From assembly GCA_964496815.1 (NCBI GenBank), contig CAZCAO010000001.1, positions 83,198-147,197 of the forward strand: DNA of 64,000 nucleotides. Reading direction: 5' to 3'. Source of the DNA: an uncultured Candidatus Saccharibacteria bacterium. GTDB lineage: Bacteria; Patescibacteriota; Saccharimonadia; CAILAD01; JADZBC01. Shown here in pieces: positions 1-64,000 of this stretch. Position 1 is the first letter of the stretch; each line of letters opens with the position of its first letter. The notes beneath the pieces are model-generated. The model worked only from the letters and a program-made list of their open reading frames with translations. It was not told where the DNA came from and ran no database searches. Made by a program: the position numbers and the translations under genes.

Positions 1-1
1 C

Positions 2-157
2 TCGCTCATCGCGTTGCTGGAACCGGACGTCGAGGACCCGATCGCCACGGTGCGCGCGCGTCACTGCGAGCATGCCGTGGAGTCCCGAGCACAGGCGGAG
101 GCCATCTTCGCACTGCTCGACCTACCAACCCCAGAGCTGTACACGCAGCTCTACTAG
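2..157 (+). CDS. 3' end of a GC-rich hypothetical CDS entering from the left edge (partial)
   Basis: Open frame from pos 2 to TAG 155-157 (...EPDVEDPIATVRARHCEHAVESRAQAEAIFALLDLPTPELYTQLY*). Third codon positions are mostly G/C. Absent from the ORF track because the start lies outside the window. Confidence 0.4.
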   Translation, partial: SLIALLEPDVEDPIATVRARHCEHAVESRAQAEAIFALLDLPTPELYTQLY

Positions 158-173
158 GCCGAAAGGGGCCGAC

Positions 174-536
174 ATGCGAAAGCAGGACAAGCAGAAGTGG
201 TACATGGGGGGGACGGAGGGCACCGGGGAGTACCTGGTGATCGCTCGAGCCCTCTACCGCGGCAGGATCGGCGTTCGCCTCCTGTCGTGCGGGAACGTGC
301 GCATCCGCGTCGAGCCCGTCAACACAGCCGCTGCCGAGCGGCTGAGCGAGCACTTCCCGGTCGGGGAGTGGAAGCAGCCCGACCTCGGTCAGCTGCGGTT
401 CTCGCGGGTGCTCAACGCCAGCGAGGCCATCCCGGTGATCGAGGCGGCCATCGCGGCGCTCGACACCAGGGGCCTGGAGTCCAACTCCAAGGCCCGCACC
501 TGGCGCAGCAAGCTCCGCAAGCACGCGGGCGGCTGA
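174..536 (+). CDS. hypothetical protein, GC-rich (120 aa)
   Basis: Internal ATG 174 of ORF 72..536, preceded by gaaagggg (161-168). It follows the stop of the previous frame. Strong G/C third-position bias. No recognisable motif. Confidence 0.5.
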   Translation: MRKQDKQKWYMGGTEGTGEYLVIARALYRGRIGVRLLSCGNVRIRVEPVNTAAAERLSEHFPVGEWKQPDLGQLRFSRVLNASEAIPVIEAAIAALDTRGLESNSKARTWRSKLRKHAGG

Positions 537-592
537 GGCCAGAACGCATCCGGGTGCGTATAAGGTGATGGTTGGGCCCGGACTCCCAGCCA

Positions 593-621
593 TTGACAGA
601 GTGAGAATCACGTGCTAAAGT
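593..621 (+). promoter_or_regulatory. sigma70-type promoter TTGACA-17-TAAAGT
   Basis: TTGACA at 593-598, 17-nt spacer, TAAAGT at 616-621. Same architecture as the other promoters in the window. Confidence 0.5.
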
Positions 622-627
622 AATGCT

Positions 628-1186
628 CTCGGTCGAACCCTCAAGGAGCTACCGTGAGCTAAAGCAAGTGCACCTCAAAACTCAGTAATGTGACTTGGTT
701 ATTTGGTTGGTGCCTACATGAGCACCCCGGGTTTCTCCCGCCGGTTAGCAGGGGTATGAGTCTAAACAAAAAAAAAGCGGCCAGAGGATGCGTAAATTTA
801 TTGCAGAATCTGGCAACGGCACCTACGCGCCGAGCGGTTATATAAAAAATTGTATAACCCGAGTGTAGTCTGAGTTCAGCCCCCCGTCCGGGTTGATCCA
901 GGAAAAACGCCATGTGGCACCCCAGCGGGGGTACCTCGGAGAATGCGGCCTAGCAAACCGCTGCGCTGACGGAGCGCCAGAGCATTGCCCACGAGCGGGG
1001 TGGTGCGAGCTACTACGGAACAGGGCAGCAGCCCTAGGCGACGGCAAGGCCCTCCAGGAGCTCCGGCTTCTGAGGGACGGCTATCGCGACAATCGGTCCG
1101 GAGCTCACTAACACAATCTTTTGTACAATGTGCAGAAGAGGCCCCTTCCGGACGCTACGGCGTCTGGGAGGGGCTCTTTTTCGTTT
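628..1186 (+). ncRNA. candidate ~0.55-kb structured non-coding transcript (unclassified)
   Basis: Bounded by the promoter at 593-621 and the terminator at 1137-1186. Only short ORFs without RBS. Hairpins: 709-713/722-726, 836-842/853-859, 945-948/958-961, 963-967/973-977, 1022-1026/1031-1035, 1058-1066/1098-1106. Confidence 0.35.
1137..1186 (+). terminator. intrinsic terminator (long imperfect GC stem plus T-run)
   Basis: agaggccccttccggacgc-tacg-gcgtctgggaggggctct followed by ttttcgttt. Confidence 0.7.
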
Positions 1187-1201
1187 CAGGTATGGGATCA
1201 A

Positions 1202-1230
1202 TTGACCATTAGCCTCGAATCTGTTAAAAT
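1202..1230 (+). promoter_or_regulatory. rpsB promoter TTGACC-17-TAAAAT
   Basis: TTGACC at 1202-1207, 17-nt spacer, TAAAAT at 1225-1230, about 80 nt upstream of the rpsB start. Confidence 0.5.
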
Positions 1231-1312
1231 CATTCGGTAATAATTAATTCACACACCGACACATTCATCCTGTCACGCAAGTGATACGTCGGTGCCAGGC
1301 ATAAGGAGAAAT

Positions 1313-2095
1313 ATGACCGAAAAAACAACTGCCGCAAAGGCAACTACAAAAACTGACCCAATTCTGCAGGAATTGCTTGAATCTGGTGCGCACTTTGGCC
1401 ACCGCACAAGCCGATGGAATCCTAAAATGGGTGAATATATATTTGGCGCGCGAGGCGGAGTTCACATTATAGACCTTACATTGACTGCTGAAGGCCTCAA
1501 GGCTGCAGTAGACTTCGTGGAATCAATTACCCAGAAGGGTAAGCAGATTTTGTTTGTCGGCACTAAACGCCAGGCCAAAGGTATTATCGAGGCAGCCGCT
1601 AAGGAATCAGGTATGCCGTATGTAACACAGCGTTGGTTGGGTGGTATGTTGACTAATCTAGACACCATTAACACTCGTATTAACCGCTTAAAGCGCCTTG
1701 AAGCCCAGCAGCTTGATGGTAGCCTCGAGTCTTTAACTAAAAAAGAACGACTTGATATTAGTAATGAAATCGAGCGTTTGAACAAAATCTTCGGTGGAAT
1801 TCGCGAGATGCACGGATTGCCAGGTGCCATTTTCGTCATCGATGTGCCACGTGAGGAGATAGCCATCAAAGAGGCACGCAAGCTAGGCATCCCTGTAATT
1901 GCTATAACCGATACGAATGCCGACCCTGATTTAGCTGATTACGTTATACCCGCTAATGACGATGCTATTCGAGCGGTTAGCGTGATTAGCAACAAGATTG
2001 CTGCTGCGGCGAATCAAGGGGCATCGCTCTATAATGCCAAAACCAAGCAGGAAGAAGTCAAAGATAAGACCGAGGAGGAAGAAAGTGCCAATTAG
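1313..2095 (+). CDS. rpsB: 30S ribosomal protein S2
   Basis: AHFGHRTSRWNPKM uS2 motif. ATG 1313 is preceded by aaggag. The ORF-track start 1292 is probably too far upstream. Confidence 0.93.
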   Translation: MTEKTTAAKATTKTDPILQELLESGAHFGHRTSRWNPKMGEYIFGARGGVHIIDLTLTAEGLKAAVDFVESITQKGKQILFVGTKRQAKGIIEAAAKESGMPYVTQRWLGGMLTNLDTINTRINRLKRLEAQQLDGSLESLTKKERLDISNEIERLNKIFGGIREMHGLPGAIFVIDVPREEIAIKEARKLGIPVIAITDTNADPDLADYVIPANDDAIRAVSVISNKIAAAANQGASLYNAKTKQEEVKDKTEEEESAN

Positions 2096-2678
2096 TATTG
2101 ATGACATCAAAAAGCTCCGTCAAATGACCGGTGCAGGCATGATGGATGCCAAAAACGTACTCGAAGAAGCCAAGGGTGACATGGAGAAGGCAATAGAGCT
2201 AATGCGCGTAAAGGGCATGGCTAAGGCCGATAAGAAAGCTGATCGTGCAACCGAAAACGGACTCGTGGAAGCATATGTACACGGCGGTAAGATTGGCGTG
2301 CTTGTAGAGGTTGCCTGTGAGACTGATTTCGTGGCACGCACTGAGGAGTTCAAGGGCTTTGTACATGATCTAGCCATCCAAGTGGCTGCTAGCGCGCCGC
2401 TGTATTTGGATCGTAGCGCCGTTCCTGCAGAAGTTAGTGAAAAGGAAGCCAAGCTCTTTACCGACGAAGTCGTGGCTGGCGGCAAACCGGCCGAACATGC
2501 CGCCAAGATCGTGGAAGGTAAAATGAATAAGTATTATGCAGGTGTTTGCTTGATGGAGCAGCCGTTCGTCAAGGATCCAGACCGCAGTATTGAAACAATG
2601 CTTAAGGAGCTGATTGGTAAATTAGGCGAAAATATTGTCGTGCGTCGCTTTGCACGGATGGAATTGGGCGCTGAATAG
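2085..2678 (+). CDS. tsf: elongation factor Ts (short form)
   Basis: N-terminus IKKLRQMTGAGMMDAKNVLEE. GTG 2085 follows gaggagga and overlaps the rpsB stop. Classic rpsB-tsf pair. Confidence 0.9.
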   Translation: MPISIDDIKKLRQMTGAGMMDAKNVLEEAKGDMEKAIELMRVKGMAKADKKADRATENGLVEAYVHGGKIGVLVEVACETDFVARTEEFKGFVHDLAIQVAASAPLYLDRSAVPAEVSEKEAKLFTDEVVAGGKPAEHAAKIVEGKMNKYYAGVCLMEQPFVKDPDRSIETMLKELIGKLGENIVVRRFARMELGAE

Positions 2679-2696
2679 TTTTATAATCACAAGTAC

Positions 2697-3257
2697 ATGA
2701 TGGATACAATAATCTCTGCCGTAGAGGCAAAAATGCAAAAAGGATTAGCTTTCTTTCGCGAGGAGCTTGGCCATATACGTGGTGGGCGAGCTCAAGTGGG
2801 TTTAGTTGATTCTGTGAAGGTTGAAGTATATGGCCAGGAAATGACCCTAAAGCAAGTAGCAACCGTTTCAACCCCGGATGCCCGTACGATTATGATTCAG
2901 CCTTGGGATAAGGGTAATATGGCTAGTATCGAGAAGGCCATTCGTGAAAACCAAAGTCTTGGCCTAAACCCGTCAAACGACGGTAATGTGATTCGCTTGA
3001 ACGTACCCGCTCTGACCGAGGAGCGACGAGCTGAATTGGCAAAATCACTCAATGCAAAGCTCGAAGAATGCCACATTGCATTGCGCAGTGCACGCCATGA
3101 CGGTATGGACGAAGCCAAAAAGAAGAAAAACAACAAAGAGCTAACCGAAGACGATCTTTATGCTATCGAACAAGGTCTCAATAAGTTGATTGAAAAGTAC
3201 CAGTCGGAGGCCCAAAAAGAGCTTGCTGCCAAGCAAAAAGAAATCATGGAGGTCTAA
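2697..3257 (+). CDS. frr: ribosome recycling factor
   Basis: 186-aa RRF-like sequence (VKVEVYGQEMTLKQVATVSTPDARTIMIQPWD) in the tsf-frr-uppS order. Confidence 0.9.
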   Translation: MMDTIISAVEAKMQKGLAFFREELGHIRGGRAQVGLVDSVKVEVYGQEMTLKQVATVSTPDARTIMIQPWDKGNMASIEKAIRENQSLGLNPSNDGNVIRLNVPALTEERRAELAKSLNAKLEECHIALRSARHDGMDEAKKKKNNKELTEDDLYAIEQGLNKLIEKYQSEAQKELAAKQKEIMEV

Positions 3258-3967
3258 TGGCCGCTCACGCTTTGACCGAATCAACTAGCTTACCGCAACA
3301 TATTGCAATCATTCCCGACGGCAACCGCCGATGGGCTAAGCTTAACGGTGTATCTAGCTTAGAAGGCCATAAGCGTGGTGGCGATACAGCGAAGCAAATT
3401 TCTCGTGAGGTCTTTCGTGCTGGCATACCGTATATGTCGATCTATGCCTTTTCAACCGAGAATTGGAACAGGACAAGTGAAGAGGTGCAGTATCTGATGG
3501 ATTTATATTTGCGCCTCGCAGGTGTAGAGCTTAAAGATGCTATGGCCGACAATATCAAGATTATTGTATCGGGTTCAAAAGATAAATTGAGCAAAAAGAT
3601 TGCCGCTAGCCTAGATAAAATTCAACAAGAGACTTCTCAAAACACCGGCGGCACACTTAACATCTGTCTTAACTATGGCGGTCAGGATGAAATTATCCAT
3701 GCAGTGAAAGAAATTGTTGAGTCGGGTGTGGAGGCTCATAAGGTTAACGCCGAAATAATCAAAAATCACCTCTACACCGCCGATTTACCACCAGTTGATC
3801 TTGTTGTCCGTACCTCTGGAGAACAGAGGCTAAGTAACTTTTTGCTCTGGGACAGTGCCTACGCCGAACTTTCTTTCCCCGAAGTAATGTGGCCAGATTT
3901 TGATGAGATTGAGCTCACTAAAGTTCTGGAGGACTATGCTCATCGTCAACGAAGGTTTGGCAGCTAG
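3257..3967 (+). CDS. uppS: undecaprenyl diphosphate synthase
   Basis: HIAIIPDGNRRWA and RTSGEQRLSNFLLWDSAYAEL cis-prenyltransferase motifs. Confidence 0.92.
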   Translation: MAAHALTESTSLPQHIAIIPDGNRRWAKLNGVSSLEGHKRGGDTAKQISREVFRAGIPYMSIYAFSTENWNRTSEEVQYLMDLYLRLAGVELKDAMADNIKIIVSGSKDKLSKKIAASLDKIQQETSQNTGGTLNICLNYGGQDEIIHAVKEIVESGVEAHKVNAEIIKNHLYTADLPPVDLVVRTSGEQRLSNFLLWDSAYAELSFPEVMWPDFDEIELTKVLEDYAHRQRRFGS

Positions 3968-5049
3968 TGGTACTGACAATTCTATTTGTCCTTTTGACCT
4001 TCTCAGTACTTGTAATCGCGCATGAATTTGGCCACTTTATTGTGGCTCGGCGCAACGGTGTTCAAGTCGATGAGTTTGGCATTGGGTTCCCGCCAAAGAT
4101 CTGGGGCATGAAACGTGGCAAAACGCTCTACACAATCAACCTCCTGCCGCTCGGAGGCTTCGTTCGCCTCAAGGGCGAAGAAGGTGAATCAACCGCCAAA
4201 GACAGCTTTGGGGCACAGCGTGCCTGGGTGAAGGCCAAAATACTTTTGGCCGGCGTCACGGTTAACCTACTGATTGCCTATGTATTAATTACTACCCTGT
4301 TAATTGTAGGTATGCCACCACTCTTACCTCAAAAACTCCCAGTTGTACTCGGTATTCAGCCAGCTAGTTCCAGCAGTCAGTTAATGGTTGTGAACGTGGG
4401 GAAGAATAGTGTCGCTGCTACCGCCGGCATCAAAAGCGGAGACCGTATCATCGAGGTTAATGGAGATAAGGCCAGTACTCCAGAGGCGCTCAAGGCGAGC
4501 GTGGATAGACTCGCAGGAGATACGGCGACGATATTGATTACGCAAGGTGGTACTACTCGTACTCTTGATGTGGCGTTACCCGAGAAAACAGCAGACAAGG
4601 CGCTGTTGGGTGTTTCGACTGTGCCAGAAAGCTTGCAACGCTATCCATGGTATATCGCTCCGGTTGCTGGTGTAATGATAATTTTACAAATGATATGGGC
4701 CACGCTTGGTGCTTTTGGGGGTATGATCATTGGTCTATTTACGCGGGCAGAAGTTTCGCAAACTGTCACGGGCCCAATTGGCATAACCGCAATATTTAGT
4801 GAGGTGCTCAAATATGGCAAAAGTTACGTAATTGCCCTTATTGCCTCGGTCTCATTGTCTTTGGCAATTATTAATGCCCTGCCGCTACCGGCATTAGACG
4901 GCGGTCGATTGCTCGTCGTAGTGCTACAGAGATTCGGGCTTAAGATTACTGATCGAACCGAGGCCATCATTCATATGCTAGGCTTCGTAGCGTTAATCGG
5001 ATTGATGATTATCGTGTCAGCCGCTGACATTATTCGACTCAGCCGCTAG
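3967..5049 (+). CDS. rseP: site-2 (M50) zinc metalloprotease RseP family
   Basis: HEFGH zinc motif in TM1, a central PDZ-like segment, and NALPLPALDGG near the C-terminus. Confidence 0.88.
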   Translation: MVLTILFVLLTFSVLVIAHEFGHFIVARRNGVQVDEFGIGFPPKIWGMKRGKTLYTINLLPLGGFVRLKGEEGESTAKDSFGAQRAWVKAKILLAGVTVNLLIAYVLITTLLIVGMPPLLPQKLPVVLGIQPASSSSQLMVVNVGKNSVAATAGIKSGDRIIEVNGDKASTPEALKASVDRLAGDTATILITQGGTTRTLDVALPEKTADKALLGVSTVPESLQRYPWYIAPVAGVMIILQMIWATLGAFGGMIIGLFTRAEVSQTVTGPIGITAIFSEVLKYGKSYVIALIASVSLSLAIINALPLPALDGGRLLVVVLQRFGLKITDRTEAIIHMLGFVALIGLMIIVSAADIIRLSR

Positions 5050-5107
5050 CTAGATTCCCGGCGATATACCTTGCCGGTGGTACCTTGGGCTTGTTACACT
5101 GGTAGTA

Positions 5108-6166
5108 ATGGCATTTTGGAACAACTTTCTTGGCAAATTTTCTCACGATATTGGCATAGACCTCGGTACTGCTAATACACTCGTGTATGTACGTGGCAAA
5201 GGCATTATGATTAATGAGCCCTCTGTAGTTGCGATTAATAATAAGACGCGGCAAATTCTTGCAATTGGCGATGAGGCCAAACGAATGGTAGGTAAAACAC
5301 CAGCCAATATTGTCGCCACCCGTCCTCTGGTTGATGGTGTGGTAAGTGACTTTGAAATTACCGAGCAGATGCTGAAGTATTTTATTGAAAAAGTGCATAA
5401 GGAGAGCTTTGCACTTTTCCCACGGCCTCGCGTAGTTGTTGGTATTCCGTCAGGCGTCACAGAGGTTGAGAAGCGCGCAGTGGAGGACGCTGCCACCAAT
5501 GCAGGTGCACGACAGGCGTTCTTAATCGAAGAACCAATGGCCGCTGCGATTGGTTCTGGTTTGCCGGTGCACGATGCAGCAGGTAGTATGGTGGTCGATA
5601 TCGGAGGTGGCACCAGCGAAGTAGCAGTGATTAGTCTGGGCGGTATAGTTGCCTCACGTTCGATTCGCATCGCCGGTGATGAGTTGACCGAGGACATTAT
5701 AAGCTATGCCAAAGAAGAATTTAGCCTGCAAGTTGGTGAGCGTACGGCAGAGCGGATCAAAATTAGCATTGGTTCCGCCGGTAAAACCGGCGAGAGCCTC
5801 GAGGCGCCAATTCGTGGTCGCGATATTGTGACGGGCTTACCTAAGGAAGTGATTATTACATCTGATCAGGCCCGTGTGGCACTCTCAAAGAGTGTTCGGG
5901 CAATCGTGGACGCAGTAAAGCAGACTATCGAGGAGACACCACCTGAGCTTTTGGCTGACATTATGGATAAAGGCATTTATTTAGCGGGAGGGGGTGCTTT
6001 GTTACGTGGTTTGGACAAGTTGCTCGAACAGCAAACAAAGATGCCTGTACATATTGCTGATGACCCGCTTACTTCAGTTGTGCGGGGTACTGGCTTAGTG
6101 CTCGAAGATCTTGACCTGCTGCGTGACGTACTTGTATCTACTCAGTATGAAAAAGCTCCGCGTTAA
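5108..6166 (+). CDS. mreB: rod-shape protein MreB
   Basis: IGIDLGTANTLVY and DIGGGTSEVAVISLGG actin-fold motifs. Followed by mreC and mreD. Confidence 0.93.
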   Translation: MAFWNNFLGKFSHDIGIDLGTANTLVYVRGKGIMINEPSVVAINNKTRQILAIGDEAKRMVGKTPANIVATRPLVDGVVSDFEITEQMLKYFIEKVHKESFALFPRPRVVVGIPSGVTEVEKRAVEDAATNAGARQAFLIEEPMAAAIGSGLPVHDAAGSMVVDIGGGTSEVAVISLGGIVASRSIRIAGDELTEDIISYAKEEFSLQVGERTAERIKISIGSAGKTGESLEAPIRGRDIVTGLPKEVIITSDQARVALSKSVRAIVDAVKQTIEETPPELLADIMDKGIYLAGGGALLRGLDKLLEQQTKMPVHIADDPLTSVVRGTGLVLEDLDLLRDVLVSTQYEKAPR

Positions 6167-6971
6167 CACCCCTCCATCGAGCAAAGCACTGCGCACTACA
6201 GTAGTGTTCGTGGTTGGCTTGGCGATCGTCTTGACTCTGTTGCAGGGCATCGGTTTTTTGCGCCCAGTTGAGATTGTACTTGATCAAGTCTTCTTGCCAT
6301 TTCGTCGAGTTGTGTCGGGTATTGGAAACGGCATCTCTAATCAAGTAGGTACACTCGCTTCACTAGGCTCATTAGGGGAGAAGAACAAACAGCTAGAAAG
6401 CGAAGTCGCGGATTTACGTCGACAGCTTACTGCTATGCGCGAGGTGACGCGAGAGAACGAGTTGTTGCGCGGTCAGTTAGGCTTTAATTCACGGCAAGCC
6501 TTACAGCTCGAACCTGCACGCGTGGCAGGCTATGCCCCTGATAATGTGCGAGAATTTTTAACGATTGATGCCGGCAAGAATAGTGGCGTGGAGGTCGGCA
6601 TGGCAGTGGTTTCCAACGGAGCGCTCGTGGGTACAATAGATAAAGTATATGATTTTAGTTCGCGAGTTTTTCTCGTTAGCGATGTTGATTTTCGAATCCG
6701 AGCCCTGGGTCAGGATAACCGAGCTAACGGTATAGTGTCTGGCCAAATTGGTAGCGGTTATAGTATGGACAAGATTATTCAGGGTGAGACCATAAAGAAG
6801 GGCGAGAGTGTTATTACGGCTGGATCGGGCGTGGTGCCAAAGGGGCTTTTGATCGGTACCGTCGAATCAGTTGAGACTTCAGATAACGCCGTTTTTCAAC
6901 TAGCCAATATCCGTCCTGCAATCAATTTGAGTAAATTAGAACTTGTGTTTGTGGTTAAAGGTCAAAAGTAG
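6147..6971 (+). CDS. mreC: rod-shape protein MreC
   Basis: ATG 6147 (MKKLRVNTPP), N-terminal TM segment, coiled coil, beta-rich C-terminus. Position is between mreB and mreD. Confidence 0.8.
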   Translation: MKKLRVNTPPSSKALRTTVVFVVGLAIVLTLLQGIGFLRPVEIVLDQVFLPFRRVVSGIGNGISNQVGTLASLGSLGEKNKQLESEVADLRRQLTAMREVTRENELLRGQLGFNSRQALQLEPARVAGYAPDNVREFLTIDAGKNSGVEVGMAVVSNGALVGTIDKVYDFSSRVFLVSDVDFRIRALGQDNRANGIVSGQIGSGYSMDKIIQGETIKKGESVITAGSGVVPKGLLIGTVESVETSDNAVFQLANIRPAINLSKLELVFVVKGQK

Positions 6972-7459
6972 TGAAGACGCGCTGGATCGCATTATGGGGC
7001 GTTGCTGCGGTTGTCTTGCAGCTTATGTGGCCGCCTTCCAAATTATGGTATGGCGTTACACCAAACCTATTTTTGGTTTGTATAATTCTGCTCAGTGTCT
7101 ACGTTGAAGCACGTCGGCTCGTTTGGTTTGGATTTATCGGTGGATTTTTGTTTGACATGATGGGTGCCCAGCAATTTGGCTTTCATATGGCTTTCTATAT
7201 TCTCTTAGCTTTGGTGCTTAAATTCGTCTGGAAGCTAGATAAAGGGAACTTGCAGTCCGCATCATTATTGTTGGCGACGCTTGTCTTTACTTTGCTGTAT
7301 TATGCAGTTGCTTATGTGGCCTTTTTGGCGCCGCAGTACATCGCGCAGTGGCGATATATTGTGACGCGATTGTTAGTCGAGGCCGCCTATAACTCACTGC
7401 TCGTAGCTGTATCCATAAGCGTGATTCAGTTGCGACAACGTGGTATTATTAGTAGCTGA
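6971..7459 (+). CDS. mreD: rod-shape protein MreD
   Basis: 162-aa polytopic membrane protein directly after mreC, with stop/start overlap. Confidence 0.7.
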   Translation: MKTRWIALWGVAAVVLQLMWPPSKLWYGVTPNLFLVCIILLSVYVEARRLVWFGFIGGFLFDMMGAQQFGFHMAFYILLALVLKFVWKLDKGNLQSASLLLATLVFTLLYYAVAYVAFLAPQYIAQWRYIVTRLLVEAAYNSLLVAVSISVIQLRQRGIISS

Positions 7460-7476
7460 AGGCAGGAAGGGGGCGT

Positions 7477-9450
7477 GTGAATATATTTGGTGATTTCTAT
7501 AATCGCGCATATAGCTATAAGCAGTCTCGTCACGAGCAGCAAGTCGTACATAGCGAAGACTGGTCGGCAGCTGTATTAACTGGTAGCGAGCAAGCGGGAA
7601 AACTAGAGCAGCCTTTGTCGGGGCGCTATCTGCGATTCTTTTTGCTGTCAGGGGCTGTTGCGATGGCTATTTTGGCTGTACAGCTATTTTATGTACAAAT
7701 TACACGCGGCCAGCAAAACCTAGTCTTAGCAAACGGTAATAGAATTCGACAAACAACTGTGCGGGCACCACGCGGGGCGATATATGATCGAAATAAGCAA
7801 ATTCTGGCACGCAATCTTGCCAGCTTTGATTTAGTAGTTAATCCTTCGCAAATGCCACGTGACAAGGCTGAGCGAGGACAGGTTTATAGCGTCGTTGCTA
7901 GTCTCGTCGGTCAGTCTGTAGAGGAGGTTCAGAAAAAAGCCGAAGCAAAAGGCAAAAACTTTACTCAGAACATCCTCATAGCAAGCAACCTAGACCGAGA
8001 GACTGCACTCAACATTGAAGAAAAGTCGCGTCAGATGACAGGCTTTAATATAGACATTAATCCGTCTCGAGAGTACCTTGATTCTGGTTCCTTTGCTCAT
8101 TTTCTCGGTTACACCGGCAGAATCTCGGCCGAAGAATGGCGTTCTAATCCTTCATACCAGCCGACTGATTACATCGGCAAAAACGGTCTCGAACAGGCCT
8201 ATGAGGCCGAGCTGAAGGGTAAGGATGGGAAAAAGCAAGTAGAGGTTGATGCACAGGGCAGGCAGATTCGCGAACTCGCTGCTGTCCCGGCCGAACCTGG
8301 CAACAGCTTGGTATTGTCGGTTGACAGTGGGTTAGAAAAGAAGCTTGCACAGGAGCTGCAGGCAGGCGCCGAGCGCGCCGGTGCCAAACGTGCCGCAGCA
8401 GTAGCGATGGATCCCCGAAATGGTCAGATTCTGGCCGCAGTTAACTGGCCCAGCTATGATAACAACCTTTTTGCTAAAGGAATTAGCACAGCCGATTATC
8501 AAAAGCTATTAAATGACCCGGGGAACCCGTTGTTTAATAAGGTCGCCGGCGGTCGCTACCCGGTCGCGTCGACTATTAAGCCTTTTGTGTCGGTCGCGGC
8601 TCTCGAAGAGCAGATTATCAATGAAAGCACAACAATTAAAGACGAAGGCAAGATTGACGTCGTTAATAAATACAACTCCTCAATTGTCTACACCTATCGT
8701 GGTTGGGAAGCCGCTGGGCTCGGCCCCGTTAATGTCGTAAAAGCTATTGCGAAGAGTTCTGACGTGTTTTATTACATAGTCGGCGGTGGCTTTGAGAATT
8801 TCCGTGGTCTGGGCGTAGACAAGCTTCTGAGCTGGTATAAGAAGTTCGGCCTGGGGTCTAAGACAGGTATTGATTTAGCCAATGAGTCAGCTGGCTATTT
8901 GCCGAACCCAAGTGATAAAAAGGCTCAGACTGGTGAGCCCTGGTATGTGGGTGACACTTACAACATTTCAATTGGTCAGGGAAATTTGCAAGCTACCCCA
9001 TTGCAGCTTGTTACTGCTACCGCTGCGATTGGCAATGGCGGAACGCTATACAAGCCACGCTTGGCAAAAGAAGTTGTTAACCAGCAAGGCGAGCGAGTTC
9101 GCGAAATCAAACCAGAAGTGGTCGCTACTAACTTTATTAACCCCAAAAACCTAGCAGTTGTTCAACAGGGCATGCGCGAGGTGGTCTTGAGTGGAACGGC
9201 CTGCTGTCGCATGAAGTCGGAAGTGCCTGTTAGCGTAGCCGGCAAAACTGGTACAGCCGAAACGTCATCGGCCGGTCAGGATGGCAAAAACACCCGTACC
9301 AAGCCGCATGCCTGGTTTACATCCTACGCCCCAGCCGAAAATCCAGAGATCGCTATGGTTGTCCTGATTGAGTATGCCGGGGAGGGGGCAGAGTATGCTG
9401 CTCCAGTCACGCGTGAGACCCTAAAATGGTACTTTGGCGGCCGCCCATAG
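7477..9450 (+). CDS. mrdA: penicillin-binding protein 2 (class B transpeptidase)
   Basis: STIKPF (SxxK), SSD (SxN-like) and KTGTAE (KTG) motifs, N-terminal TM segment, position after mreBCD. Confidence 0.88.
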   Translation: MNIFGDFYNRAYSYKQSRHEQQVVHSEDWSAAVLTGSEQAGKLEQPLSGRYLRFFLLSGAVAMAILAVQLFYVQITRGQQNLVLANGNRIRQTTVRAPRGAIYDRNKQILARNLASFDLVVNPSQMPRDKAERGQVYSVVASLVGQSVEEVQKKAEAKGKNFTQNILIASNLDRETALNIEEKSRQMTGFNIDINPSREYLDSGSFAHFLGYTGRISAEEWRSNPSYQPTDYIGKNGLEQAYEAELKGKDGKKQVEVDAQGRQIRELAAVPAEPGNSLVLSVDSGLEKKLAQELQAGAERAGAKRAAAVAMDPRNGQILAAVNWPSYDNNLFAKGISTADYQKLLNDPGNPLFNKVAGGRYPVASTIKPFVSVAALEEQIINESTTIKDEGKIDVVNKYNSSIVYTYRGWEAAGLGPVNVVKAIAKSSDVFYYIVGGGFENFRGLGVDKLLSWYKKFGLGSKTGIDLANESAGYLPNPSDKKAQTGEPWYVGDTYNISIGQGNLQATPLQLVTATAAIGNGGTLYKPRLAKEVVNQQGERVREIKPEVVATNFINPKNLAVVQQGMREVVLSGTACCRMKSEVPVSVAGKTGTAETSSAGQDGKNTRTKPHAWFTSYAPAENPEIAMVVLIEYAGEGAEYAAPVTRETLKWYFGGRP

Positions 9451-9454
9451 AGTC

Positions 9455-9570
9455 TTGACACATATTGACGCTCATGCGAGAATTAAAACAAACGCTCGTT
9501 TTCGGATGACGTTGTGGTATCAACATTTACATACCAACGCGCTATAGGGACAGAGGTCCTTTTCTTTTTT
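9455..9570 (+). promoter_or_regulatory. greA leader: promoter plus promoter-proximal hairpin/T-run
   Basis: TTGACA at 9455-9460, 17-nt spacer, GAGAAT at 9478-9483. Then a gtt(gt)ggtat/ataccaac stem and gggac-agag-gtcc followed by ttttctttttt (9547-9570). Confidence 0.35.
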
Positions 9571-9633
9571 ACGAGTATTAGGGCGGACTAAAGATAGTTA
9601 AATTTTAGAAAGTAGCAAGGGGGGAAATAACCT

Positions 9634-10098
9634 ATGAATAAAAAACGTGAATTCTATTTGACCGAAGACGGAGTTAAAAAACTCCAAGCTGAATTAGCCG
9701 AGCTAACCTCGAAGGGTCGCAAAGAGATTGCCAAGGCGCTCAAGGACGCCAAGGAGCTTGGCGATTTGAGTGAAAACGCCGGCTGGGATGATGCCAAAGA
9801 GCGCCAGGTGTTTATCGAAGGCCGTATAGCTGAAATCGATTCGATCCTCAAGCAGGCCAAGATGATCAAGAAGACAAGCGGTGGTGCTGTTGATATTGGT
9901 TCAACTGTGCACGTTGAGCTTGAAAGCGGCAAGCAGCAATTTCGAATTGTTGGCTCTACCGAGGCAGATCCAGGTCAGGGCCTGATTTCAAATGAATCTC
10001 CAATCGGCCGGGCCTTGCTTGGCAAAAAGAAGGGCGAAGAAGTAGAAGTTGAAGTTCCAGCAGGTACGATGACTTACAAGATTATTGACGTTAAGTAG
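9634..10098 (+). CDS. greA: transcription elongation factor GreA
   Basis: GDLSENAGWDDAKERQ motif, 154 aa, RBS aagggggg. Confidence 0.92.
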   Translation: MNKKREFYLTEDGVKKLQAELAELTSKGRKEIAKALKDAKELGDLSENAGWDDAKERQVFIEGRIAEIDSILKQAKMIKKTSGGAVDIGSTVHVELESGKQQFRIVGSTEADPGQGLISNESPIGRALLGKKKGEEVEVEVPAGTMTYKIIDVK

Positions 10099-10130
10099 TG
10101 TGATTGCGCTTAAGTGCGTATAATAAACCT

Positions 10131-11606
10131 ATGATTATAGAAAACGACGATATTCGTCAAGAAAAAATTCGCAAAATCACCGAAATGCGGGACGCTGGTC
10201 TTGAGCTGTATCCGTACGGCTACGAAGTGAATGCCCGCATCGCAGAGGTGCGGGATAAACATGATGCTCAGCTGAAGGCCGAGGACAAGACAGAACATAG
10301 AGTCGGTTTAGCAGGCCGTATTATGCTTAAACGTGGCATGGGCGGGGTTTTGTTTATGGACATTCTCGATGAGTCAGGCCGCATGCAATTATTTTTTCAA
10401 AAAAACCAACTTGCTGATGACTTTAAGCTTGCTCAGCAAATTGACCTCGGTGATATTGTCGGTGTTCAGGGCTTTGTATTTAAGACAAAGCTCGGAGAAC
10501 TCTCGATTTGGGTAGAAAGTTTCGAGATTCTCGCTAAGTCCGTTACTGGTATTGCCGATAAGTATCATGGTCTTAAAGATGTTGAATTGCGATATAGAAA
10601 TCGCAGCCTCGATATGGTAATGAACCCGGATAGTCGCGAAGTCCTGCGCAAGCGCTTTCTTATGACCCAAGCTATCCGTGAATTTATGGCGCAGGATGAT
10701 TATCTGGAAGTTGAGACGCCGATTACCCAGGTTGTGTACGGTGGGGCTGCTGCTAAGCCGTTTACGACACATCACCATAAGCTTGATATGGATATGTTCT
10801 TGCGGGTTGCACCCGAGCAAAACCTTAAAAAACTCCTTGCGGGCGGAATGACGGCTGTGTTTGAAATTGGTAAGAACTTTCGTAATGAAAATATTGATCG
10901 GACTCACAACCCAGAATTTACTATGATGGAAGCATATCGAGCATACGTAGACTATACGGCGATGATAGATCTTCTCGAGCGGCTGGTTGAGCATGTTTGC
11001 TTGAAGTTGTTTGGTACGACTGAAATAACTTCGGGCGGGCAGGAGATTAGCTTTGCTCGTCCCTGGAAACAAATTAGCGTCAAAGACGCGCTCAAGCAAC
11101 TGGCAGATCTAGATGTTGATGCGATGAGCGATGAGGACTTATATACAAGAGTGGCAAAGCTCGATAAGGAATTTCACTCTAAGAGCCGCGGTGAAGCCAT
11201 CCTTATACTATTTGAAGAGTATTGTGAGGAGAAGCTGATTCAGCCAACTCATGTGATTGATTACCCTAAGGAGTCGACTCCATTTAGCAAGCAAAATCGC
11301 AAGGATTCGACACTTATTGAGCGATTCGAAAGCTTCGTGCTTGGACGAGAGCTGGCTAATGCTTATTCGGAGTTGAATGACCCAATTCTACAACGTACCC
11401 TTTTGGAAAGTCAGGTCAAGATGGCCGAAAATGGCGCCGAGGAAATTTGGGGACAAGTTGATGAAGAGTTCTTGGAAGCGATGGAGCTAGGAATGCCGCC
11501 CGCAGGTGGAATTGGCATCGGCTTGGATCGTTTGGCGATGACGCTTTTGGACCAAGACAGCATTCGCGATGTCATCTACTTTCCTACCATGAAGCCGCGT
11601 AATTAG
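10131..11606 (+). CDS. lysS: lysyl-tRNA synthetase (class II)
   Basis: FRNENIDRTHNPEFTMMEAY and GMPPAGGIGIGLDRL motifs. The start is ambiguous (TTG 10104 or ATG 10131). Confidence 0.9.
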   Translation: MIIENDDIRQEKIRKITEMRDAGLELYPYGYEVNARIAEVRDKHDAQLKAEDKTEHRVGLAGRIMLKRGMGGVLFMDILDESGRMQLFFQKNQLADDFKLAQQIDLGDIVGVQGFVFKTKLGELSIWVESFEILAKSVTGIADKYHGLKDVELRYRNRSLDMVMNPDSREVLRKRFLMTQAIREFMAQDDYLEVETPITQVVYGGAAAKPFTTHHHKLDMDMFLRVAPEQNLKKLLAGGMTAVFEIGKNFRNENIDRTHNPEFTMMEAYRAYVDYTAMIDLLERLVEHVCLKLFGTTEITSGGQEISFARPWKQISVKDALKQLADLDVDAMSDEDLYTRVAKLDKEFHSKSRGEAILILFEEYCEEKLIQPTHVIDYPKESTPFSKQNRKDSTLIERFESFVLGRELANAYSELNDPILQRTLLESQVKMAENGAEEIWGQVDEEFLEAMELGMPPAGGIGIGLDRLAMTLLDQDSIRDVIYFPTMKPRN

Positions 11607-11648
11607 GCTGCTCGTTTTATCGAGTAAAATGGCGTATAATTTAGGTAT

Positions 11649-12875
11649 ATGCTAGACATTAAGTACATCCGTGAACACCCTGATGCTGTGCGAGATAGCA
11701 TTGCCCGCCGCGGCAGCAAGTTAGACCTCAATGAGCTTCTAGACATTGATCAAACACGCGTTCGGCTGATTGGTGAAACCGAAAATTTACGAGCTCAACT
11801 CAAAGTCGATGGTAGGCCGACCGATGAGCAACTTGCTCGCCTGCAGCAGCTCAAGCTTCAGTATGAGGAAGCTGACAGCAAGCTCAGTGAACTAACACAA
11901 CAATACCAAGACTTGCTTGAGCAGGTACCTAACTTGTTGGCGGCGGATACGCCTGACGGTGATGAATCGGCTAAACGCATCGAGCGAACGTGGGGCGAAG
12001 CTCAAAAGCCTGATTTTGAGCCAAAAGACCACTTGGAGTTGAGTGCTATTCATGACTTTGTGAACTTCGAGGCTGGCGCCAAGGTGGCGGGCAATAAATT
12101 CTACTTTTTGCGCCCCAAGGCGGTGAAGCTGTGGCAAGCAGTACTACGCTTAGCTCAGGATATTACCGATGAAGCAGGCTTTGAGTTGATGATGACACCA
12201 CATATGGTGAACGAGAGGGTAGCTGCAGGAACGGGATATATTCCAAAGGGCGAGCAGGCTGACAATTATCAAGACAAAGAGCAGGGTCTTGTGATGATTG
12301 CCACGTCAGAGATTCCATTGACGGCTTATCATATGAATGAAGTCATTGAGCTTGATCAGCCGCAGCAGTACGCTGGGCTCTCCACTTGTTATCGTCTTGA
12401 AGGCAGTGCCTACGGCAAGTTCACCAAGGGCCTCTATAGAGTGCACCAATTCGAAAAGCTTGAAATGTACATTTTTGCTCGTCCCGAAAGTAGTGATGCT
12501 GAACTTGAAAAGATTGTTGCACTCGAGGAAAAGATTTTTCAGGCACTCGAAATACCTTACCAGGTAACTCGTACCCCAAGTGGCGACTTATCTGCCCCGG
12601 CTTACAAGAAGTATGATTTGGAGTATTTCTCGCCGGTTGATGATGGTTATCGTGAGTTAACTAGCTGCTCTAACTGTACCGATTATCAAGCACGCCGTCT
12701 CAACATTCGATTTCGTAATGCTGAGGGTAAGCTCGAGCACGTACACACCCTCAATGGCACAGCAGTTAATTCGACCCGTACGCTTATCGCGCTTTTAGAA
12801 AACCACCAGCAGGCAGACGGTGGAGTACGTATACCAGAGGCATTGCAAAAATATTATGGAGGAACCACACTATGA
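11649..12875 (+). CDS. serS: seryl-tRNA synthetase
   Basis: N-terminal coiled-coil arm, TCYRLE, RVHQFEKLEMY and NGTAVNSTRTLIALLENHQ. Confidence 0.92.
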   Translation: MLDIKYIREHPDAVRDSIARRGSKLDLNELLDIDQTRVRLIGETENLRAQLKVDGRPTDEQLARLQQLKLQYEEADSKLSELTQQYQDLLEQVPNLLAADTPDGDESAKRIERTWGEAQKPDFEPKDHLELSAIHDFVNFEAGAKVAGNKFYFLRPKAVKLWQAVLRLAQDITDEAGFELMMTPHMVNERVAAGTGYIPKGEQADNYQDKEQGLVMIATSEIPLTAYHMNEVIELDQPQQYAGLSTCYRLEGSAYGKFTKGLYRVHQFEKLEMYIFARPESSDAELEKIVALEEKIFQALEIPYQVTRTPSGDLSAPAYKKYDLEYFSPVDDGYRELTSCSNCTDYQARRLNIRFRNAEGKLEHVHTLNGTAVNSTRTLIALLENHQQADGGVRIPEALQKYYGGTTL

Positions 12876-13276
12876 TCACATTGCAGGTTACAGGACGCAA
12901 ATATGAGGTTGACGAGGAGCTACACCGCTACACGCGAAAACGACTTGGTAGTCTAGATAAATACATTCCTCGTAAGCATAAAGCTCAGCAAATGCATGTA
13001 GAGATATTCAGAGATCCATCTGGTAAAGAAGACAATCGTTATAAAGTAAAAGTTAATTTGCATCTGCCAGAAAATGAAATCGTGGCTGAGACTGCTACCA
13101 TGAACCCGCATGCAGCAATTGATATAGTACGAGAAAAGCTTAAACTGCAAATACGTCGATACAAAGAAAAGCATGCAGTGCGTAGGTTCCGAATCAAAGA
13201 ACTGTTCAACCGCGCCAAAAAAGAAGAACGTCGGGCGGCAAAAGCAAGCACGTATCGTGAGCGAGAGCTCGATTAG
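12872..13276 (+). CDS. hpf: ribosome hibernation promoting factor / RaiA family
   Basis: MITLQVTGRKYEVDEELHRYTRKRLGSLDKY is an S30AE-type N-terminus. Basic tail. Start overlaps the serS stop. Confidence 0.75.
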   Translation: MITLQVTGRKYEVDEELHRYTRKRLGSLDKYIPRKHKAQQMHVEIFRDPSGKEDNRYKVKVNLHLPENEIVAETATMNPHAAIDIVREKLKLQIRRYKEKHAVRRFRIKELFNRAKKEERRAAKASTYRERELD

Positions 13277-13309
13277 TCACATAAGACGGTTGTAAGAAAG
13301 GGGTATGGC

Positions 13310-15880
13310 TTGCCAATACTAAAAAAAATCTTTGGAGATCCTAACGCGCGTGAAATCAAGCGTGTGCGTGCTGTGGTTGATCGCGTCAACAACCACACCC
13401 AAGCTGTTAAGGATTTATCGGATGTTGATTTGCAGGCCAAAACAGCTGCATTTAAAGAGCTTTTGAGCGCCGGTAAGACATTAGATGACGTGCTGCCTGA
13501 AGCCTTCGCAGTAGTACGTGAGGCGTCGGAGCGAGTTTTGGGTATGCGGCACTTTGATGTTCAGCTCATGGGTGGCGTAGTTCTTCATGAAGGCAAAATC
13601 GCTGAAATGCGGACTGGTGAAGGTAAAACATTGGTCGCGACAGCACCAGTTTACCTCAACGCTCTGCAGGGTAAAGGCGTGCACGTTATTACGGTTAATG
13701 ACTATCTTGCTCGTTTGCATGCCGGTTGGATGGGGCAGGTTTATCATTTTCTTGGGCAATCAACTGGTGTGATTATGCATGATCAGGCATTTATTTATGA
13801 TCCGGAATATACCGATGATAGTCATGGTGATGAGCGCTTGGCTCATTTGCGCCCAGTTAGTCGCAAGGAAGCCTATGCTGCCGATATTACTTATGGTACC
13901 AATAACGAATTTGGCTTTGATTACTTGCGGGACAACATGGTGCAGGACCTTGAGCAAATGGTGCAGCGTGAATTGAATTATGCGATTGTAGATGAAGTCG
14001 ACTCAATTTTGATTGATGAAGCTCGTACCCCGCTCATAATTTCTGCGCCTGGTGCAAAGTCGACTGATCGGTATTATGCGTTTGCTAAGATCGCTAAAAG
14101 TTTATCTCCAGAAAAGCACTACACCCTCGATGAAAAGCAAAAAACAGCCAGCCTAACCGACGAAGGTATCGCGATGATCGAAAAGGCACTTGGCGTTGAA
14201 AACATTTATGAAGCTGGTCGGATCGAAGATGTCCACCTGATCGAACAAAGCCTTAAAGCAACGGCTTTGTTTAAGCGCGACCGCGACTACGTCGTGACCG
14301 ATGATGGTGAGATAGTGATTGTCGATGAGTTCACTGGTAGGCTTATGCCGGGTCGCCGCTGGAGCGAGGGCTTGCATCAGGCCGTAGAAGCCAAGGAAGG
14401 TCTCAACATCCAGCAAGAATCCCAGACACTCGCTACCGTTACGTTCCAGAATCTTTTTCGGCTGTATGGCAAGCTAGCTGGTATGACCGGAACCGCTGCG
14501 ACCGAGGCAGAAGAATTCTCGAAGATTTATAAACTCGAAGTCACGACCATCCCGACACATCGGCCTATGGTTCGAAAGGACGCTCCTGATAGGATCTATA
14601 AGACAGAGCAAGCTAAGTTCGAGGCGGTTGTCGCCGAAGTAGCAGAGCGGCACAGCTTAGGCCAGCCAGTGCTGCTTGGTACGGTGAGCATCGAAAAGAA
14701 CGAGCGGCTGAGTCGGATGTTGACTAAGGCTAAGGTGCCGCACGAAGTCTTGAATGCTAAGAATAACGAGGCTGAAGCTACTATTATCGCTCGAGCTGGT
14801 CAAAAAGGCGCCGTTACGCTTGCTACAAACATTGCAGGGCGCGGTACTGACATTACCTTGGGCGAAGAGGTCGCGTCATTAGGTGGACTGCATGTACTCG
14901 GTACTGAGCGCCACGAGTCACGTCGAATTGATAATCAGTTGCGGGGTCGTGCCGGCCGTCAGGGCGATCCTGGTTCAAGCCAGTTCTTCGTCAGCCTCGA
15001 TGATGATCTGATGCGCATCTTTGGCTCAGAAAAGATCGCCTCAATTATGAACACACTACGTCTACCTGATGATGTGCCAATTGAGAATGCCATGATTTCA
15101 CGTTCGCTCGAGTCGGCTCAAAAGAAAGTCGAGGGCCATAACTTTGATATTCGTAAGCACCTAGTAGAGTACGATGATGTCATGAACTCGCACCGTGAGA
15201 TCATGTATGCCCGACGTCGACGTGTCCTGGACGCTACCAGTCAGAAGGCAGAGATTCTCGATATGATTAGGGCAGAATTCTCAGCAATTGTGGCTGCAAA
15301 TACTGACACTAAAACCTCCGACATCGATTTGGCAAAGGTCGCGGAATCAGCTGCCCAGGTAGTTACCCTGCCGTCTGATTGGGCTGATAGCCTTCAGTCT
15401 CGCTTACCACAAGACATTGTAGCGAATCTCATGGATCAGGCCGAGCAGCTATACAAAAAGCGCGAAGACGAGTTTGGCGAAGATAGCATGCGTATTTTGG
15501 AGCGTATTGTGAGTCTACAAATCATCGATAATGCCTGGTTGAATCACCTAGAGACCATGGAACATCTGCGGGACGGCATTGGTTTGCGTGGTTACGCTCA
15601 GCGCGACCCATTGGTTGAGTATAAGTCTGAAGCTTATCGGCTATTTAAGCAGCTACAAAGAGCGGTCGACGCTGAAGTGGCGACAACAATCTTCAAGGTA
15701 GCCTTGCAGCGTGACATGCCAGAATCCCTACCTGAAACAGCAATTACGTCGGGTGTAGCTCAGGCTCAGACGATTGGCCCAGATGAAAGTGGTGCATCAC
15801 GCAGCGAACGTGGCAGTAGCGCGGGCAATCGAGCTGCTCGCCGGGCTGCCGCAAGGGCCGCCAAAAAGCAGCGTTCATAA
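13310..15880 (+). CDS. secA: preprotein translocase ATPase SecA
   Basis: MRTGEGKTLVATAPVYLNAL and DEVDSILIDEARTPLIIS. TTG start follows aagaaagggg. Confidence 0.95.
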   Translation: MPILKKIFGDPNAREIKRVRAVVDRVNNHTQAVKDLSDVDLQAKTAAFKELLSAGKTLDDVLPEAFAVVREASERVLGMRHFDVQLMGGVVLHEGKIAEMRTGEGKTLVATAPVYLNALQGKGVHVITVNDYLARLHAGWMGQVYHFLGQSTGVIMHDQAFIYDPEYTDDSHGDERLAHLRPVSRKEAYAADITYGTNNEFGFDYLRDNMVQDLEQMVQRELNYAIVDEVDSILIDEARTPLIISAPGAKSTDRYYAFAKIAKSLSPEKHYTLDEKQKTASLTDEGIAMIEKALGVENIYEAGRIEDVHLIEQSLKATALFKRDRDYVVTDDGEIVIVDEFTGRLMPGRRWSEGLHQAVEAKEGLNIQQESQTLATVTFQNLFRLYGKLAGMTGTAATEAEEFSKIYKLEVTTIPTHRPMVRKDAPDRIYKTEQAKFEAVVAEVAERHSLGQPVLLGTVSIEKNERLSRMLTKAKVPHEVLNAKNNEAEATIIARAGQKGAVTLATNIAGRGTDITLGEEVASLGGLHVLGTERHESRRIDNQLRGRAGRQGDPGSSQFFVSLDDDLMRIFGSEKIASIMNTLRLPDDVPIENAMISRSLESAQKKVEGHNFDIRKHLVEYDDVMNSHREIMYARRRRVLDATSQKAEILDMIRAEFSAIVAANTDTKTSDIDLAKVAESAAQVVTLPSDWADSLQSRLPQDIVANLMDQAEQLYKKREDEFGEDSMRILERIVSLQIIDNAWLNHLETMEHLRDGIGLRGYAQRDPLVEYKSEAYRLFKQLQRAVDAEVATTIFKVALQRDMPESLPETAITSGVAQAQTIGPDESGASRSERGSSAGNRAARRAAARAAKKQRS

Positions 15881-15970
15881 GTCGCGCTAAAGAAGCATAA
15901 CTAGTTTGACAAGGCGGCAATCTAGACCCTATACTTATTACTAATAGTAAATAAACAAAGGGTGAGTAAT

Positions 15971-18148
15971 ATGCCGGCCGAAAGCGGACCTTCGTCATCT
16001 TCAACTGAAACGGGCAAAAGCCCAGTCATTTCAACTCCAGATCTAAAATCAACTGCCGATCGTGGAATTTCAAAAACAGAATCAGGTTTGTTTGTGGTCA
16101 AAGAAGACCCTACGAATGTTGATCCAAAAGACAGTGCACTATCGGCGGCGCGCGGCGTTGGCATGAGTGAGAAAGGCCTTGGTTCGATTAAATACCCTGA
16201 TAAGTTGAGTGCCGAAGAGCAGAAAGAAAAACAGATAGAAGAAGGTCCGACCGACTGGATTGATTGGAATGATCGGCGCGTAAAGGGTGGCGGCAGCGGT
16301 AATAATAATGGCGGCGGCAATATCCCTTCTGGCGAAGGTGGTAATAACAGCAATGGCGGTCGTACTTCTGGCGGCGAAGTCGTTATAGATGACGGCGGTA
16401 TTGATAATGGTGGTCCTACGCCAGGTGGTGAAGGTGGTGGTGACAATAGTAATGGTGGCGGCAACACTCCTGGCGGCGAGGGCGGTGGTGACAATGGCGA
16501 CGGCGGTACCCCAGGTGGCGAGATTGTCATAGATGACGGCGGTATTGACGGCGACGGCGGTACCCCAGGTGGCGAAGGTGGTGGCAACACTCCTGGCGGC
16601 GAAGGCGGTGGCCCCGAAGACCCAGAGGGTCCTCCTGTTTACGGCCCCGGCGTAGGGGATGCCTATGATCCAGCCGGCGGCGATCCAACTCCTCCAGTAC
16701 CCCCAGCGCCTCCAGAGGACACCGATCCTGCCACCCCTGAAGGACGAGAGCCCGCTCCAGTTTATCCTGACTTTGAACAGACAAGAGCTGAGCTCGAAGA
16801 TGCAATCCAGCGTTTAGCTAAAGCCAAGGATCGAAGCGATTCTATTTTTAGTCGATTCCATAAAAAGGTGGAGGGTCGCAACGACCAGGCCGAACTTGAT
16901 GCCGCAAGCCAGCACCTCAAGGACGTCTTCGCCAAATATGTCAGTGCAATAGCAGGTGTTACGTACGAAGGTAATGCTCGAGCACGAGCTAAAATGGCAG
17001 AACTCGGAAGCACGGTCTTAAAGGACCCAAATGATCCAAGCCTCGGCTACGCCGATGGCGTCTCGCCTGATCTCATTAGGCAATACGAAGCGGCACAGAA
17101 TGCGAAGCTCGCTGCGGAACGTGATGCGACCGAAATGATTGTGCAGGAAATGGCCTCAGCTCGCTATAAGGTTGACCAGGCTCAACTAGAGATCAAAAAA
17201 CAGAAACCAGGTGGCAAATTTATATCTAAATTCCGTGAACTCTGGACGAAGCATCCAGTCATTAAGTCTGCAATTGGTTGGGGCTTAATGGGCGCCGGTG
17301 CAGTCGCAACAGCAAGTGGTGCTGCGCCATTGGCGATTGGCTTTTTTGCAGCCCGTAAGGCGCTTGGAACGGTAGGTACCTATATGGGGGTCGAGGGTGC
17401 CGGACGTGCGCTAACTGGACTCAAATCTAAACGTGAAGAGGCGAAAGGAGCACGAGAAGGACTAGAAGGGCTAGATATTCCAGTGCTCCGAGATATAGCC
17501 GAGCAGCGGGCTTCACAATTTGGAACAGAAGACAAGCTGACAGGTGAAACATTTAGTGATGAGCAACGTGTGGCTATCGAGCAGTTTGTGCAGCAGCATG
17601 CTTCTGAAATATTCTTTGAACCAAATAGTCTGTTCGAAGCAGTTAGGCGTCCTGAAATCAATCCTTCGGCTGTGGTTGACTCCCTCCTGGATGATCGACT
17701 CGATAGGCTCAAACGTGATTCGCGCTGGACACGACGTAGTAAGTACTTGGCAGCAGCAGGTGCAGCAGTCGTAGGCGCAGCGTCTATTGCAGCTATAAAG
17801 GACGCGCTTGATGCTCGTCCGCCTGTACCACGGCCAGCTGGCGAACCAACTTCGAAGCAACTTGATAATGCATTCTTCCAGGGCATTGCCGACCACCACG
17901 GGCCTAGTACTCGTGCAGACTGGGCGGCACTCCAGCAGGCTGGACCTGGCAAAGCTAAGCTTTTGTGGGAGGCAAATCCGAGTCATGAAATGGTTGGTAA
18001 GGCCTTTGCCGATGGTGCCTGGAGAGATCAATTGGTTGGCTTATCCGCTAAGGACCAATTGACCGCAGCACGGTTGTTTGGACAGCAGTTTGATGCAGGT
18101 ACGTTCTCAGAACAATCAGCTGCAACTATTGTTGATGCATTAAAATAA
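15971..18148 (+). CDS. large hypothetical protein with Gly/Asn/Pro-rich repeat array, coiled-coil region and hydrophobic segments
   Basis: ATG 15971 follows aagggtg. GGxTPGGEGGG repeats, then a Pro-rich linker, helical region and two Ala/Gly-rich hydrophobic stretches. No signal peptide seen. Confidence 0.7.
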   Translation: MPAESGPSSSSTETGKSPVISTPDLKSTADRGISKTESGLFVVKEDPTNVDPKDSALSAARGVGMSEKGLGSIKYPDKLSAEEQKEKQIEEGPTDWIDWNDRRVKGGGSGNNNGGGNIPSGEGGNNSNGGRTSGGEVVIDDGGIDNGGPTPGGEGGGDNSNGGGNTPGGEGGGDNGDGGTPGGEIVIDDGGIDGDGGTPGGEGGGNTPGGEGGGPEDPEGPPVYGPGVGDAYDPAGGDPTPPVPPAPPEDTDPATPEGREPAPVYPDFEQTRAELEDAIQRLAKAKDRSDSIFSRFHKKVEGRNDQAELDAASQHLKDVFAKYVSAIAGVTYEGNARARAKMAELGSTVLKDPNDPSLGYADGVSPDLIRQYEAAQNAKLAAERDATEMIVQEMASARYKVDQAQLEIKKQKPGGKFISKFRELWTKHPVIKSAIGWGLMGAGAVATASGAAPLAIGFFAARKALGTVGTYMGVEGAGRALTGLKSKREEAKGAREGLEGLDIPVLRDIAEQRASQFGTEDKLTGETFSDEQRVAIEQFVQQHASEIFFEPNSLFEAVRRPEINPSAVVDSLLDDRLDRLKRDSRWTRRSKYLAAAGAAVVGAASIAAIKDALDARPPVPRPAGEPTSKQLDNAFFQGIADHHGPSTRADWAALQQAGPGKAKLLWEANPSHEMVGKAFADGAWRDQLVGLSAKDQLTAARLFGQQFDAGTFSEQSAATIVDALK
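16285..16612 (+). repeat. in-frame tandem repeat array encoding Gly-rich repeats
   Basis: atagatgacggcggtattga occurs at 16385-16404 and 16529-16548 (144-nt period). Shorter ggtggcga(a/g)ggtggtgg units recur throughout. Confidence 0.8.
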
Positions 18149-18174
18149 GATAACCCTTTAAAGGAGTAACAATT

Positions 18175-18513
18175 ATGGATAAAGATAATCAAGACTTATT
18201 TGAGAAGCTATCACTCACAGATCTACCACAGGTTCGTAAGGATCAGATTCTCGCTCAGCTCGATGAGCTCGTTCAGTCTCGTGTTGCGCTGGCGTTGAGT
18301 GAAAAGATGACCGAAGAGCAATCAACAGAGCTGGATAATATGGTGGACAACGGCACACCGGATCAGTTTCTAGAAAAAATTAAACAATACGTTCCAGATT
18401 ACGATCAGATGGTCGCTAAGATTGCCGAAGACACCATTAGCGAGTTGGCCAACAACAAGGACGCTGTGCTTGCCGAGGTAGAGAGACTTCAGGCACAAGA
18501 CAGTACGAGCTAA
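18175..18513 (+). CDS. small acidic helical hypothetical protein
   Basis: 112 aa, RBS aaaggag, follows the 726-aa protein after a 26-nt gap. From memory it resembles small CPR-wide DUF-type proteins (unverified). Confidence 0.65.
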   Translation: MDKDNQDLFEKLSLTDLPQVRKDQILAQLDELVQSRVALALSEKMTEEQSTELDNMVDNGTPDQFLEKIKQYVPDYDQMVAKIAEDTISELANNKDAVLAEVERLQAQDSTS

Positions 18514-18543
18514 AGTCCGAATTTCTAGTATCGTCAAAAAACA

Positions 18544-18572
18544 TTGACAAAATACTTAATATGTAGTAAAGT
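18544..18572 (+). promoter_or_regulatory. orphan promoter TTGACA-17-TAAAGT
   Basis: TTGACA at 18544-18549, 17-nt spacer, TAAAGT at 18567-18572. No ORF lies between it and the hairpin at 18630-18713. Confidence 0.45.
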
Positions 18573-18629
18573 CTACTTGTTAACTATAACGTCTAGTTAT
18601 GGTTGGTATTTTGACGAGACTTATATCTC

Positions 18630-18713
18630 AAAAAAGCAGGAGGGTGCTTGACGGGCGGATTACTTCATAATGAATATTTCTACCCTAAAGCTGGCCCAAA
18701 CCTGCTTTTTTTT
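18630..18713. other. 84-nt nested hairpin element (A6GCAGG ... CCTGCT8)
   Basis: Outer 11-bp stem 18630-18640/18701-18711. Inner AGGGT/ACCCT stem 18641-45/18682-86. A-run on one side and T-run on the other, so it could act as a bidirectional terminator. Confidence 0.5.
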
Positions 18714-18928
18714 GTAGATCTACCTGGGTTCTGAGGTGGGATTCTGCATGCGTGATATCTGCCGCCCAGGTTGATCGTATGCAGGCTTCCACCCCAGACG
18801 AGGTGGACTACAGACAACCCTGGCGAACCGCCCAGGCCCTGTAGTGCCAAGACAACCAAGCATTCCTGCTTGGCCCTTGGTGCCCCGTCTGGGGCAACGA
18901 CAGCCCTGTGGGGCGGAAAGGGGCAATC

Positions 18929-19651
18929 ATGCCCATGACACCCGAAGAAAAGGCTGAGTTCGAACGTCAGCAAGCTGTGCAGAGCTGGCTGACGGACGAG
19001 CACGCTCGGACCCGCCGCGGCCTGACCGGCATCGGCCGTCGCACCGCCGGTCTGGAGCGCCACGCTGCTGCCACGGACACCACGCTCGCCGCCGTTCGCG
19101 ACGAGCAGACCGCTTCGGCGGCCTGGCGGGCGGATGTGACCGCCTGGCAGAGCGGTGTCGACGTCTGGGGGGCCGATGCGGACGCCCGCATCACCCTGGC
19201 CCAGGAGACGGCCGACCTGGCTGGCATTCGTGCCACCCAGGCCCGTGACATGGCTGCGCTCAGCATCAACGACGCGGCCCGCGCCAACCGGCGCATCACG
19301 GCGGCCACCAGCCCCGATGGCACCTGGCTGACCGGCCTCGTCACCGTGATCGGCTGGACGGCCTTGGTGCTGTTCGGTGCCTGGATGGCATCGGGGCTCG
19401 ACAACGGTCGGCGGCAGCTGGGGGACCACCCCAGCTTCCAGCCCATCGTGATCGGGGGCTGGCTCCTCGGACTGGTGTTGATCACGGTGATCACCATCGC
19501 GTCCGTGCTCAGCAGCAGCGACAACGACGTCGCTGCCCCGGCTCCGCAGCCGCAACCGGCTCCGCAGCCGCAACCGGCTCCGCAGCCGACGCCCGCCATG
19601 GGCACCCCGGCGGTCAACCCGCCCACGCCGGCACCGGCCGGCAACCGCTGA
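18929..19651 (+). CDS. GC-rich hypothetical membrane protein (helical N-terminus, 2 TM segments, PQ-repeat tail)
   Basis: ATG 18929 follows ggaaagggg. Third positions are nearly all G/C. TM segments are WLTGLVTVIGWTALVLFGAWMA and VIGGWLLGLVLITVITIASVL. Confidence 0.65.
   Translation: MPMTPEEKAEFERQQAVQSWLTDEHARTRRGLTGIGRRTAGLERHAAATDTTLAAVRDEQTASAAWRADVTAWQSGVDVWGADADARITLAQETADLAGIRATQARDMAALSINDAARANRRITAATSPDGTWLTGLVTVIGWTALVLFGAWMASGLDNGRRQLGDHPSFQPIVIGGWLLGLVLITVITIASVLSSSDNDVAAPAPQPQPAPQPQPAPQPTPAMGTPAVNPPTPAPAGNR
19538..19589 (+). repeat. 18-nt tandem repeat ccggctccgcagccgcaa, about 2.9 copies
   Basis: Copies at 19538-19555, 19556-19573 and a partial one at 19574-19589. Encodes APQPQP repeats. 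Confidence 0.85.
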
Positions 19652-19819
19652 GCGCGCAGCTCAGCAGAAGCTTCTTGGGCCGAGAGAGCGCCAGCTCTCT
19701 CGGCCTAGGGGCAACACAAGTACCTACACTTTGTGATAACTGCATTATCGTGAGCCCATAGGCCTCTCGCGATAAGTTGTTGTTCCAAAGGCCTCGAAGA
19801 CTCCTGAGAGGAGTTTGAC

Positions 19820-20809
19820 ATGAATGCATCGAGAAGGCTCCTCTTCGGGAGCTTGAGCGCGGTCTTCGCGATCGTGGGTGGGCTGCTGCTTCTGCTGCAG
19901 TTCACGTCGCCCGCCAAGGGTGACCCCACGCCCAACCCACCGTCTGCCGCGGAGTGCTTGCAGCAGTCGTTGCACACCTTCGCAGCCGACGCTGGCAAGA
20001 CCGCTCCGGACAACTACGGACCTCCCGTCGGTGGACCGAATCGGATCGACCTGGTGGAGCCGCAGTTCGATGACACGAACTGCAAGGACATGCTGATCCT
20101 GCAGTCGTCGCGTTGGCACCTCGCTACCGCAACGGCGCCGCGCAATGCGGCAGAGATCAACAAGCATGCTTCCTGGGCCGCAAAGGATGCCAAGCTGAGG
20201 GCCGCGGACTACGCGGACTTCCGCAGTGCGGCGTTCGGTGATAGCACCGGCAGGGACATCGTGCAGGTTCCGAAGGGAACGACGTACTGGACGCTTGCGG
20301 CCAAGAACGTCGGCGGGACCTGGTCGGTCTACCAGACCCAGGTGACGCTCAGCCACACCGAGCCCATGCTGGAGGTCACGACCGCGAACGGAGCGAAGAA
20401 GCTCTTCAAGTTGTCGTGCCACTTCCAGCCGGTCTCGCCCGAGGAGTTCCCAGGGGTTCCGGTGGGGCCGCCTCCGGGCGGACCGAGTTCACCGCCTCCG
20501 AGCGGTGGCTACACGCCCCCTCCGGGTACGACGCCTACCACCCCACAGGGCGGCAAGGTGGACAACCATCCCGTCGGAAACCCCCTCCCGGGCGGCGCCG
20601 GTGGACCCCAGGCGGGGAACACCGACACCACTCCGGACACGGAGGACCCCGATGGCACCCATCACGGGTCCAGTGGGTCCACGGGGTGTCACGGTGGGTG
20701 CACGGGAGGAACCCCAACCACGACCCGGCCGGTTCCGCCGAGCACGGTCGAGACCACACCGGTGACGGTTCCGGCCCCCACGGCGTCCACCACGGTCCCC
20801 GGACCGTAG
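19820..20809 (+). CDS. GC-rich secreted hypothetical protein with Pro/Thr/Gly-rich C-terminus
   Basis: RBS gagaggag. Signal-like N-terminus MNASRRLLFGSLSAVFAIVGGLLLLLQFTSPAKG. Strong GC3 bias. Confidence 0.65.
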   Translation: MNASRRLLFGSLSAVFAIVGGLLLLLQFTSPAKGDPTPNPPSAAECLQQSLHTFAADAGKTAPDNYGPPVGGPNRIDLVEPQFDDTNCKDMLILQSSRWHLATATAPRNAAEINKHASWAAKDAKLRAADYADFRSAAFGDSTGRDIVQVPKGTTYWTLAAKNVGGTWSVYQTQVTLSHTEPMLEVTTANGAKKLFKLSCHFQPVSPEEFPGVPVGPPPGGPSSPPPSGGYTPPPGTTPTTPQGGKVDNHPVGNPLPGGAGGPQAGNTDTTPDTEDPDGTHHGSSGSTGCHGGCTGGTPTTTRPVPPSTVETTPVTVPAPTASTTVPGP

Positions 20810-20845
20810 GCCCAAGACCAAGCGCACTGGATGCGCTACACCCGA

Positions 20846-20870
20846 ACCCCCCTCCCTCGCGGAGGGGGGT
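20846..20870 (+). terminator. GC hairpin at the right edge of the GC-rich block
   Basis: accccccctcc-ctcgc-ggaggggggt forms a 10-bp stem. The U-run is weak (tcctcacgtt). Confidence 0.5.
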
Positions 20871-20991
20871 TCCTCACGTTATGGACATATATTCCAATAC
20901 ATTGTATAGCCGCATAAAAAGCTTAAGCTGTAAATGTATGGGTGATTATCACTATCGAATAAATCCAGGAGTAAAACATAAGCAAAAAGTG

Positions 20992-21020
20992 TTGACATAA
21001 GTATTAAAACATGATATCAT
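20992..21020 (+). promoter_or_regulatory. promoter TTGACA-17-TATCAT
   Basis: TTGACA at 20992-20997, TATCAT at 21015-21020, upstream of the LPXTG gene. Confidence 0.5.
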
Positions 21021-21108
21021 CACTAAGTAATTCGTTCGTTGAAAACTCAATCTCCCAACAGGCAATTCGTTATATTAAATGTCCTTTAATCTACAAAGGA
21101 GAAGACCT

Positions 21109-22437
21109 ATGCAAATTAGTCGACTCAAAAAGATTGGACTCGGCCTAGCCGTAGCTGCAGTAAGTGTAATACTTCCTGTCGCTGCATATGCTAGCTGGGG
21201 TCCCGATCGACCTACCAAAGAATATTATGAAGGCGTACCTGGTTTCGACCATGTTACCTTCAACTCGTTCACTGGTACAAAAAACTATGGCGACGAACGT
21301 ATGTTTTACGATGTAAAAGATGCTTCGAACACAAACCAAGGTGGTTTCTCGGATGAACTCAACGTTCAGCCAGGGCAGGAACTTTTGTTCCGCACCTACG
21401 TACATAACGGGGCTGATTCTAGCCTCAATGATGCTGCGCATAACTACGCAGGTATCGCTCGAAATACAAAAGTAAAAGTCCTGTTGCCAACTGGAAATGA
21501 TACCGCTTTGCGAAGTATTAGCTTTATTTCGGCTACGAACGCTCAGCCTGGCGAAGTTTCTGACAGTACAAAGCTGATTGGCGATACGCCTTTCAGTCTA
21601 GAGTATATCCCAGGGTCTGCACTGATGCATACCAATGCAACCGCAGGCACCCCCGGTATCAAGCTGTCTGACGACATTGTTAAAGACGGCGCGCCAATCG
21701 GCTATGATAAAGCTGATGGTAATGTGCCCGGATGTTTTCAATATGGCTCAGTCGTGGTATTTAAAGCCAAAGTAGTCGCACCAAAGCTCCAGATCACCAA
21801 GCAAATTGGTATTCCTGGAAGCGGAAAGTGGGAAAAGGAAGTTGCTGCAAAACCGGGCGACACCCTTAGCTACAACGTACACTACGAAAACAAAGGTAAC
21901 GCAGTAGCCCACAATGTGGTTTTGACTGACAAACTACCTGCAAACGTAGATGTAGTGCCTGGTACAGTCAAGTTGTATAACCCACTTCACCCGGATGGAA
22001 AACAACTCAATGACACATCTTTCTTCAATGAAGGTATTAACGTATCAGACCACGCTGTAAATGCCGGTGGTAACGTGCAGTTTAAGGTAAAAGTTAAAAG
22101 CACGTTGAAAACAAGCTTTACTGGAGTAAATACTGCCTGTGTTGGTTCTGACGAAACTCGTAAGGACATCTGTGATACGGCTACTTTCAAGGTAACAATT
22201 GATTGTAAGACAAATCCAGAACAACCGCAGTGTAAGACTCCTCCAGTACAGAACTGTACTACCAACCCAGAGCGACCAGAGTGTAAAACAACCCCCCCAG
22301 TAACTACGTTACCTGAGACAGGTGTGGAAGCTCCGATCGCCGGGCTAGCCGGTATGGGAGGCATGAGTTACGCAGTAACCTCGTACATCCGAAGCAAGAA
22401 GAATCTTGCTAACGCTCTGCGAAACGTTCGAAAGTAA
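21109..22437 (+). CDS. LPXTG cell-wall-anchored surface protein
   Basis: ATG 21109 follows aaaggagaag. Signal peptide. C-terminal LPETG, hydrophobic stretch and basic tail. DUF11-like repeat (GDTLSYNVHYENKGNAVAHNVVLTDKLP). CKT-NPE-P-C motifs. Confidence 0.85.
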   Translation: MQISRLKKIGLGLAVAAVSVILPVAAYASWGPDRPTKEYYEGVPGFDHVTFNSFTGTKNYGDERMFYDVKDASNTNQGGFSDELNVQPGQELLFRTYVHNGADSSLNDAAHNYAGIARNTKVKVLLPTGNDTALRSISFISATNAQPGEVSDSTKLIGDTPFSLEYIPGSALMHTNATAGTPGIKLSDDIVKDGAPIGYDKADGNVPGCFQYGSVVVFKAKVVAPKLQITKQIGIPGSGKWEKEVAAKPGDTLSYNVHYENKGNAVAHNVVLTDKLPANVDVVPGTVKLYNPLHPDGKQLNDTSFFNEGINVSDHAVNAGGNVQFKVKVKSTLKTSFTGVNTACVGSDETRKDICDTATFKVTIDCKTNPEQPQCKTPPVQNCTTNPERPECKTTPPVTTLPETGVEAPIAGLAGMGGMSYAVTSYIRSKKNLANALRNVRK

Positions 22438-22468
22438 GCTGAGAGTTTAGACTCGAAGCCCTACACCT

Positions 22469-22515
22469 AAAAAGACCCTCGCGGGTTCGCCCGCGGCCAA
22501 GGGTCTTTTTAGTTT
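22469..22515 (+). terminator. intrinsic terminator
   Basis: aaaaagaccct...agggtcttttt with an inner cgcggg-ttcg-cccgcg stem, followed by a T-run. Confidence 0.75.
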
Positions 22516-22550
22516 TGGTAAGAATGCCCCCAAGGGGGTAGAATAGGAGC

Positions 22551-23645
22551 ATGAAACAACTGATTGACCAATTATCAAACATGCTTGCCGGAGTCAGAAG
22601 CGCAATCACGCAAATCGACCTGCCAGCTCAGGAGGCTGAGCTGGAGCAAAAGGAAGTCGCTATGAGTGAGGGTGGTTTTTGGGATAATCCAACGTTGGCC
22701 GAAAAGGTTAGTAGTGAAGCTGCTAGTCAACGTAAGTACATCACCAGCTGGCGTGAATTAGAGGCCGATTTAAGTACTACACTAGAGCTAGCCGAGTTAA
22801 GTGATGATACGCAACTGGATGAATTCGAGTCGCAGCTAGCGAGACTAGTGGCGCGTTATGACGCACTCATGGTTGAGCTCAAGCTAAGTGGTGAGTTTGA
22901 TACTGGCCCCGCAGTTGTTCAAATTTCTGCTGGCGTGGGCGGAACTGATGCACAAGATTGGGCCCAAATGCTTATGAATATGTACGTGCGCTATTGCGAT
23001 AAGGCTGGATTTAGAACCGAGTTGGTAGATGTGTCCTACGGCGAAGAAGCTGGTATTAAGAGTGCTACTTTGGAAGTAACGGGTAGATACGCTTATGGTA
23101 AATTAAAGTGTGAAAAGGGTGTGCATAGGCTAGTCCGTCTGAGCCCATTTAATGCTCAGAACTTGCGCCAGACATCATTTGCGCTGGTAGACGTGATCCC
23201 GGAGATTCCTGTTGAGAGCGTTCACATTAATCCGGATGATTTGCGGATCGATGTGTTTCGCTCTGGCGGACACGGCGGTCAGAGTGTGAATACAACTGAT
23301 AGCGCCGTGCGCATAACGCATTTGCCTACCAACACCGTGGTGAGTATCCAAAATGAGCGCTCCCAGCTCAAGAACAAAGAAAAGGCCATGAGTATTTTGG
23401 TCTCACGACTGGCTGAAATTGCTCGCGAACAGCAGCTCGAGGATATCGCGCAGATCCGAGGTAACGTAAAGAGTGCTGATTGGGGCGCCCAGATACGCTC
23501 CTATGTAATGCAACCCTATACTAAGGTCAAGGATCACCGAACCGACTTTGAGACCAGTGATGTTAGCGGCGTGCTCAGCGGGAACATCGAACCATTTATC
23601 GACGCATATTTGACGCAAGCTGTTGGCGATAATTCCGCTAACTAG
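22551..23645 (+). CDS. prfB: peptide chain release factor 2 (single uninterrupted ORF)
   Basis: SPF tripeptide (RLSPFNAQ) and GGQ (SGGHGGQSVNTTDSAVRITH). No in-frame TGA frameshift site. Confidence 0.92.
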   Translation: MKQLIDQLSNMLAGVRSAITQIDLPAQEAELEQKEVAMSEGGFWDNPTLAEKVSSEAASQRKYITSWRELEADLSTTLELAELSDDTQLDEFESQLARLVARYDALMVELKLSGEFDTGPAVVQISAGVGGTDAQDWAQMLMNMYVRYCDKAGFRTELVDVSYGEEAGIKSATLEVTGRYAYGKLKCEKGVHRLVRLSPFNAQNLRQTSFALVDVIPEIPVESVHINPDDLRIDVFRSGGHGGQSVNTTDSAVRITHLPTNTVVSIQNERSQLKNKEKAMSILVSRLAEIAREQQLEDIAQIRGNVKSADWGAQIRSYVMQPYTKVKDHRTDFETSDVSGVLSGNIEPFIDAYLTQAVGDNSAN

Positions 23646-23678
23646 CCTTTATTCGTAAGCGTCATTACGCTACAATGA

Positions 23679-24365
23679 ATGCATATGATTTTACTAGATC
23701 GCGTATCAGTTATGTACCCGAACAAAACGGTTGCCTTGTCGGGCGTCTCGCTTCATATTGCCCCTAAAGAGTTCGTAACGATCGTTGGTTCGAGTGGTGC
23801 AGGTAAATCCACTCTGATACGTTTACTTATTAAAGAAGAGGTGCCTACCTCGGGCAAAATCGTCGTCGGAAGTGTTGATTATGACACCATCGACAAGTCA
23901 AACATCCCTCACTTGCGTCGTCGTATCGGTGTAGTATTTCAGGACTTTAAGCTCCTACCGAATCTAACCGTTTATGAAAATGTCGCCTTTGCCCTCGAAG
24001 TGTCAGGCGTGAAGACACGCGAAATCAAACGCGCTGTACCTAAAATCCTACAATTGGTTGGTTTGAGTGAAAAGGCAGGGGATTACCCAAGCGAGATATC
24101 AGGTGGCGAAAAGCAACGTACGGCCATAGCACGGGCTCTCGTTCGTAATCCTAAGATCCTGATTGCCGACGAACCCACTGGGAATCTTGATCCAAAAAAC
24201 TCTTGGGATATCATTGAGTTGCTGCTCAAGATTAATAAGTTTGGTACAACAGTGTTGCTCACTACGCACAACAAAGAGATCGTCAATGCGCTTAAAAAGC
24301 GAGTCATTACGATTAATCGCGGACGAGTCACGAAGGATGAGAAGGTAGGACGGTACGTCGTATGA
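23679..24365 (+). CDS. ftsE: cell-division ABC ATPase FtsE
   Basis: Walker A GSSGAGKST, signature ISGGEKQR, Walker B ILIADEPTGNLD. Followed by ftsX. Confidence 0.9.
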   Translation: MHMILLDRVSVMYPNKTVALSGVSLHIAPKEFVTIVGSSGAGKSTLIRLLIKEEVPTSGKIVVGSVDYDTIDKSNIPHLRRRIGVVFQDFKLLPNLTVYENVAFALEVSGVKTREIKRAVPKILQLVGLSEKAGDYPSEISGGEKQRTAIARALVRNPKILIADEPTGNLDPKNSWDIIELLLKINKFGTTVLLTTHNKEIVNALKKRVITINRGRVTKDEKVGRYVV

Positions 24366-25279
24366 TTACACTTTGGCGAATTTTCAAAACGGGCTTTCGC
24401 AATATATTTCGTAATGCCTGGTTGTCCACTGCAGCTACTGCCATCATGGTGATTACTCTGTTGGTGGTAACGTTTTTTGGTTTTTCGGCTGTATTTGTAA
24501 ACAACCAGTTGGCTGAAGTAAAGAGTAAGATTGATCTTAGTCTTTTCATTGCCGATGAAGCCACACAGGATAGCATTAAAGAACTACAGGCAAAATTGAT
24601 AGCCCAACCCGAAGTTAAATCTGTGGAGTATGTCAGCAAGGAAGACGCCTTGACCAAGCTTGCTGCAAGTAGCGCCGATGGCAAAAAACTAGCTGAGTCA
24701 GCTAAGGAGATCGGCAATCCACTACCAGCTTCATTTGAGGTCAAGGTAAAAGACCTCGACACGATCAAGCAAGCCAACGAGAATCTCAAGAAGCTCGATA
24801 CAGCCAAAATAATTAGTGAATCTAGCCTTGATAAGCGAGATGAGAACCGACAAGGTATTGTGGAGAATATCATTAAGATCAGTAGCGGTGTGGCTCGAGT
24901 AGGGGCTGTTTTGAGCTTTTTATTCCTAGCTATTGCTCTGCTGGTTATATTCAATACGATCCGAATGGCGATTTTTACCCGTCGGGAAGAAATTGAAATC
25001 ATGCGCTTGGTTGGTGCGACTAACTGGTTTATTCGTGGTCCGTTTATCGTCGAAGGTTCACTCTATGGTGTGTTCGGCGGCAGTGTTGCTCTGCTGCTAC
25101 TAATACCGATTTCCAGGGCCATTGGGCCATTTATTACCCAGCGGCTTAATGCCGGCGCCGCAATTGATTACTTTACTACACACTTTGGCCTGGCGGTCAT
25201 CATGATCTATAGTTTAGGAATATTTATCGGTGCCGTGAGTAGTTGGTTCGCTATCTCGCGTTATTTGCGGCTTAAATAA
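24362..25279 (+). CDS. ftsX: cell-division permease-like protein FtsX
   Basis: TM1, a large extracellular loop and three C-terminal TM segments. Start overlaps the ftsE stop. Confidence 0.85.
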   Translation: MITLWRIFKTGFRNIFRNAWLSTAATAIMVITLLVVTFFGFSAVFVNNQLAEVKSKIDLSLFIADEATQDSIKELQAKLIAQPEVKSVEYVSKEDALTKLAASSADGKKLAESAKEIGNPLPASFEVKVKDLDTIKQANENLKKLDTAKIISESSLDKRDENRQGIVENIIKISSGVARVGAVLSFLFLAIALLVIFNTIRMAIFTRREEIEIMRLVGATNWFIRGPFIVEGSLYGVFGGSVALLLLIPISRAIGPFITQRLNAGAAIDYFTTHFGLAVIMIYSLGIFIGAVSSWFAISRYLRLK

Positions 25280-25348
25280 CGCTGACCACACTGTTGTATG
25301 AAGGGGGACTATGCTATAATTGGGTCAATACTTAGGAGGGTGCTAGGC

Positions 25349-26443
25349 TTGAAAAACATCAAAACAAAAGTAGTTGTGGCTCTGACGATGGCCTCTGTTG
25401 TGCTGGTTGGTTTTGCAATTATGGCAAGCCCTGTCAAGGCGGATCAGCTTCAAGAGCAGATCGACGCTCTTCGATCAAAAGTGCGTGATACACAGGCGCA
25501 AGCTGCCCAGAAAGCAGCTGAAGCTAGTACACTCAAAGGTAAGCTCGCCAGTATTGACGCCGAAATCTATGCAGCCCAAGCTGCGCTTAATCTAACAAAC
25601 TCTGAAATTCGCGGTACGCAGGCTGAAATCGACCAGGCTAATCGCGACCTTGATCGCCAGAAAGAAATTCTAAAAGATAACCTTCGATTAGTCTACAAAC
25701 AGGGCGAAATAAGCCCATTAGAGCTGATTGCCTCAAGCAAGAACTTGAGTGATTTTGTCGCCCAGTCGCAGTACTTGAATGCTATCAAGAATAAGATCAA
25801 CCAAAATCTTCGTAAGATCGACGACCTTAAGCGTGAATTGAGTATTAAGCAGGGCCAGCTCAATGCGTTAGCTGAACAGCAAAAAGTAACATATGACCAA
25901 ATTGCCGCGCGTCGCGCCGAGCAAGCTAGCATATTGGCCCGAACACAGGGTGAAGAGGCAAATTATCGTAAGGTAGCCGAGGAAGACAGTAAAAAGATCA
26001 CTGAACTAAAGCGTCAGCAAGCAGCAATTATTGCCGCTCAATCATCGAATGTTAGCTATGGCGGTACGGGCGGATATCCGTGGGCCAATGTCAATCCTTT
26101 CCCTAGTTTTGTAATTGACACCTGGGGAATGTACGCACGTCAGTGCGTATCCTATACTGCCTGGAAGGTGGCAACTACTGGCAGGAACATGCCGTATTGG
26201 GGTGGTCGTGGGAATGCTAATCAATGGGATGATAATGCTCGCGCCGCCGGCATCCCAGTGGATAGTAGCCCTAGGGTAGGCGACATTGCGGTGCTTAATT
26301 CCGGCACCTATGGGCACGTTATGTACGTGGAGCGCGTGAATGGTAACGGTACTATTCGTGTTAGTCAATATAATGCAGCGTTTGACGGTCGGTACTCAGA
26401 GGCAGACGTTAGCATAGCAGGATTGGTGTTCATTCACTTTTAA
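25349..26443 (+). CDS. coiled-coil CHAP-domain peptidoglycan hydrolase (PcsB-like architecture)
   Basis: TTG 25349 follows aggaggg. Signal/TM segment, long coiled coil, C-terminal CHAP domain (QCVSYTAWKV ... YGHVMYVE). Confidence 0.8.
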   Translation: MKNIKTKVVVALTMASVVLVGFAIMASPVKADQLQEQIDALRSKVRDTQAQAAQKAAEASTLKGKLASIDAEIYAAQAALNLTNSEIRGTQAEIDQANRDLDRQKEILKDNLRLVYKQGEISPLELIASSKNLSDFVAQSQYLNAIKNKINQNLRKIDDLKRELSIKQGQLNALAEQQKVTYDQIAARRAEQASILARTQGEEANYRKVAEEDSKKITELKRQQAAIIAAQSSNVSYGGTGGYPWANVNPFPSFVIDTWGMYARQCVSYTAWKVATTGRNMPYWGGRGNANQWDDNARAAGIPVDSSPRVGDIAVLNSGTYGHVMYVERVNGNGTIRVSQYNAAFDGRYSEADVSIAGLVFIHF

Positions 26444-26449
26444 TATTGT

Positions 26450-27661
26450 ATGGAGCCTATAGACCCACAGAAACCAACTCAGAGTCGGCGAAAAAACATT
26501 CTAAGTCTTATTGTTGTTGGATTTCTATGTTTTGCTGTCGGCTTTAGTTTTAATGCAGTTGGCGCCAAAGTTTACTTGGGAGCGCCGCGTCAGGCGGCTG
26601 GCTCGAATATCGATCTATCTACCTTTAATCAAGTAGATAAGATCCTCAAGGCCAAGTTTGATGGCACTATTAATCCCGAGAAGCAAAGCGAGGGCGCTAC
26701 AGCGGGGATGGTTGCAGCCCTAGGCGATCCTTACACTACATATTTAACTCCTGAACAGAATAAAGCTTTGAGCGATGATTTAAATGGCGAGCTCAGCGGA
26801 ATAGGCGTGGAGGTCGGGCTTAAGAACGGTAAACTTACCGTGATCGCCCCTATTGACGGTACGCCAGCTGCCAAAGCCGGCTTGCGCAGCGGTGACTATA
26901 TCGCTGTTATCAACGGAGTAGATAGCTCTGGGTACACTCTCGATGAGGCAGTCAGTAAAATTCGAGGTGAAAAGGGCACTACAGTCAAGCTAACAATAGT
27001 ACGCGGTAGTGAACCGCCGAAGGAAATCGAGATTACCCGCGACCTGATTACAGTGGCTAGTGTTACCACAGAGGTACGCAATGGTAACGTTGGCTATATT
27101 CGCATTCGCAGATTTGCCGAAGAAACGAATGACCTTATTACAAATGCCGCAGCAACCTTTAAAGCCCAGGGTATTAAGGGTATTGTACTTGATGTTCGCG
27201 ACAACCCTGGGGGGTATCTGGACTCAGCGGTAGAGGTTAGCAGCCAGTTCGTTGGCAGTGGCACTATTGTAGAGGAGCGTAGTAAGCATAGCGAGAACCG
27301 TACGTTCAACGCTTTGCCAGGTGGTAGATTTCTGGATCTTCCAGTTGTAATGCTTATTAATGGTGGTAGCGCTTCGGCATCAGAGATTACAGCTGGAGCT
27401 CTCCATGATGCGAAACGAGCTACTTTAGTAGGAGAAAAAACTTTTGGCAAGGGCAGCGTTCAGCAAGTAATCGACCTAAAGAATGGCGCTAGCCTTAAGG
27501 TCACAATTGCTCACTGGTTTACACCAAAAGGCGTTAATATCGGTAAAGAGGGCATTAAGCCCGACGTGGAGGTTAAGCTCACAACTGATGATTATAATGC
27601 CAGCCGAGACCCCCAGTATGCTAAAGCACTTGAACTCATAAGCCAAAAGGCTGCCCAGTAG
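26450..27661 (+). CDS. carboxy-terminal processing (S41) protease
   Basis: N-terminal TM segment, PDZ (GIGVEV...AGLRSGDYI), GGSASASEI and GEKTFGKGSVQ catalytic motifs. Confidence 0.88.
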   Translation: MEPIDPQKPTQSRRKNILSLIVVGFLCFAVGFSFNAVGAKVYLGAPRQAAGSNIDLSTFNQVDKILKAKFDGTINPEKQSEGATAGMVAALGDPYTTYLTPEQNKALSDDLNGELSGIGVEVGLKNGKLTVIAPIDGTPAAKAGLRSGDYIAVINGVDSSGYTLDEAVSKIRGEKGTTVKLTIVRGSEPPKEIEITRDLITVASVTTEVRNGNVGYIRIRRFAEETNDLITNAAATFKAQGIKGIVLDVRDNPGGYLDSAVEVSSQFVGSGTIVEERSKHSENRTFNALPGGRFLDLPVVMLINGGSASASEITAGALHDAKRATLVGEKTFGKGSVQQVIDLKNGASLKVTIAHWFTPKGVNIGKEGIKPDVEVKLTTDDYNASRDPQYAKALELISQKAAQ

Positions 27662-27771
27662 CCTGACAGCTCATATGGTGTTGTAATTATTCCACAACAC
27701 ACTAAATATCGATAAAACTCTTGACCACTTCTAAGCACAAGGATTATTATAAATCCTAGAGGAGGGGAGAA

Positions 27772-29436
27772 ATGAAAAAAACAAAACAGACAAAGTATAT
27801 CTTTGTGACCGGGGGCGTGGTCTCTGGTCTCGGTAAAGGGATCACCGCAGCTTCGTTAGCCAAACTACTTAAGGCACGAGGCTTTTCTGTTTCTATGCAG
27901 AAGTGTGATCAGTATCTTAACGTCGATGCTGGAACGCTTAACCCAGCCGAGCATGGGGAGGTATTTGTGACTGCTGATGGCGCAGAGACAGACTTAGACC
28001 TGGGTCATTACGAGCGGTTTACGGGTATCGAAATGAGTAAGCTCAGCTCGATGATGAGTGGCGCCGTCTTTAGTAAGGTTTTTGCAGACGAACGCGCGGG
28101 TAAGTTTCTTGGCAAAACGGTACAAATGATCCCACACATCACAGGTGAAATTCAATCACAGATTGAGCGCGCTGGACGGGATAGCGATGTGCACTTCGTT
28201 GAGATAGGAGGAAGTATTGGGGACTATGAAGCTATGGCCTTTGTCGAGGCCATACGACAGTTTAAGAGGCGTGTTGGTGCAGAAAACACGCTCTATGTGC
28301 ATGTAGTGTTTGCACCGTATTTAGTGGCTTCAAATGAGCTTAAGACTAAACCAGCCCAAAATAGCGTGCGTGAACTTCGTGGGCTAGGCATTATGGCCGA
28401 TGTATTGTGTGTGCGCAGTGATCACGAGATTGGCGTGGAAGAAAAAGATAAGCTGAGTTTGTATTGTGATGTGGCGCCCGAAGCCATCGTGCCCCTCGTG
28501 ACGGCCAAGTCAGTTTATCAGGTTCCGCTCACTATGGAAGAATGCGGGATCGGAGATTATATCGTAGGGCGTCTTGGTTTGCCTGGGCGTAAGGCAGACC
28601 TTGATTCGTGGCGGGCTATGGTCGCACGAATCCAAAATACGCAATCGAGTGTAAAGATAGGCGTAGTTGCGAAGTACCTCAGCAACCTAGATACGTATGC
28701 CAGCGTATTCGAAGCTCTCAAGGCAGCTGGTTGGCACCATGGGCATAAGGTGGAGATTGAATGGATTAATGCAGAGGAATTGGAGGCTGACATAGCCCCC
28801 CTAAGAAATCTCGATGGCATATTGGTGCCTGGCGGGTTTGGTTCGCGTGGGGTTGAGGGAAAGATTCTGGCCGCCCAGTACGCACGCGAGAACAAGGTGC
28901 CATACTTAGGTTTATGTCTGGGTATGCAGGTGGCGGTGATTGAGTTTGCTCGTAATGTCGTTGGGCTTAGGTCGGCACATAGCACCGAGATGAATTCCAA
29001 AACGAAGCACCCGGTTATAGATATTATGCACGACCAAGTTGGTGTAAAACTCGGGGGTACGATGAGATTAGGGAACTATCAGGCAGTACTAAACCCACGC
29101 TCACGGAGTTATTTGGCGTATGGTTTGGCCGAAGTACATGAGAGGCACCGGCACCGTTATGAATTTAATAACAGTTATCGTAAGCAGCTCGAATCTGCCG
29201 GTATGATCATTGCCGCTGAGTCGCCAGACCGTAATCTAGTAGAGATCATTGAGGTCAAAGACCATCCATTTTTCATTGCCTCGCAGGCTCATCCTGAATT
29301 TAAGTCTCGACCAGATAGTCCACACCCACTTTTCAGAGATTTTATTGCCGCTGCTTGGAAGCAAAGTACTAGTCAACAGGAGGGTAGTGAGGGTATGATG
29401 AAGGTAGTAAGCCAGGAGGGACATGAAACAGCCTAA
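27772..29436 (+). CDS. pyrG: CTP synthase
   Basis: KYIFVTGGVVSGLGKGI at the N-terminus and the GLCLGMQ glutamine amidotransferase motif. Confidence 0.95.
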   Translation: MKKTKQTKYIFVTGGVVSGLGKGITAASLAKLLKARGFSVSMQKCDQYLNVDAGTLNPAEHGEVFVTADGAETDLDLGHYERFTGIEMSKLSSMMSGAVFSKVFADERAGKFLGKTVQMIPHITGEIQSQIERAGRDSDVHFVEIGGSIGDYEAMAFVEAIRQFKRRVGAENTLYVHVVFAPYLVASNELKTKPAQNSVRELRGLGIMADVLCVRSDHEIGVEEKDKLSLYCDVAPEAIVPLVTAKSVYQVPLTMEECGIGDYIVGRLGLPGRKADLDSWRAMVARIQNTQSSVKIGVVAKYLSNLDTYASVFEALKAAGWHHGHKVEIEWINAEELEADIAPLRNLDGILVPGGFGSRGVEGKILAAQYARENKVPYLGLCLGMQVAVIEFARNVVGLRSAHSTEMNSKTKHPVIDIMHDQVGVKLGGTMRLGNYQAVLNPRSRSYLAYGLAEVHERHRHRYEFNNSYRKQLESAGMIIAAESPDRNLVEIIEVKDHPFFIASQAHPEFKSRPDSPHPLFRDFIAAAWKQSTSQQEGSEGMMKVVSQEGHETA

Positions 29437-29797
29437 GATTCTACTTGTAGAGGACGATAAAGAGCTTGCTGAAGCATATAGAGTTCGATTCGATGCCGAA
29501 GGTTTTAGTACGCACTGGACGGAAAATGGTGAAGATGCTTTAGCTCAAACAATTTCGTTTAAACCCGATATCATCTTGCTCGACATCATGATGCCGCGAA
29601 TATCTGGTTTTGATGTTCTCGATATTTTACGCAATACTCCAGAAACAAAGAATATCAAAGTCGTTGTGATAAGTGCTTTGTCGCAGCCATCAGATATTGC
29701 CAAGGCTACCGAGCTTGGTGCTGATGAGTATATCGTTAAAGCACAGTCGACAATTGCCGATGTTGTTGTAAGGATTAAAGCCCACATCGACTCATAA
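29423..29797 (+). CDS. receiver-only (CheY-like) response regulator
   Basis: KILLVEDD ... DIILLDIMMP ... VVVISA ... K. 124 aa with no output domain. Overlaps the pyrG 3' end by 14 nt. Confidence 0.85.
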   Translation: MKQPKILLVEDDKELAEAYRVRFDAEGFSTHWTENGEDALAQTISFKPDIILLDIMMPRISGFDVLDILRNTPETKNIKVVVISALSQPSDIAKATELGADEYIVKAQSTIADVVVRIKAHIDS

Positions 29798-29803
29798 GTA
29801 GTA

Positions 29804-29832
29804 CATCCGCCCCAGTATGCCCGAGGCGGATG
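29804..29832. terminator. bidirectional hairpin between convergent genes
   Basis: catccgcc-(13 nt)-ggcggatg forms an 8-bp stem between the response regulator (+) and the NUDIX gene (-). Confidence 0.55.
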
Positions 29833-29834
29833 CT

Positions 29835-30245
29835 TTAGAGAAATGCAGAGAGTGGCCTGTCGGCTGGCTCGAGCTGGACTTTGTGCTTGATCTGTTCTAC
29901 GGAGAAGTAGCGAGCTTCGGTTGAACCGTCGCCGAGAACAAATTTCGCATCAGGATCGACGCTGACCTCATAGCAGACTGCTAAGCACCATACTCCATAC
30001 TTTGTATTGAGGGCGCTGAAGCTAAAGCAGGGCTGGCTGGAGATGGCTTTTGTTTCAATACCGAGCTCTTCCGCTACCTCCCTACGGACTGCATCATAGA
30101 GGTCTTCGCCATGTTCTAACCCACCACCAGGAATACTCCAGAGATCCGACCTTTCTTTCACGAGGAGAACCTCGTTTTGCTGGTTACGAATAATCGCTTT
30201 GGCTGCTACCCGATAAAATGGGCTGGGAAACTTAACATCAGTCAT
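29835..30245 (-). CDS. NUDIX hydrolase
   Basis: Nudix box GGGLEHGEDLYDAVRREVAEELG. Confidence 0.88.
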   Translation of the reverse strand: MTDVKFPSPFYRVAAKAIIRNQQNEVLLVKERSDLWSIPGGGLEHGEDLYDAVRREVAEELGIETKAISSQPCFSFSALNTKYGVWCLAVCYEVSVDPDAKFVLGDGSTEARYFSVEQIKHKVQLEPADRPLSAFL

Positions 30246-30318
30246 GGCTGGATTTTATCATATCTAATCTAAACAAAAAACCGCCTTAAGGGCGGCTTTA
30301 TACCAGATAGCTAAACGC

Positions 30319-30597
30319 TTATTGTGCTTTGACGTGCACGAGGGTTTTACGCTGTGCTCGGCCGCTAAAGAGGGTTTTGCGTGCCTGTGTGAACTCAATC
30401 TTGCCCGGAGTAGTAGCGAAGATCGTGTAATCTTTGCCCATACGGGTGTTTTCACCAGCACCATACTTGGTGCCACGTTGGCGAATGATAATATTACCGG
30501 CTTTTACTTCTTGACCACCAAAAAGTTTTACGCCGAGTCGTTTGGATTGGGAATCGCGACCGTTTTTTGTAGAGCCGCCGGCTTTTGTCTTTGACAT
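30319..30597 (-). CDS. rpmA: 50S ribosomal protein L27
   Basis: [20 protein letters not shown] bL27 N-terminus. A hairpin aaaaccgccc-ttaa-gggcggcttt lies downstream at about 30275-30300. Confidence 0.93.
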
Positions 30598-30606
30598 ATC
30601 GTTATC

Positions 30607-31761
30607 TCACTTAGCTATTAATACTGCTATCTCGCGGCCAACAAATTGATTTTCTCTGCGATAAACCAAACTGTCATGCCCGCTACACTGTTCAAAAGTA
30701 TACCCTAATTGAGTGATTTGGTCAATAACTGGCAGGTGTAAAAGTCCGCTGCTTGTTTGCCACGTAGGGAAGCTGATCACGAGCCGCTGTTTTGGCTTGA
30801 GCAGTGTACGCAAATGTCGTAAGTAGAGCTGATAGAGGGAGTTAGTAGGTGTCACAATCGCGTCCTTCTGGTTACTCCGTATGGGGGCATGAATCGGCGT
30901 ACCGAGAAAGCCTTCGGTTACAATTGTCGCATTCGCGGGCAGTTCGGCAAGCGTCGTGGCATCTGCCTGCCAGACCTTATAATCTGTCTGTAAGGGATAG
31001 TTATTTGCCAACCAGTCAAGGTTTCGCTGGCTGGCGCTAACCATTGCGTCGCTTACATCGCTACCAAATGCGTCGTGCCCCATGAGCAACGCCTCTTGCA
31101 AGATAACTCCGTTGCCGCAAAAGGGGTCGTAAACAGCCTGATCACATTTAAGTTGGGCTAGGTTGAGCATAATTTGTGCTAACTTTGGCGGCAACATACC
31201 GACTTTGCTGTCACGTACCGGCCTATCCCAGTCACGTTTGCTATAGCTGTCTATATCTTGGTAGGCGTAGGTTTGGGCGATATAGAGCGATTTGCCACTG
31301 AGGTACAAAACAATTTCGACGCCTTTGGTGGTGAGCTGGTTGTATTTGAGCTGGGCTGCAGATAGGGCTGAGCCTGTCTTTGGCTGGATGTAGCGAGCCG
31401 ATCTACCTTGCTGAGTAAGCAGTTTTTTCACCTTTACGCCAACCATGCGGAGTTCACGAGGGCCTATAAAGCCCTTGCCGTAGCCGCTGAGCGCAAAGCT
31501 GATTTTGCTACCCGTGGCGGCCTGTGGTGAAGCGAGCAGTAGGGCGGAAAGCTGATTCGCAAGCTCATCATGGTTCTTACTTCCCTCGTTTGTTTCAAGG
31601 ACGGTAGCCAATTTAATGCTACCGCCGAGACGGACAATATCTGGCTTTTCATCATCAATGAGCATAGCCGATGGTGCCAAGAACGTCGTTTGCTTGAACT
31701 GCGCCTCTAATTCTGCTCGACAGAGGAGGAGTTCGCGCCCTAAAATCGCCAATGTTTTCAT
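30607..31761 (-). CDS. SAM-dependent RNA/DNA methyltransferase (UPF0020/Trm11-like)
   Basis: DPFCGNGVILQEA SAM-binding motif after an N-terminal THUMP-like region. 384 aa. Confidence 0.6.
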   Translation of the reverse strand: MKTLAILGRELLLCRAELEAQFKQTTFLAPSAMLIDDEKPDIVRLGGSIKLATVLETNEGSKNHDELANQLSALLLASPQAATGSKISFALSGYGKGFIGPRELRMVGVKVKKLLTQQGRSARYIQPKTGSALSAAQLKYNQLTTKGVEIVLYLSGKSLYIAQTYAYQDIDSYSKRDWDRPVRDSKVGMLPPKLAQIMLNLAQLKCDQAVYDPFCGNGVILQEALLMGHDAFGSDVSDAMVSASQRNLDWLANNYPLQTDYKVWQADATTLAELPANATIVTEGFLGTPIHAPIRSNQKDAIVTPTNSLYQLYLRHLRTLLKPKQRLVISFPTWQTSSGLLHLPVIDQITQLGYTFEQCSGHDSLVYRRENQFVGREIAVLIAK

Positions 31762-31817
31762 ATGCTTAAGTATACGCTACTTTAGTAGTTACGTCAGAGT
31801 AGGGTACAATAAGATCT

Positions 31818-32822
31818 ATGAAGGGACGCTATCGATATATCTTTTTTCTCCTAGGCATACTTGGGGTCGGCTACATTGCGCTCAATAACACGGATAAATT
31901 TAGTCAGTTTATTGCGACCCTGCGTGATGTTAACCTCTGGGTGTTGTTGCTCATACTACCAATTCGCTACCTGAGTTATTACAGTAACACCCGCTACTTC
32001 GTGAGTTTTTTGAAAATGTTCGGACACCGAGTTGGCGAACAAAAACTCTTCCGTAGTGTGGTGACAATGAACTTTGTAAATACAGTGTTTCCTACTGGGG
32101 GGATCTCTGGGGTTTCGTATATTGCCAATGCACTCAAACCAAAAGTCGATAGCCATACCACGGCTATTGCTCAAGTATTTTGGCAGGCCTTTACCATTGC
32201 GGGCTACTTCATATTTTTAGTAATAGCTTTTTTAAGTCTGTTTATTACTTCATCAACCGACCGGATTGGATCGAAGGTAATACTGCTTTTCATCCTGGCG
32301 GTGCTTGGACTAGGTATTGCTGCTTCAGTTGTGTTGTTTCAGCGCAATACGACCGAAAGGCTCATGTACTGGGCGACACGGCCTATAAATGCTGTGTTGC
32401 ACGTCATCAAGCGTGATGCCCTCAGTCGAGAGAGATTACAGAGGTTCTTTGATGACTTTTATGGCTCGATATCGCACATGAGAGCGAATAGAGGAAGTGT
32501 GTTAAAGCCAATAATGTGGACATTCGCCGGATTATTTTTTGAGGTTGCATCCGTATACATCGTATTCGTCGCATTTGGGCAGTTCGTAAATCCTGGGGTT
32601 GTTATAGCAGGATATAGCTTGGCACTTCTGTTCTCTATGGCTTCGTTTTTCACCGCAGGCGTAGGCGTGTACGAAGCTACCATGGTGGCAACCTTTGTAG
32701 CCTTGGGTCAGCCATTGGGATTAAGCCTGTCTGTTACGTTGGTCTATCGCACCATTGCTTTGTGGCTCTTCTTGCCTGTTGGCCTGTACTTTTATAAGCG
32801 AGAAACTATCGATGGAGCATGA
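31818..32822 (+). CDS. polytopic membrane protein, flippase-like (UPF0104 / LPG-synthase TM type)
   Basis: About 8 predicted TM segments. The family call is from memory of the architecture only. Confidence 0.5.
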   Translation: MKGRYRYIFFLLGILGVGYIALNNTDKFSQFIATLRDVNLWVLLLILPIRYLSYYSNTRYFVSFLKMFGHRVGEQKLFRSVVTMNFVNTVFPTGGISGVSYIANALKPKVDSHTTAIAQVFWQAFTIAGYFIFLVIAFLSLFITSSTDRIGSKVILLFILAVLGLGIAASVVLFQRNTTERLMYWATRPINAVLHVIKRDALSRERLQRFFDDFYGSISHMRANRGSVLKPIMWTFAGLFFEVASVYIVFVAFGQFVNPGVVIAGYSLALLFSMASFFTAGVGVYEATMVATFVALGQPLGLSLSVTLVYRTIALWLFLPVGLYFYKRETIDGA

Positions 32823-33975
32823 AGTCCTTAGCGTTTCCGAACTAAACGCCTTTATTAACCAAACCCTACAGTTTGCTTATCCGCTGGTGGTTGTTGAGGG
32901 TGAAGTGAGTAGCTTTAAGGTCAACCAGGGTAAGTGGGTGTTTTTTGATCTCAAAGATGAAGAATCTACAATTGGCTGCTTTATGCCCATCTACCAATTA
33001 AAGGTCCAGCTTCAGGACGGTATGAAGATTCGAGCAGTCTCATCGCCAAACCTGACAAAATGGGGCAAATTCAGTCTGACGGTTCGTGCGGTAGAGTTGG
33101 CCGGTGAAGGGCCGGTTAAAAAGGCCTTTGAGCTCCTTAAGGCCAAGCTCGATGCTGAAGGTTTATTCGCTCAGGAACGCAAAAGGCCCTTGCCAGCCTT
33201 TCCGAAGAAGATAGGCCTTATTACCTCACGTCAGGCGGCGGCCTATAATGACTTCCTGACGATTTTGCAGGATCGATGGGCAGGGGTTGAAATTGATCAG
33301 GCTCAGGTACAAGTACAAGGGGCAGATGCTCCGGCACAAATTGTGCGGGCTATTGAATACTTTAATCAACGTGCTGAACACTATGATGTTGTGGTTATTA
33401 TTCGTGGCGGAGGTAGTGCGGAGGACTTACAATCCTTTAATGCCGAAAATGTCGTGCGTGCGGTTTATGCCTGTAAAATACCAACCATTGTCGGGATTGG
33501 TCATGAGGACGACATTAGCTTGGCGGAGCTTGTTGCTGATCTCAGAGCGGCTACGCCAACTGATGCAGCTCGTCTGGTTGTGCCAGATAAGAAAGATATG
33601 ATCGCAAGCTTGGATTTTCGAATCGAGAAGGCCTCCGAGAACATAGTTGGCAGGATTCAAGGAGCTAAGCGTGCCGTTGAACAAATGAATAACAGCTTTT
33701 TACAGTTGCTACAAAACACTTCGCGCCATATCTATGACTGCGCGAGCCGCATGACCTATGGGGTTGAGAAAAACATGCATCATGCCCGCCAGCTGATTGA
33801 CGCACATGCGCGAACCGTTGCAAGCCTTGACCCGCGCGTGATCCTAAGTCGAGGCTACAGCATTGCCACACTTAATGGCAATGTCCTTAAACGCGCGCAA
33901 GATGTGGGTCCTCAGGATACAGTCATGCTACAATTGCACGAAGGAGCGTTATTAGTAAGGAGTAAAAATGACTAA
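32812..33975 (+). CDS. xseA: exodeoxyribonuclease VII large subunit
   Basis: ATG 32812 (MEHEVLSVSELNAFINQTL), OB-fold N-terminus, IIRGGGSAEDL motif. Followed by xseB. Confidence 0.88.
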   Translation: MEHEVLSVSELNAFINQTLQFAYPLVVVEGEVSSFKVNQGKWVFFDLKDEESTIGCFMPIYQLKVQLQDGMKIRAVSSPNLTKWGKFSLTVRAVELAGEGPVKKAFELLKAKLDAEGLFAQERKRPLPAFPKKIGLITSRQAAAYNDFLTILQDRWAGVEIDQAQVQVQGADAPAQIVRAIEYFNQRAEHYDVVVIIRGGGSAEDLQSFNAENVVRAVYACKIPTIVGIGHEDDISLAELVADLRAATPTDAARLVVPDKKDMIASLDFRIEKASENIVGRIQGAKRAVEQMNNSFLQLLQNTSRHIYDCASRMTYGVEKNMHHARQLIDAHARTVASLDPRVILSRGYSIATLNGNVLKRAQDVGPQDTVMLQLHEGALLVRSKND

Positions 33976-34189
33976 AACCGATGAGACTCGCAAGCAGGAA
34001 GATTTTGACTTCGCCGCTTCTATGAAGGAACTTGAAGAGATAACAACATATCTAGAACAAGCTGACGTGGATTTGAATGAAGCAATTGCACGTTTTGAGC
34101 GTGGTTCAAAGTTGGCTCAACAGCTCAAGGATTACCTTACTGAAGCCGAGAACACAGTCCAGCAACTGAAACAAGATTTTAGCAAGTAG
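33968..34189 (+). CDS. xseB: exodeoxyribonuclease VII small subunit
   Basis: 73 aa. FAASMKELEEITTYLEQADVDLNEAIARFERGSKL is typical of XseB. Overlaps the xseA stop. Confidence 0.88.
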   Translation: MTKTDETRKQEDFDFAASMKELEEITTYLEQADVDLNEAIARFERGSKLAQQLKDYLTEAENTVQQLKQDFSK

Positions 34190-34223
34190 CGACATAGACA
34201 ATCACAGCTAAATGTGGTAGAGT

Positions 34224-34640
34224 ATGGTTATGTATTCCAATATACCAGACTATTTTATTGCCCTTATGAAACAGAAAGCCGGCTTACTTAATGACCAGCA
34301 GACGGCAAGGGTAGTGCGCGCTATCAGTCAGGCTCTTAATACAAGCTTGACGCCCGCGCAGGCAAATAAGTTTTTTGCGGCCACACCGGCGTACCTACGT
34401 CCTTCAAAGCAGAGCTTTTTTACTTCAATTGGCAATTGGCAAAAACCAGTGAGTAACAAGTCAGTTTTTGAGCAATTATTGGCACGTTTGCAGTTAACAG
34501 ACCCGCATGAGGCCGAGGTTCTGCTCGGGGCGTACTTTGGAGCGATCCGCACGATCGTTGCCAGGGACGTCGATTTGAAGATCAGCTTGGTTTTACCTAA
34601 AGATCTCGGTCGTTTCTACGTGCAAGCGCCGAGGGGGTAA
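34224..34640 (+). CDS. hypothetical protein
   Basis: 138-aa ORF in an operon-like position. No motif I can name with confidence. Confidence 0.5.
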   Translation: MVMYSNIPDYFIALMKQKAGLLNDQQTARVVRAISQALNTSLTPAQANKFFAATPAYLRPSKQSFFTSIGNWQKPVSNKSVFEQLLARLQLTDPHEAEVLLGAYFGAIRTIVARDVDLKISLVLPKDLGRFYVQAPRG

Positions 34641-35530
34641 TGGATAAAATCGAGCTGATTCATCAGCACGACGTGCTTATTTATCCAGAGGTTCTGTTTA
34701 ATCGTCCAATCTCTGGTTTGAATCGCCTGCATATCATGCTCATCGGCGGTGATGTTGCGCAACTCAACACACTGAATCAAGCCTATACGGCGCTTTTGGC
34801 ACTTGGGCTTTCCCCCGAGTGTATAGCACTCGACAACCCAACCGTGAACGAGTATCTCCCTATCGACACGCTAAAACTCCACGTTGATAAGAAAACTCAG
34901 GTAATTGTTGAGACCGCATCTGTTATCGATATGGCTCAGCGAGCGAATCTAGCCGTTTTGTGTCCTGGCGGTCATATGAACAGTAGCGTTCAGATCTTGT
35001 GTGAAAAAGTCCTGACCGAGTGTAGCGTTCCGGTTATTATTACTGATGAAGCTCTCCCGCTTTATGACAACTTGCCCACTACCATACTCTCAAGACAAAA
35101 CACCATGTTTGCCTTGAGTCTTGGCGGGTTGAAACGGCTGGAGCGTTCTCTTGGCATCCATATCTCTGACCGACCTAGCCGCGGGATTTATAACATTTTG
35201 GCACACATCGCCGCCCTGCAAAAAGTCGTGGCAGCACGCTTTATTTGCTACGACGATGACTTGATTGTTGTGAGCGATATGACTGAAGTGTCCTCGCGCT
35301 ATGGGGTTATACATTTGGATGGTGCCAATGCATTATCAAGCCCAGGTCTGTTTATAGGGCTGCTGGCTGGTTTACTAGCACAAATGCAACCTGGCTTTAA
35401 TCAAGCCATCCAAAAGGTCATTACGAGCGGGTATTTGTTGCGCAAAATCCTGCATGCGCAACAGGCTGACGATCAATCCCGCTCTGTCGACCAACTAATC
35501 ACATCGACCGTTCAGGCTGAGCTCGCGTAG
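34640..35530 (+). CDS. hypothetical protein, distantly YjeF-C / carbohydrate-kinase-like
   Basis: 296 aa. C-terminal SSPGLFIGLLAGLLAQ resembles the GxGDxLxGxIxxLLAQ region of NAD(P)HX dehydratases, but the motif is degenerate. Confidence 0.45.
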   Translation: MDKIELIHQHDVLIYPEVLFNRPISGLNRLHIMLIGGDVAQLNTLNQAYTALLALGLSPECIALDNPTVNEYLPIDTLKLHVDKKTQVIVETASVIDMAQRANLAVLCPGGHMNSSVQILCEKVLTECSVPVIITDEALPLYDNLPTTILSRQNTMFALSLGGLKRLERSLGIHISDRPSRGIYNILAHIAALQKVVAARFICYDDDLIVVSDMTEVSSRYGVIHLDGANALSSPGLFIGLLAGLLAQMQPGFNQAIQKVITSGYLLRKILHAQQADDQSRSVDQLITSTVQAELA

Positions 35531-35572
35531 GCTCACCAAGCACCTGTATGTAAAATCGAAAAAAATGAATTC

Positions 35573-35657
35573 TGGTGCCAGAGGTGGGACTCGAACCCAC
35601 AAGCCTTGCGGCACACGATTTTGAGTCGTGCGTGTATACCAATTCCACCACTCTGGC
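35573..35657 (-). tRNA. tRNA-Leu (anticodon CAA), CCA encoded
   Basis: Reverse complement GCCAGAG..CACGA-CTCAAAA-TCGTG..long variable arm GCC-GCAA-GGC..GTGGG-TTCGAGT-CCCAC..CTCTGGC-A-CCA. Confidence 0.93.
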
Positions 35658-35725
35658 AAAGTACTTCATAATGTTCGCCATTCATAAAGCCTCTGTATTA
35701 TAATGGATGAGTACAAATATTGTCT

Positions 35726-36880
35726 ATGACTGAACAGAAGCCCAACTATACTCTTAGCATCGAAGAACTGACCCAGGGTCAGTCTGTTTCAGTTCCTAAT
35801 AATACCGCCAACCCTCACCAGCCACAATCTGATTATGCTCAGGGTGTGTCGAATGAGGCACAGACCGACGCTTTGGCTAGTCAAATTCAGCCGGGCCTAC
35901 CAACATATATCAATCAGCCTAACGCTTCGCAAGCGCCGACTAGCCCAAGTAATACAAGTATGGCAGCGAGCAAGCCGGCTGAGCCAATGAATATACAGGC
36001 TCCAGCGAGCGCAGTGGGCAGGATCGGTCAAGTGGCTCAGAAACATCGACACAAACTTCGTCCTATTAGCTATAGTGTCGGTGCATTCTTACTATTTATC
36101 GTATTATTTAACTTTCAGCTTATCGCCCAGCAGATCGGGTATTTTCTAAACCCACCAAAACCGGCGGCTAACTTGGCTCTGCAGGATCCGAATGCAATTA
36201 CGTCGAATGCAAGTATTGTTCCTCCTGAGAGTCTTATTATCATCCCCAAGATTAATGTCAGCGCCCCAATTGTATATGCTGACTCGGTGGCTGAAGACGA
36301 AGTCATGAAGGATCTCGAGAGCGGTGTGGTCCACTACGCCAACACCGCAAAGCCTGGCGAGAATGGTAACGCAGTGATCTTCGGGCATTCATCAAACGAT
36401 TGGTGGGAGTCTGGAAACTATAAGTTTGTGTTTGCCCTACTAGGTAAACTTGAAGTAGGCGACCAAGTCCAGGTGAATTATTCATCACGTAAGTACGTGT
36501 ATGAAGTAACTGAAAAAAAGGTTGTTCAGCCGTCTGAAGTATCGGTTCTTAACCAAACACCAAGCCCAATCTTGACACTTATTACCTGTACGCCCCCAGG
36601 AACTTCATGGCAGCGATTGATTGTTGTTGCTAAGCAGATTCAACCACGACCAACTACGACGCCTATCGATCAGGTCGCAGCTGCGCAAAAGCCAGCCAAT
36701 CAGGATGTCGCCACCACGACAAAGGCAGCTTCTTTGCCGAGTAATGCACCCAGTCTTGGAGATCAGCTAACAAGTATATGGAGTGATGTGGTAGCATTCT
36801 TTACACCAAAGCCTAAAGACACTCAGCCCGACGTTCAGAATCAGCCAGGTAGTCAACCACGATTACCTGACGTGAGCTAG
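35726..36880 (+). CDS. sortase (transpeptidase) with long low-complexity N- and C-terminal extensions
   Basis: TM segment, AVIFGHSS (catalytic His), TLITCTPPG (TLxTC Cys), downstream R (WQRLIVVA). Confidence 0.85.
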   Translation: MTEQKPNYTLSIEELTQGQSVSVPNNTANPHQPQSDYAQGVSNEAQTDALASQIQPGLPTYINQPNASQAPTSPSNTSMAASKPAEPMNIQAPASAVGRIGQVAQKHRHKLRPISYSVGAFLLFIVLFNFQLIAQQIGYFLNPPKPAANLALQDPNAITSNASIVPPESLIIIPKINVSAPIVYADSVAEDEVMKDLESGVVHYANTAKPGENGNAVIFGHSSNDWWESGNYKFVFALLGKLEVGDQVQVNYSSRKYVYEVTEKKVVQPSEVSVLNQTPSPILTLITCTPPGTSWQRLIVVAKQIQPRPTTTPIDQVAAAQKPANQDVATTTKAASLPSNAPSLGDQLTSIWSDVVAFFTPKPKDTQPDVQNQPGSQPRLPDVS

Positions 36881-36904
36881 AGAGATAAAGACATCTGATT
36901 AGAA

Positions 36905-38353
36905 TTAGTTCTGGGTAAGTTTAACTTGTTTAAACGAGCCGGCGTTCGTATAGAAAATAATGTCGTCAGCAGGCTTAAAGGCACTAAAGCTGACTACATC
37001 GCCGCGGTCACTAATGATCTGGTCGTTTTGTCCGTCATAATCAATCAATCGCAATTGACCGTTAGCCGTGACAATGATGTGGTTATCGTCGTACCAGGAC
37101 CAGGCCTGCAAGTTAACTAGACTGACGCCAAAATCAAACCGCTCGGCCTGCTCGAGATCATAGGCTTTGAGTTTGTCGGCTGCATTATATAGGATTCTTT
37201 GCCCGTTATTACTGATCGTAAACGAACTCGCGGACTTCGAAAGAACTCCGGTCAACGGCTTATCACTCATCGGTTCGCGGATAATCACAAGCTCCTTAGT
37301 CGTGGAGGTAAGAAGAGCTAAGTAGTCACCGGTACGATCGCGCTCGGCCACGATGGTATAGGCTTGATCTTGGGGGATAATAACAGGACGCTGTGTTTTT
37401 TCTCCGTTTGAACCATTGATGCGCCAGATTGTGTTCTTGGCCAGCCCAGCACTAGGGCCAAGGACGGCATAAATATTATTACCATCAGGGGTCATGCCGA
37501 GGACGTTTTGAGCTAGCACCGGCCCAAGTGTTTGTGTGCCAATATCAATTTTTCGCAACGTCTTGTCGGTGCTGAGCCAATAGACCTCATTACTATTGGA
37601 GGGATTAAAACTAAACACCCCGCCATTAATTTGTAGATTCGTCGTAAGATTAAGTGATGTGTCTTTGCCGGATAATACAATTTGTTGGGTTACGTCATTA
37701 GCGTTCTGTGTAAAAATGAGTTTTGAACCATCCGCATTGGCCTGCAGGTTGCTTATGGTGACTTGGCCGCTATTAAGCGGTGGGGCATAAAGTCGTGTTG
37801 GCGTGTCGGAATCATTAAGCTGCCAGACCGCCACTTCTGGTTTAGTAGTAATGGCAAATGAGCGTCGTTTGTTTCCTGACTGTACGATTTGAGAAAAGTT
37901 AAACTCGGGTAGGAGGCTTTTGTAGCTTAGCTTTTGTGGGAGGAGTAGGGCATAATTAGCAAAACTTACTTGGCGAGCTGCTACGGTTAATGTTTTCTTC
38001 CAAACTCTGAATTCTGGTCGGACAAGTTCAATGTTCATACTCCCGAGAGGTGCGTTGGTGAGACGATAGGGTGCAGTATTTTTGTTTCTTTTGCCATTTA
38101 TGTAAATATCTGCCCCACTGGGGGTCGAATCAATCAGGACCAGTCCAGACTCCTTAATCTGTCCCGTTAGAAAATCGTACCGGTAACCCTGGGCAAATGA
38201 AACTAAAAATATACTACCCAAGACCATCGCGAGGATGGCAAAGATATAGGTGATGGCTTTTTGCGTTTGCTTCGATATCATTAGATTGTCTAAATTATAG
38301 TCCGAATAGTTGGTTTTGTTAACATGAATACTATATTGGTGTGGGTCGAGCAA
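36905..38353 (-). CDS. membrane-anchored PEGA-domain protein with beta-propeller-like C-terminal region
   Basis: TM segment, then LIDSTPSGADIYINGKRNKNTAPYRL...LVRPEFRVW (PEGA-like). Start is ambiguous (38353 or ATG 38281). Confidence 0.65.
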   Translation of the reverse strand: MLDPHQYSIHVNKTNYSDYNLDNLMISKQTQKAITYIFAILAMVLGSIFLVSFAQGYRYDFLTGQIKESGLVLIDSTPSGADIYINGKRNKNTAPYRLTNAPLGSMNIELVRPEFRVWKKTLTVAARQVSFANYALLLPQKLSYKSLLPEFNFSQIVQSGNKRRSFAITTKPEVAVWQLNDSDTPTRLYAPPLNSGQVTISNLQANADGSKLIFTQNANDVTQQIVLSGKDTSLNLTTNLQINGGVFSFNPSNSNEVYWLSTDKTLRKIDIGTQTLGPVLAQNVLGMTPDGNNIYAVLGPSAGLAKNTIWRINGSNGEKTQRPVIIPQDQAYTIVAERDRTGDYLALLTSTTKELVIIREPMSDKPLTGVLSKSASSFTISNNGQRILYNAADKLKAYDLEQAERFDFGVSLVNLQAWSWYDDNHIIVTANGQLRLIDYDGQNDQIISDRGDVVSFSAFKPADDIIFYTNAGSFKQVKLTQN

Positions 38354-38391
38354 GCTTGATACAATGGCTTAACATCAAATTGGGAGATAAT

Positions 38392-39645
38392 GTGTCTAAA
38401 TTAATTGTAGAAGGCCCATCAACACTGCAGGGTAGAATTAGAGTGGCAGGTAATAAAAATCACGTATTGCCAATGATGGCGGCATGTTTGCTTGTGGATG
38501 GTGTTACCAAACTGCACAATGTACCCCATATATCTGACGTCGATGTTATGTCGGCAATCTTTGCTGAACTCGGTGTAACCGTCGCTCGCCAGGATACAAC
38601 CCTTACCATTGACGCAACTAAGCTGCATCCGAATAGAGAATATTTACAGGATGCCAAGAAGATGCGGGCTTCGCTGTTGGTGCTAGGTGGGGCAGTTGGC
38701 CGGCTAGGCACTATTACTATAGCCGAGCCTGGTGGAGACATTATCGGTGCTCGTTCGCTCGGAGTACACGGTCGCGTTTTCGAGGCCCTCGGCCTAAAGA
38801 TTACTCAAGATGAGCAAGGAGTAAAGGTTTCTGGTAAGGTCGAAGGTGACAAGGTAGTAAATGCCGAAAGAACCGTTACGCCGACTGAAAATGCCATTCT
38901 CGCTGCTGTGCTTGGCAGAGGTCGTCGCCAAATACGTTTGGCCGCCTTGGAGCCCCACGTGGTCTCGCTCTGTGAATTCCTCAATAGTTTGGGGGCAAAG
39001 ATTGATGGCATCGGGGGGTTTGTGTTGGATATTGAGGGAGTTACGGTATTGCATGGCGGGGAAGGCACAATAATTCCTGACCAGCTCGAGGCAGGCACGT
39101 TAGCGATTGCTGCTGCTGCCAGCCATGGCGACGTTATTATCGAAGAATTCGTAGCCGATGATCATGATATGTTGCTTCTAAAATTTGACGAAATGGGGGT
39201 ACGCTACACATTGCCCGACCGTAGAACAATCCATGTACGACCCGCTGATAGACTTCGTGCTGTCAACATACAAACCCAGCCATACCCTGGTTTCCCTAGC
39301 GATTTACAAGCGCCTTTTGCAGTGCTTATGACGCAGGCCGAGGGCAGGTCAGAAATATTCGAAATCATGTACGAGGGTAGACTCAATTACCTCTTTGAGT
39401 TACAGAGAATGGGTGCCGAAGTCGGGATTCGTGATCCTCATGTTGGATTTGTGGAGGGCCCGAGTAAATTGCATGGCACCGATGTGGTTAGTTTTGATAT
39501 TCGGGCCGGAGCCACGATATTATTGGCAGCCATGATCGCTAAGGGTACGACGGTAATTGATCGAGTTGAGCATATTGATCGTGGCTATGAGTTCATTGAT
39601 CAGCGCCTTAATAGTCTTGGTGCTCGGATGCATCGGGTTGATTAG
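38392..39645 (+). CDS. murA: UDP-N-acetylglucosamine 1-carboxyvinyltransferase
   Basis: GTG 38392 follows gggagat. MurA fold sequence. The active-site loop reads PGGDIIGARSLGVH, with Asp where many MurA enzymes have Cys. Confidence 0.88.
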   Translation: MSKLIVEGPSTLQGRIRVAGNKNHVLPMMAACLLVDGVTKLHNVPHISDVDVMSAIFAELGVTVARQDTTLTIDATKLHPNREYLQDAKKMRASLLVLGGAVGRLGTITIAEPGGDIIGARSLGVHGRVFEALGLKITQDEQGVKVSGKVEGDKVVNAERTVTPTENAILAAVLGRGRRQIRLAALEPHVVSLCEFLNSLGAKIDGIGGFVLDIEGVTVLHGGEGTIIPDQLEAGTLAIAAAASHGDVIIEEFVADDHDMLLLKFDEMGVRYTLPDRRTIHVRPADRLRAVNIQTQPYPGFPSDLQAPFAVLMTQAEGRSEIFEIMYEGRLNYLFELQRMGAEVGIRDPHVGFVEGPSKLHGTDVVSFDIRAGATILLAAMIAKGTTVIDRVEHIDRGYEFIDQRLNSLGARMHRVD

Positions 39646-39681
39646 CTGGCCTTGCCTCCATTCCCTTGCTAAAATAAGTGC

Positions 39682-40689
39682 ATGTTTAAAAAACGTATTG
39701 CCATTGATCTAGGCACAGCCAACACGCTTGTTTACGTCCCGAAGAAAGGTATAGTTGCTAACGAGCCTTCTGTAGTGGCTGTTAGTGTAGATGACAATCG
39801 TATTGTCGCCATAGGCAACGAGGCGCGCGAAATGCTGGGTCGTACGCCTGACATTATCACTGCATCCAAACCACTGAAGGACGGTGTAATAGCCGACTAT
39901 CGCATTACCCAGGCTATGTTGCGTCACTTCATTGATAAAGTCAGTGGCAGCTTTAGGCTTGGGCGACCAGAGTTGATGATAAGCGTACCGGCTGGGGTAA
40001 CTTCTACGGAGCGACGGGCCGTTATTGACGCCGCCTCGGCAGCCGGAGCTAAGCGAACCTATATTATCCGTGAGCCCGTCGCTGCAGCTATTGGTGCAGG
40101 CGTGCCGATCGCAGCACCGGCTGGGAACCTGGTCGTTGATATCGGGGGCGGCACTACTGAGGTGGCGATTATTTCTCTTGGTGGCATTGTTGCTCAAAAC
40201 AGCGTACGTGTGGGTGGGGACAAGATCGATCAAGCAATAGCTGACTATATTCGTAAAAAATACAGTCTCGTCGTGGGCGATCAGACAGCCGAAGATATCA
40301 AAAAGGAAATTGGTAGCGCCTTGCCGCTTGATAAGCCAATGACCATGCAAATCCGTGGTCGAGATATGGTGGCGGGACTGCCGAAGACCATTACGCTAAA
40401 CTCTACCGAGATTACAGACGCCATGAGTGACGCATTAGATGAAATAATCTTAGCTGTGCGAGCCGTATTGGAACAAACACCCCCAGAGCTTTCAAGCGAC
40501 ATTATTGATCGTGGCATGGTGATGACGGGCGGTGGAGCTTTGCTGCGCAACATCGATAAACTTATGACCAAAGTCACAGGTGTACCGAGTTATGTGGCTG
40601 AAGAGCCACTATTATGTGTTGCCAAAGGTACCGGCATTGCTCTGGAAAATTTGGACGACTATATGCGCAGTGTAATCAGTAATCGATAA
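39682..40689 (+). CDS. mreB: second MreB-family actin homologue
   Basis: IAIDLGTANTLVYV and DIGGGTTEVAIISLGG. Paralogous to the CDS at 5108..6166. Confidence 0.88.
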   Translation: MFKKRIAIDLGTANTLVYVPKKGIVANEPSVVAVSVDDNRIVAIGNEAREMLGRTPDIITASKPLKDGVIADYRITQAMLRHFIDKVSGSFRLGRPELMISVPAGVTSTERRAVIDAASAAGAKRTYIIREPVAAAIGAGVPIAAPAGNLVVDIGGGTTEVAIISLGGIVAQNSVRVGGDKIDQAIADYIRKKYSLVVGDQTAEDIKKEIGSALPLDKPMTMQIRGRDMVAGLPKTITLNSTEITDAMSDALDEIILAVRAVLEQTPPELSSDIIDRGMVMTGGGALLRNIDKLMTKVTGVPSYVAEEPLLCVAKGTGIALENLDDYMRSVISNR

Positions 40690-41954
40690 TGCAAAAGAAC
40701 CTACCCCTTCCAGCAAAGATTATGCATTGGGGGATAGCTGCGCTGCTGATTGCCATGCCGTTTCACGCTTTTGCTGTGATTGCGCTCGGCAACTTTATTG
40801 GCGGTCAACAGATCTGGCAGGCTTGGAAAGAAGTTCTGAGCCTTGGTCTTATCGGCTTGTCAGTCTATGTTTTTTTGCAGTCTAGGCGGCGTAATTATGT
40901 ATTTGATACCGCAAATATTAGTGCCTGTATTCTAATTGTATTTGGAGTACTCCTAACGCTCTCGGCTCGCGTTCCACTGGTGCAGGCGCTTTTTGGCGTG
41001 AAAGTTGTGGTTCTACCGTTGGTGTTATTTGGCACCGTTCAGCTCGCTAGAGTTCGCTTCGATAAAGAGTTTCTGACCAAAGCAATCCTTTGGCCTGCCT
41101 ACATTGTGGCGGTTATTGCAATCTTGCAAGAGTTTATTATTCCACTAAGTTGGTGGAGCTTTATTGGTTATGGCGAAGCTACCATTCGACCGCTGCAACT
41201 GGTTGATCCGGCGGTGCAAAGCATTCGCGCTTTCGCGACTTTAGGTGGGCCAAATCAGTTAGGCGCCTACATGATTCTGCCAACGCTGCTTGGTTTGGTG
41301 CTAGCAATCAAGAAGCGCCGGATTTACTACGCCCTTGGAGCCCTTCTGACATTCGCCGCTGTAGTCGTTTCATTCTCCAGAAGTGCCTGGCTAGGCCTGA
41401 GTGTCGCAGGAGTAGCAGCTATCGTTATTTATGGTAACAGAATGGTTAGAATGCTCGTCGCTGTAGCTGTGTCTATTGCCGCCATTGCAATCCTGGCTCT
41501 TGGCTCAAGTCTGCCAGCTCGACTGCAGAACACACAAATCCAATATTTTCTCTTACATGGGCGGTATAGCCAGACTCAAGAAATTGAAGGGTCTGACTTC
41601 GGTCGCTTACAATCATTGAACCGAGCTACAAGCGCCATTGCCGACCACCCTTGGGGTAATGGCCTTGGTACGGCAGGCCCAGCCAGCTTCCGGTCAGATA
41701 AACCATTTATTACAGAAAACTGGTACCTTCAAATCGCTATAGAAATCGGTGTGATTGGCGTAGTGCTGTTTTTGATTTTTTTTGGAGCAAACATTATTGG
41801 CTTGATTCGCTCGCAGAATGTGTTGTGGCAAGCTCTGGCAGCGGTGGTTTGCGGTCTACTGGTGACCAATCTGTTTTTGCACGCTTGGGCAGACAGTACC
41901 CTCGGCATTATGATTTTTAGTTTGCTTGGCCTTGCGAAGGTAGATAAATCATGA
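40689..41954 (+). CDS. O-antigen ligase / Wzy-like polymerase family membrane protein
   Basis: More than 10 TM segments with a loop FSRSAWLGL...; typical Wzy_C architecture. Confidence 0.65.
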   Translation: MQKNLPLPAKIMHWGIAALLIAMPFHAFAVIALGNFIGGQQIWQAWKEVLSLGLIGLSVYVFLQSRRRNYVFDTANISACILIVFGVLLTLSARVPLVQALFGVKVVVLPLVLFGTVQLARVRFDKEFLTKAILWPAYIVAVIAILQEFIIPLSWWSFIGYGEATIRPLQLVDPAVQSIRAFATLGGPNQLGAYMILPTLLGLVLAIKKRRIYYALGALLTFAAVVVSFSRSAWLGLSVAGVAAIVIYGNRMVRMLVAVAVSIAAIAILALGSSLPARLQNTQIQYFLLHGRYSQTQEIEGSDFGRLQSLNRATSAIADHPWGNGLGTAGPASFRSDKPFITENWYLQIAIEIGVIGVVLFLIFFGANIIGLIRSQNVLWQALAAVVCGLLVTNLFLHAWADSTLGIMIFSLLGLAKVDKS

Positions 41955-43069
41955 AGGTCGCCATCGTTCACGACTGGCTGAATCAGAAAGTAGGCGGTGC
42001 CGAACACGTGCTTTTCGAACTCGTTCAACAACACCCTGACGCAGACGTGTTTGCCCTTACATATAATCAAAAGCTGTTTCGTCCATATCTCGGCATGCGG
42101 CATGTCCGCACTACTTTTCTGCAGCGGATGCCGTCTTTTCTAAAAAAGAGACCACACTATTTATTACCGTTTGTACGACGTGCGGTTCGTTCATTTGATT
42201 TCTCTGGTTACGACTTGGTGATTTCGAACTCAACAGCCTGGGCGAAGAATATTCGCGTGCCTGCCGGCGTGAAGCACCTTTCGTACTGCCATTCGCCGGC
42301 TCGGATGCTGTGGGATAGTTGGCCGAGCTATATGGCGACCAAGGTTTCCGGGGTGTCATTCATTGCAGCAGTGCAGCGTTTTATCATAACCAGCCTGGCT
42401 TCAAAACTGCGACTATGGGACTACTATGCGACTCGTGAGATCGATTTGATTGTCGGAAACAGCCAATATATATCCCGTCGGATAAATAAATTTTACCGGA
42501 TTGATGATGCTCCGGTACTGTATCCGCCGGTTGATGCACCAGCTCGCGACCGTATGCCTAGCCAAGAGCCTTACTATCTTGTCGTCTCTGTACTGAGTCG
42601 ATACAAGAACATCGATCTTGTCATTAACGCATTCAGGGGAAACGGCAAGAACCTTATCATCGCTGGCGTTGGCCCAGACTTTGATCGCCTTACGAAATTA
42701 GCCGGTAATGCCAAAAATATTGTCTTTGAAGGCCGCGTTAGCAATCAGCGTCGCGACGAACTATTAGCAGCTGCCGAAGGCTTTATATTCCCAAGCATTG
42801 AAGATTTTGGCATGACTCCAGTTGAAGCCATGTCATTTGGCACTCCTGTGATTGCCTTGCGTGGCGGCGGTTTAATGGAAACAGTTGAAGAAGGGGTGTC
42901 CGGCGTGTTTTTTGACCAAGCCAATGAAGATGACTTAGGTAAAGCTATCGCCGCAGCTGAAAAGACAACCTGGCAGCGTAAACGAATTCAGGCTGAGGCA
43001 GAACGTTTTTCCAAAGAGCGCTTTGCAAAAAACCTGCAAGATTATGAAGCTAAGGTGATGGCGACATGA
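41951..43069 (+). CDS. glycosyltransferase family 4 (GT-B)
   Basis: C-terminal EDFGMTPVEAMSFGTPVIA E-x7-E type motif. Confidence 0.82.
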   Translation: MKVAIVHDWLNQKVGGAEHVLFELVQQHPDADVFALTYNQKLFRPYLGMRHVRTTFLQRMPSFLKKRPHYLLPFVRRAVRSFDFSGYDLVISNSTAWAKNIRVPAGVKHLSYCHSPARMLWDSWPSYMATKVSGVSFIAAVQRFIITSLASKLRLWDYYATREIDLIVGNSQYISRRINKFYRIDDAPVLYPPVDAPARDRMPSQEPYYLVVSVLSRYKNIDLVINAFRGNGKNLIIAGVGPDFDRLTKLAGNAKNIVFEGRVSNQRRDELLAAAEGFIFPSIEDFGMTPVEAMSFGTPVIALRGGGLMETVEEGVSGVFFDQANEDDLGKAIAAAEKTTWQRKRIQAEAERFSKERFAKNLQDYEAKVMAT

Positions 43070-43956
43070 AGGCGCGCGATTCATACCTTCACACCGACAT
43101 TCTAGGGATGCGCGTCGACGCTGTTACGATCGATGAATCGCTGCAAATTATCTCGCAGCAGATTGATCGGGGGACAGGGGCGAAAAGCTTTGTGGTTATT
43201 AAGCCTTACGTTGAATTTGCTATGCAGAGTAAGGCCAACCCTACAGTCGAAGCGCTGTTAAACCGAGCTGACTTATCGGTAGCGGATGGTGTTTCCTTAC
43301 AGTGGGCTGCCAGCTACCTCTACGGCAAACCAGCCAGTAAGCCGACTGTACTAAAACTTGGGCGCAGCTTACTGGGTTGGATACAACGAGCTAATTGGCG
43401 TGAGCAAATTTTGCCAGAGAAATTCGCCGGCATCACGCATACGCTGCGATTGTTTGACCAGGCAGAACAAAAAGCCTGGCGGATTGGAGTAATCGGTGGA
43501 CTGAATCCGCCGGCAGTTATCACTAAGGAGTTATTGCAGCGCTGGCCAAAGTTGCAGCTCGGCGGAGTATGGAGTGGCTTTAACCATGTTTCACGTTCTA
43601 TGGACTTCAGCGCATGGCAAGATGATACTGCTTTTTCCGCTACCATAGGGCAAATCAAGCAGCAGAAGCTCGATATCCTCTGTGTAGGTATGGGCTTTCC
43701 GCGTCAAGAGATGTTCATGGACGCAATGAGAGACCAGGGGCTTGCTAAGGTGTTGATTGGTGAAGGCGGAAGTTTTGACTACCAAGAAATGGGGGGCGCT
43801 ATTAGACGAGCACCAGTATGGATGAGGAAACTTGGGCTTGAGTGGCTATGGCGACTATTGCGTCAGCCTAGTCGTATACTTAGACAGTTGGCCATTCCGC
43901 GTTTTATTCTGGCCGTACATCGCCAGGCCAGGCAGAATTGGTCGAAAAAAGGCTAG
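43066..43956 (+). CDS. WecB/TagA/CpsF-family glycosyltransferase
   Basis: LNRADLSVADGVSLQWA and GMGFPRQEMFM motifs typical of TagA-type enzymes. Confidence 0.8.
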   Translation: MKARDSYLHTDILGMRVDAVTIDESLQIISQQIDRGTGAKSFVVIKPYVEFAMQSKANPTVEALLNRADLSVADGVSLQWAASYLYGKPASKPTVLKLGRSLLGWIQRANWREQILPEKFAGITHTLRLFDQAEQKAWRIGVIGGLNPPAVITKELLQRWPKLQLGGVWSGFNHVSRSMDFSAWQDDTAFSATIGQIKQQKLDILCVGMGFPRQEMFMDAMRDQGLAKVLIGEGGSFDYQEMGGAIRRAPVWMRKLGLEWLWRLLRQPSRILRQLAIPRFILAVHRQARQNWSKKG

Positions 43957-44010
43957 TTTCCTCTTTACGCTCATGCTTGTCTCGTGTAGAATGGCCTTAG
44001 GATAAGCAGA

Positions 44011-45387
44011 ATGGGTGACGGAGTGAATCAAACAGCAGACACGACACAGAATTGCACGAATTGTAATGAGCAAGACACTATTACTATTGCCGGAAAAACA
44101 TTCTGTGCAAATTGTGGTACACCACAAACTTCGAATACGACTACTCAAGCACCAGCAGTCACAGGTCAGGCGGCCAGCGCTACACCGAACTTGTCGGTCG
44201 CGCCGCATGACAGCAACATAGTGCAGACTAGTGCGAACTCGGCTTCTACAGCCAATGCTCAGCCATCAGAAAAAATGCCAGCTGTTGGTCAAGCAGCACA
44301 AGCCAGTCCCGCGGCAGAGCCAGCTACTGATACTGTACAAACTCGATTGAAAGCCGATCAGCTTCATAGCGCTATTTCCACCAGCCAAAGTCCTTCAATT
44401 GCTAAGTTTAGTGATGATACACCGACTGAACCGGCCAGCGACCAAGGCGGCAAAGTCAACGAAATTGATTCGCTAGATGACAAAGCCGGTGAATCAGTAA
44501 TGAGCGATGAGACGTTAGATGCACTTGCAAAGACGCCGGCAGATGATCCAATGCCTAATGTCCTTCCAAGTGAACCGCCGCTAGAGCAAGCTCCGAAGCA
44601 GTCTACCTATAAACTTGACCTTACACAGGCTGCCTCAAGTACCTTACCTAAGGCTGTGAGTGACATTCGACCTGGTCAAGCCATGAGTCAACCTGCTGCA
44701 GTGAAACCACCTACTACCCCTGTAATGCCAACAGCTGCGCCCATAGTAGCCGCTCCGGCGATGGCAGCCCCTGCAGCCAACATCTCAGCAACACAAGTCG
44801 CTCCAGCGGTAGCAAATCCAGTCACAAATACCATGGCCCAGCCAACAGCTGCACCTATACCCGCTGTGGCCTCTGTAGCGGATATGAGTACACCTATAGC
44901 CGCGAGCCAACCTGCCGTCGCCAATAAGGGACTCAAGGCCAGCAGCGTGGCTCTGAGCCTCGTAGGCCTACTTTTGCTAGGTGGTTACGTTTGGCAAGTT
45001 AATTACCCGAACCTAGCACTCAAGGTCGCCGGTAGTAAGGCTGGTATTAGTGCGAATTTCCCAGGCTATGTGCCGAGCGGTTGGAAGCTGAGTGGAAATA
45101 TCCAGTCCTCTCCAGGTAACATCAGTTATAATATTGCCGATGTTAAGTCTCGCAAGGCTATTCAAGTTAGTGAGTCAAAGACAAGCTGGGACTCACAGGC
45201 TTTGGCAGAAAACTACGTTGCACCTAAATCAGATAATTACTTGGCGCTGCAGGCACAAGGCCTCACAATCTACCTGTATGATGGCAACCAAGCAAGTTGG
45301 GTCAATAATGGGACATGGTACCGCATAGAGGGTGGTGATCACGGGCTTAGTCAGGATCAAATAATCAAACTAGCAACCAGCCTATGA
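44011..45387 (+). CDS. zinc-ribbon / single-TM protein with Ala/Pro-rich linker and globular extracytoplasmic C-terminus
   Basis: CTNC...CANC zinc ribbon, long low-complexity region, TM segment VALSLVGLLLLGGYVW, and a roughly 130-aa C-terminal domain. Confidence 0.65.
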   Translation: MGDGVNQTADTTQNCTNCNEQDTITIAGKTFCANCGTPQTSNTTTQAPAVTGQAASATPNLSVAPHDSNIVQTSANSASTANAQPSEKMPAVGQAAQASPAAEPATDTVQTRLKADQLHSAISTSQSPSIAKFSDDTPTEPASDQGGKVNEIDSLDDKAGESVMSDETLDALAKTPADDPMPNVLPSEPPLEQAPKQSTYKLDLTQAASSTLPKAVSDIRPGQAMSQPAAVKPPTTPVMPTAAPIVAAPAMAAPAANISATQVAPAVANPVTNTMAQPTAAPIPAVASVADMSTPIAASQPAVANKGLKASSVALSLVGLLLLGGYVWQVNYPNLALKVAGSKAGISANFPGYVPSGWKLSGNIQSSPGNISYNIADVKSRKAIQVSESKTSWDSQALAENYVAPKSDNYLALQAQGLTIYLYDGNQASWVNNGTWYRIEGGDHGLSQDQIIKLATSL

Positions 45388-45716
45388 GTGATCGGGCCTG
45401 GGAAGACCTGATCGACCGCATCGACGTTAACTTTGGTATCACTGCTTCAAAGAAGTTTGAACAGCCGATCGAAGGCGAGCGTGAATTGACGAGCACGGTT
45501 GATCGCATTGATTTTGTGCGCGGTGGGCAACCTTATCGCGTTGAGCGTATTACGGCCCCTGCTATTATCGACAGAAAGACCACGTACAATAAAACCGGTG
45601 TGGCGACGAGTACTCATGTTGTTTATGACCCGCAGGAGCTTAGTCATAAGGTAGTGTTTTATCGCCTCGAAGGCCAGGAAGCGGTCGAGATATCGCCAGA
45701 AGACCTTCTGCACTAG
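45384..45716 (+). CDS. hypothetical protein
   Basis: 110 aa. Start overlaps the upstream stop. No recognisable motif. Confidence 0.55.
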   Translation: MSDRAWEDLIDRIDVNFGITASKKFEQPIEGERELTSTVDRIDFVRGGQPYRVERITAPAIIDRKTTYNKTGVATSTHVVYDPQELSHKVVFYRLEGQEAVEISPEDLLH

Positions 45717-45749
45717 CATCGCCTACCTGGACTAGGCTATAATTAGGGC

Positions 45750-47213
45750 ATGACAGCCCAGCCAAATTCTAATCGCGTGCGTACTCGCTTTGCCCCTAGT
45801 CCTACAGGACTACTTCATATCGGCGGCGTTCGCACAGCGCTGTTTAGTTATCTATTAGCTCGGCACTTTGGGGGAGACTTCGTGGTTCGTATTGAGGATA
45901 CTGACCGTGAGCGTCTGGTGGAGGGGGGAGTGGAGCAGATTCTAGAGAGCCTTGCCTGGCTTGGCCTCAATCCTGACGAAGGCCCGAATACAAGCAAACA
46001 GCCGTACGGTCCATATATACAATCAGAACGTAAACAGCAGGGAGTGTATGAGAAGTTTGCCCAACAGCTTGTAGCAGAGGGCAAAGCTTACTATTCAGCC
46101 ATTACGCCCGAAGACTTCGCCAACCTCAAAGCCCAAGCAATTGCAGAAAAGAAGCCATTTGTGTATAGGCAATCAATGGAGCCACCGGCGCCGAGCGAAA
46201 CAAAAGGCTTGCCTATTAGGCTGAAGATCGCCCCTGGAACGGTAAATTGGCAGGATGCCGTGCATGGAGAATTTAACGTAAACCATGATATTATCGAGGA
46301 CTTCATTATTATGAAGGCAGATGGCTTCCCAATGTATAACTTTGCTAATGTGATCGATGATCACGTTATGAAAATTAGCCACGTCGTTCGTGGTCCTGAA
46401 TTTTTGGCCTCCACGCCAAAACACGCCTTGCTTTACGATTATTTTGGCTGGGATCGTCCAATCTTTGCTCATTGCCCGACGATCTTGGGCCCAGATGGTA
46501 AAAAGAAGCTCTCTAAACGCGATGGGGATGTCGACGCGTTAGAATACCGCAATAACGGTTTTCTGCCAGCAGCAGTCCTAAATTTCCTTGCTCTGCTTGG
46601 CTGGAATGATGGCAGTACACAAGAGATATTCAGCCTAGATGAATTAACTAAAAAGTTCTCCCTCGATCGGATCCAGAAAAGTCCAGCCCAGTTTGATGCC
46701 GAACGTCTTAAATGGATGAATGGTGAATACATTCGCAACGTTCTCTCAGAGCAGGAATATCTTACTATCGCTAAGCGGGCTCTAGCGCAGGCAAAGTATG
46801 ATCTAGGTGGTCATGCGGATGATTATGTCGACCGCGTACTATTACTAGATCGCGAGCGAGTAAAGATTTTCAGCGAAGTACCCGATTTAGTAGCGTTCTT
46901 TTTTGTTCCTCCAGAGTGGAATGCTGAGCAGCGCCAACTTTTGACTGCAAAATCAGATGCCAGTGAGATAACAACTTGGCTTAGTGCTGCAGTCGAGGTG
47001 CTCAAAAATACGGACGGGTCAGAAGAGGCCATCGAGCAGGCTTTGCGAGGATTGTCCGAACAAGGTGATATCCACACAGGAAAGTTATTCTATGCCGTTC
47101 GAATTGCAATTACCGGCCGCGCTGCTGCGCCAGGCCTTTTTGAAACCATAGCCGTTTTAGGTATCAGCGAATCCGCTCATCGGCTCAAGTCAGCTGTAGA
47201 CTTGTTGTCGTAG
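45750..47213 (+). CDS. gltX: glutamyl-tRNA synthetase
   Basis: HIGGVRTALF (HIGH) and KLSKR (KMSKS) motifs. Confidence 0.93.
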   Translation: MTAQPNSNRVRTRFAPSPTGLLHIGGVRTALFSYLLARHFGGDFVVRIEDTDRERLVEGGVEQILESLAWLGLNPDEGPNTSKQPYGPYIQSERKQQGVYEKFAQQLVAEGKAYYSAITPEDFANLKAQAIAEKKPFVYRQSMEPPAPSETKGLPIRLKIAPGTVNWQDAVHGEFNVNHDIIEDFIIMKADGFPMYNFANVIDDHVMKISHVVRGPEFLASTPKHALLYDYFGWDRPIFAHCPTILGPDGKKKLSKRDGDVDALEYRNNGFLPAAVLNFLALLGWNDGSTQEIFSLDELTKKFSLDRIQKSPAQFDAERLKWMNGEYIRNVLSEQEYLTIAKRALAQAKYDLGGHADDYVDRVLLLDRERVKIFSEVPDLVAFFFVPPEWNAEQRQLLTAKSDASEITTWLSAAVEVLKNTDGSEEAIEQALRGLSEQGDIHTGKLFYAVRIAITGRAAAPGLFETIAVLGISESAHRLKSAVDLLS

Positions 47214-47222
47214 TTTGTTTGA

Positions 47223-48413
47223 CTACTGGTAGCTGACAGTTTTCTCTAGTGGTATTACTGTCACCCAGGTTTGGCCGCGATTGAGAGATATTTCTTTGCC
47301 ACTGGCATCGAGGAATTGCGTACGCGCCTTGTCACTTGGCTTGCTCCAAGTTATGTTTGTAGCGACGCCATCCAGAAAAGCAACTCCAGTACCGGAGCCT
47401 ACAGTTTGAATAATAACAGTCTGCTCGCCAGCTCGGGTAGTTCCGGTGCTTGTGGCGGCTTTGAGTACGATTATGTTTTTTGGCTTAACCGGCGTATTGC
47501 CATTAGCATCGACGTCAGCAACACCGCGTATAAAGCGATTATAACTATTGTCGGTAGGGTCATATTTGAAGGTTACTCGGTAGTCGTAATAGGACGGATC
47601 AATCGTGATAGTTGTAGCGGACGGAGTGGTTGCTTTGTTGTCATTTTTTCGCAGCCATGGTGTAAAGCTCGGCTTGGTATAAAAGCCTCGATCCTGCATA
47701 AGCTTATCGAGTTGTGACCCAGTGGTGTAGAGGTTGTGTGGCGCGTAACGCGTATTGATGCGTCTAAAATAGCTACCATTTGCAAATTGGTCGAGGTTTT
47801 TCATGCCTAGCGGAACTATTAGGTCCAGAGCATCGGCATTGCCACCAGCATGGGTTACCGGCACCCCGTATTCGAGCCCCCACCGCACAAAGTATGTGCG
47901 TATACTGCGCACCGGCCCGATGTCGGAAGGCATAGTATCGCCAAAGAACGCCTGGTAGCGAGTAATGCCGCCCTCTGCTAGTGCTTCATATACCACGCCA
48001 GCTGATGACAGTCCTGATTGTGGTCGAGCATTTGGGTATAGATTCTCGATTATTACAGAGACGACAGGGTGTTCTGCCAGCTCTGGGGCAACTTCGACAC
48101 CAGTTAGCGGACTTGGCGTAGTCTTTGGTTTGGGTGGGGTTTTGACTGTCTTGGTGAGGACCTTGCGGATGATTGGCTTGTTCGGGTGGCCAAACATGGC
48201 CCAGGCGATAGCGGCGATCACTGCAATAACCCCAAATATCGCTACACCGATGAGAAGGCGTTTCTTAGTGAACCACTTGCCATGGGTCTTTTGTGGAGCA
48301 GATTCGTCAATAATAATGTCGGCCTTCGGGAGTTTTTGCCCACCCTGACGACCCTTGGTGTGGCCAACCTTTGTTTTGACGGAGCTAGATTGTTTGCTTG
48401 AGTCATTCGGCAT
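47223..48413 (-). CDS. membrane-anchored DUF3048-like (YerB-like) protein
   Basis: Basic N-terminus, TM segment, then VIENLYPNARPQSGLSSAGVVYEALAEGGITRY, typical of DUF3048 (from memory). Confidence 0.6.
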   Translation of the reverse strand: MPNDSSKQSSSVKTKVGHTKGRQGGQKLPKADIIIDESAPQKTHGKWFTKKRLLIGVAIFGVIAVIAAIAWAMFGHPNKPIIRKVLTKTVKTPPKPKTTPSPLTGVEVAPELAEHPVVSVIIENLYPNARPQSGLSSAGVVYEALAEGGITRYQAFFGDTMPSDIGPVRSIRTYFVRWGLEYGVPVTHAGGNADALDLIVPLGMKNLDQFANGSYFRRINTRYAPHNLYTTGSQLDKLMQDRGFYTKPSFTPWLRKNDNKATTPSATTITIDPSYYDYRVTFKYDPTDNSYNRFIRGVADVDANGNTPVKPKNIIVLKAATSTGTTRAGEQTVIIQTVGSGTGVAFLDGVATNITWSKPSDKARTQFLDASGKEISLNRGQTWVTVIPLEKTVSYQ

Positions 48414-48474
48414 AGAGCATAACCTTTAAGCCTATTCTATCATAGACACATCACGATCGGTGGGTAAATACGAT

Positions 48475-49509
48475 TCAATCCCAGCTCAGCGCGCCACCAG
48501 TTTGGTATTCGGTTACTCGCGTTTCGAAGAAGTTCTTCTCTTTGGTAAGGTCTACTGCCTCGCTCATCCATGGGAAGGGGTTTTTAACATTAAATTGCGG
48601 CTCAAGACCAACGGTCTGCAGGCGACGATCAGCAATATGCTCTATGTACTGCTTGAACCCAGCCGCATTCATCCCGAAAATACCACGAGGGAACACCTCC
48701 GCTGCGTAGGTATATTCAAGTCGGGCGGCATCTTTGACGAGATCTGTAATGTGCTTTTGGAATTCTGGCGTCCAAAGCTCGGGCTGTTCTTCTTTGATGG
48801 TATTAATCATATTAATCCCGAAGTTCAGATGTTGAGACTCGTCACGCATAATATACTGAATTTGTTCAGCTGACCCGGTCATCTTGTTCTGTCGCTGGAA
48901 GCCAAACATAACTGCAAAAGAGCTGTAGAAAAATATACCCTCCAAAATCAATGAGAACACACAGAGGTTTTCTAGGAACTTTTGATCCGATTCAAATGTA
49001 CCGGTCTTGAAGTCGTCATTAAAGATCCCTTCATTGAAGCTTAGTATAAACGAAGCCTTACTGTAAATCGCTGCATTCTCACGGTACATATTGAATATTT
49101 CGCCACCGTCTAACCCGAGACTTTCTACAATGTATTGGTAAGCATGCGTATGGATGGCTTCCTCGTAAGCTTGGCGCAGTAGATACATGCGGCACTCTGG
49201 CGACGTGATGTGCTTATACAGGGCGAGCACAATGTTATTGGCTGCGATCGAATCGGCTGTAGTGAAAAACCCAAGCACTGTTTTGAGAGCCTTGCGTTCA
49301 TCCTCGCTGAGGCGATTGGATTTCCATAGCTCAATGTCGTCTTGCATAGCTATTTCGGTTGGCAACCAATGGTTGGCGTTACCAGCGTTATACGCGTCCC
49401 AAGCAAAGGTGTGCTTCATGGGATGGAGTTGCATTACATCAGCGTCTTCGCCGTTAATTATGCGACGCTTATTGATGTCAATTCGTTCTTTGGTTTGTTT
49501 GATTGGCAT
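48475..49509 (-). CDS. nrdB: ribonucleotide reductase class I beta subunit
   Basis: Di-iron/tyrosyl-radical motifs EEAIHTHAYQYI and LEGIFFYSSFA. Adjacent to nrdA. Confidence 0.92.
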   Translation of the reverse strand: MPIKQTKERIDINKRRIINGEDADVMQLHPMKHTFAWDAYNAGNANHWLPTEIAMQDDIELWKSNRLSEDERKALKTVLGFFTTADSIAANNIVLALYKHITSPECRMYLLRQAYEEAIHTHAYQYIVESLGLDGGEIFNMYRENAAIYSKASFILSFNEGIFNDDFKTGTFESDQKFLENLCVFSLILEGIFFYSSFAVMFGFQRQNKMTGSAEQIQYIMRDESQHLNFGINMINTIKEEQPELWTPEFQKHITDLVKDAARLEYTYAAEVFPRGIFGMNAAGFKQYIEHIADRRLQTVGLEPQFNVKNPFPWMSEAVDLTKEKNFFETRVTEYQTGGALSWD

Positions 49510-49527
49510 GGTTTTGTCCTCGTTTCG

Positions 49528-52233
49528 TTAAGCTGTTTGTTTTGACGCAAAGTCGCGTTTGTGAGTGGCGCCGAACTCAGTCGTATTGACGGTAGATTTT
49601 TCAACCTGAGATGCAGCCAGAGTACGCAGATAGTAAGTTGTTTTAAGTCCCATCTTCCAGGCGTATACGTATGCGTCCGAAAGTTTCTTGCCCGATACGC
49701 CACGCATGAATATGTTCAGCGACTGACTCTGGTCGATCCATTTACCCCTGTAGGCGGCAGCCTTGATGAGCCACTCAGGTTCAATTTCGAATACTTCTTT
49801 GTATTTGGCGCGGATTTCAGCCGGAATTTCAGCTATCTGTTGAATACTGCCATCGTAGTATTTAATTTTATTCAACATTGCCTGATCCCAGAGACCACAG
49901 GCCTTAAGATCATCAATCAAGTAGCCGTTGAGGACGGTAAAGTCACCACTCATGTTTGATTTCACATACAGGTTCTTATAGATCGGCTCAATGCATGGTG
50001 TACAGCCGGCTACGTTGGCAATCGAAGCCGTTGGTGCAATTGCCATCACGTTTGAGTTGCGCATACCATACTTTTTGACTGAGTCGCGAACGGGCTTCCA
50101 GTCGAGTTTGCCTTTACGGCTGATGTCGAGCTTGATACCGCGTTCACGCTCGAGGATGTCAAGTGTGTCAACTGGAAAAATGTTGCGATCCCACTTGGAG
50201 CCCTTATACGTTTTGTAGGTGCCTCGTTCTTTGGCAAGTTCGCTCGATGCCAAAATAGCGTGGTAGGAAATCATTTCCATACTTTCGTCGGCAAAGGCTA
50301 CCGCTTCCTCAGAAGCGAAGTCGATATTCTGCATATAGAGAGCGTCTTGGTGGCCCATAATGCCGAGCCCAACTGGTCGGTGATTCATATTGGCGCGCTC
50401 GGTTTCCTTGGTGACGTAGTAGCAGATATCGATGACGTTATCGAGCATACGTACGGCGTTAGACACAGTATCACGCACGAGTTCGGCGTCGAGCTTGCCG
50501 TCCTTCATGTGGCGAGCTAAGTTGACGGACCCCAAGTTGCATACGGCGGTTTCATCCTTGGAGTTATTAAGGGTAATTTCGGTACACAGATTGGAGTTAT
50601 GAACGACGCCGACGTGGTCTTGAGGTGAGCGAAGGTTACTCGGATCTTTGAAGGTTATCCAGGGGTGACCAGTCTCAAACAACATAGAGAGCATTTTTCG
50701 CCACAGTCCTGCAGCCGATACGCGCTTGAACAGTTTAATTTCACCTTTGTCAGCTAGCTTTTCGTATTCCTTGTAGCGCTTCTCGAATGCCTTGCCGTAT
50801 ATATGGTGCAGGTCTGGTGTTTCATCTGGCGAGAATAGTGTCCATTCAGCATCCTCGAGTACGCGCTTCATAAACAAGTCTGGAATCCAGTTCGCAGTAT
50901 TGATGTCGTGCGTACGTCTACGCTCGTCACCAGTGTTTTTGCGTAGCTCCAAAAAGTCCTCGATGTCTAGGTGCCACGATTCCAAATACACGGCCGTGGC
51001 ACCAATGCGTCGTCCACTTCGAGCAATCGCTACTGTTGAGTCATTAGCAATTTTTAAGAAAGGCACCACGCCTTGGCTTGCTACATCGACCGTCTTAATT
51101 TGCGATCCAGTGGCACGAATGTTGGACCAGTCTGTTGCGATACCACCTGAAAATTTAGACATGAGCGCAGTATCCAGGTAGACCTTGTAGATATGCTTTA
51201 GATCATCTTCGACAGTATTGAGGAAGCACGAACTGAGCTGGGAAAAATTAGTACCTGAATTAAACAGGGTTGGGCTAGAGGTCACATACCGCAAGCTTGA
51301 GAGCACGTCATAGAATTTAATTGCCCAGTCGGTTTTGTCCTTCTTTTCTAGAATGGCCATGCCCATAGCGACACGCATCCAGAAGTACTGCGGCAGCTCA
51401 AGTACGTCTTTGCGCTCTGCAGTGCGCAAAAAGTAATTGCCATAGAGGACATGAAGTCCCATGTAGTCGAGCAGGTTGTCGCGATCTAGTTGGAGGGCTG
51501 CGCCTAATTTTTCGAGGTCGAAATCGAGCATACGTTTATCAAGTCGCCTGGTAGCTACGGCGTTCTTTACGAAGTCAGTAAACTGGGCGCGATATTGCTC
51601 TCGTGCATCCTGGCCCTTTTTGATCGTTAGTACTTCGCGGTAGAGTTTGCGCATCAGCAGGCGAGAGGCGAGCAGGGAATAAGCCTTGTCTCGCTCTATA
51701 TACGCCTTGGTGGCCATAATCATGGCGTCTTCAAGTTCAGCTGTTGTCATACCGTCATAGAGGTTCGTTTTGACGGCTTGAGCCAGCTCATCCACATCAA
51801 CGTCCTTATCTAGCCCATCAGCGGCAATGAGTAGATCTTTCACCAATCGTGCATAGCTAAACATATTTTCGCTACCATCTTTGCTAATGATGCGGAGTTC
51901 ACTGTGCTCGAGTTTGTGGGAACTATCTCGCTCCGCAGCTTCGCGCGCTGCTTGTCGGGTATCGCGATAAACGATATAGGTACGGGCAGTTTGATAATGC
52001 CCGCTGCGCATGAGTTCTTGTTCGACCAGGTCTTGAATCGTCTCCACGTCTGGCAGGTCGTCCGCAAACATAGTTTCTAGATTGGATACTACCGTTTCTG
52101 CCAAGAGCGCGACGTCCTCACTCGGTACTTCGCCGCCGGCGGCTTGACTGGCTTTGCCAATGGCGACTTCTATTCTGGTGGCGTCGAATTCTACAACCGA
52201 CCCATTGCGTTTTTTTATTTGCGAAAAACTCAT
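49528..52233 (-). CDS. nrdA: ribonucleotide reductase class I alpha subunit with N-terminal ATP-cone(s)
   Basis: ATG 52233 follows aggagggtg. ATP-cone IKKRNGSVVEFDATRI. NLCTEI active-site motif. Confidence 0.93.
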   Translation of the reverse strand: MSFSQIKKRNGSVVEFDATRIEVAIGKASQAAGGEVPSEDVALLAETVVSNLETMFADDLPDVETIQDLVEQELMRSGHYQTARTYIVYRDTRQAAREAAERDSSHKLEHSELRIISKDGSENMFSYARLVKDLLIAADGLDKDVDVDELAQAVKTNLYDGMTTAELEDAMIMATKAYIERDKAYSLLASRLLMRKLYREVLTIKKGQDAREQYRAQFTDFVKNAVATRRLDKRMLDFDLEKLGAALQLDRDNLLDYMGLHVLYGNYFLRTAERKDVLELPQYFWMRVAMGMAILEKKDKTDWAIKFYDVLSSLRYVTSSPTLFNSGTNFSQLSSCFLNTVEDDLKHIYKVYLDTALMSKFSGGIATDWSNIRATGSQIKTVDVASQGVVPFLKIANDSTVAIARSGRRIGATAVYLESWHLDIEDFLELRKNTGDERRRTHDINTANWIPDLFMKRVLEDAEWTLFSPDETPDLHHIYGKAFEKRYKEYEKLADKGEIKLFKRVSAAGLWRKMLSMLFETGHPWITFKDPSNLRSPQDHVGVVHNSNLCTEITLNNSKDETAVCNLGSVNLARHMKDGKLDAELVRDTVSNAVRMLDNVIDICYYVTKETERANMNHRPVGLGIMGHQDALYMQNIDFASEEAVAFADESMEMISYHAILASSELAKERGTYKTYKGSKWDRNIFPVDTLDILERERGIKLDISRKGKLDWKPVRDSVKKYGMRNSNVMAIAPTASIANVAGCTPCIEPIYKNLYVKSNMSGDFTVLNGYLIDDLKACGLWDQAMLNKIKYYDGSIQQIAEIPAEIRAKYKEVFEIEPEWLIKAAAYRGKWIDQSQSLNIFMRGVSGKKLSDAYVYAWKMGLKTTYYLRTLAASQVEKSTVNTTEFGATHKRDFASKQTA

Positions 52234-52268
52234 TCTCACCCTCCTAAATATTTGTGTTGTTATGATAA

Positions 52269-52314
52269 ACACTATATATAGTGGTTACGTTCGCGTCAAC
52301 ACCACCACACGTGT
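52269..52314. promoter_or_regulatory. candidate tandem NrdR boxes upstream of nrdA
   Basis: acactatatatagtgg (52269-52284) and acaccaccacacgtgt (52299-52314), starts 30 nt apart, 35-80 nt upstream of the nrdA start. Confidence 0.35.
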
Positions 52315-52442
52315 TTTTTCGTTAGAAATCCTTGCACACACATTACTTACGAACATCATACGAATATTCATGCACCTTCGTCAATACCAAATTGAGTTTT
52401 TTATCGAAAAGTGCTAATATTGTCAGGTTATTTTGGCATCAC

Positions 52443-52517
52443 GGTCCCATCGTCTAGCGGTTAGGACGCCAGGTTCTCATCCTGGTAACCGGGGTTCGAT
52501 TCCCCGTGGGATCACCA
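52443..52517 (+). tRNA. tRNA-Glu (anticodon CTC), CCA encoded
   Basis: GGTCCCA-TC-GTCT-AGCGGTTA-GGAC..CCAGG-TTCTCAT-CCTGG..CGGGG-TTCGATT-CCCCG-TGGGATC-A-CCA. Confidence 0.93.
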
Positions 52518-52519
52518 AG

Positions 52520-52560
52520 CATAAGCATTATCAACGAAGACTCCGAAAGGGGTCTTTTGT
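52520..52560 (+). repeat. direct repeat DR-1 (41 nt) abutting tRNA-Glu, contains a terminator hairpin
   Basis: cataagcattatcaacgaagactccgaaaggggtcttttgt. Matches 54518-54560 with 1 mismatch and 1 indel. Confidence 0.9.
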
Positions 52561-52574
52561 GTTAGGATTGGGCT

Positions 52575-53045
52575 ATGTTTATATATACTTTTGCTAGCTT
52601 CCCGGACAAAGAAAGACTGCACGACATTTCCAAGGAAGTGTTTGTGTTCTCTAATCAGCTGCGTAGTGACATGGAAGAGCTTAAGCAGGGACTCATAGAG
52701 AAGGCTCCGGAGCATATCATTGGTATCGCAAAGTCTAGGGGAACGAGCAGATACGAACCCGTAGCTGTAAACAAGTTTCACCATGGGACTGTGATTAAAG
52801 GCGGGCCAGACGTTCTTCACCTGACTGTTCCCAACGAACGAGTGGGTGGCCTGGTTACTTCACGAAGGTCCTCACGAACGTTTTGCAACTGGACCGCGTA
52901 TCACGTGCAGACGTTTATATCCAGCGAGTTGCCCGACACAACATTCAGCTTCGTTCATCTTAACCCAAGAGACACAGGCGCTTTTGTGAGGAATATTTTG
53001 CAGCAGAAGTCCGGCTGGGAACATTGTGGTAATATCAATCCATGA
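52575..53045 (+). CDS. hypothetical protein, possibly pyroglutamyl-peptidase (C15)-like
   Basis: SRTFCNWTAY and FSFVHLNP resemble the Cys and His motifs of C15 peptidases. Short (156 aa), so the call is tentative. Confidence 0.4.
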   Translation: MFIYTFASFPDKERLHDISKEVFVFSNQLRSDMEELKQGLIEKAPEHIIGIAKSRGTSRYEPVAVNKFHHGTVIKGGPDVLHLTVPNERVGGLVTSRRSSRTFCNWTAYHVQTFISSELPDTTFSFVHLNPRDTGAFVRNILQQKSGWEHCGNINP

Positions 53046-53677
53046 AACTACTACTTACATCTGCCGGCATAAGGAACCAAGACTTAGCCAACGCACTAGC
53101 TGAATTGGTTGGAAGACCTGCTACAGAGACAAAAGTGGGGCTCATACCCACTGCAGAGAACGTAGAGCAGGGAAGCAAAGACTTCTTACTAAGTCAGTAC
53201 GATAGTCTTAGAAGCCATGGCTACAACTGGATAGACATCATTGACCCATCTGCAGAAGGGACCAACTGGAAAGGCAGGCTTGAGGCGGTAGACACTATTT
53301 TTGTTAGTGGAGGTAATACTTTTCACCTGCTTAACGAGGTTCGTAGAACTGGTTTTGGAGAATGGCTGAAGTGTAATATACAGTATAAGGTATACGTTGG
53401 GGTTAGCGCGGGCTCGATTATTGTTACTCCCAGCATTGCCGTTGCGTCCATCGACGACGGTGACGAGAACACAGTTGGCCTAACTGACTTAACTGGTCTT
53501 GGACTTGTTGATTTCGAGGTCTCGCCGCATTCGCCTGAATGGGTCAGCTACGAGGCAAATGAAGTGTATGCAAAAAGCATTACTAACAGGCTCCACCTAA
53601 TAGACGACGAAACGGGTCTCGTGATTGTCGATGCGTCTATTACGGTAGTCGGGCAGGGGAAGCACAAGGTTATCTAG
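53042..53677 (+). CDS. peptidase S51 (dipeptidase E family)
   Basis: GGNTFHLL and GVSAGSII (nucleophile Ser) motifs. Confidence 0.75.
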   Translation: MKLLLTSAGIRNQDLANALAELVGRPATETKVGLIPTAENVEQGSKDFLLSQYDSLRSHGYNWIDIIDPSAEGTNWKGRLEAVDTIFVSGGNTFHLLNEVRRTGFGEWLKCNIQYKVYVGVSAGSIIVTPSIAVASIDDGDENTVGLTDLTGLGLVDFEVSPHSPEWVSYEANEVYAKSITNRLHLIDDETGLVIVDASITVVGQGKHKVI

Positions 53678-53688
53678 CAAGCTTTGCC

Positions 53689-54420
53689 TTAGAGACTCTT
53701 TGCATATTCGTAAAACACATAGTCGTCTGCGTGTAACTGCTCAAACTTCTTGATAAACTCGTCGCTCAATTCAGGTAGTATCTCAGTATCGAAGTGGTTG
53801 AGAATGGGGGCATGCTTATCTTGAGTTATAAGGTCAGTTTTTCTCGCGAACGCAGACAGTTTCTCTGTAGTCCCTATCGCTTCGTATATAGAGGGGTCAG
53901 TACCCGTGGCTTGAGTCTGGTAATTAGCTAATGCTGGTAATAGAGCAAACTCCTCGAAAGTCATCTTCGCATCATAGGGCGGAGCGAATCGATGGCCCAC
54001 ATCCCCCTTGTGTCCCCTCCAATAGCGATAGTGGGACCACATTCTATCTAATGGCTCTCTGACAATCGTTCTATACTGGTGCTCAGCCACAGGTAAGTAT
54101 GGAATCATTTGAGCCGTCGCAACATGGCCGATGACTACTTTCATTTTCTTGAGGTCTTCAGGAGATATAGCTTGCTTTCGCCGCCGATTATTACGTCTCG
54201 TAACTAACATCCGCTTTATATTGGGTAGCCATGTCGTAATGGCTTTATATAGCTTTAACTGCCAGTTCTTTGTGTAATTGGCTGTGTGGATACTGTATGG
54301 AGCAAAGATTCCGTCTCTGATAAGAAAATGCGCCATATGAGAGCCGCCATACTTATCTTCATATAGCTTCTGCAGTGTGACCCCACCAGTCTTTTCAACG
54401 TGTATGTGTACTATTGTCAT
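53689..54420 (-). CDS. sulfotransferase-family protein
   Basis: N-terminal HIHVEKTGGVT (PAPS 5'-phosphosulfate loop type). Confidence 0.6.
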   Translation of the reverse strand: MTIVHIHVEKTGGVTLQKLYEDKYGGSHMAHFLIRDGIFAPYSIHTANYTKNWQLKLYKAITTWLPNIKRMLVTRRNNRRRKQAISPEDLKKMKVVIGHVATAQMIPYLPVAEHQYRTIVREPLDRMWSHYRYWRGHKGDVGHRFAPPYDAKMTFEEFALLPALANYQTQATGTDPSIYEAIGTTEKLSAFARKTDLITQDKHAPILNHFDTEILPELSDEFIKKFEQLHADDYVFYEYAKSL

Positions 54421-54517
54421 AGAAGCTCATTTTACCCCAAAGCCTATTTCTTGTCCCCACCAACTCATCATCTCGCTGAGCAGAGTGTTCCAATTCGATA
54501 TCGTATGGTTCATCAAT

Positions 54518-54560
54518 CATAAGCATTATCAACGAAGACTCCGAAAGGAGTCTTTTTGTA
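54518..54560 (+). repeat. direct repeat DR-2 (copy of 52520-52560)
   Basis: cataagcattatcaacgaagactccgaaaggagtctttttgt. Confidence 0.9.
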
Positions 54561-54624
54561 TTTCAGCTTTAAAATTTCTAGATTGGGGTATAATTGATCT
54601 GTCCTCGGTTCGTCTATCAAGGGA

Positions 54625-54846
54625 ATGAACATCGTGAGTCCAGGATTAGTTGCGGTCTATGTTCTGCTGGGGATAACGGCTGCGTGTCTCCTCGTCGCCC
54701 TCTTCACCTACAAGACCAACTTCTGGCGGGGATGGTTCAATCCATGGACTCATCGTCCGTGGTACAAGCTCGGGCTTCTCCCACTGGTTCCCGCCTTCTT
54801 TACCTTCCTCTACCACGTCAGCGGCCTCCAAGTCTGGCTCAAGTAG
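54625..54846 (+). CDS. small membrane protein (73 aa, 2 TM segments)
   Basis: Two hydrophobic helices. TATAAT about 35 nt upstream. Moderately GC-rich. Confidence 0.5.
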   Translation: MNIVSPGLVAVYVLLGITAACLLVALFTYKTNFWRGWFNPWTHRPWYKLGLLPLVPAFFTFLYHVSGLQVWLK

Positions 54847-54959
54847 GGGGCTCGAGGGAGCATTGGGCGATTGAGGCCGTCAAAAATGCGGAGGGGTGAA
54901 GTGGCAACAGGGCCCACCCCAGAGCGACTTGAGAAATATCTCGAGTCGCTTATTTCGTT

Positions 54960-55376
54960 CTAGAACTTGAAGAAGATGTATGGTTTACGCATAAACACAG
55001 TCCCATGATGTTCTTTGGGACTCGTCTTGATAAGGTGAGTGTGCTGATGGGGCACAGAGCGCATAGTACTGTTCACTCCTCGCGCATAGACGTTATAGCC
55101 CTTTGCTTCATACTCCGCGAATATCTTCATCAGGTCAGCAGCCTCATTAGCTGTTAGCTCCGAAAGCTTAAGGACATGACGTTTAGGCAGAACTAATAAG
55201 TGATCCTTCACATCACGAGCTTCCCATAAATCGTACGAGGTCTTGTTTGGTACAATGTAGGCGTGATCTGTCTCGATAAACTTACGTTTTTTCAGCTCTT
55301 CAACATTGCAGAACGGACACGAGGCAGGGCGAAGATGTTTTTTATACTCTTTGCGGGTCTTGGGGTAGTGGAACAT
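54960..55376 (-). CDS. HIT-family nucleotide hydrolase/transferase
   Basis: HQHTHL histidine-triad motif. ATG 55376 lies 6 nt after a TATAAT (55383-55388, minus strand). The ORF-track GTG 55391 overlaps that box. Confidence 0.75.
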   Translation of the reverse strand: MFHYPKTRKEYKKHLRPASCPFCNVEELKKRKFIETDHAYIVPNKTSYDLWEARDVKDHLLVLPKRHVLKLSELTANEAADLMKIFAEYEAKGYNVYARGVNSTMRSVPHQHTHLIKTSPKEHHGTVFMRKPYIFFKF

Positions 55377-55483
55377 AGGGCAATTATACACGAGTTTGCT
55401 GCTCAGCGTTGTGCTGATTGCTCTATCTCTTAGCGAGGTATTTCTTCGGTCATCATTTCTTAGTATTGTGATACTATCTATTC

Positions 55484-56512
55484 ATGCAAGACCCTACGCC
55501 ACGCCTGAATACCAGTTCCGAACAAAATGTCATTCCACTGGCGAACCAGGTAGAAATTCGCAATTCCTTAAGCGAACACGTTGAGTGTGTGATCGAGCCT
55601 GGCGTGACACGGTATTGGGACGAGTTTCGCGTTCATGCTGAGCCGCATACTATAGCAATAGACGGTTATGTCGAAGGGCCGATTCAGCGTGATTTGCAGC
55701 GCAAGGTTATAAATCTAAACCATCACGAACGAGTTGATCGTTCATCTACGCTTGCAACCTGTCAGCAGGCACTTTTTGAGATCCGTCGCGGCTTATTTGG
55801 CGCACTGCAGCAAGACGGTGAATTTAAGGCAAAAATATGCATGAATGATTGTGATGAAGATGTCTGCACCACAGTGTTCATCCTGCGGCACCCTGAATTC
55901 TCGGCCAAGATAGACAACCCAGCTTTGAACCGATTAGTCGAAATGGAAGGGATTATGGACGTAACCGGTGGGTTCTATCCATGGCCCCAGAGCTACCCAA
56001 GCCTGGCGGAATTCTTCTGGGTATACCAGCCATACCATGAGTTCCGTAATTCTGGCGGATTGAGCCGACAAAACCCAGACGAATATCAGGCGGTTATAGA
56101 CGCGGTGGGCGAACGAATTGAGCAGCATATTACCGGCCAAGGCGGGTCTATCGAGCTCGATACACGCTACACTAAGCTCGCGCAGCAAGGTATATGGACA
56201 ATGGTAGAAGAAACCGGTCAGCACGCAAAAGTCGGTATGTTATCAGATGGTATACAGGCATTTACGAGCGTAAGCGAACTACCGAATGGCCGATACAAAT
56301 ATAGCGTTGGCAGGCTCTCTCCCTACATTCCTTTTGACCTGAATAGCCTGTATGCTTACCTTAATGACCTCGAGGGCCTTACCGGCGAAGATTGCTGGGG
56401 TGGGGGAGACACCATTGGTGGCAGCCCACGCAATGCCGGTAGCTCTATTGCCCCGTCACAAATGGCAGAGATTGTGCAGCGTTTCATTACTCCGAATAGA
56501 CCCATGAACTAG
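55484..56512 (+). CDS. hypothetical protein (342 aa)
   Basis: Long ORF with backbone-like composition. No motif I can assign. Confidence 0.6.
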   Translation: MQDPTPRLNTSSEQNVIPLANQVEIRNSLSEHVECVIEPGVTRYWDEFRVHAEPHTIAIDGYVEGPIQRDLQRKVINLNHHERVDRSSTLATCQQALFEIRRGLFGALQQDGEFKAKICMNDCDEDVCTTVFILRHPEFSAKIDNPALNRLVEMEGIMDVTGGFYPWPQSYPSLAEFFWVYQPYHEFRNSGGLSRQNPDEYQAVIDAVGERIEQHITGQGGSIELDTRYTKLAQQGIWTMVEETGQHAKVGMLSDGIQAFTSVSELPNGRYKYSVGRLSPYIPFDLNSLYAYLNDLEGLTGEDCWGGGDTIGGSPRNAGSSIAPSQMAEIVQRFITPNRPMN

Positions 56513-56590
56513 CGATGTAGCAGTACTAGTCCGAAGTCATTGTTGTACCGACCCATATGAATGTGGGCGAGGTGAGGGCAAATTAAATAC

Positions 56591-56630
56591 AAACGAATCC
56601 CCTGGCGGAGATTCGCCAGGGGCATTACAT
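56591..56630 (+). repeat. hairpin repeat B-1
   Basis: aaacgaatcccctggcggagattcgccaggggcattacat. 37 nt identical to 57269-57305. 10-bp stem cccctggcga/tcgccagggg. Confidence 0.9.
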
Positions 56631-56667
56631 GCCTACCTATATATCGCCCCAATAGACCTATGATTGC

Positions 56668-56696
56668 TTGAATATCATACTTTTTTATGTTAATAT
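56668..56696 (+). promoter_or_regulatory. promoter TTGAAT-17-TAATAT driving the GC-rich ORF
   Basis: TTGAAT at 56668-56673, TAATAT at 56691-56696, 20 nt before ATG 56717. No SD sequence. Confidence 0.5.
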
Positions 56697-56716
56697 AATA
56701 CAGTTTAAAACCGACT

Positions 56717-57199
56717 ATGATTCTGGAAAGGATCATTTTGACCACAGCAACCACGGCGCCCCACAAGGCGCCTGAACTGTCCATCGACTACAACGCCCTC
56801 GCCCTTGGCCTGAGGGTCATCAGCTCCAGCATGAGCGCAAACAATAAGGCTGCGGCTTTTCGGATCATCACAGAGAACTTCCGAGATCAGACTTGGGGGA
56901 CTTACACGTCGGGCGTGGTCGACATCCTGCTGAAGATCCTCGCGATGATCGATTCCAACGGGGACCGGATGGTGCCTCATGCAGCGGCGCGATTCATCGT
57001 CGAAGGCATGCAGCGCAGCATGCTGGAGGTGTTGAGGGAGGCATTCGTAGCCTCCCAAGACGAGGGGCATCAGCGCAAGCTGGTCCCACATCCTGGCGTG
57101 TACGGACTCGAAGCCTTTCTGGCATGCGAACTCGGGTTCATCGTGGCGGATGCCACGTACCACTTCGACGACGAGCCTCTCGCAAGCCAGCCGGCCTAG
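56717..57199 (+). CDS. GC-rich hypothetical protein (160 aa)
   Basis: Strong GC3 bias from about codon 12 onward. The first ~36 nt have backbone-like composition. The antisense 168-aa ORF is judged spurious. Confidence 0.6.
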   Translation: MILERIILTTATTAPHKAPELSIDYNALALGLRVISSSMSANNKAAAFRIITENFRDQTWGTYTSGVVDILLKILAMIDSNGDRMVPHAAARFIVEGMQRSMLEVLREAFVASQDEGHQRKLVPHPGVYGLEAFLACELGFIVADATYHFDDEPLASQPA

Positions 57200-57231
57200 C
57201 CGGCACCACACCTCTTCGGGGGCGGGACATT

Positions 57232-57264
57232 AGCACCTGCCTGCGGGGAGGTGCTTTTGTTTTA
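57232..57264 (+). terminator. intrinsic terminator
   Basis: agcacct-(10 nt)-aggtgct followed by tttgtttt. Confidence 0.7.
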
Positions 57265-57268
57265 CAGA

Positions 57269-57308
57269 AAACGAATCCCCTGGCGGAGATTCGCCAGGGG
57301 CATTATAT
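57269..57308 (+). repeat. hairpin repeat B-2
   Basis: aaacgaatcccctggcggagattcgccaggggcattatat. Copy of 56591-56630. Confidence 0.9.
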
Positions 57309-57326
57309 ATGAACCCTTATATCAAC

Positions 57327-58019
57327 CTATCGAGCAGGAGCAGTACGGACTAGCTCCAGAATGACTGCAGCCGAAATTGCTGGATTGAGGCGGCTGAAGT
57401 TAGCTGTAGATCCGTAGTAGGTCGTGACTGCTCGCTCGGCAGCAGCTCGCTCCTTGGGGCTCGTCGTGAGCTTTCGCAGTTCGCCGATGAACTGATCGCG
57501 GTCAAAACGGATCTTGTCCATCTGATGCAAGTGGCCAGACAGAACCGCTACGAAAGCCTTGGCCTCTATAAAGCTGAAGCGCGGGAACGACGGGCAGCGT
57601 CGGAACAACAGCGCAACAGCACTCAACGCATCTGGCTGATCTTGCCAGGCCGCTTCGAGCTCATGCTGCCCCCATCCAGAGCTAACGGGCTGAATAACTG
57701 CCACGCCAGCGAGCCGAACCGGCTTCTTCTTGGCTTCAGACAACCTCGCGGCAGACCTGGAATACTCGGCTGCCTCTGTCTTGTCTGCCTGGTAGCGGCT
57801 GACCGCTCTGGCAGCGTCTCCATAGCTGTAATAGGGCACTCCTGGCCTCGAATCACCTGGCGGGTAGACTGCATCTACGCCGTACTTCCACATGACCTTG
57901 CGAACTTGCGTGGCTTTCTTGTGACCAAGCATCTCAGCAATCTGAGTAAGTGTTGCGAGCGGAGGCTCTTGCTGTGCAGCCCACTCACGGCGGGACTGTT
58001 CTACTGCATCTGCCGTCAT
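57327..58019 (-). CDS. hypothetical protein with N-terminal HTH-like segment
   Basis: ATG 58019 follows ggag. LATLTQIAEMLGHKKATQVRKV looks like a helix-turn-helix. Moderately GC-rich. Confidence 0.55.
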   Translation of the reverse strand: MTADAVEQSRREWAAQQEPPLATLTQIAEMLGHKKATQVRKVMWKYGVDAVYPPGDSRPGVPYYSYGDAARAVSRYQADKTEAAEYSRSAARLSEAKKKPVRLAGVAVIQPVSSGWGQHELEAAWQDQPDALSAVALLFRRCPSFPRFSFIEAKAFVAVLSGHLHQMDKIRFDRDQFIGELRKLTTSPKERAAAERAVTTYYGSTANFSRLNPAISAAVILELVRTAPAR

Positions 58020-58134
58020 GACGGGCTCCAATATTGTCGGGTACAAGTAGTTTGAGTATATCGCTTCAGATATTTTACACAACCATAAGCTTTTATAATG
58101 GGTTATATTTCGCCGTGCCTGCTATACTAAGATC

Positions 58135-58440
58135 ATGAAGCGACGTGCGAATAGCGGAATCCTAGGAGGAATTATTTGGATCTTTGTAGCTAGTTCTGTA
58201 GCTACATTACTCCTGCGCTTCGCGTACGACCTCCATGGTCGCAGCCCAGAGGGCAAGCTCGCCACTATACTATATAGCTGGAGTAATGTATTACTCATAC
58301 CGGTAGGCTGGCTTGATCAGTACATTAGCTTGCCTAAGGCCCTGCCGAGCGGTTTTAATATCGTCATACCAATTGCTATTGGTCTGTACGTTCTGGTCGG
58401 CTGGGCGCTTTCTGCACTCATGCCTCATACGCACGATTAA
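58135..58440 (+). CDS. small membrane protein (101 aa)
   Basis: Three hydrophobic segments. TATACT (58123-58128) lies 6 nt before the ATG. Confidence 0.55.
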   Translation: MKRRANSGILGGIIWIFVASSVATLLLRFAYDLHGRSPEGKLATILYSWSNVLLIPVGWLDQYISLPKALPSGFNIVIPIAIGLYVLVGWALSALMPHTHD

Positions 58441-58485
58441 GCTATTATCAACAGAAGAACCCCCGACCTAAGCCGGGGGCCTCTG

Positions 58486-59058
58486 TCAGGGGTGTGGACC
58501 CTCTCTTTTAGCTGTTTGGTAGCGACTATGAGCATCTTGGATTTCGGTGGTGCACTCGGTAACCGCACGCTCACTGTTGCGCAGCATACGACGACAGATC
58601 AGCGTGTGCACCATGTCAATAACAATTACTAGCAGTGCAGCCAGGAACATACTGGCGACAACAACAGGCTTCATGCCATTGATGGCGCCGACAAAGCCGC
58701 AAAACACCACCACAAGCCAGATGGCCAAGCACATAGCACGAACCCGATAGATGCGTCTAGTGCACCGCACGTATGTGCTGAGTAGGTTACGCTGAGCCCT
58801 TTCGAGCGCTACGCAACCTGCCTGGACCTCCATTACGGCATTGCGTTGTGTTTGTGCCCACGCTACATGTTCAGCTGGCTCCGGGCTAGCTTGCCAAAGA
58901 GCCGACTTAAGCAAATAAGCGTTTAAGTCCGCAACGATATCATTCGCGATATCCAGCATATAACGGGTATTATCGAGCTGACTGGCATAGTGCAACTCAG
59001 CCTCAAGCTGGTCATCCGCTACCCAGAATCGAGGCAGCCTAGTCTTGCACTTAAGCAT
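58486..59058 (-). CDS. hypothetical membrane protein (190 aa)
   Basis: Soluble helical N-terminal half, then two TM segments (AIWLVVVFCGFVGAI and VVVASMFLAALLVIVI). Confidence 0.55.
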   Translation of the reverse strand: MLKCKTRLPRFWVADDQLEAELHYASQLDNTRYMLDIANDIVADLNAYLLKSALWQASPEPAEHVAWAQTQRNAVMEVQAGCVALERAQRNLLSTYVRCTRRIYRVRAMCLAIWLVVVFCGFVGAINGMKPVVVASMFLAALLVIVIDMVHTLICRRMLRNSERAVTECTTEIQDAHSRYQTAKREGPHP

Positions 59059-59127
59059 ACTGCCTCCTAGAGCAATAGTAGGTACGAAGTAAGCAGACTA
59101 TAAACTAAATACACGTAAATTACAAGG

Positions 59128-59619
59128 TTAAGTACATTTGCGTCGGGGGATAAAACGTGGCGTATTGAGCTTATAACGTGCGTAGCGAGATCCGAAGGCA
59201 GCCTCGAGCATCCGTTCTTCGCGGGCAGACTTAAATATAAACAGAGCGACGAGTGAGCCGTAGAGCGTTGCGCGAGCAATACTCGGGCGAATAATCAGTG
59301 TGCCGAGCCCCCAGAGCATAATGCCGCTATAAACCGGATGCCTTACGCGCTTGTAAAGCCCCCGTGTCAACAGCTTTGCGCCTTTGATCGGCTCGGGTAG
59401 GGCAGAGAGCGAATAGCTTCGGAGTTGCCAGAGTGCAAGCGACACCACGCCAACGCCGACAACCCTCATCATATTAGCTAGCAAAATCTGCGCCCCGCCA
59501 TCACGCCGGCCAGGGTAGTACAAGACCGCTACCATCAACACGATTTGCAAACCGATAAGTATGTAGCTGAATGTAGTCGGCTGGAGGCCGCGCCGCCCGC
59601 TGCTTTTATGCCGTTTCAT
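59128..59619 (-). CDS. isoprenylcysteine carboxyl / phospholipid methyltransferase-family membrane protein
   Basis: RHPVYSGIMLW motif and C-terminal EERMLEAAFGSRYARY. ATG 59619 lies 7 nt after TATACT. The longer ORF-track N-terminus runs through repeat C-1. Confidence 0.7.
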   Translation of the reverse strand: MKRHKSSGRRGLQPTTFSYILIGLQIVLMVAVLYYPGRRDGGAQILLANMMRVVGVGVVSLALWQLRSYSLSALPEPIKGAKLLTRGLYKRVRHPVYSGIMLWGLGTLIIRPSIARATLYGSLVALFIFKSAREERMLEAAFGSRYARYKLNTPRFIPRRKCT

Positions 59620-59650
59620 AGCCCTAAGTATAACGCTTGTGTTTAATAAA

Positions 59651-59711
59651 ATCGAGGGTACGAAAAGAGCCCCGAGAAGAGCGTTGGGGCTCTTTTCGGG
59701 GCTTGGTTGCC
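59651..59711 (+). repeat. hairpin repeat C-1
   Basis: gggtacgaaaagagccccgagaagagcgttggggctcttttcggggcttggttgcc. 54/56 identical to C-2. Stem cgaaaagagcccc/ggggctcttttcg. Confidence 0.92.
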
Positions 59712-59731
59712 CACTTGTGCTGCCGGGATGG

Positions 59732-60418
59732 CTAGCTGCGTGCTGTGTCGATGCGGAACTCGTCCACCACCACGCGCTTGCTGAACCCGGGGTCACCTGG
59801 GTATTGCACCATCACGTCGTAGACGAAGGTCAGCTTGTTGCCTTCCACCCCCTCCTCACGAAGAGCGTGTTCAGTCAGTCGCTTTTCCTTGATCTCCGAT
59901 TCTCCCCAGCTCTGTGTCTGGTAACCCCAACCGTCGATCAGGGTCTTGCTGAACCCCTCGATAGAGAAGACCTCGTCGTAGATCCGACCGTTGGTCGCCA
60001 GAAAGCCTGGCTGGTTGCCCGAATGCAGGCTGTCGTCCATCGAGTCCTGGAGGAGTCCATCGAGCCCCTGCTTGCTTCCCAGCAGCGAGATGTCAACATG
60101 GACATGTTCGATGTAAGCCACCAGGCCTTCGCCGCCCACGGTGGGCACCACGCGCGCCTGGAAGCGAATCGTCTTCGGCTTGGTGATCCGCCACGACTTG
60201 GTGTCGTAGTCGGTCGTGTAGGTCGTGACGAACTTGTACTTCTCACCAGGAACGACAGTCTCCCTGCGCAGTGCGCCTTCGCTGAGGTCGTTGCGCAAGC
60301 GCTCGAGCTTGGTGTCTGCCGGCGTAGTAGCCGATTGCTCCGAACCGGAACAGGCCACAAGGCCCAGCAAGAGCCCGGCCAAGATCAAGAGCCCGGCAAT
60401 GCGTCGCTTGGTAATCAA
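59732..60418 (-). CDS. GC-rich lipoprotein, function unknown
   Basis: Lipobox LVAC-SG after ITKRRIAGLLILAGLLLG. Strong GC3 bias. The start is TTG 60418 or ATG 60457; ATG 60457 lies only 3 nt from the -10 box. Confidence 0.7.
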   Translation of the reverse strand: MITKRRIAGLLILAGLLLGLVACSGSEQSATTPADTKLERLRNDLSEGALRRETVVPGEKYKFVTTYTTDYDTKSWRITKPKTIRFQARVVPTVGGEGLVAYIEHVHVDISLLGSKQGLDGLLQDSMDDSLHSGNQPGFLATNGRIYDEVFSIEGFSKTLIDGWGYQTQSWGESEIKEKRLTEHALREEGVEGNKLTFVYDVMVQYPGDPGFSKRVVVDEFRIDTARS

Positions 60419-60460
60419 ATTCCCATTCCTTCGTGTAGGTGCCAGAAACTGAACCATACT

Positions 60461-60489
60461 ACTATAATGAAAAAAGTATAATATGTCAA
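60461..60489 (-). promoter_or_regulatory. promoter TTGACA-17-TATAGT (minus strand)
   Basis: Plus-strand tgtcaa at 60484-60489 and actata at 60461-60466. Drives the GC-rich lipoprotein gene. Confidence 0.5.
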
Positions 60490-60505
60490 TACTAGTAATG
60501 AGAGT

Positions 60506-60564
60506 ATCGGGTACAAAAAGAGCCCCGAGAAGAGCGTTGGGGCTCTTTTCGGGGCTTGATTGCC
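60506..60564 (+). repeat. hairpin repeat C-2
   Basis: atcgggtacaaaaagagccccgagaagagcgttggggctcttttcggggcttgattgcc. Confidence 0.92.
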
Positions 60565-60571
60565 TCCAGCC

Positions 60572-60673
60572 CTACAGGCGTGCTCGGAGCACGCCTACGA
60601 GGACCAAGATGGTGACGACCACGAGGGCCGTCGCCAAGATGTTTAGGGTCCTCTCGGACAGCCGGATAGGCAC
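60572..60673 (-). CDS. 33-aa hydrophobic peptide (second gene of the pair)
   Basis: GTG start 6 nt after AGGAGG. Sequence (M)PIRLSERTLNILATALVVVTILVLVGVLRARL. GC3-rich. The stop is embedded in the hairpin aggcgtgct/agcacgcct. Confidence 0.5.
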   Translation of the reverse strand: MPIRLSERTLNILATALVVVTILVLVGVLRARL

Positions 60674-60687
60674 CTTTGACCTCCTGG

Positions 60688-60789
60688 TCACTTGAGCATC
60701 TTCGCGAAGAAGACGACGTTGGCGACGACGATCGCCGCATGGGCCACTCCCATCGAGTGGGAGTGGATGAACATGTTGATGCGTTGCAT
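60688..60789 (-). CDS. 33-aa hydrophobic His-containing peptide (first gene of the pair)
   Basis: ATG follows aaaaaaggggg. Sequence MQRINMFIHSHSMGVAHAAIVVANVVFFAKMLK. GC3-rich. 14-nt gap to the next start. Confidence 0.5.
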   Translation of the reverse strand: MQRINMFIHSHSMGVAHAAIVVANVVFFAKMLK

Positions 60790-60941
60790 GCGCACCCCCT
60801 TTTTTCGTATCTATGCGATCAGGTAGAGTGTCGACTGTGGTAACGAGGATGTGATCGGAATCCCGATCGTACACACTCTATACCTTAGTCATCACAAGCT
60901 GCCGTCCTGCACATGACGTACTGTCCAAAACGAACCTGAAC

Positions 60942-60970
60942 ATATTAACATAAAGCATAAGCTTTGTCAA
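60942..60970 (-). promoter_or_regulatory. promoter TTGACA-17-TAATAT (minus strand)
   Basis: Plus-strand tgtcaa at 60965-60970 and atatta at 60942-60947. Followed by a ~145-nt leader before ATG 60789. Confidence 0.5.
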
Positions 60971-60988
60971 TGCTCAGCGAACAGCGAC

Positions 60989-61375
60989 TTAAGCTTTGAT
61001 ATCAATGAGTTCAATGTCGAAAACCAGATCAGAATTTGGGGGAATGTTATGACTGGGGGAGCTAGTACCGTAGGCCTGAGCAGCAGGAATAATTAGCCGG
61101 CGAGTACCACCAATCTTCATGCCGGGTACGCCTTCGGTCCAACCGGCTATTACTTGGTGTAGGCCAAACGTGGCAGGATTACCAAAGTCATGGGAACTCT
61201 GAAAAATCGTGCCGTCTTTGGCCAATGCCCCGGTATAGTGAGCGGTTATTGTCGCACCCTTTGGCACTTCGGCGCCATTGCCAACCCGCAAGTCAATGCT
61301 TTCTAGCATGGCTACCTTAGCAACTGGAGTAAAGTCTTTTAGTTTTTTTCCTTCGAGCGGTTTTGATGTATTCAT
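60989..61375 (-). CDS. FKBP-type peptidyl-prolyl cis-trans isomerase
   Basis: ITAHYTGALAKDGTIFQSSHD and VIAGWTEGVPGMKIGGTRRLIIP motifs. TATAAT lies 6 nt upstream of the ATG. Confidence 0.88.
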   Translation of the reverse strand: MNTSKPLEGKKLKDFTPVAKVAMLESIDLRVGNGAEVPKGATITAHYTGALAKDGTIFQSSHDFGNPATFGLHQVIAGWTEGVPGMKIGGTRRLIIPAAQAYGTSSPSHNIPPNSDLVFDIELIDIKA

Positions 61376-61391
61376 AGAGTGATTATAGCAG

Positions 61392-61445
61392 AAACGAATG
61401 AGAGCCCCGAGGGGAGCAAGGGGCTCTCATTCGGGGCTCTTGGCA
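61392..61445 (+). repeat. hairpin repeat C-3 (diverged copy of C-1/C-2)
   Basis: aaacgaatgagagccccgaggggagcaaggggctctcattcggggctcttgg. 14-bp stem 61395-61408/61420-61433. Same gagccccgag..ggggctc..tcggggct skeleton. Confidence 0.8.
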
Positions 61446-61457
61446 GAACCTGCTGGA

Positions 61458-61997
61458 CTAGTCGATGACGACGAGGTCCACGTAGACGTAGCAGTTGCGG
61501 ATCTCGCCATCCGTCTTGCTGTGGACCAGACCACGCTCGCCGAGACCGGGATCGCAGTGCCGGCGGTCGAGCAGGTCGTGTGCCGTGCCGTTGCCGCGCT
61601 CCGAGAGGTGATCGTCGGGAGCGATGATGTCGAGCACTGGGTGGACCAGCTGCAGGTCCTTGTCGCCCAGGTGGTAGGTACCCCGAAAGATGACGCCGTC
61701 GAACAGGCCGAGCTCGAGGTGATCGAACGACTGGTTGCGGTTGGCGTACACGGCCGTGGCCCAGAAGTCGTCGACCAGCTCGGCGGTGGCCCGATCGCAG
61801 TTGGTCTCGCAGATGATCGCCTCGATGCACTGCTGAAGCGTCGGTGTGGGCAGGGTGCCTTCGCTGATCTCGTCGTCTTCTTCGATGGCGTCGATCTCGG
61901 CGATGATCGCAGGGTCAACGCTCGGGAAGGGTTCGGTGATGTCGGGGTACGTGTCGGTTGCCGGCGGGGTGCCGGTCCGGGACATGGTATCGGTCAT
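61458..61997 (-). CDS. GC-rich acidic hypothetical protein (179 aa)
   Basis: ATG 61997 follows ggaggtgg. Nearly all third positions are G/C in this frame. Three overlapping ORFs in other frames are Arg/Pro-rich and look spurious. Confidence 0.6.
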   Translation of the reverse strand: MTDTMSRTGTPPATDTYPDITEPFPSVDPAIIAEIDAIEEDDEISEGTLPTPTLQQCIEAIICETNCDRATAELVDDFWATAVYANRNQSFDHLELGLFDGVIFRGTYHLGDKDLQLVHPVLDIIAPDDHLSERGNGTAHDLLDRRHCDPGLGERGLVHSKTDGEIRNCYVYVDLVVID

Positions 61998-62047
61998 GGC
62001 CTCAGCCACCTCCGTGTTAGCCTGCATCGAATAGCAGGGTTGGGTTC

Positions 62048-62075
62048 AGTATACGCCCATAACCACTATGGTCAA
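62048..62075 (-). promoter_or_regulatory. promoter TTGACC-16-TATACT (minus strand)
   Basis: Plus-strand ggtcaa at 62070-62075 and agtata at 62048-62053. Drives the GC-rich acidic ORF. Confidence 0.45.
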
Positions 62076-62109
62076 GCCCTCTGATCAGCAGTAGGGTATA
62101 ATGGGTCTA

Positions 62110-63645
62110 ATGGCACAAATGATCATTTCTAAGTCCGAGTACATGATGTTTTTGAAACATCCTGCGTGGTTGTGGCTGAAAAAACACGATAAGTCCAAGC
62201 TCCCGCCGCCCGACGACAATTTACAGGCCATGTTTGATGCCGGCAATGCTTTTGAGGTGTATGCCGAACAACTGTTTTCAGATGGCGTGCGGCTTGGTTT
62301 TAATGATTATCAAGAATACCTTAGCCTGCCTGCAAGGACCGAAAAGGCCTTGGCCGACGGCGCCAAAACGATCTTCCAGGGTAGGTTTGAATACGGTCAA
62401 ATCACCTTTATATGTGATGTCTTACAAGTAGTAGGCGACAAGCTGGTTGACCTGACAGAAATTAAATCGAGTACCAAGGTAAAACCAGAACATGAATTAG
62501 ATTTGGCCTTTCAGGCCTATGTACTACAGCAATGCGGTTGGCAGGTTCGCAACGTCAGCGTAGTGCACGTTAATACCGACTATGTGCGCCAGGGCGAAAT
62601 TGACCCTGCCAAACTTACGGCAACCACCGACGTGACGCATGACGTAAAAATGCGTCTTGTGCAGACCGAGCGCGACATTAAGTCCGCCCTGCACGTTGTG
62701 GCCCAGCCTACCATGCCCGATCCGTCTCCAGCGCGCTGCCGTCTAGGTTGCCTACCCGAATGGATGGACATTTACCGTGGTCTGCGCACGGTAGAAAAGG
62801 GCAGTATCTATGAACTGACTCGGATTGACCCGAGCCTAATCGGGGTGCTCGAAGAAGAAGGTATCACGGAGCTCAAAAACATCCCACCAGATATCATCCA
62901 AAACGACAAACAAAAGATCCAGCTCGAAGTCGTGCGCAGCGGCAAGCCGATTATTCACAAAGACAAAATTCGAAACTTCCTGGATAGCCTAACCTACCCT
63001 CTATACTTTTTTGACTACGAAACACTCTCCAGCGTCGTGCCGTACTTCGATGGCATGCGGCCATACGCGCAGTATCCGTTCCAGTACTCCCTACACGTCA
63101 TTGATCAGCCAGGCGGAGAATTACGCCACAGTGGCTATTTGCACAGTGATAATTCCAATCCAGCAGAAGCTTTGAGTCGCACACTTACGTCACAAATCAG
63201 TACGACTGGGTCGGTACTAACCTGGTATATGCCGTTCGAAAAGTCCTGCAATACCACGCTCGGTGAGCTCGTGCCAGAATACGCCGAGTTCTACCAAGAG
63301 CTGAATAGTAGAATTATGGATCTTATGACGCCGTTTAGTAAAGGATGGTACGTCGATGCAGCCTTTGGCGGGAGTGCTAGCATTAAGAAGGTTATGCCCG
63401 CACTCATTCCAAGCCTTAGCTACAAGGAGCTCGACATTCAGGAGGGCGGCGCAGCCCAGCGACTGTGGATGGAATCAGTCCTAGATGGCAAGCACCAAGA
63501 GCAAAAGCAGGATATTTTGGCCAACCTCAATAAATACTGCGAGCTTGATACCCTGGCCATGGTGGAAATATACGATTTCCTGCAAAAGTTGGTGGCAGAA
63601 GACAGTATAGTTGGCAAACCCGTACAACTAGATTTGGACTGGTAA
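62110..63645 (+). CDS. DUF2779-like protein (PD-(D/E)xK nuclease-like N-terminus)
   Basis: ISKSEYMMFLKHPAWLWLKK N-terminus is typical of DUF2779 (from memory). TATAAT (62097-62102) overlaps ATG 62101, so ATG 62110 is favoured. Confidence 0.6.
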   Translation: MAQMIISKSEYMMFLKHPAWLWLKKHDKSKLPPPDDNLQAMFDAGNAFEVYAEQLFSDGVRLGFNDYQEYLSLPARTEKALADGAKTIFQGRFEYGQITFICDVLQVVGDKLVDLTEIKSSTKVKPEHELDLAFQAYVLQQCGWQVRNVSVVHVNTDYVRQGEIDPAKLTATTDVTHDVKMRLVQTERDIKSALHVVAQPTMPDPSPARCRLGCLPEWMDIYRGLRTVEKGSIYELTRIDPSLIGVLEEEGITELKNIPPDIIQNDKQKIQLEVVRSGKPIIHKDKIRNFLDSLTYPLYFFDYETLSSVVPYFDGMRPYAQYPFQYSLHVIDQPGGELRHSGYLHSDNSNPAEALSRTLTSQISTTGSVLTWYMPFEKSCNTTLGELVPEYAEFYQELNSRIMDLMTPFSKGWYVDAAFGGSASIKKVMPALIPSLSYKELDIQEGGAAQRLWMESVLDGKHQEQKQDILANLNKYCELDTLAMVEIYDFLQKLVAEDSIVGKPVQLDLDW

Positions 63646-63670
63646 AAGCAACCTCTGCTAGACTAGTGAT

Positions 63671-64000
63671 ATGAAGGTTATTATCGGAACAACGAGTAAG
63701 CTAAAAATCGAGACTGTAGCTCGGGCAATCAAGGGTATTGCGGGGGTTGATCCGAGTATTCGAGGCGAAGATGTAGCATCTGGCGTTCCCGACACACCTT
63801 GGGATGAACAAACCAAGCTAGGAGCTGTCAACCGAGCTCGAAGGATTTCAGAGACGCACGCAGATATATATGCGATTGGCCTCGAAAGCGGCTTAGTGAC
63901 TCGTTATGGGAACACGTATGAAGAGGCTTGGTGCTGTATTATTCATCAGGATACGGAGTATTTAGGCTACTCTAGTGGCCTCATGTTGCCTGCGATTGTA
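63671..64000 (+). CDS. inosine/xanthosine triphosphatase-like NTPase (YjjX/DUF84 family), partial at window end
   Basis: MKVIIGTTSKLKIETV...SGVPDTPWDEQTKLGAVNRA. Open to the window end. Confidence 0.55.
   Translation, partial: MKVIIGTTSKLKIETVARAIKGIAGVDPSIRGEDVASGVPDTPWDEQTKLGAVNRARRISETHADIYAIGLESGLVTRYGNTYEEAWCCIIHQDTEYLGYSSGLMLPAIV

Follow-up and report, generated by a model that had tools for sequence, protein, structure and literature searches.

The 64-kb window, by which we mean the whole stretch of DNA that was analyzed, carries on its minus strand a compact unit located between a gene for an FKBP-type isomerase and a gene for an ICMT/PEMT-like methyltransferase of a Saccharibacteria chromosome. 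The unit opens with a sigma-70-type promoter, TTGACA-17-TAATAT with an extended -10 TG (60970-60942; 10/12 consensus matches), from which transcription is predicted to start near position 60935. A 5′ leader of ~146 nt (60935-60790) precedes two open reading frames (ORFs) of 102 nt each, stop codon counted: pep1 (60789-60688), with an ATG start and 33 codons followed by TGA, and pep2 (60673-60572), with a GTG start and 33 codons followed by TAG. The gap between them is 14 nt long and contains the Shine-Dalgarno (SD) sequence of pep2. A strong intrinsic terminator (60556-60512, minus strand) closes the unit; its repeat occupies 60556-60516, and its GC-rich stem of 14 to 15 bp is followed by TCTTTTTGT. 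The preliminary description of this DNA had proposed this succession of promoter, leader, two ORFs, and terminator; all of these sequence features were located again at the same positions, and the architecture, as judged by consensus matches and stems, is present. The core gene upstream, on the same strand, encodes an FKBP-type peptidyl-prolyl isomerase (60989-61375; PF00254, 1.9e-26). Since the FKBP gene of this genome has no terminator of its own, it is possible that transcription reads through from there into the peptide cassette.

The first peptide, MQRINMFIHSHSMGVAHAAIVVANVVFFAKMLK, is preceded by the SD sequence AAGGGGGT (60801-60794), which has one G-for-A difference from AAGGAGGT and ends 4 nt ahead of the ATG, with its GGGGG 5 nt upstream. 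A polar N-terminal part with His and Ser leads into a moderately hydrophobic helix (Kyte-Doolittle maximum, 2.05) that is weaker than the helix of pep2 and contains His and Asn. Counted from the sequence, 12/15 residues of the segment GVAHAAIVVANVVFF are I, V, L, F, C, M, or A. The C terminus, AKMLK, has two basic residues only and no aromatic or charged cluster, and small-xxx-small motifs are found at G14xxxA18 and A19xxxA23. The codons for H-S-H-S-M-G-V form a perfect 9-bp hairpin (60766-60744, minus strand), of which 0.01 is expected per window. The codon-position G+C values of pep1 (GC1/2/3) are 0.50/0.29/0.88, and its codon-model log-likelihood ratio (LLR) is +14.3 bits, a value reached by 0/5000 shuffles. 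The public NCBI/ENA annotation already calls pep1 as a gene, but not pep2.

The second peptide, (M)PIRLSERTLNILATALVVVTILVLVGVLRARL, has a perfect SD sequence, AGGAGG (60685-60680), 6 nt before the GTG. Its core of 20 residues is strongly hydrophobic, with a Kyte-Doolittle 17-residue maximum of 3.01, and carries Arg on both flanks; it resembles a classical single-pass transmembrane (TM) segment. The segment LATALVVVTILVLVG again counts 12/15 residues of the set I/V/L/F/C/M/A, the C terminus RARL has just two basic residues and no aromatic or charged cluster, and one small-xxx-small motif is present (G27xxxA31). A perfect 10-bp inverted repeat (60596-60576, minus strand) spans the last pep2 codons just upstream of the terminator. 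The GC1/2/3 values are 0.65/0.38/0.85, and the codon LLR is only +3.0 bits, which is not significant (801/5000 shuffles were as good). The two peptides do not align with each other at E <= 100, and we therefore rejected the idea that they are paralogues or tandem duplicates.

As described before, the leader is of normal composition, with a G+C of 0.42-0.56 and without codon periodicity. It is predicted to fold into an imperfect rod (minimum free energy [MFE], -52.4 kcal/mol) around the perfect 6-bp hairpin GATCGG-gatt-CCGATC (60868-60853, minus strand), which is evident from sequence and folding and forms the core of the leader in the MFE and in the constrained structure alike. The structure is moderate only (z = -2.29; 4/200 shuffles were equally good). 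An 8-bp stem had been proposed to enclose this hairpin. Its arms, TAGAGTGT (60880-60873) and ACACTCTA (60831-60824), are indeed there as an inverted repeat on the minus strand, but the stem is not the favored fold: when forced, it reaches -41.4 kcal/mol, 11 kcal/mol worse than the MFE. When the leader is folded alone, the 3′ arm ACACTCTA instead takes GGGGGUG, from the ribosome-binding site of pep1, as its partner; folding at full length leaves the AUG free and roughly half of the pep1 SD unpaired. The leader matched no Rfam family, blastn found no homologue of it in 37 fetched loci, and its 22-nt core had no match in JGI metagenomes.

The coding signal of the segment sits in the two short frames, in line with the G/C-rich third positions reported for them earlier. 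In a sliding phase analysis, GC3 periodicity begins at the pep1 ATG, switches phase at the ORF junction, and ends at the pep2 stop. The GC3 of both ORFs (0.85-0.88) stands against 0.43-0.60 in the core neighbors, namely 0.43 in FKBP, 0.57 in DUF2779, and 0.60 in the ICMT-like gene. Furthermore, we scanned both strands of the window for ORFs of 25-60 codons that encode a TM-like core and follow, at a distance of 4-10 nt, a sequence with at least 5/6 matches to AGGAGG. The scan returned pep1, pep2, two out-of-frame ORFs in a Gly-rich repeat gene, and nothing else, with 0.35 +/- 0.63 expected from composition-preserving shuffles; therefore, the pair of small ORFs with SD and TM-like core is more than chance. 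Three assemblies, drawn from at least two samples, agree in every letter here, and this speaks against an error of assembly.

Comparison with sequence collections marks pep1 and pep2 as orphans, with no detectable relative in what was searched. An exhaustive phmmer search of pep1 against 1.84 billion representative proteins returned only pep1 itself, and the concatenated peptides had no match in a word-indexed search of 5.8e9 proteins. Neither Pfam nor NCBIfam (E <= 10) nor PHROGs models matched. By tblastn, no homologue of the peptides was found in plasmids, phages, or the 37 fetched loci; in the large contig collections, JGI metagenomes and IMG/VR, we looked for exact patterns of 8 residues after back-translation and likewise obtained no homologue. 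Weak tblastn matches of pep2 in two of the related loci (L003 and L027) are noise, one being out of frame and the other a TM segment of an unrelated protein. No similar tandem small ORFs were seen in 382 kb of related loci. Indeed, pep1, pep2, and the leader are confined to three identical contigs of one population. As neither the peptides nor the leader has a homologue, purifying selection cannot be shown. Neither small frame is thus conserved where we searched, and the same holds for the longer 100-aa frame, whose conservation the preliminary description had named as evidence against the peptide pair.

The flanking genes (RNR, HIT, FKBP, DUF2779, NTPase, and SAM synthetase) are housekeeping genes with an order conserved in related Saccharibacteria, and HIT (94%) and FKBP/DUF2779 (85-89%) are conserved anchors. 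Between the HIT and FKBP/DUF2779 anchors, shared genes are only 27-70% identical and gene content differs. In the closest sister species (L003), FKBP (85% identity) is followed by ~85 nt with a terminator and a promoter and then by the ICMT-like gene. This interval has no peptide cassette in the sister species, whereas the window has the peptide cassette and a further gene, g241, there; another relative (L004) has a different GC-rich gene of 120 aa, on the other strand, at the corresponding site. The neighboring cassette (60489-59656, minus strand) consists of a promoter, TTGACA-17-TATAGT (60489-60461), the lipoprotein-like, GC3-rich g241 (60457/60418-59732), and a terminator (59711-59656) that is a 96% identical copy of the terminator of the peptide cassette. 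Homologues of the g241 cassette are found in Saccharibacteria and in GC-rich phage-like contigs; as these have other neighbors, we rejected the idea that the peptide cassette and g241 travel together. Three consecutive GC3-rich genes have a promoter each, and the unit sits in a hypervariable stretch of GC3-rich cassettes.

The terminator hairpin belongs to a family that follows variable cassette genes of the clade and is present in the window and in the related loci L003 and L005-L008. Ten copies could be aligned and share a consensus fold, in which 4 pairs show compensatory change. An integron gene cassette, in which a promoterless ORF and attC lie beside an integron integrase, was considered and rejected: each cassette has its own promoter and there is no integrase among the scanned neighbors. 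With the T-run behind it, the repeated hairpin behaves as a terminator. Among the neighbors examined, we saw neither integrase genes nor genes for phage structural proteins.

Does the unit function at all? It is imaginable that 218 nt of GC-rich, imported DNA, decayed or truncated, are now a nonfunctional relic, for example, of the signal-anchor of a longer cassette gene. The codon periodicity of a donor would persist in such a relic, although the ORFs would have no function now. This idea fits the missing conservation and the sister species that do not have the unit, and equally the resemblance of pep2 to a generic N-terminal membrane anchor, its insignificant codon score, and the rapid gain and loss seen in the neighboring cassettes. 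The duplicated terminator (56 nt, 96% identical) speaks for recent recombination at the site. However, a relic is not expected to retain two start codons with a near-perfect SD each at optimal spacing, nor a stop exactly at the GC3 phase change, nor an intact strong promoter and terminator. Moreover, each of the final five codons of pep1 has G or C in third position, and the spacer with the SD shows no GC3 signal, whichever of the two frames is read; both observations speak against one frameshifted ORF. A single frameshifted gene with two TM segments, or a programmed -1 frameshift, was rejected also on other grounds: GC3 keeps the pep1 frame up to its stop, a perfect SD lies in the spacer, there is no slippery heptamer, and three assemblies agree. 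On balance, we consider a relic unlikely, though a contender to be taken seriously.

A locus resembling type I toxin-antitoxin (TA) systems, with one or two membrane-damaging toxins whose translation is curbed by the folded leader and by an antisense RNA from the plus strand, appears rather improbable. Type I toxins have been searched for as proteins of <70 aa in which at least 10/15 residues are I, V, L, F, C, M, or A (Fozo et al., PMC2887945), and pep1 and pep2, both <70 aa and each with a TM-like stretch at 12/15, pass this rule (PMC2887945). Like Hok, Ldr/Fst, TisB, Ibs, and ShoB, both are very short and have one TM-like helix, and their C termini, with two basic residues each, may be likened to the short basic ends of such toxins. 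Type I TA loci, too, are accessory, intergenic in style, and often missed by annotation, and the strain-specific, accessory nature of the peptide locus counts in favor of this reading. The long, folded 5′ untranslated region is a further likeness; it is moderately structured and, folded alone, can pair with the pep1 SD. On the plus strand, both ORFs lie between a sequence resembling a promoter (60439-60468) and one resembling a terminator (60780-60794, with CCCCCTTTTT behind it), and the ORF region folds slightly better on this strand than on the minus strand (z of -4.11 versus -3.36).

However, these plus-strand matches are weak, and the antisense RNA that they would delimit is putative. In the promoter-like site, which is the mirror image of the AT-rich g241 promoter, the -35 box is poor (GTGCCA) and the spacer measures 18 nt; the stem of the terminator-like site has 5 pairs only; and the antisense RNA would have to cross the 14-bp hairpin at 60521-60556 first. 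Neither peptide matches a known type I toxin model or is related in sequence to a known family. Furthermore, the two ORFs are unrelated and share one operon, unlike tandem copies that each have their own small RNA. Optimal, strong, and accessible SDs on both ORFs are unusual for tightly silenced toxins, and the half-unpaired pep1 SD with the free AUG in the full-length fold also speaks against silencing.

It is very improbable that a different frame of the segment is the real gene. The candidates are all in the mechanical ORF list: a 100-aa ORF (60572-60874) whose C terminus is pep2, an 82-aa ORF (60492-60740), both on the minus strand, and ORFs of 70 and 44 aa on the plus strand. The plus-strand frame shares the GC3 phase, with a GC3 of 0.85-0.91, and its codon LLR over the pep1 segment is 12.1 bits versus 14.3 bits for pep1. 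However, in the 100-aa ORF the first 67 codons have GC1/2/3 values of 0.73/0.48/0.42, which bears out the earlier suspicion that its middle is an out-of-frame translation, and the 82-aa ORF has values of 0.61/0.64/0.49. The 100-aa ORF has no homologue, including in the word-indexed search of 5.8e9 proteins, and the exact sequences of the alternative-frame ORFs are absent from a collection of 15 billion proteins. The plus-strand 70-aa ORF starts within the g241 promoter and runs through the terminator hairpin, whose conservation, with compensatory changes, is that of a structure and not of a coding sequence. Ahead of the TTG start of the 44-aa ORF stands CCTCCT, which is complementary to an SD, and the plus-strand frames have a GC1 of 0.30-0.39, a value that GC-rich genes do not typically show. 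Codon-position composition, missing start signals, and terminator read-through thus led us to reject all of them as genes. Hardly more credible is a structured noncoding RNA that encodes no peptides: the ORF region does fold better than shuffles (z of -3.4 to -3.5) and holds two perfect 9-10-bp hairpins, but this structure is not exceptional among GC-rich coding segments of the window, others of which reach a z of -6, a strict period-3 composition tied to ORF boundaries is unexpected for an RNA gene, and Rfam gave no match (best, rsmX with an E of 3 on the other strand).

Other known groups of small proteins can be compared with the two peptides. The characterized proteins KdpF, CydX, AcrZ, and MgtS each have a known complex as their partner, on which they act or with which they are encoded. 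In contrast, no partner-complex gene adjoins the peptide unit, and among the genes examined (~55.0-63.6 kb) there are no kdp, cyd, or transporter genes, so the earlier suggestion of accessory subunits of transporters or oxidases finds no backing in the neighborhood. Saccharibacteria are not known to have most of the partner complexes of this type. In general terms, the peptides resemble bacterial small membrane proteins, which, at <50 residues and with one membrane helix, tend to escape annotation wholly or by half (PMC10903887, PMC11539335). Class IIb and leaderless bacteriocins offer another likeness, with two adjacent genes for unrelated small hydrophobic or cationic peptides and with small-xxx-small motifs. 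However, neither peptide has a double-glycine leader or a GG motif, no Pfam or NCBIfam bacteriocin family matched at E <= 10, and the hydrophobicity of pep2 far exceeds that of secreted bacteriocin peptides. Furthermore, the neighbors (FKBP, the lipoprotein-like orphan, and the ICMT/PEMT-like gene) include no immunity, ABC-transporter, or accessory genes.

The layout as a whole calls to mind the morons of lambdoid and Mu-like phages, which are accessory units of "more DNA" (the definition is the one quoted in PMC4378225). As in a moron, the peptide-coding region has a promoter and a factor-independent terminator to itself on either side (judged by consensus matches), it is inserted between genes that lie side by side in a relative (L003), its nucleotide composition departs from that of the flanking genes, and the neighboring g241 cassette has homologues in phage-like contigs. 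Unlike a moron, it has two ORFs and a long leader, and its terminator is common to a clade-wide family of chromosomal cassettes. Since it lies in a chromosomal housekeeping context with no recognizable phage or prophage, the name is a mere analogy: by its layout, the unit is moron-like, not a moron.

From its sequence features, the unit very probably encodes two unrelated membrane peptides of 33 residues. We regard it as reasonably probable that the locus is a strain-specific, self-contained, moron-like accessory transcription unit for two small membrane peptides. In our model, the strong sigma-70-type promoter would drive a bicistronic mRNA of ~420 nt, in which the two ORFs of 33 codons behind the ~146-nt leader would be translated independently from their own SDs, and the clade-typical intrinsic terminator would end the transcription unit. 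The products would be two unrelated peptides of ~3.6 kDa, each essentially one hydrophobic helix. Both may be made and inserted in the cell membrane, where they may act together in an accessory, dispensable function. As to that function, we can only guess. Because the unit is an orphan, lies among other cassettes in a hypervariable stretch, and borders on a cassette with relatives in phage-like contigs, we favor a conversion function at the level of the membrane, for example, exclusion of phages or competitors or a toxic peptide with a partner, and our guess is that a role as housekeeping subunits is less likely. Any toxin or exclusion role of the peptides is speculation.

With no assignable function and nothing to compare the peptides with, the finding of an orphan pair by itself opens no major question. 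If the peptides are made, they would add an orphan pair to the poorly charted repertoire of small membrane proteins in the candidate phyla radiation (CPR); of this pair, annotation currently catches one peptide only. A much bolder reading, which we see as a long shot, is that a CPR epibiont has a new two-peptide, membrane-active system in a chromosomal hot spot of moron-like cassettes fed by a high-GC gene pool of actinobacterial hosts or actinophages. If true, the two might be a toxic peptide and a companion that acts as its partner or gives immunity, or they might together exclude phages, and they would serve the interaction of the parasite with its host or with its phages. The context may outweigh the peptides themselves. 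A hypervariable stretch of self-contained, GC3-rich cassettes of promoter, gene, and terminator, which share a conserved terminator hairpin and of which at least one has GC-rich, phage-like relatives, hints at how ultra-small epibionts gain and turn over accessory genes.

In sum, our data point toward a probable reading of this minus-strand segment as a genuine bicistronic unit for two small membrane peptides, specific to the strain and acquired recently: a moron-like accessory cassette. A near-consensus promoter (60970-60942, TTGACA-17-TAATAT with an extended-10 TG) is its first element, followed by a leader of ~146 nt (60935-60790) and two ORFs of 102 nt each, stop codon counted. The first, pep1 (60789-60688), has an ATG start 4 nt after the 3' end of its SD, AAGGGGGT, and encodes MQRINMFIHSHSMGVAHAAIVVANVVFFAKMLK; a 14-nt spacer holding AGGAGG separates it from pep2 (60673-60572), whose GTG start lies 6 nt past that AGGAGG and whose product is (M)PIRLSERTLNILATALVVVTILVLVGVLRARL. 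A GC-rich hairpin of 14-15 bp, then TCTTTTTGT, closes the unit (60556-60512). Promoter, leader, SD-led ORFs, and terminal hairpin were thus all found where the preliminary description had placed them, and its anatomy is correct except for the leader stem. The operon reading draws its support solely from signals intrinsic to the DNA.

The insertion is directly visible from comparison with relatives. The adjacent DUF2779 gene matches Saccharibacteria/Patescibacteria MAGs, and the three pep1-bearing contigs are 100% identical across the region. L003 and L004 represent the closest species; in both, DUF2779 is 89% and the FKBP isomerase 85-87% identical, and HIT (94%) is kept in L003 only. The order in L003 is FKBP, terminator, promoter, and ICMT-like methyltransferase gene, with no cassette between; L004 carries a different GC-rich 120-aa gene on the opposite strand at the same site, and the window has two added units, the peptide cassette and the lipoprotein-like g241, each with a consensus promoter and with 56-nt terminator copies that are 96% identical. 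Copies of the motif AAAGCTTA(T/A)G lie at the stop codon of FKBP and inside the promoter spacer of the peptide cassette (both within 60953-60995), as well as at a third intergenic site (58081-58100), and ATTGATATCAAAGCTTA, at the end of FKBP, is similar to ATTGACAAAGCTTA from the cassette promoter; insertion of the cassette may have left these copies behind as a short duplication.

The HIT-DUF2779 stretch is hypervariable in this Saccharibacteria clade (window 56600-62050; about 1-6000 in L003-L008). Gene content varies among species, and genes common to them show 27-70% identity vs 85-94% for the flanking core genes. The genes are GC3-rich in all relatives (0.7-0.9; core genes, about 0.45-0.6), and each has its own promoter and terminator. 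The terminator hairpin belongs to a clade-wide family (GCCCCGA..AGAGCCCC..GCTC..TCGGGGCTCTTTTCGT) placed after variable cassette genes, with copies in the window (59656-59711, 60509-60564, 61401-61438) and at L003:5404-5454; L005:1176-1226, 4039-4089, and 4672-4722; L006:5322-5372; L007:2966-3016; and L008:4694-4744. Alignment of 10 full-length and two partial copies revealed compensatory change in four stem pairs, and two alternative stems are possible. One L005 copy is 97.6% identical over 41 nt, although DUF2779, the sole core protein compared there, is just 74% identical. Another terminator-like hairpin is also repeated (55 nt, 87% identity), with one copy on each side of a GC-rich 160-aa gene (56591-56645, 57269-57323).

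The lipoprotein-like g241 (59732-60457, minus strand, lipobox LVAC) adjoins the peptide ORFs and has 25 homologues. Some have different neighbours in chromosomal settings that are again Saccharibacteria-like (L032-L034), and others, 49-53% identical, lie in phage-like contigs of 56-69% G+C and up to ~96 kb (L035-L039) with dense, short, co-oriented genes; these contigs also encode an SNF2 helicase, endonuclease VII, transglycosylases, and a DNA methyltransferase. The matches of the L035 SNF2 helicase are of low identity and mainly to phages of Gordonia, Rhodococcus, and Tsukamurella, and g241 is 37% identical to a gut 'Bacteriophage sp.' record. These matches suggest that genes have passed between Saccharibacteria and high-GC elements resembling actinophages. 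Because of their own promoter and terminator, their deviant composition, and their insertion between genes adjacent in a relative, the peptide and g241 cassettes agree with phage morons as described in the literature (PMC4378225), from which they differ in their housekeeping chromosomal context; no integrase or phage structural gene was seen among the neighbours examined. An unlikely, although not negligible, alternative is that the segment is a non-functional relic of imported DNA.

Elsewhere in the window, the 3' end of tRNA-Glu(CTC) and its terminator recur 2 kb downstream as a 50-nt repeat (92% identity; 52443-52558, 54507-54556), and the two copies bracket three genes, one of them a Peptidase_S51 gene. 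The arrangement looks att-site-like; an integrase was not found. Sharply bounded islands of 62-72% G+C lie at 18800-20800, 1-1200, and 16400-16800 in a genome of ~48% G+C; the first holds two Pro-rich, TM-containing ORFs of 247 and 329 aa without a Pfam match, and the last encodes the Gly-rich repeats of a 728-aa protein.

Homology gave no clue to the peptides. No homologue was found by a word-indexed protein search, by tblastn against plasmids and phages, by pattern scans of JGI metagenomes and IMG/VR, or, outside the identical contigs of pep1, in the fetched loci; an exhaustive phmmer search with pep1 of 1.84 billion representatives returned pep1 itself as the sole match. Neither peptide matched Pfam, NCBIfam, or PHROGs, and the two are not related to each other. 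Genes of 33 codons often remain uncalled in annotation, and our searches of unannotated DNA covered exact 8-residue patterns or small collections; homologues in actinobacterial genomes may therefore still exist. Related Saccharibacteria contain SD-led ORFs of 54-57 aa (L006:13009-13173, L020:761-934) with little beyond a Gly/Ala-rich stretch, an LPxTG-like motif (LPATG or LPNTG), a TM helix, and a basic tail, which would make their products minimal sortase-substrate-like peptides. It is improbable that the locus is of the type I toxin-antitoxin kind: pep1 and pep2 partly match the peptide criteria of PMC2887945, but no convincing antisense RNA is evident and there is no relation to a known toxin family. 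The neighbouring genes give no support to a transporter or oxidase accessory subunit, as had been considered in the preliminary description, nor to a bacteriocin locus.

That another reading frame is the real gene is very improbable. Codon-position G+C (1/2/3) is 0.50/0.29/0.88 in pep1 and 0.65/0.38/0.85 in pep2, compared to 0.61/0.64/0.49 in the 82-aa ORF and, for the 100-aa ORF, 0.73/0.48/0.42 over its N-terminal two thirds; the preliminary description had already suspected out-of-frame translation in the middle of this ORF. In a sliding 36-nt phase analysis, the leader lacks periodicity, a strong one-phase signal (0.83-1.00) begins at the pep1 ATG, the phase change at the ORF junction matches the pep2 frame offset exactly, and the signal fades at the pep2 stop. 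Under a codon model built from the window's remaining GC-rich genes, pep1 scored +14.3 bits (0/5000 shuffles as good) and pep2 just +3.0 bits (801/5000). A plus-strand frame with the same third-position phase reached 12.1 bits over the pep1 segment; it was rejected because the 70-aa ORF starts within the next gene's promoter and runs through the structurally conserved terminator hairpin, the 44-aa ORF has a TTG start with CCTCCT in front, and the GC1 of 0.30-0.39 is atypical of GC-rich genes. A scan of both strands of the window for ORFs of 25-60 codons with a TM-like core and ≥5/6 AGGAGG matches 4-10 nt upstream yielded pep1, pep2, and two out-of-frame matches in a Gly-rich repeat gene, nothing else (shuffles, 0.35). 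Furthermore, NCBI and ENA data include pep1 as an annotated protein of 33 aa and hold no such entry for pep2, the 100-aa ORF, or the other alternatives. Several core genes (the ICMT-like gene, HIT, and a 342-aa gene) lack an SD and instead show a -10-like box that lies 6-8 nt upstream of the ATG (59620-59650, 55391-55420, 55460-55484), which suggests leaderless mRNAs; the cassette genes, in contrast, use strong SDs.

A structured RNA is just as hard to credit. The ORF-region folding (z ~ -3.4) is not read as evidence for an RNA gene, given that the window's other GC-rich coding segments span z +0.4 to -6. The leader (z = -2.29) matched no Rfam family (best, rsmX, E = 3, opposite strand), and outside the identical contigs no homologue for a covariation test was found in 37 fetched loci (blastn/tblastn) or, by its 22-nt core, in JGI metagenomes. 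The arms TAGAGTGT/ACACTCTA of the described 8-bp stem and the nested perfect GATCGG/CCGATC hairpin are present, but that stem is not the favoured fold: forcing it costs 11 kcal/mol (-41.4 vs -52.4), and the predicted MFE structure is an imperfect rod around the 6-bp hairpin. When the leader is folded alone, the 3' arm of the 8-bp stem pairs with GGGGGUG of the pep1 SD; when the full length is folded, roughly half of this SD is unpaired and the AUG is left free. A switch at the pep1 SD is conceivable but unsupported. Perfect hairpins lie inside pep1 (9 bp, 60744-60766; 0.01 expected per window) and pep2 (10 bp, 60576-60596), possibly serving mRNA stability or tracing the segment's origin.

The sequence itself shows the signals, the two frames, and the insertion; from this organization we infer that pep1 and pep2 are translated, insert into the membrane, and act jointly, and any more definite role, for instance in exclusion or as a toxin-partner pair, would be a guess. 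The cassette is a well-formed orphan small-ORF pair in a CPR genome, of a kind already known: genes for small membrane proteins carried by an accessory cassette.
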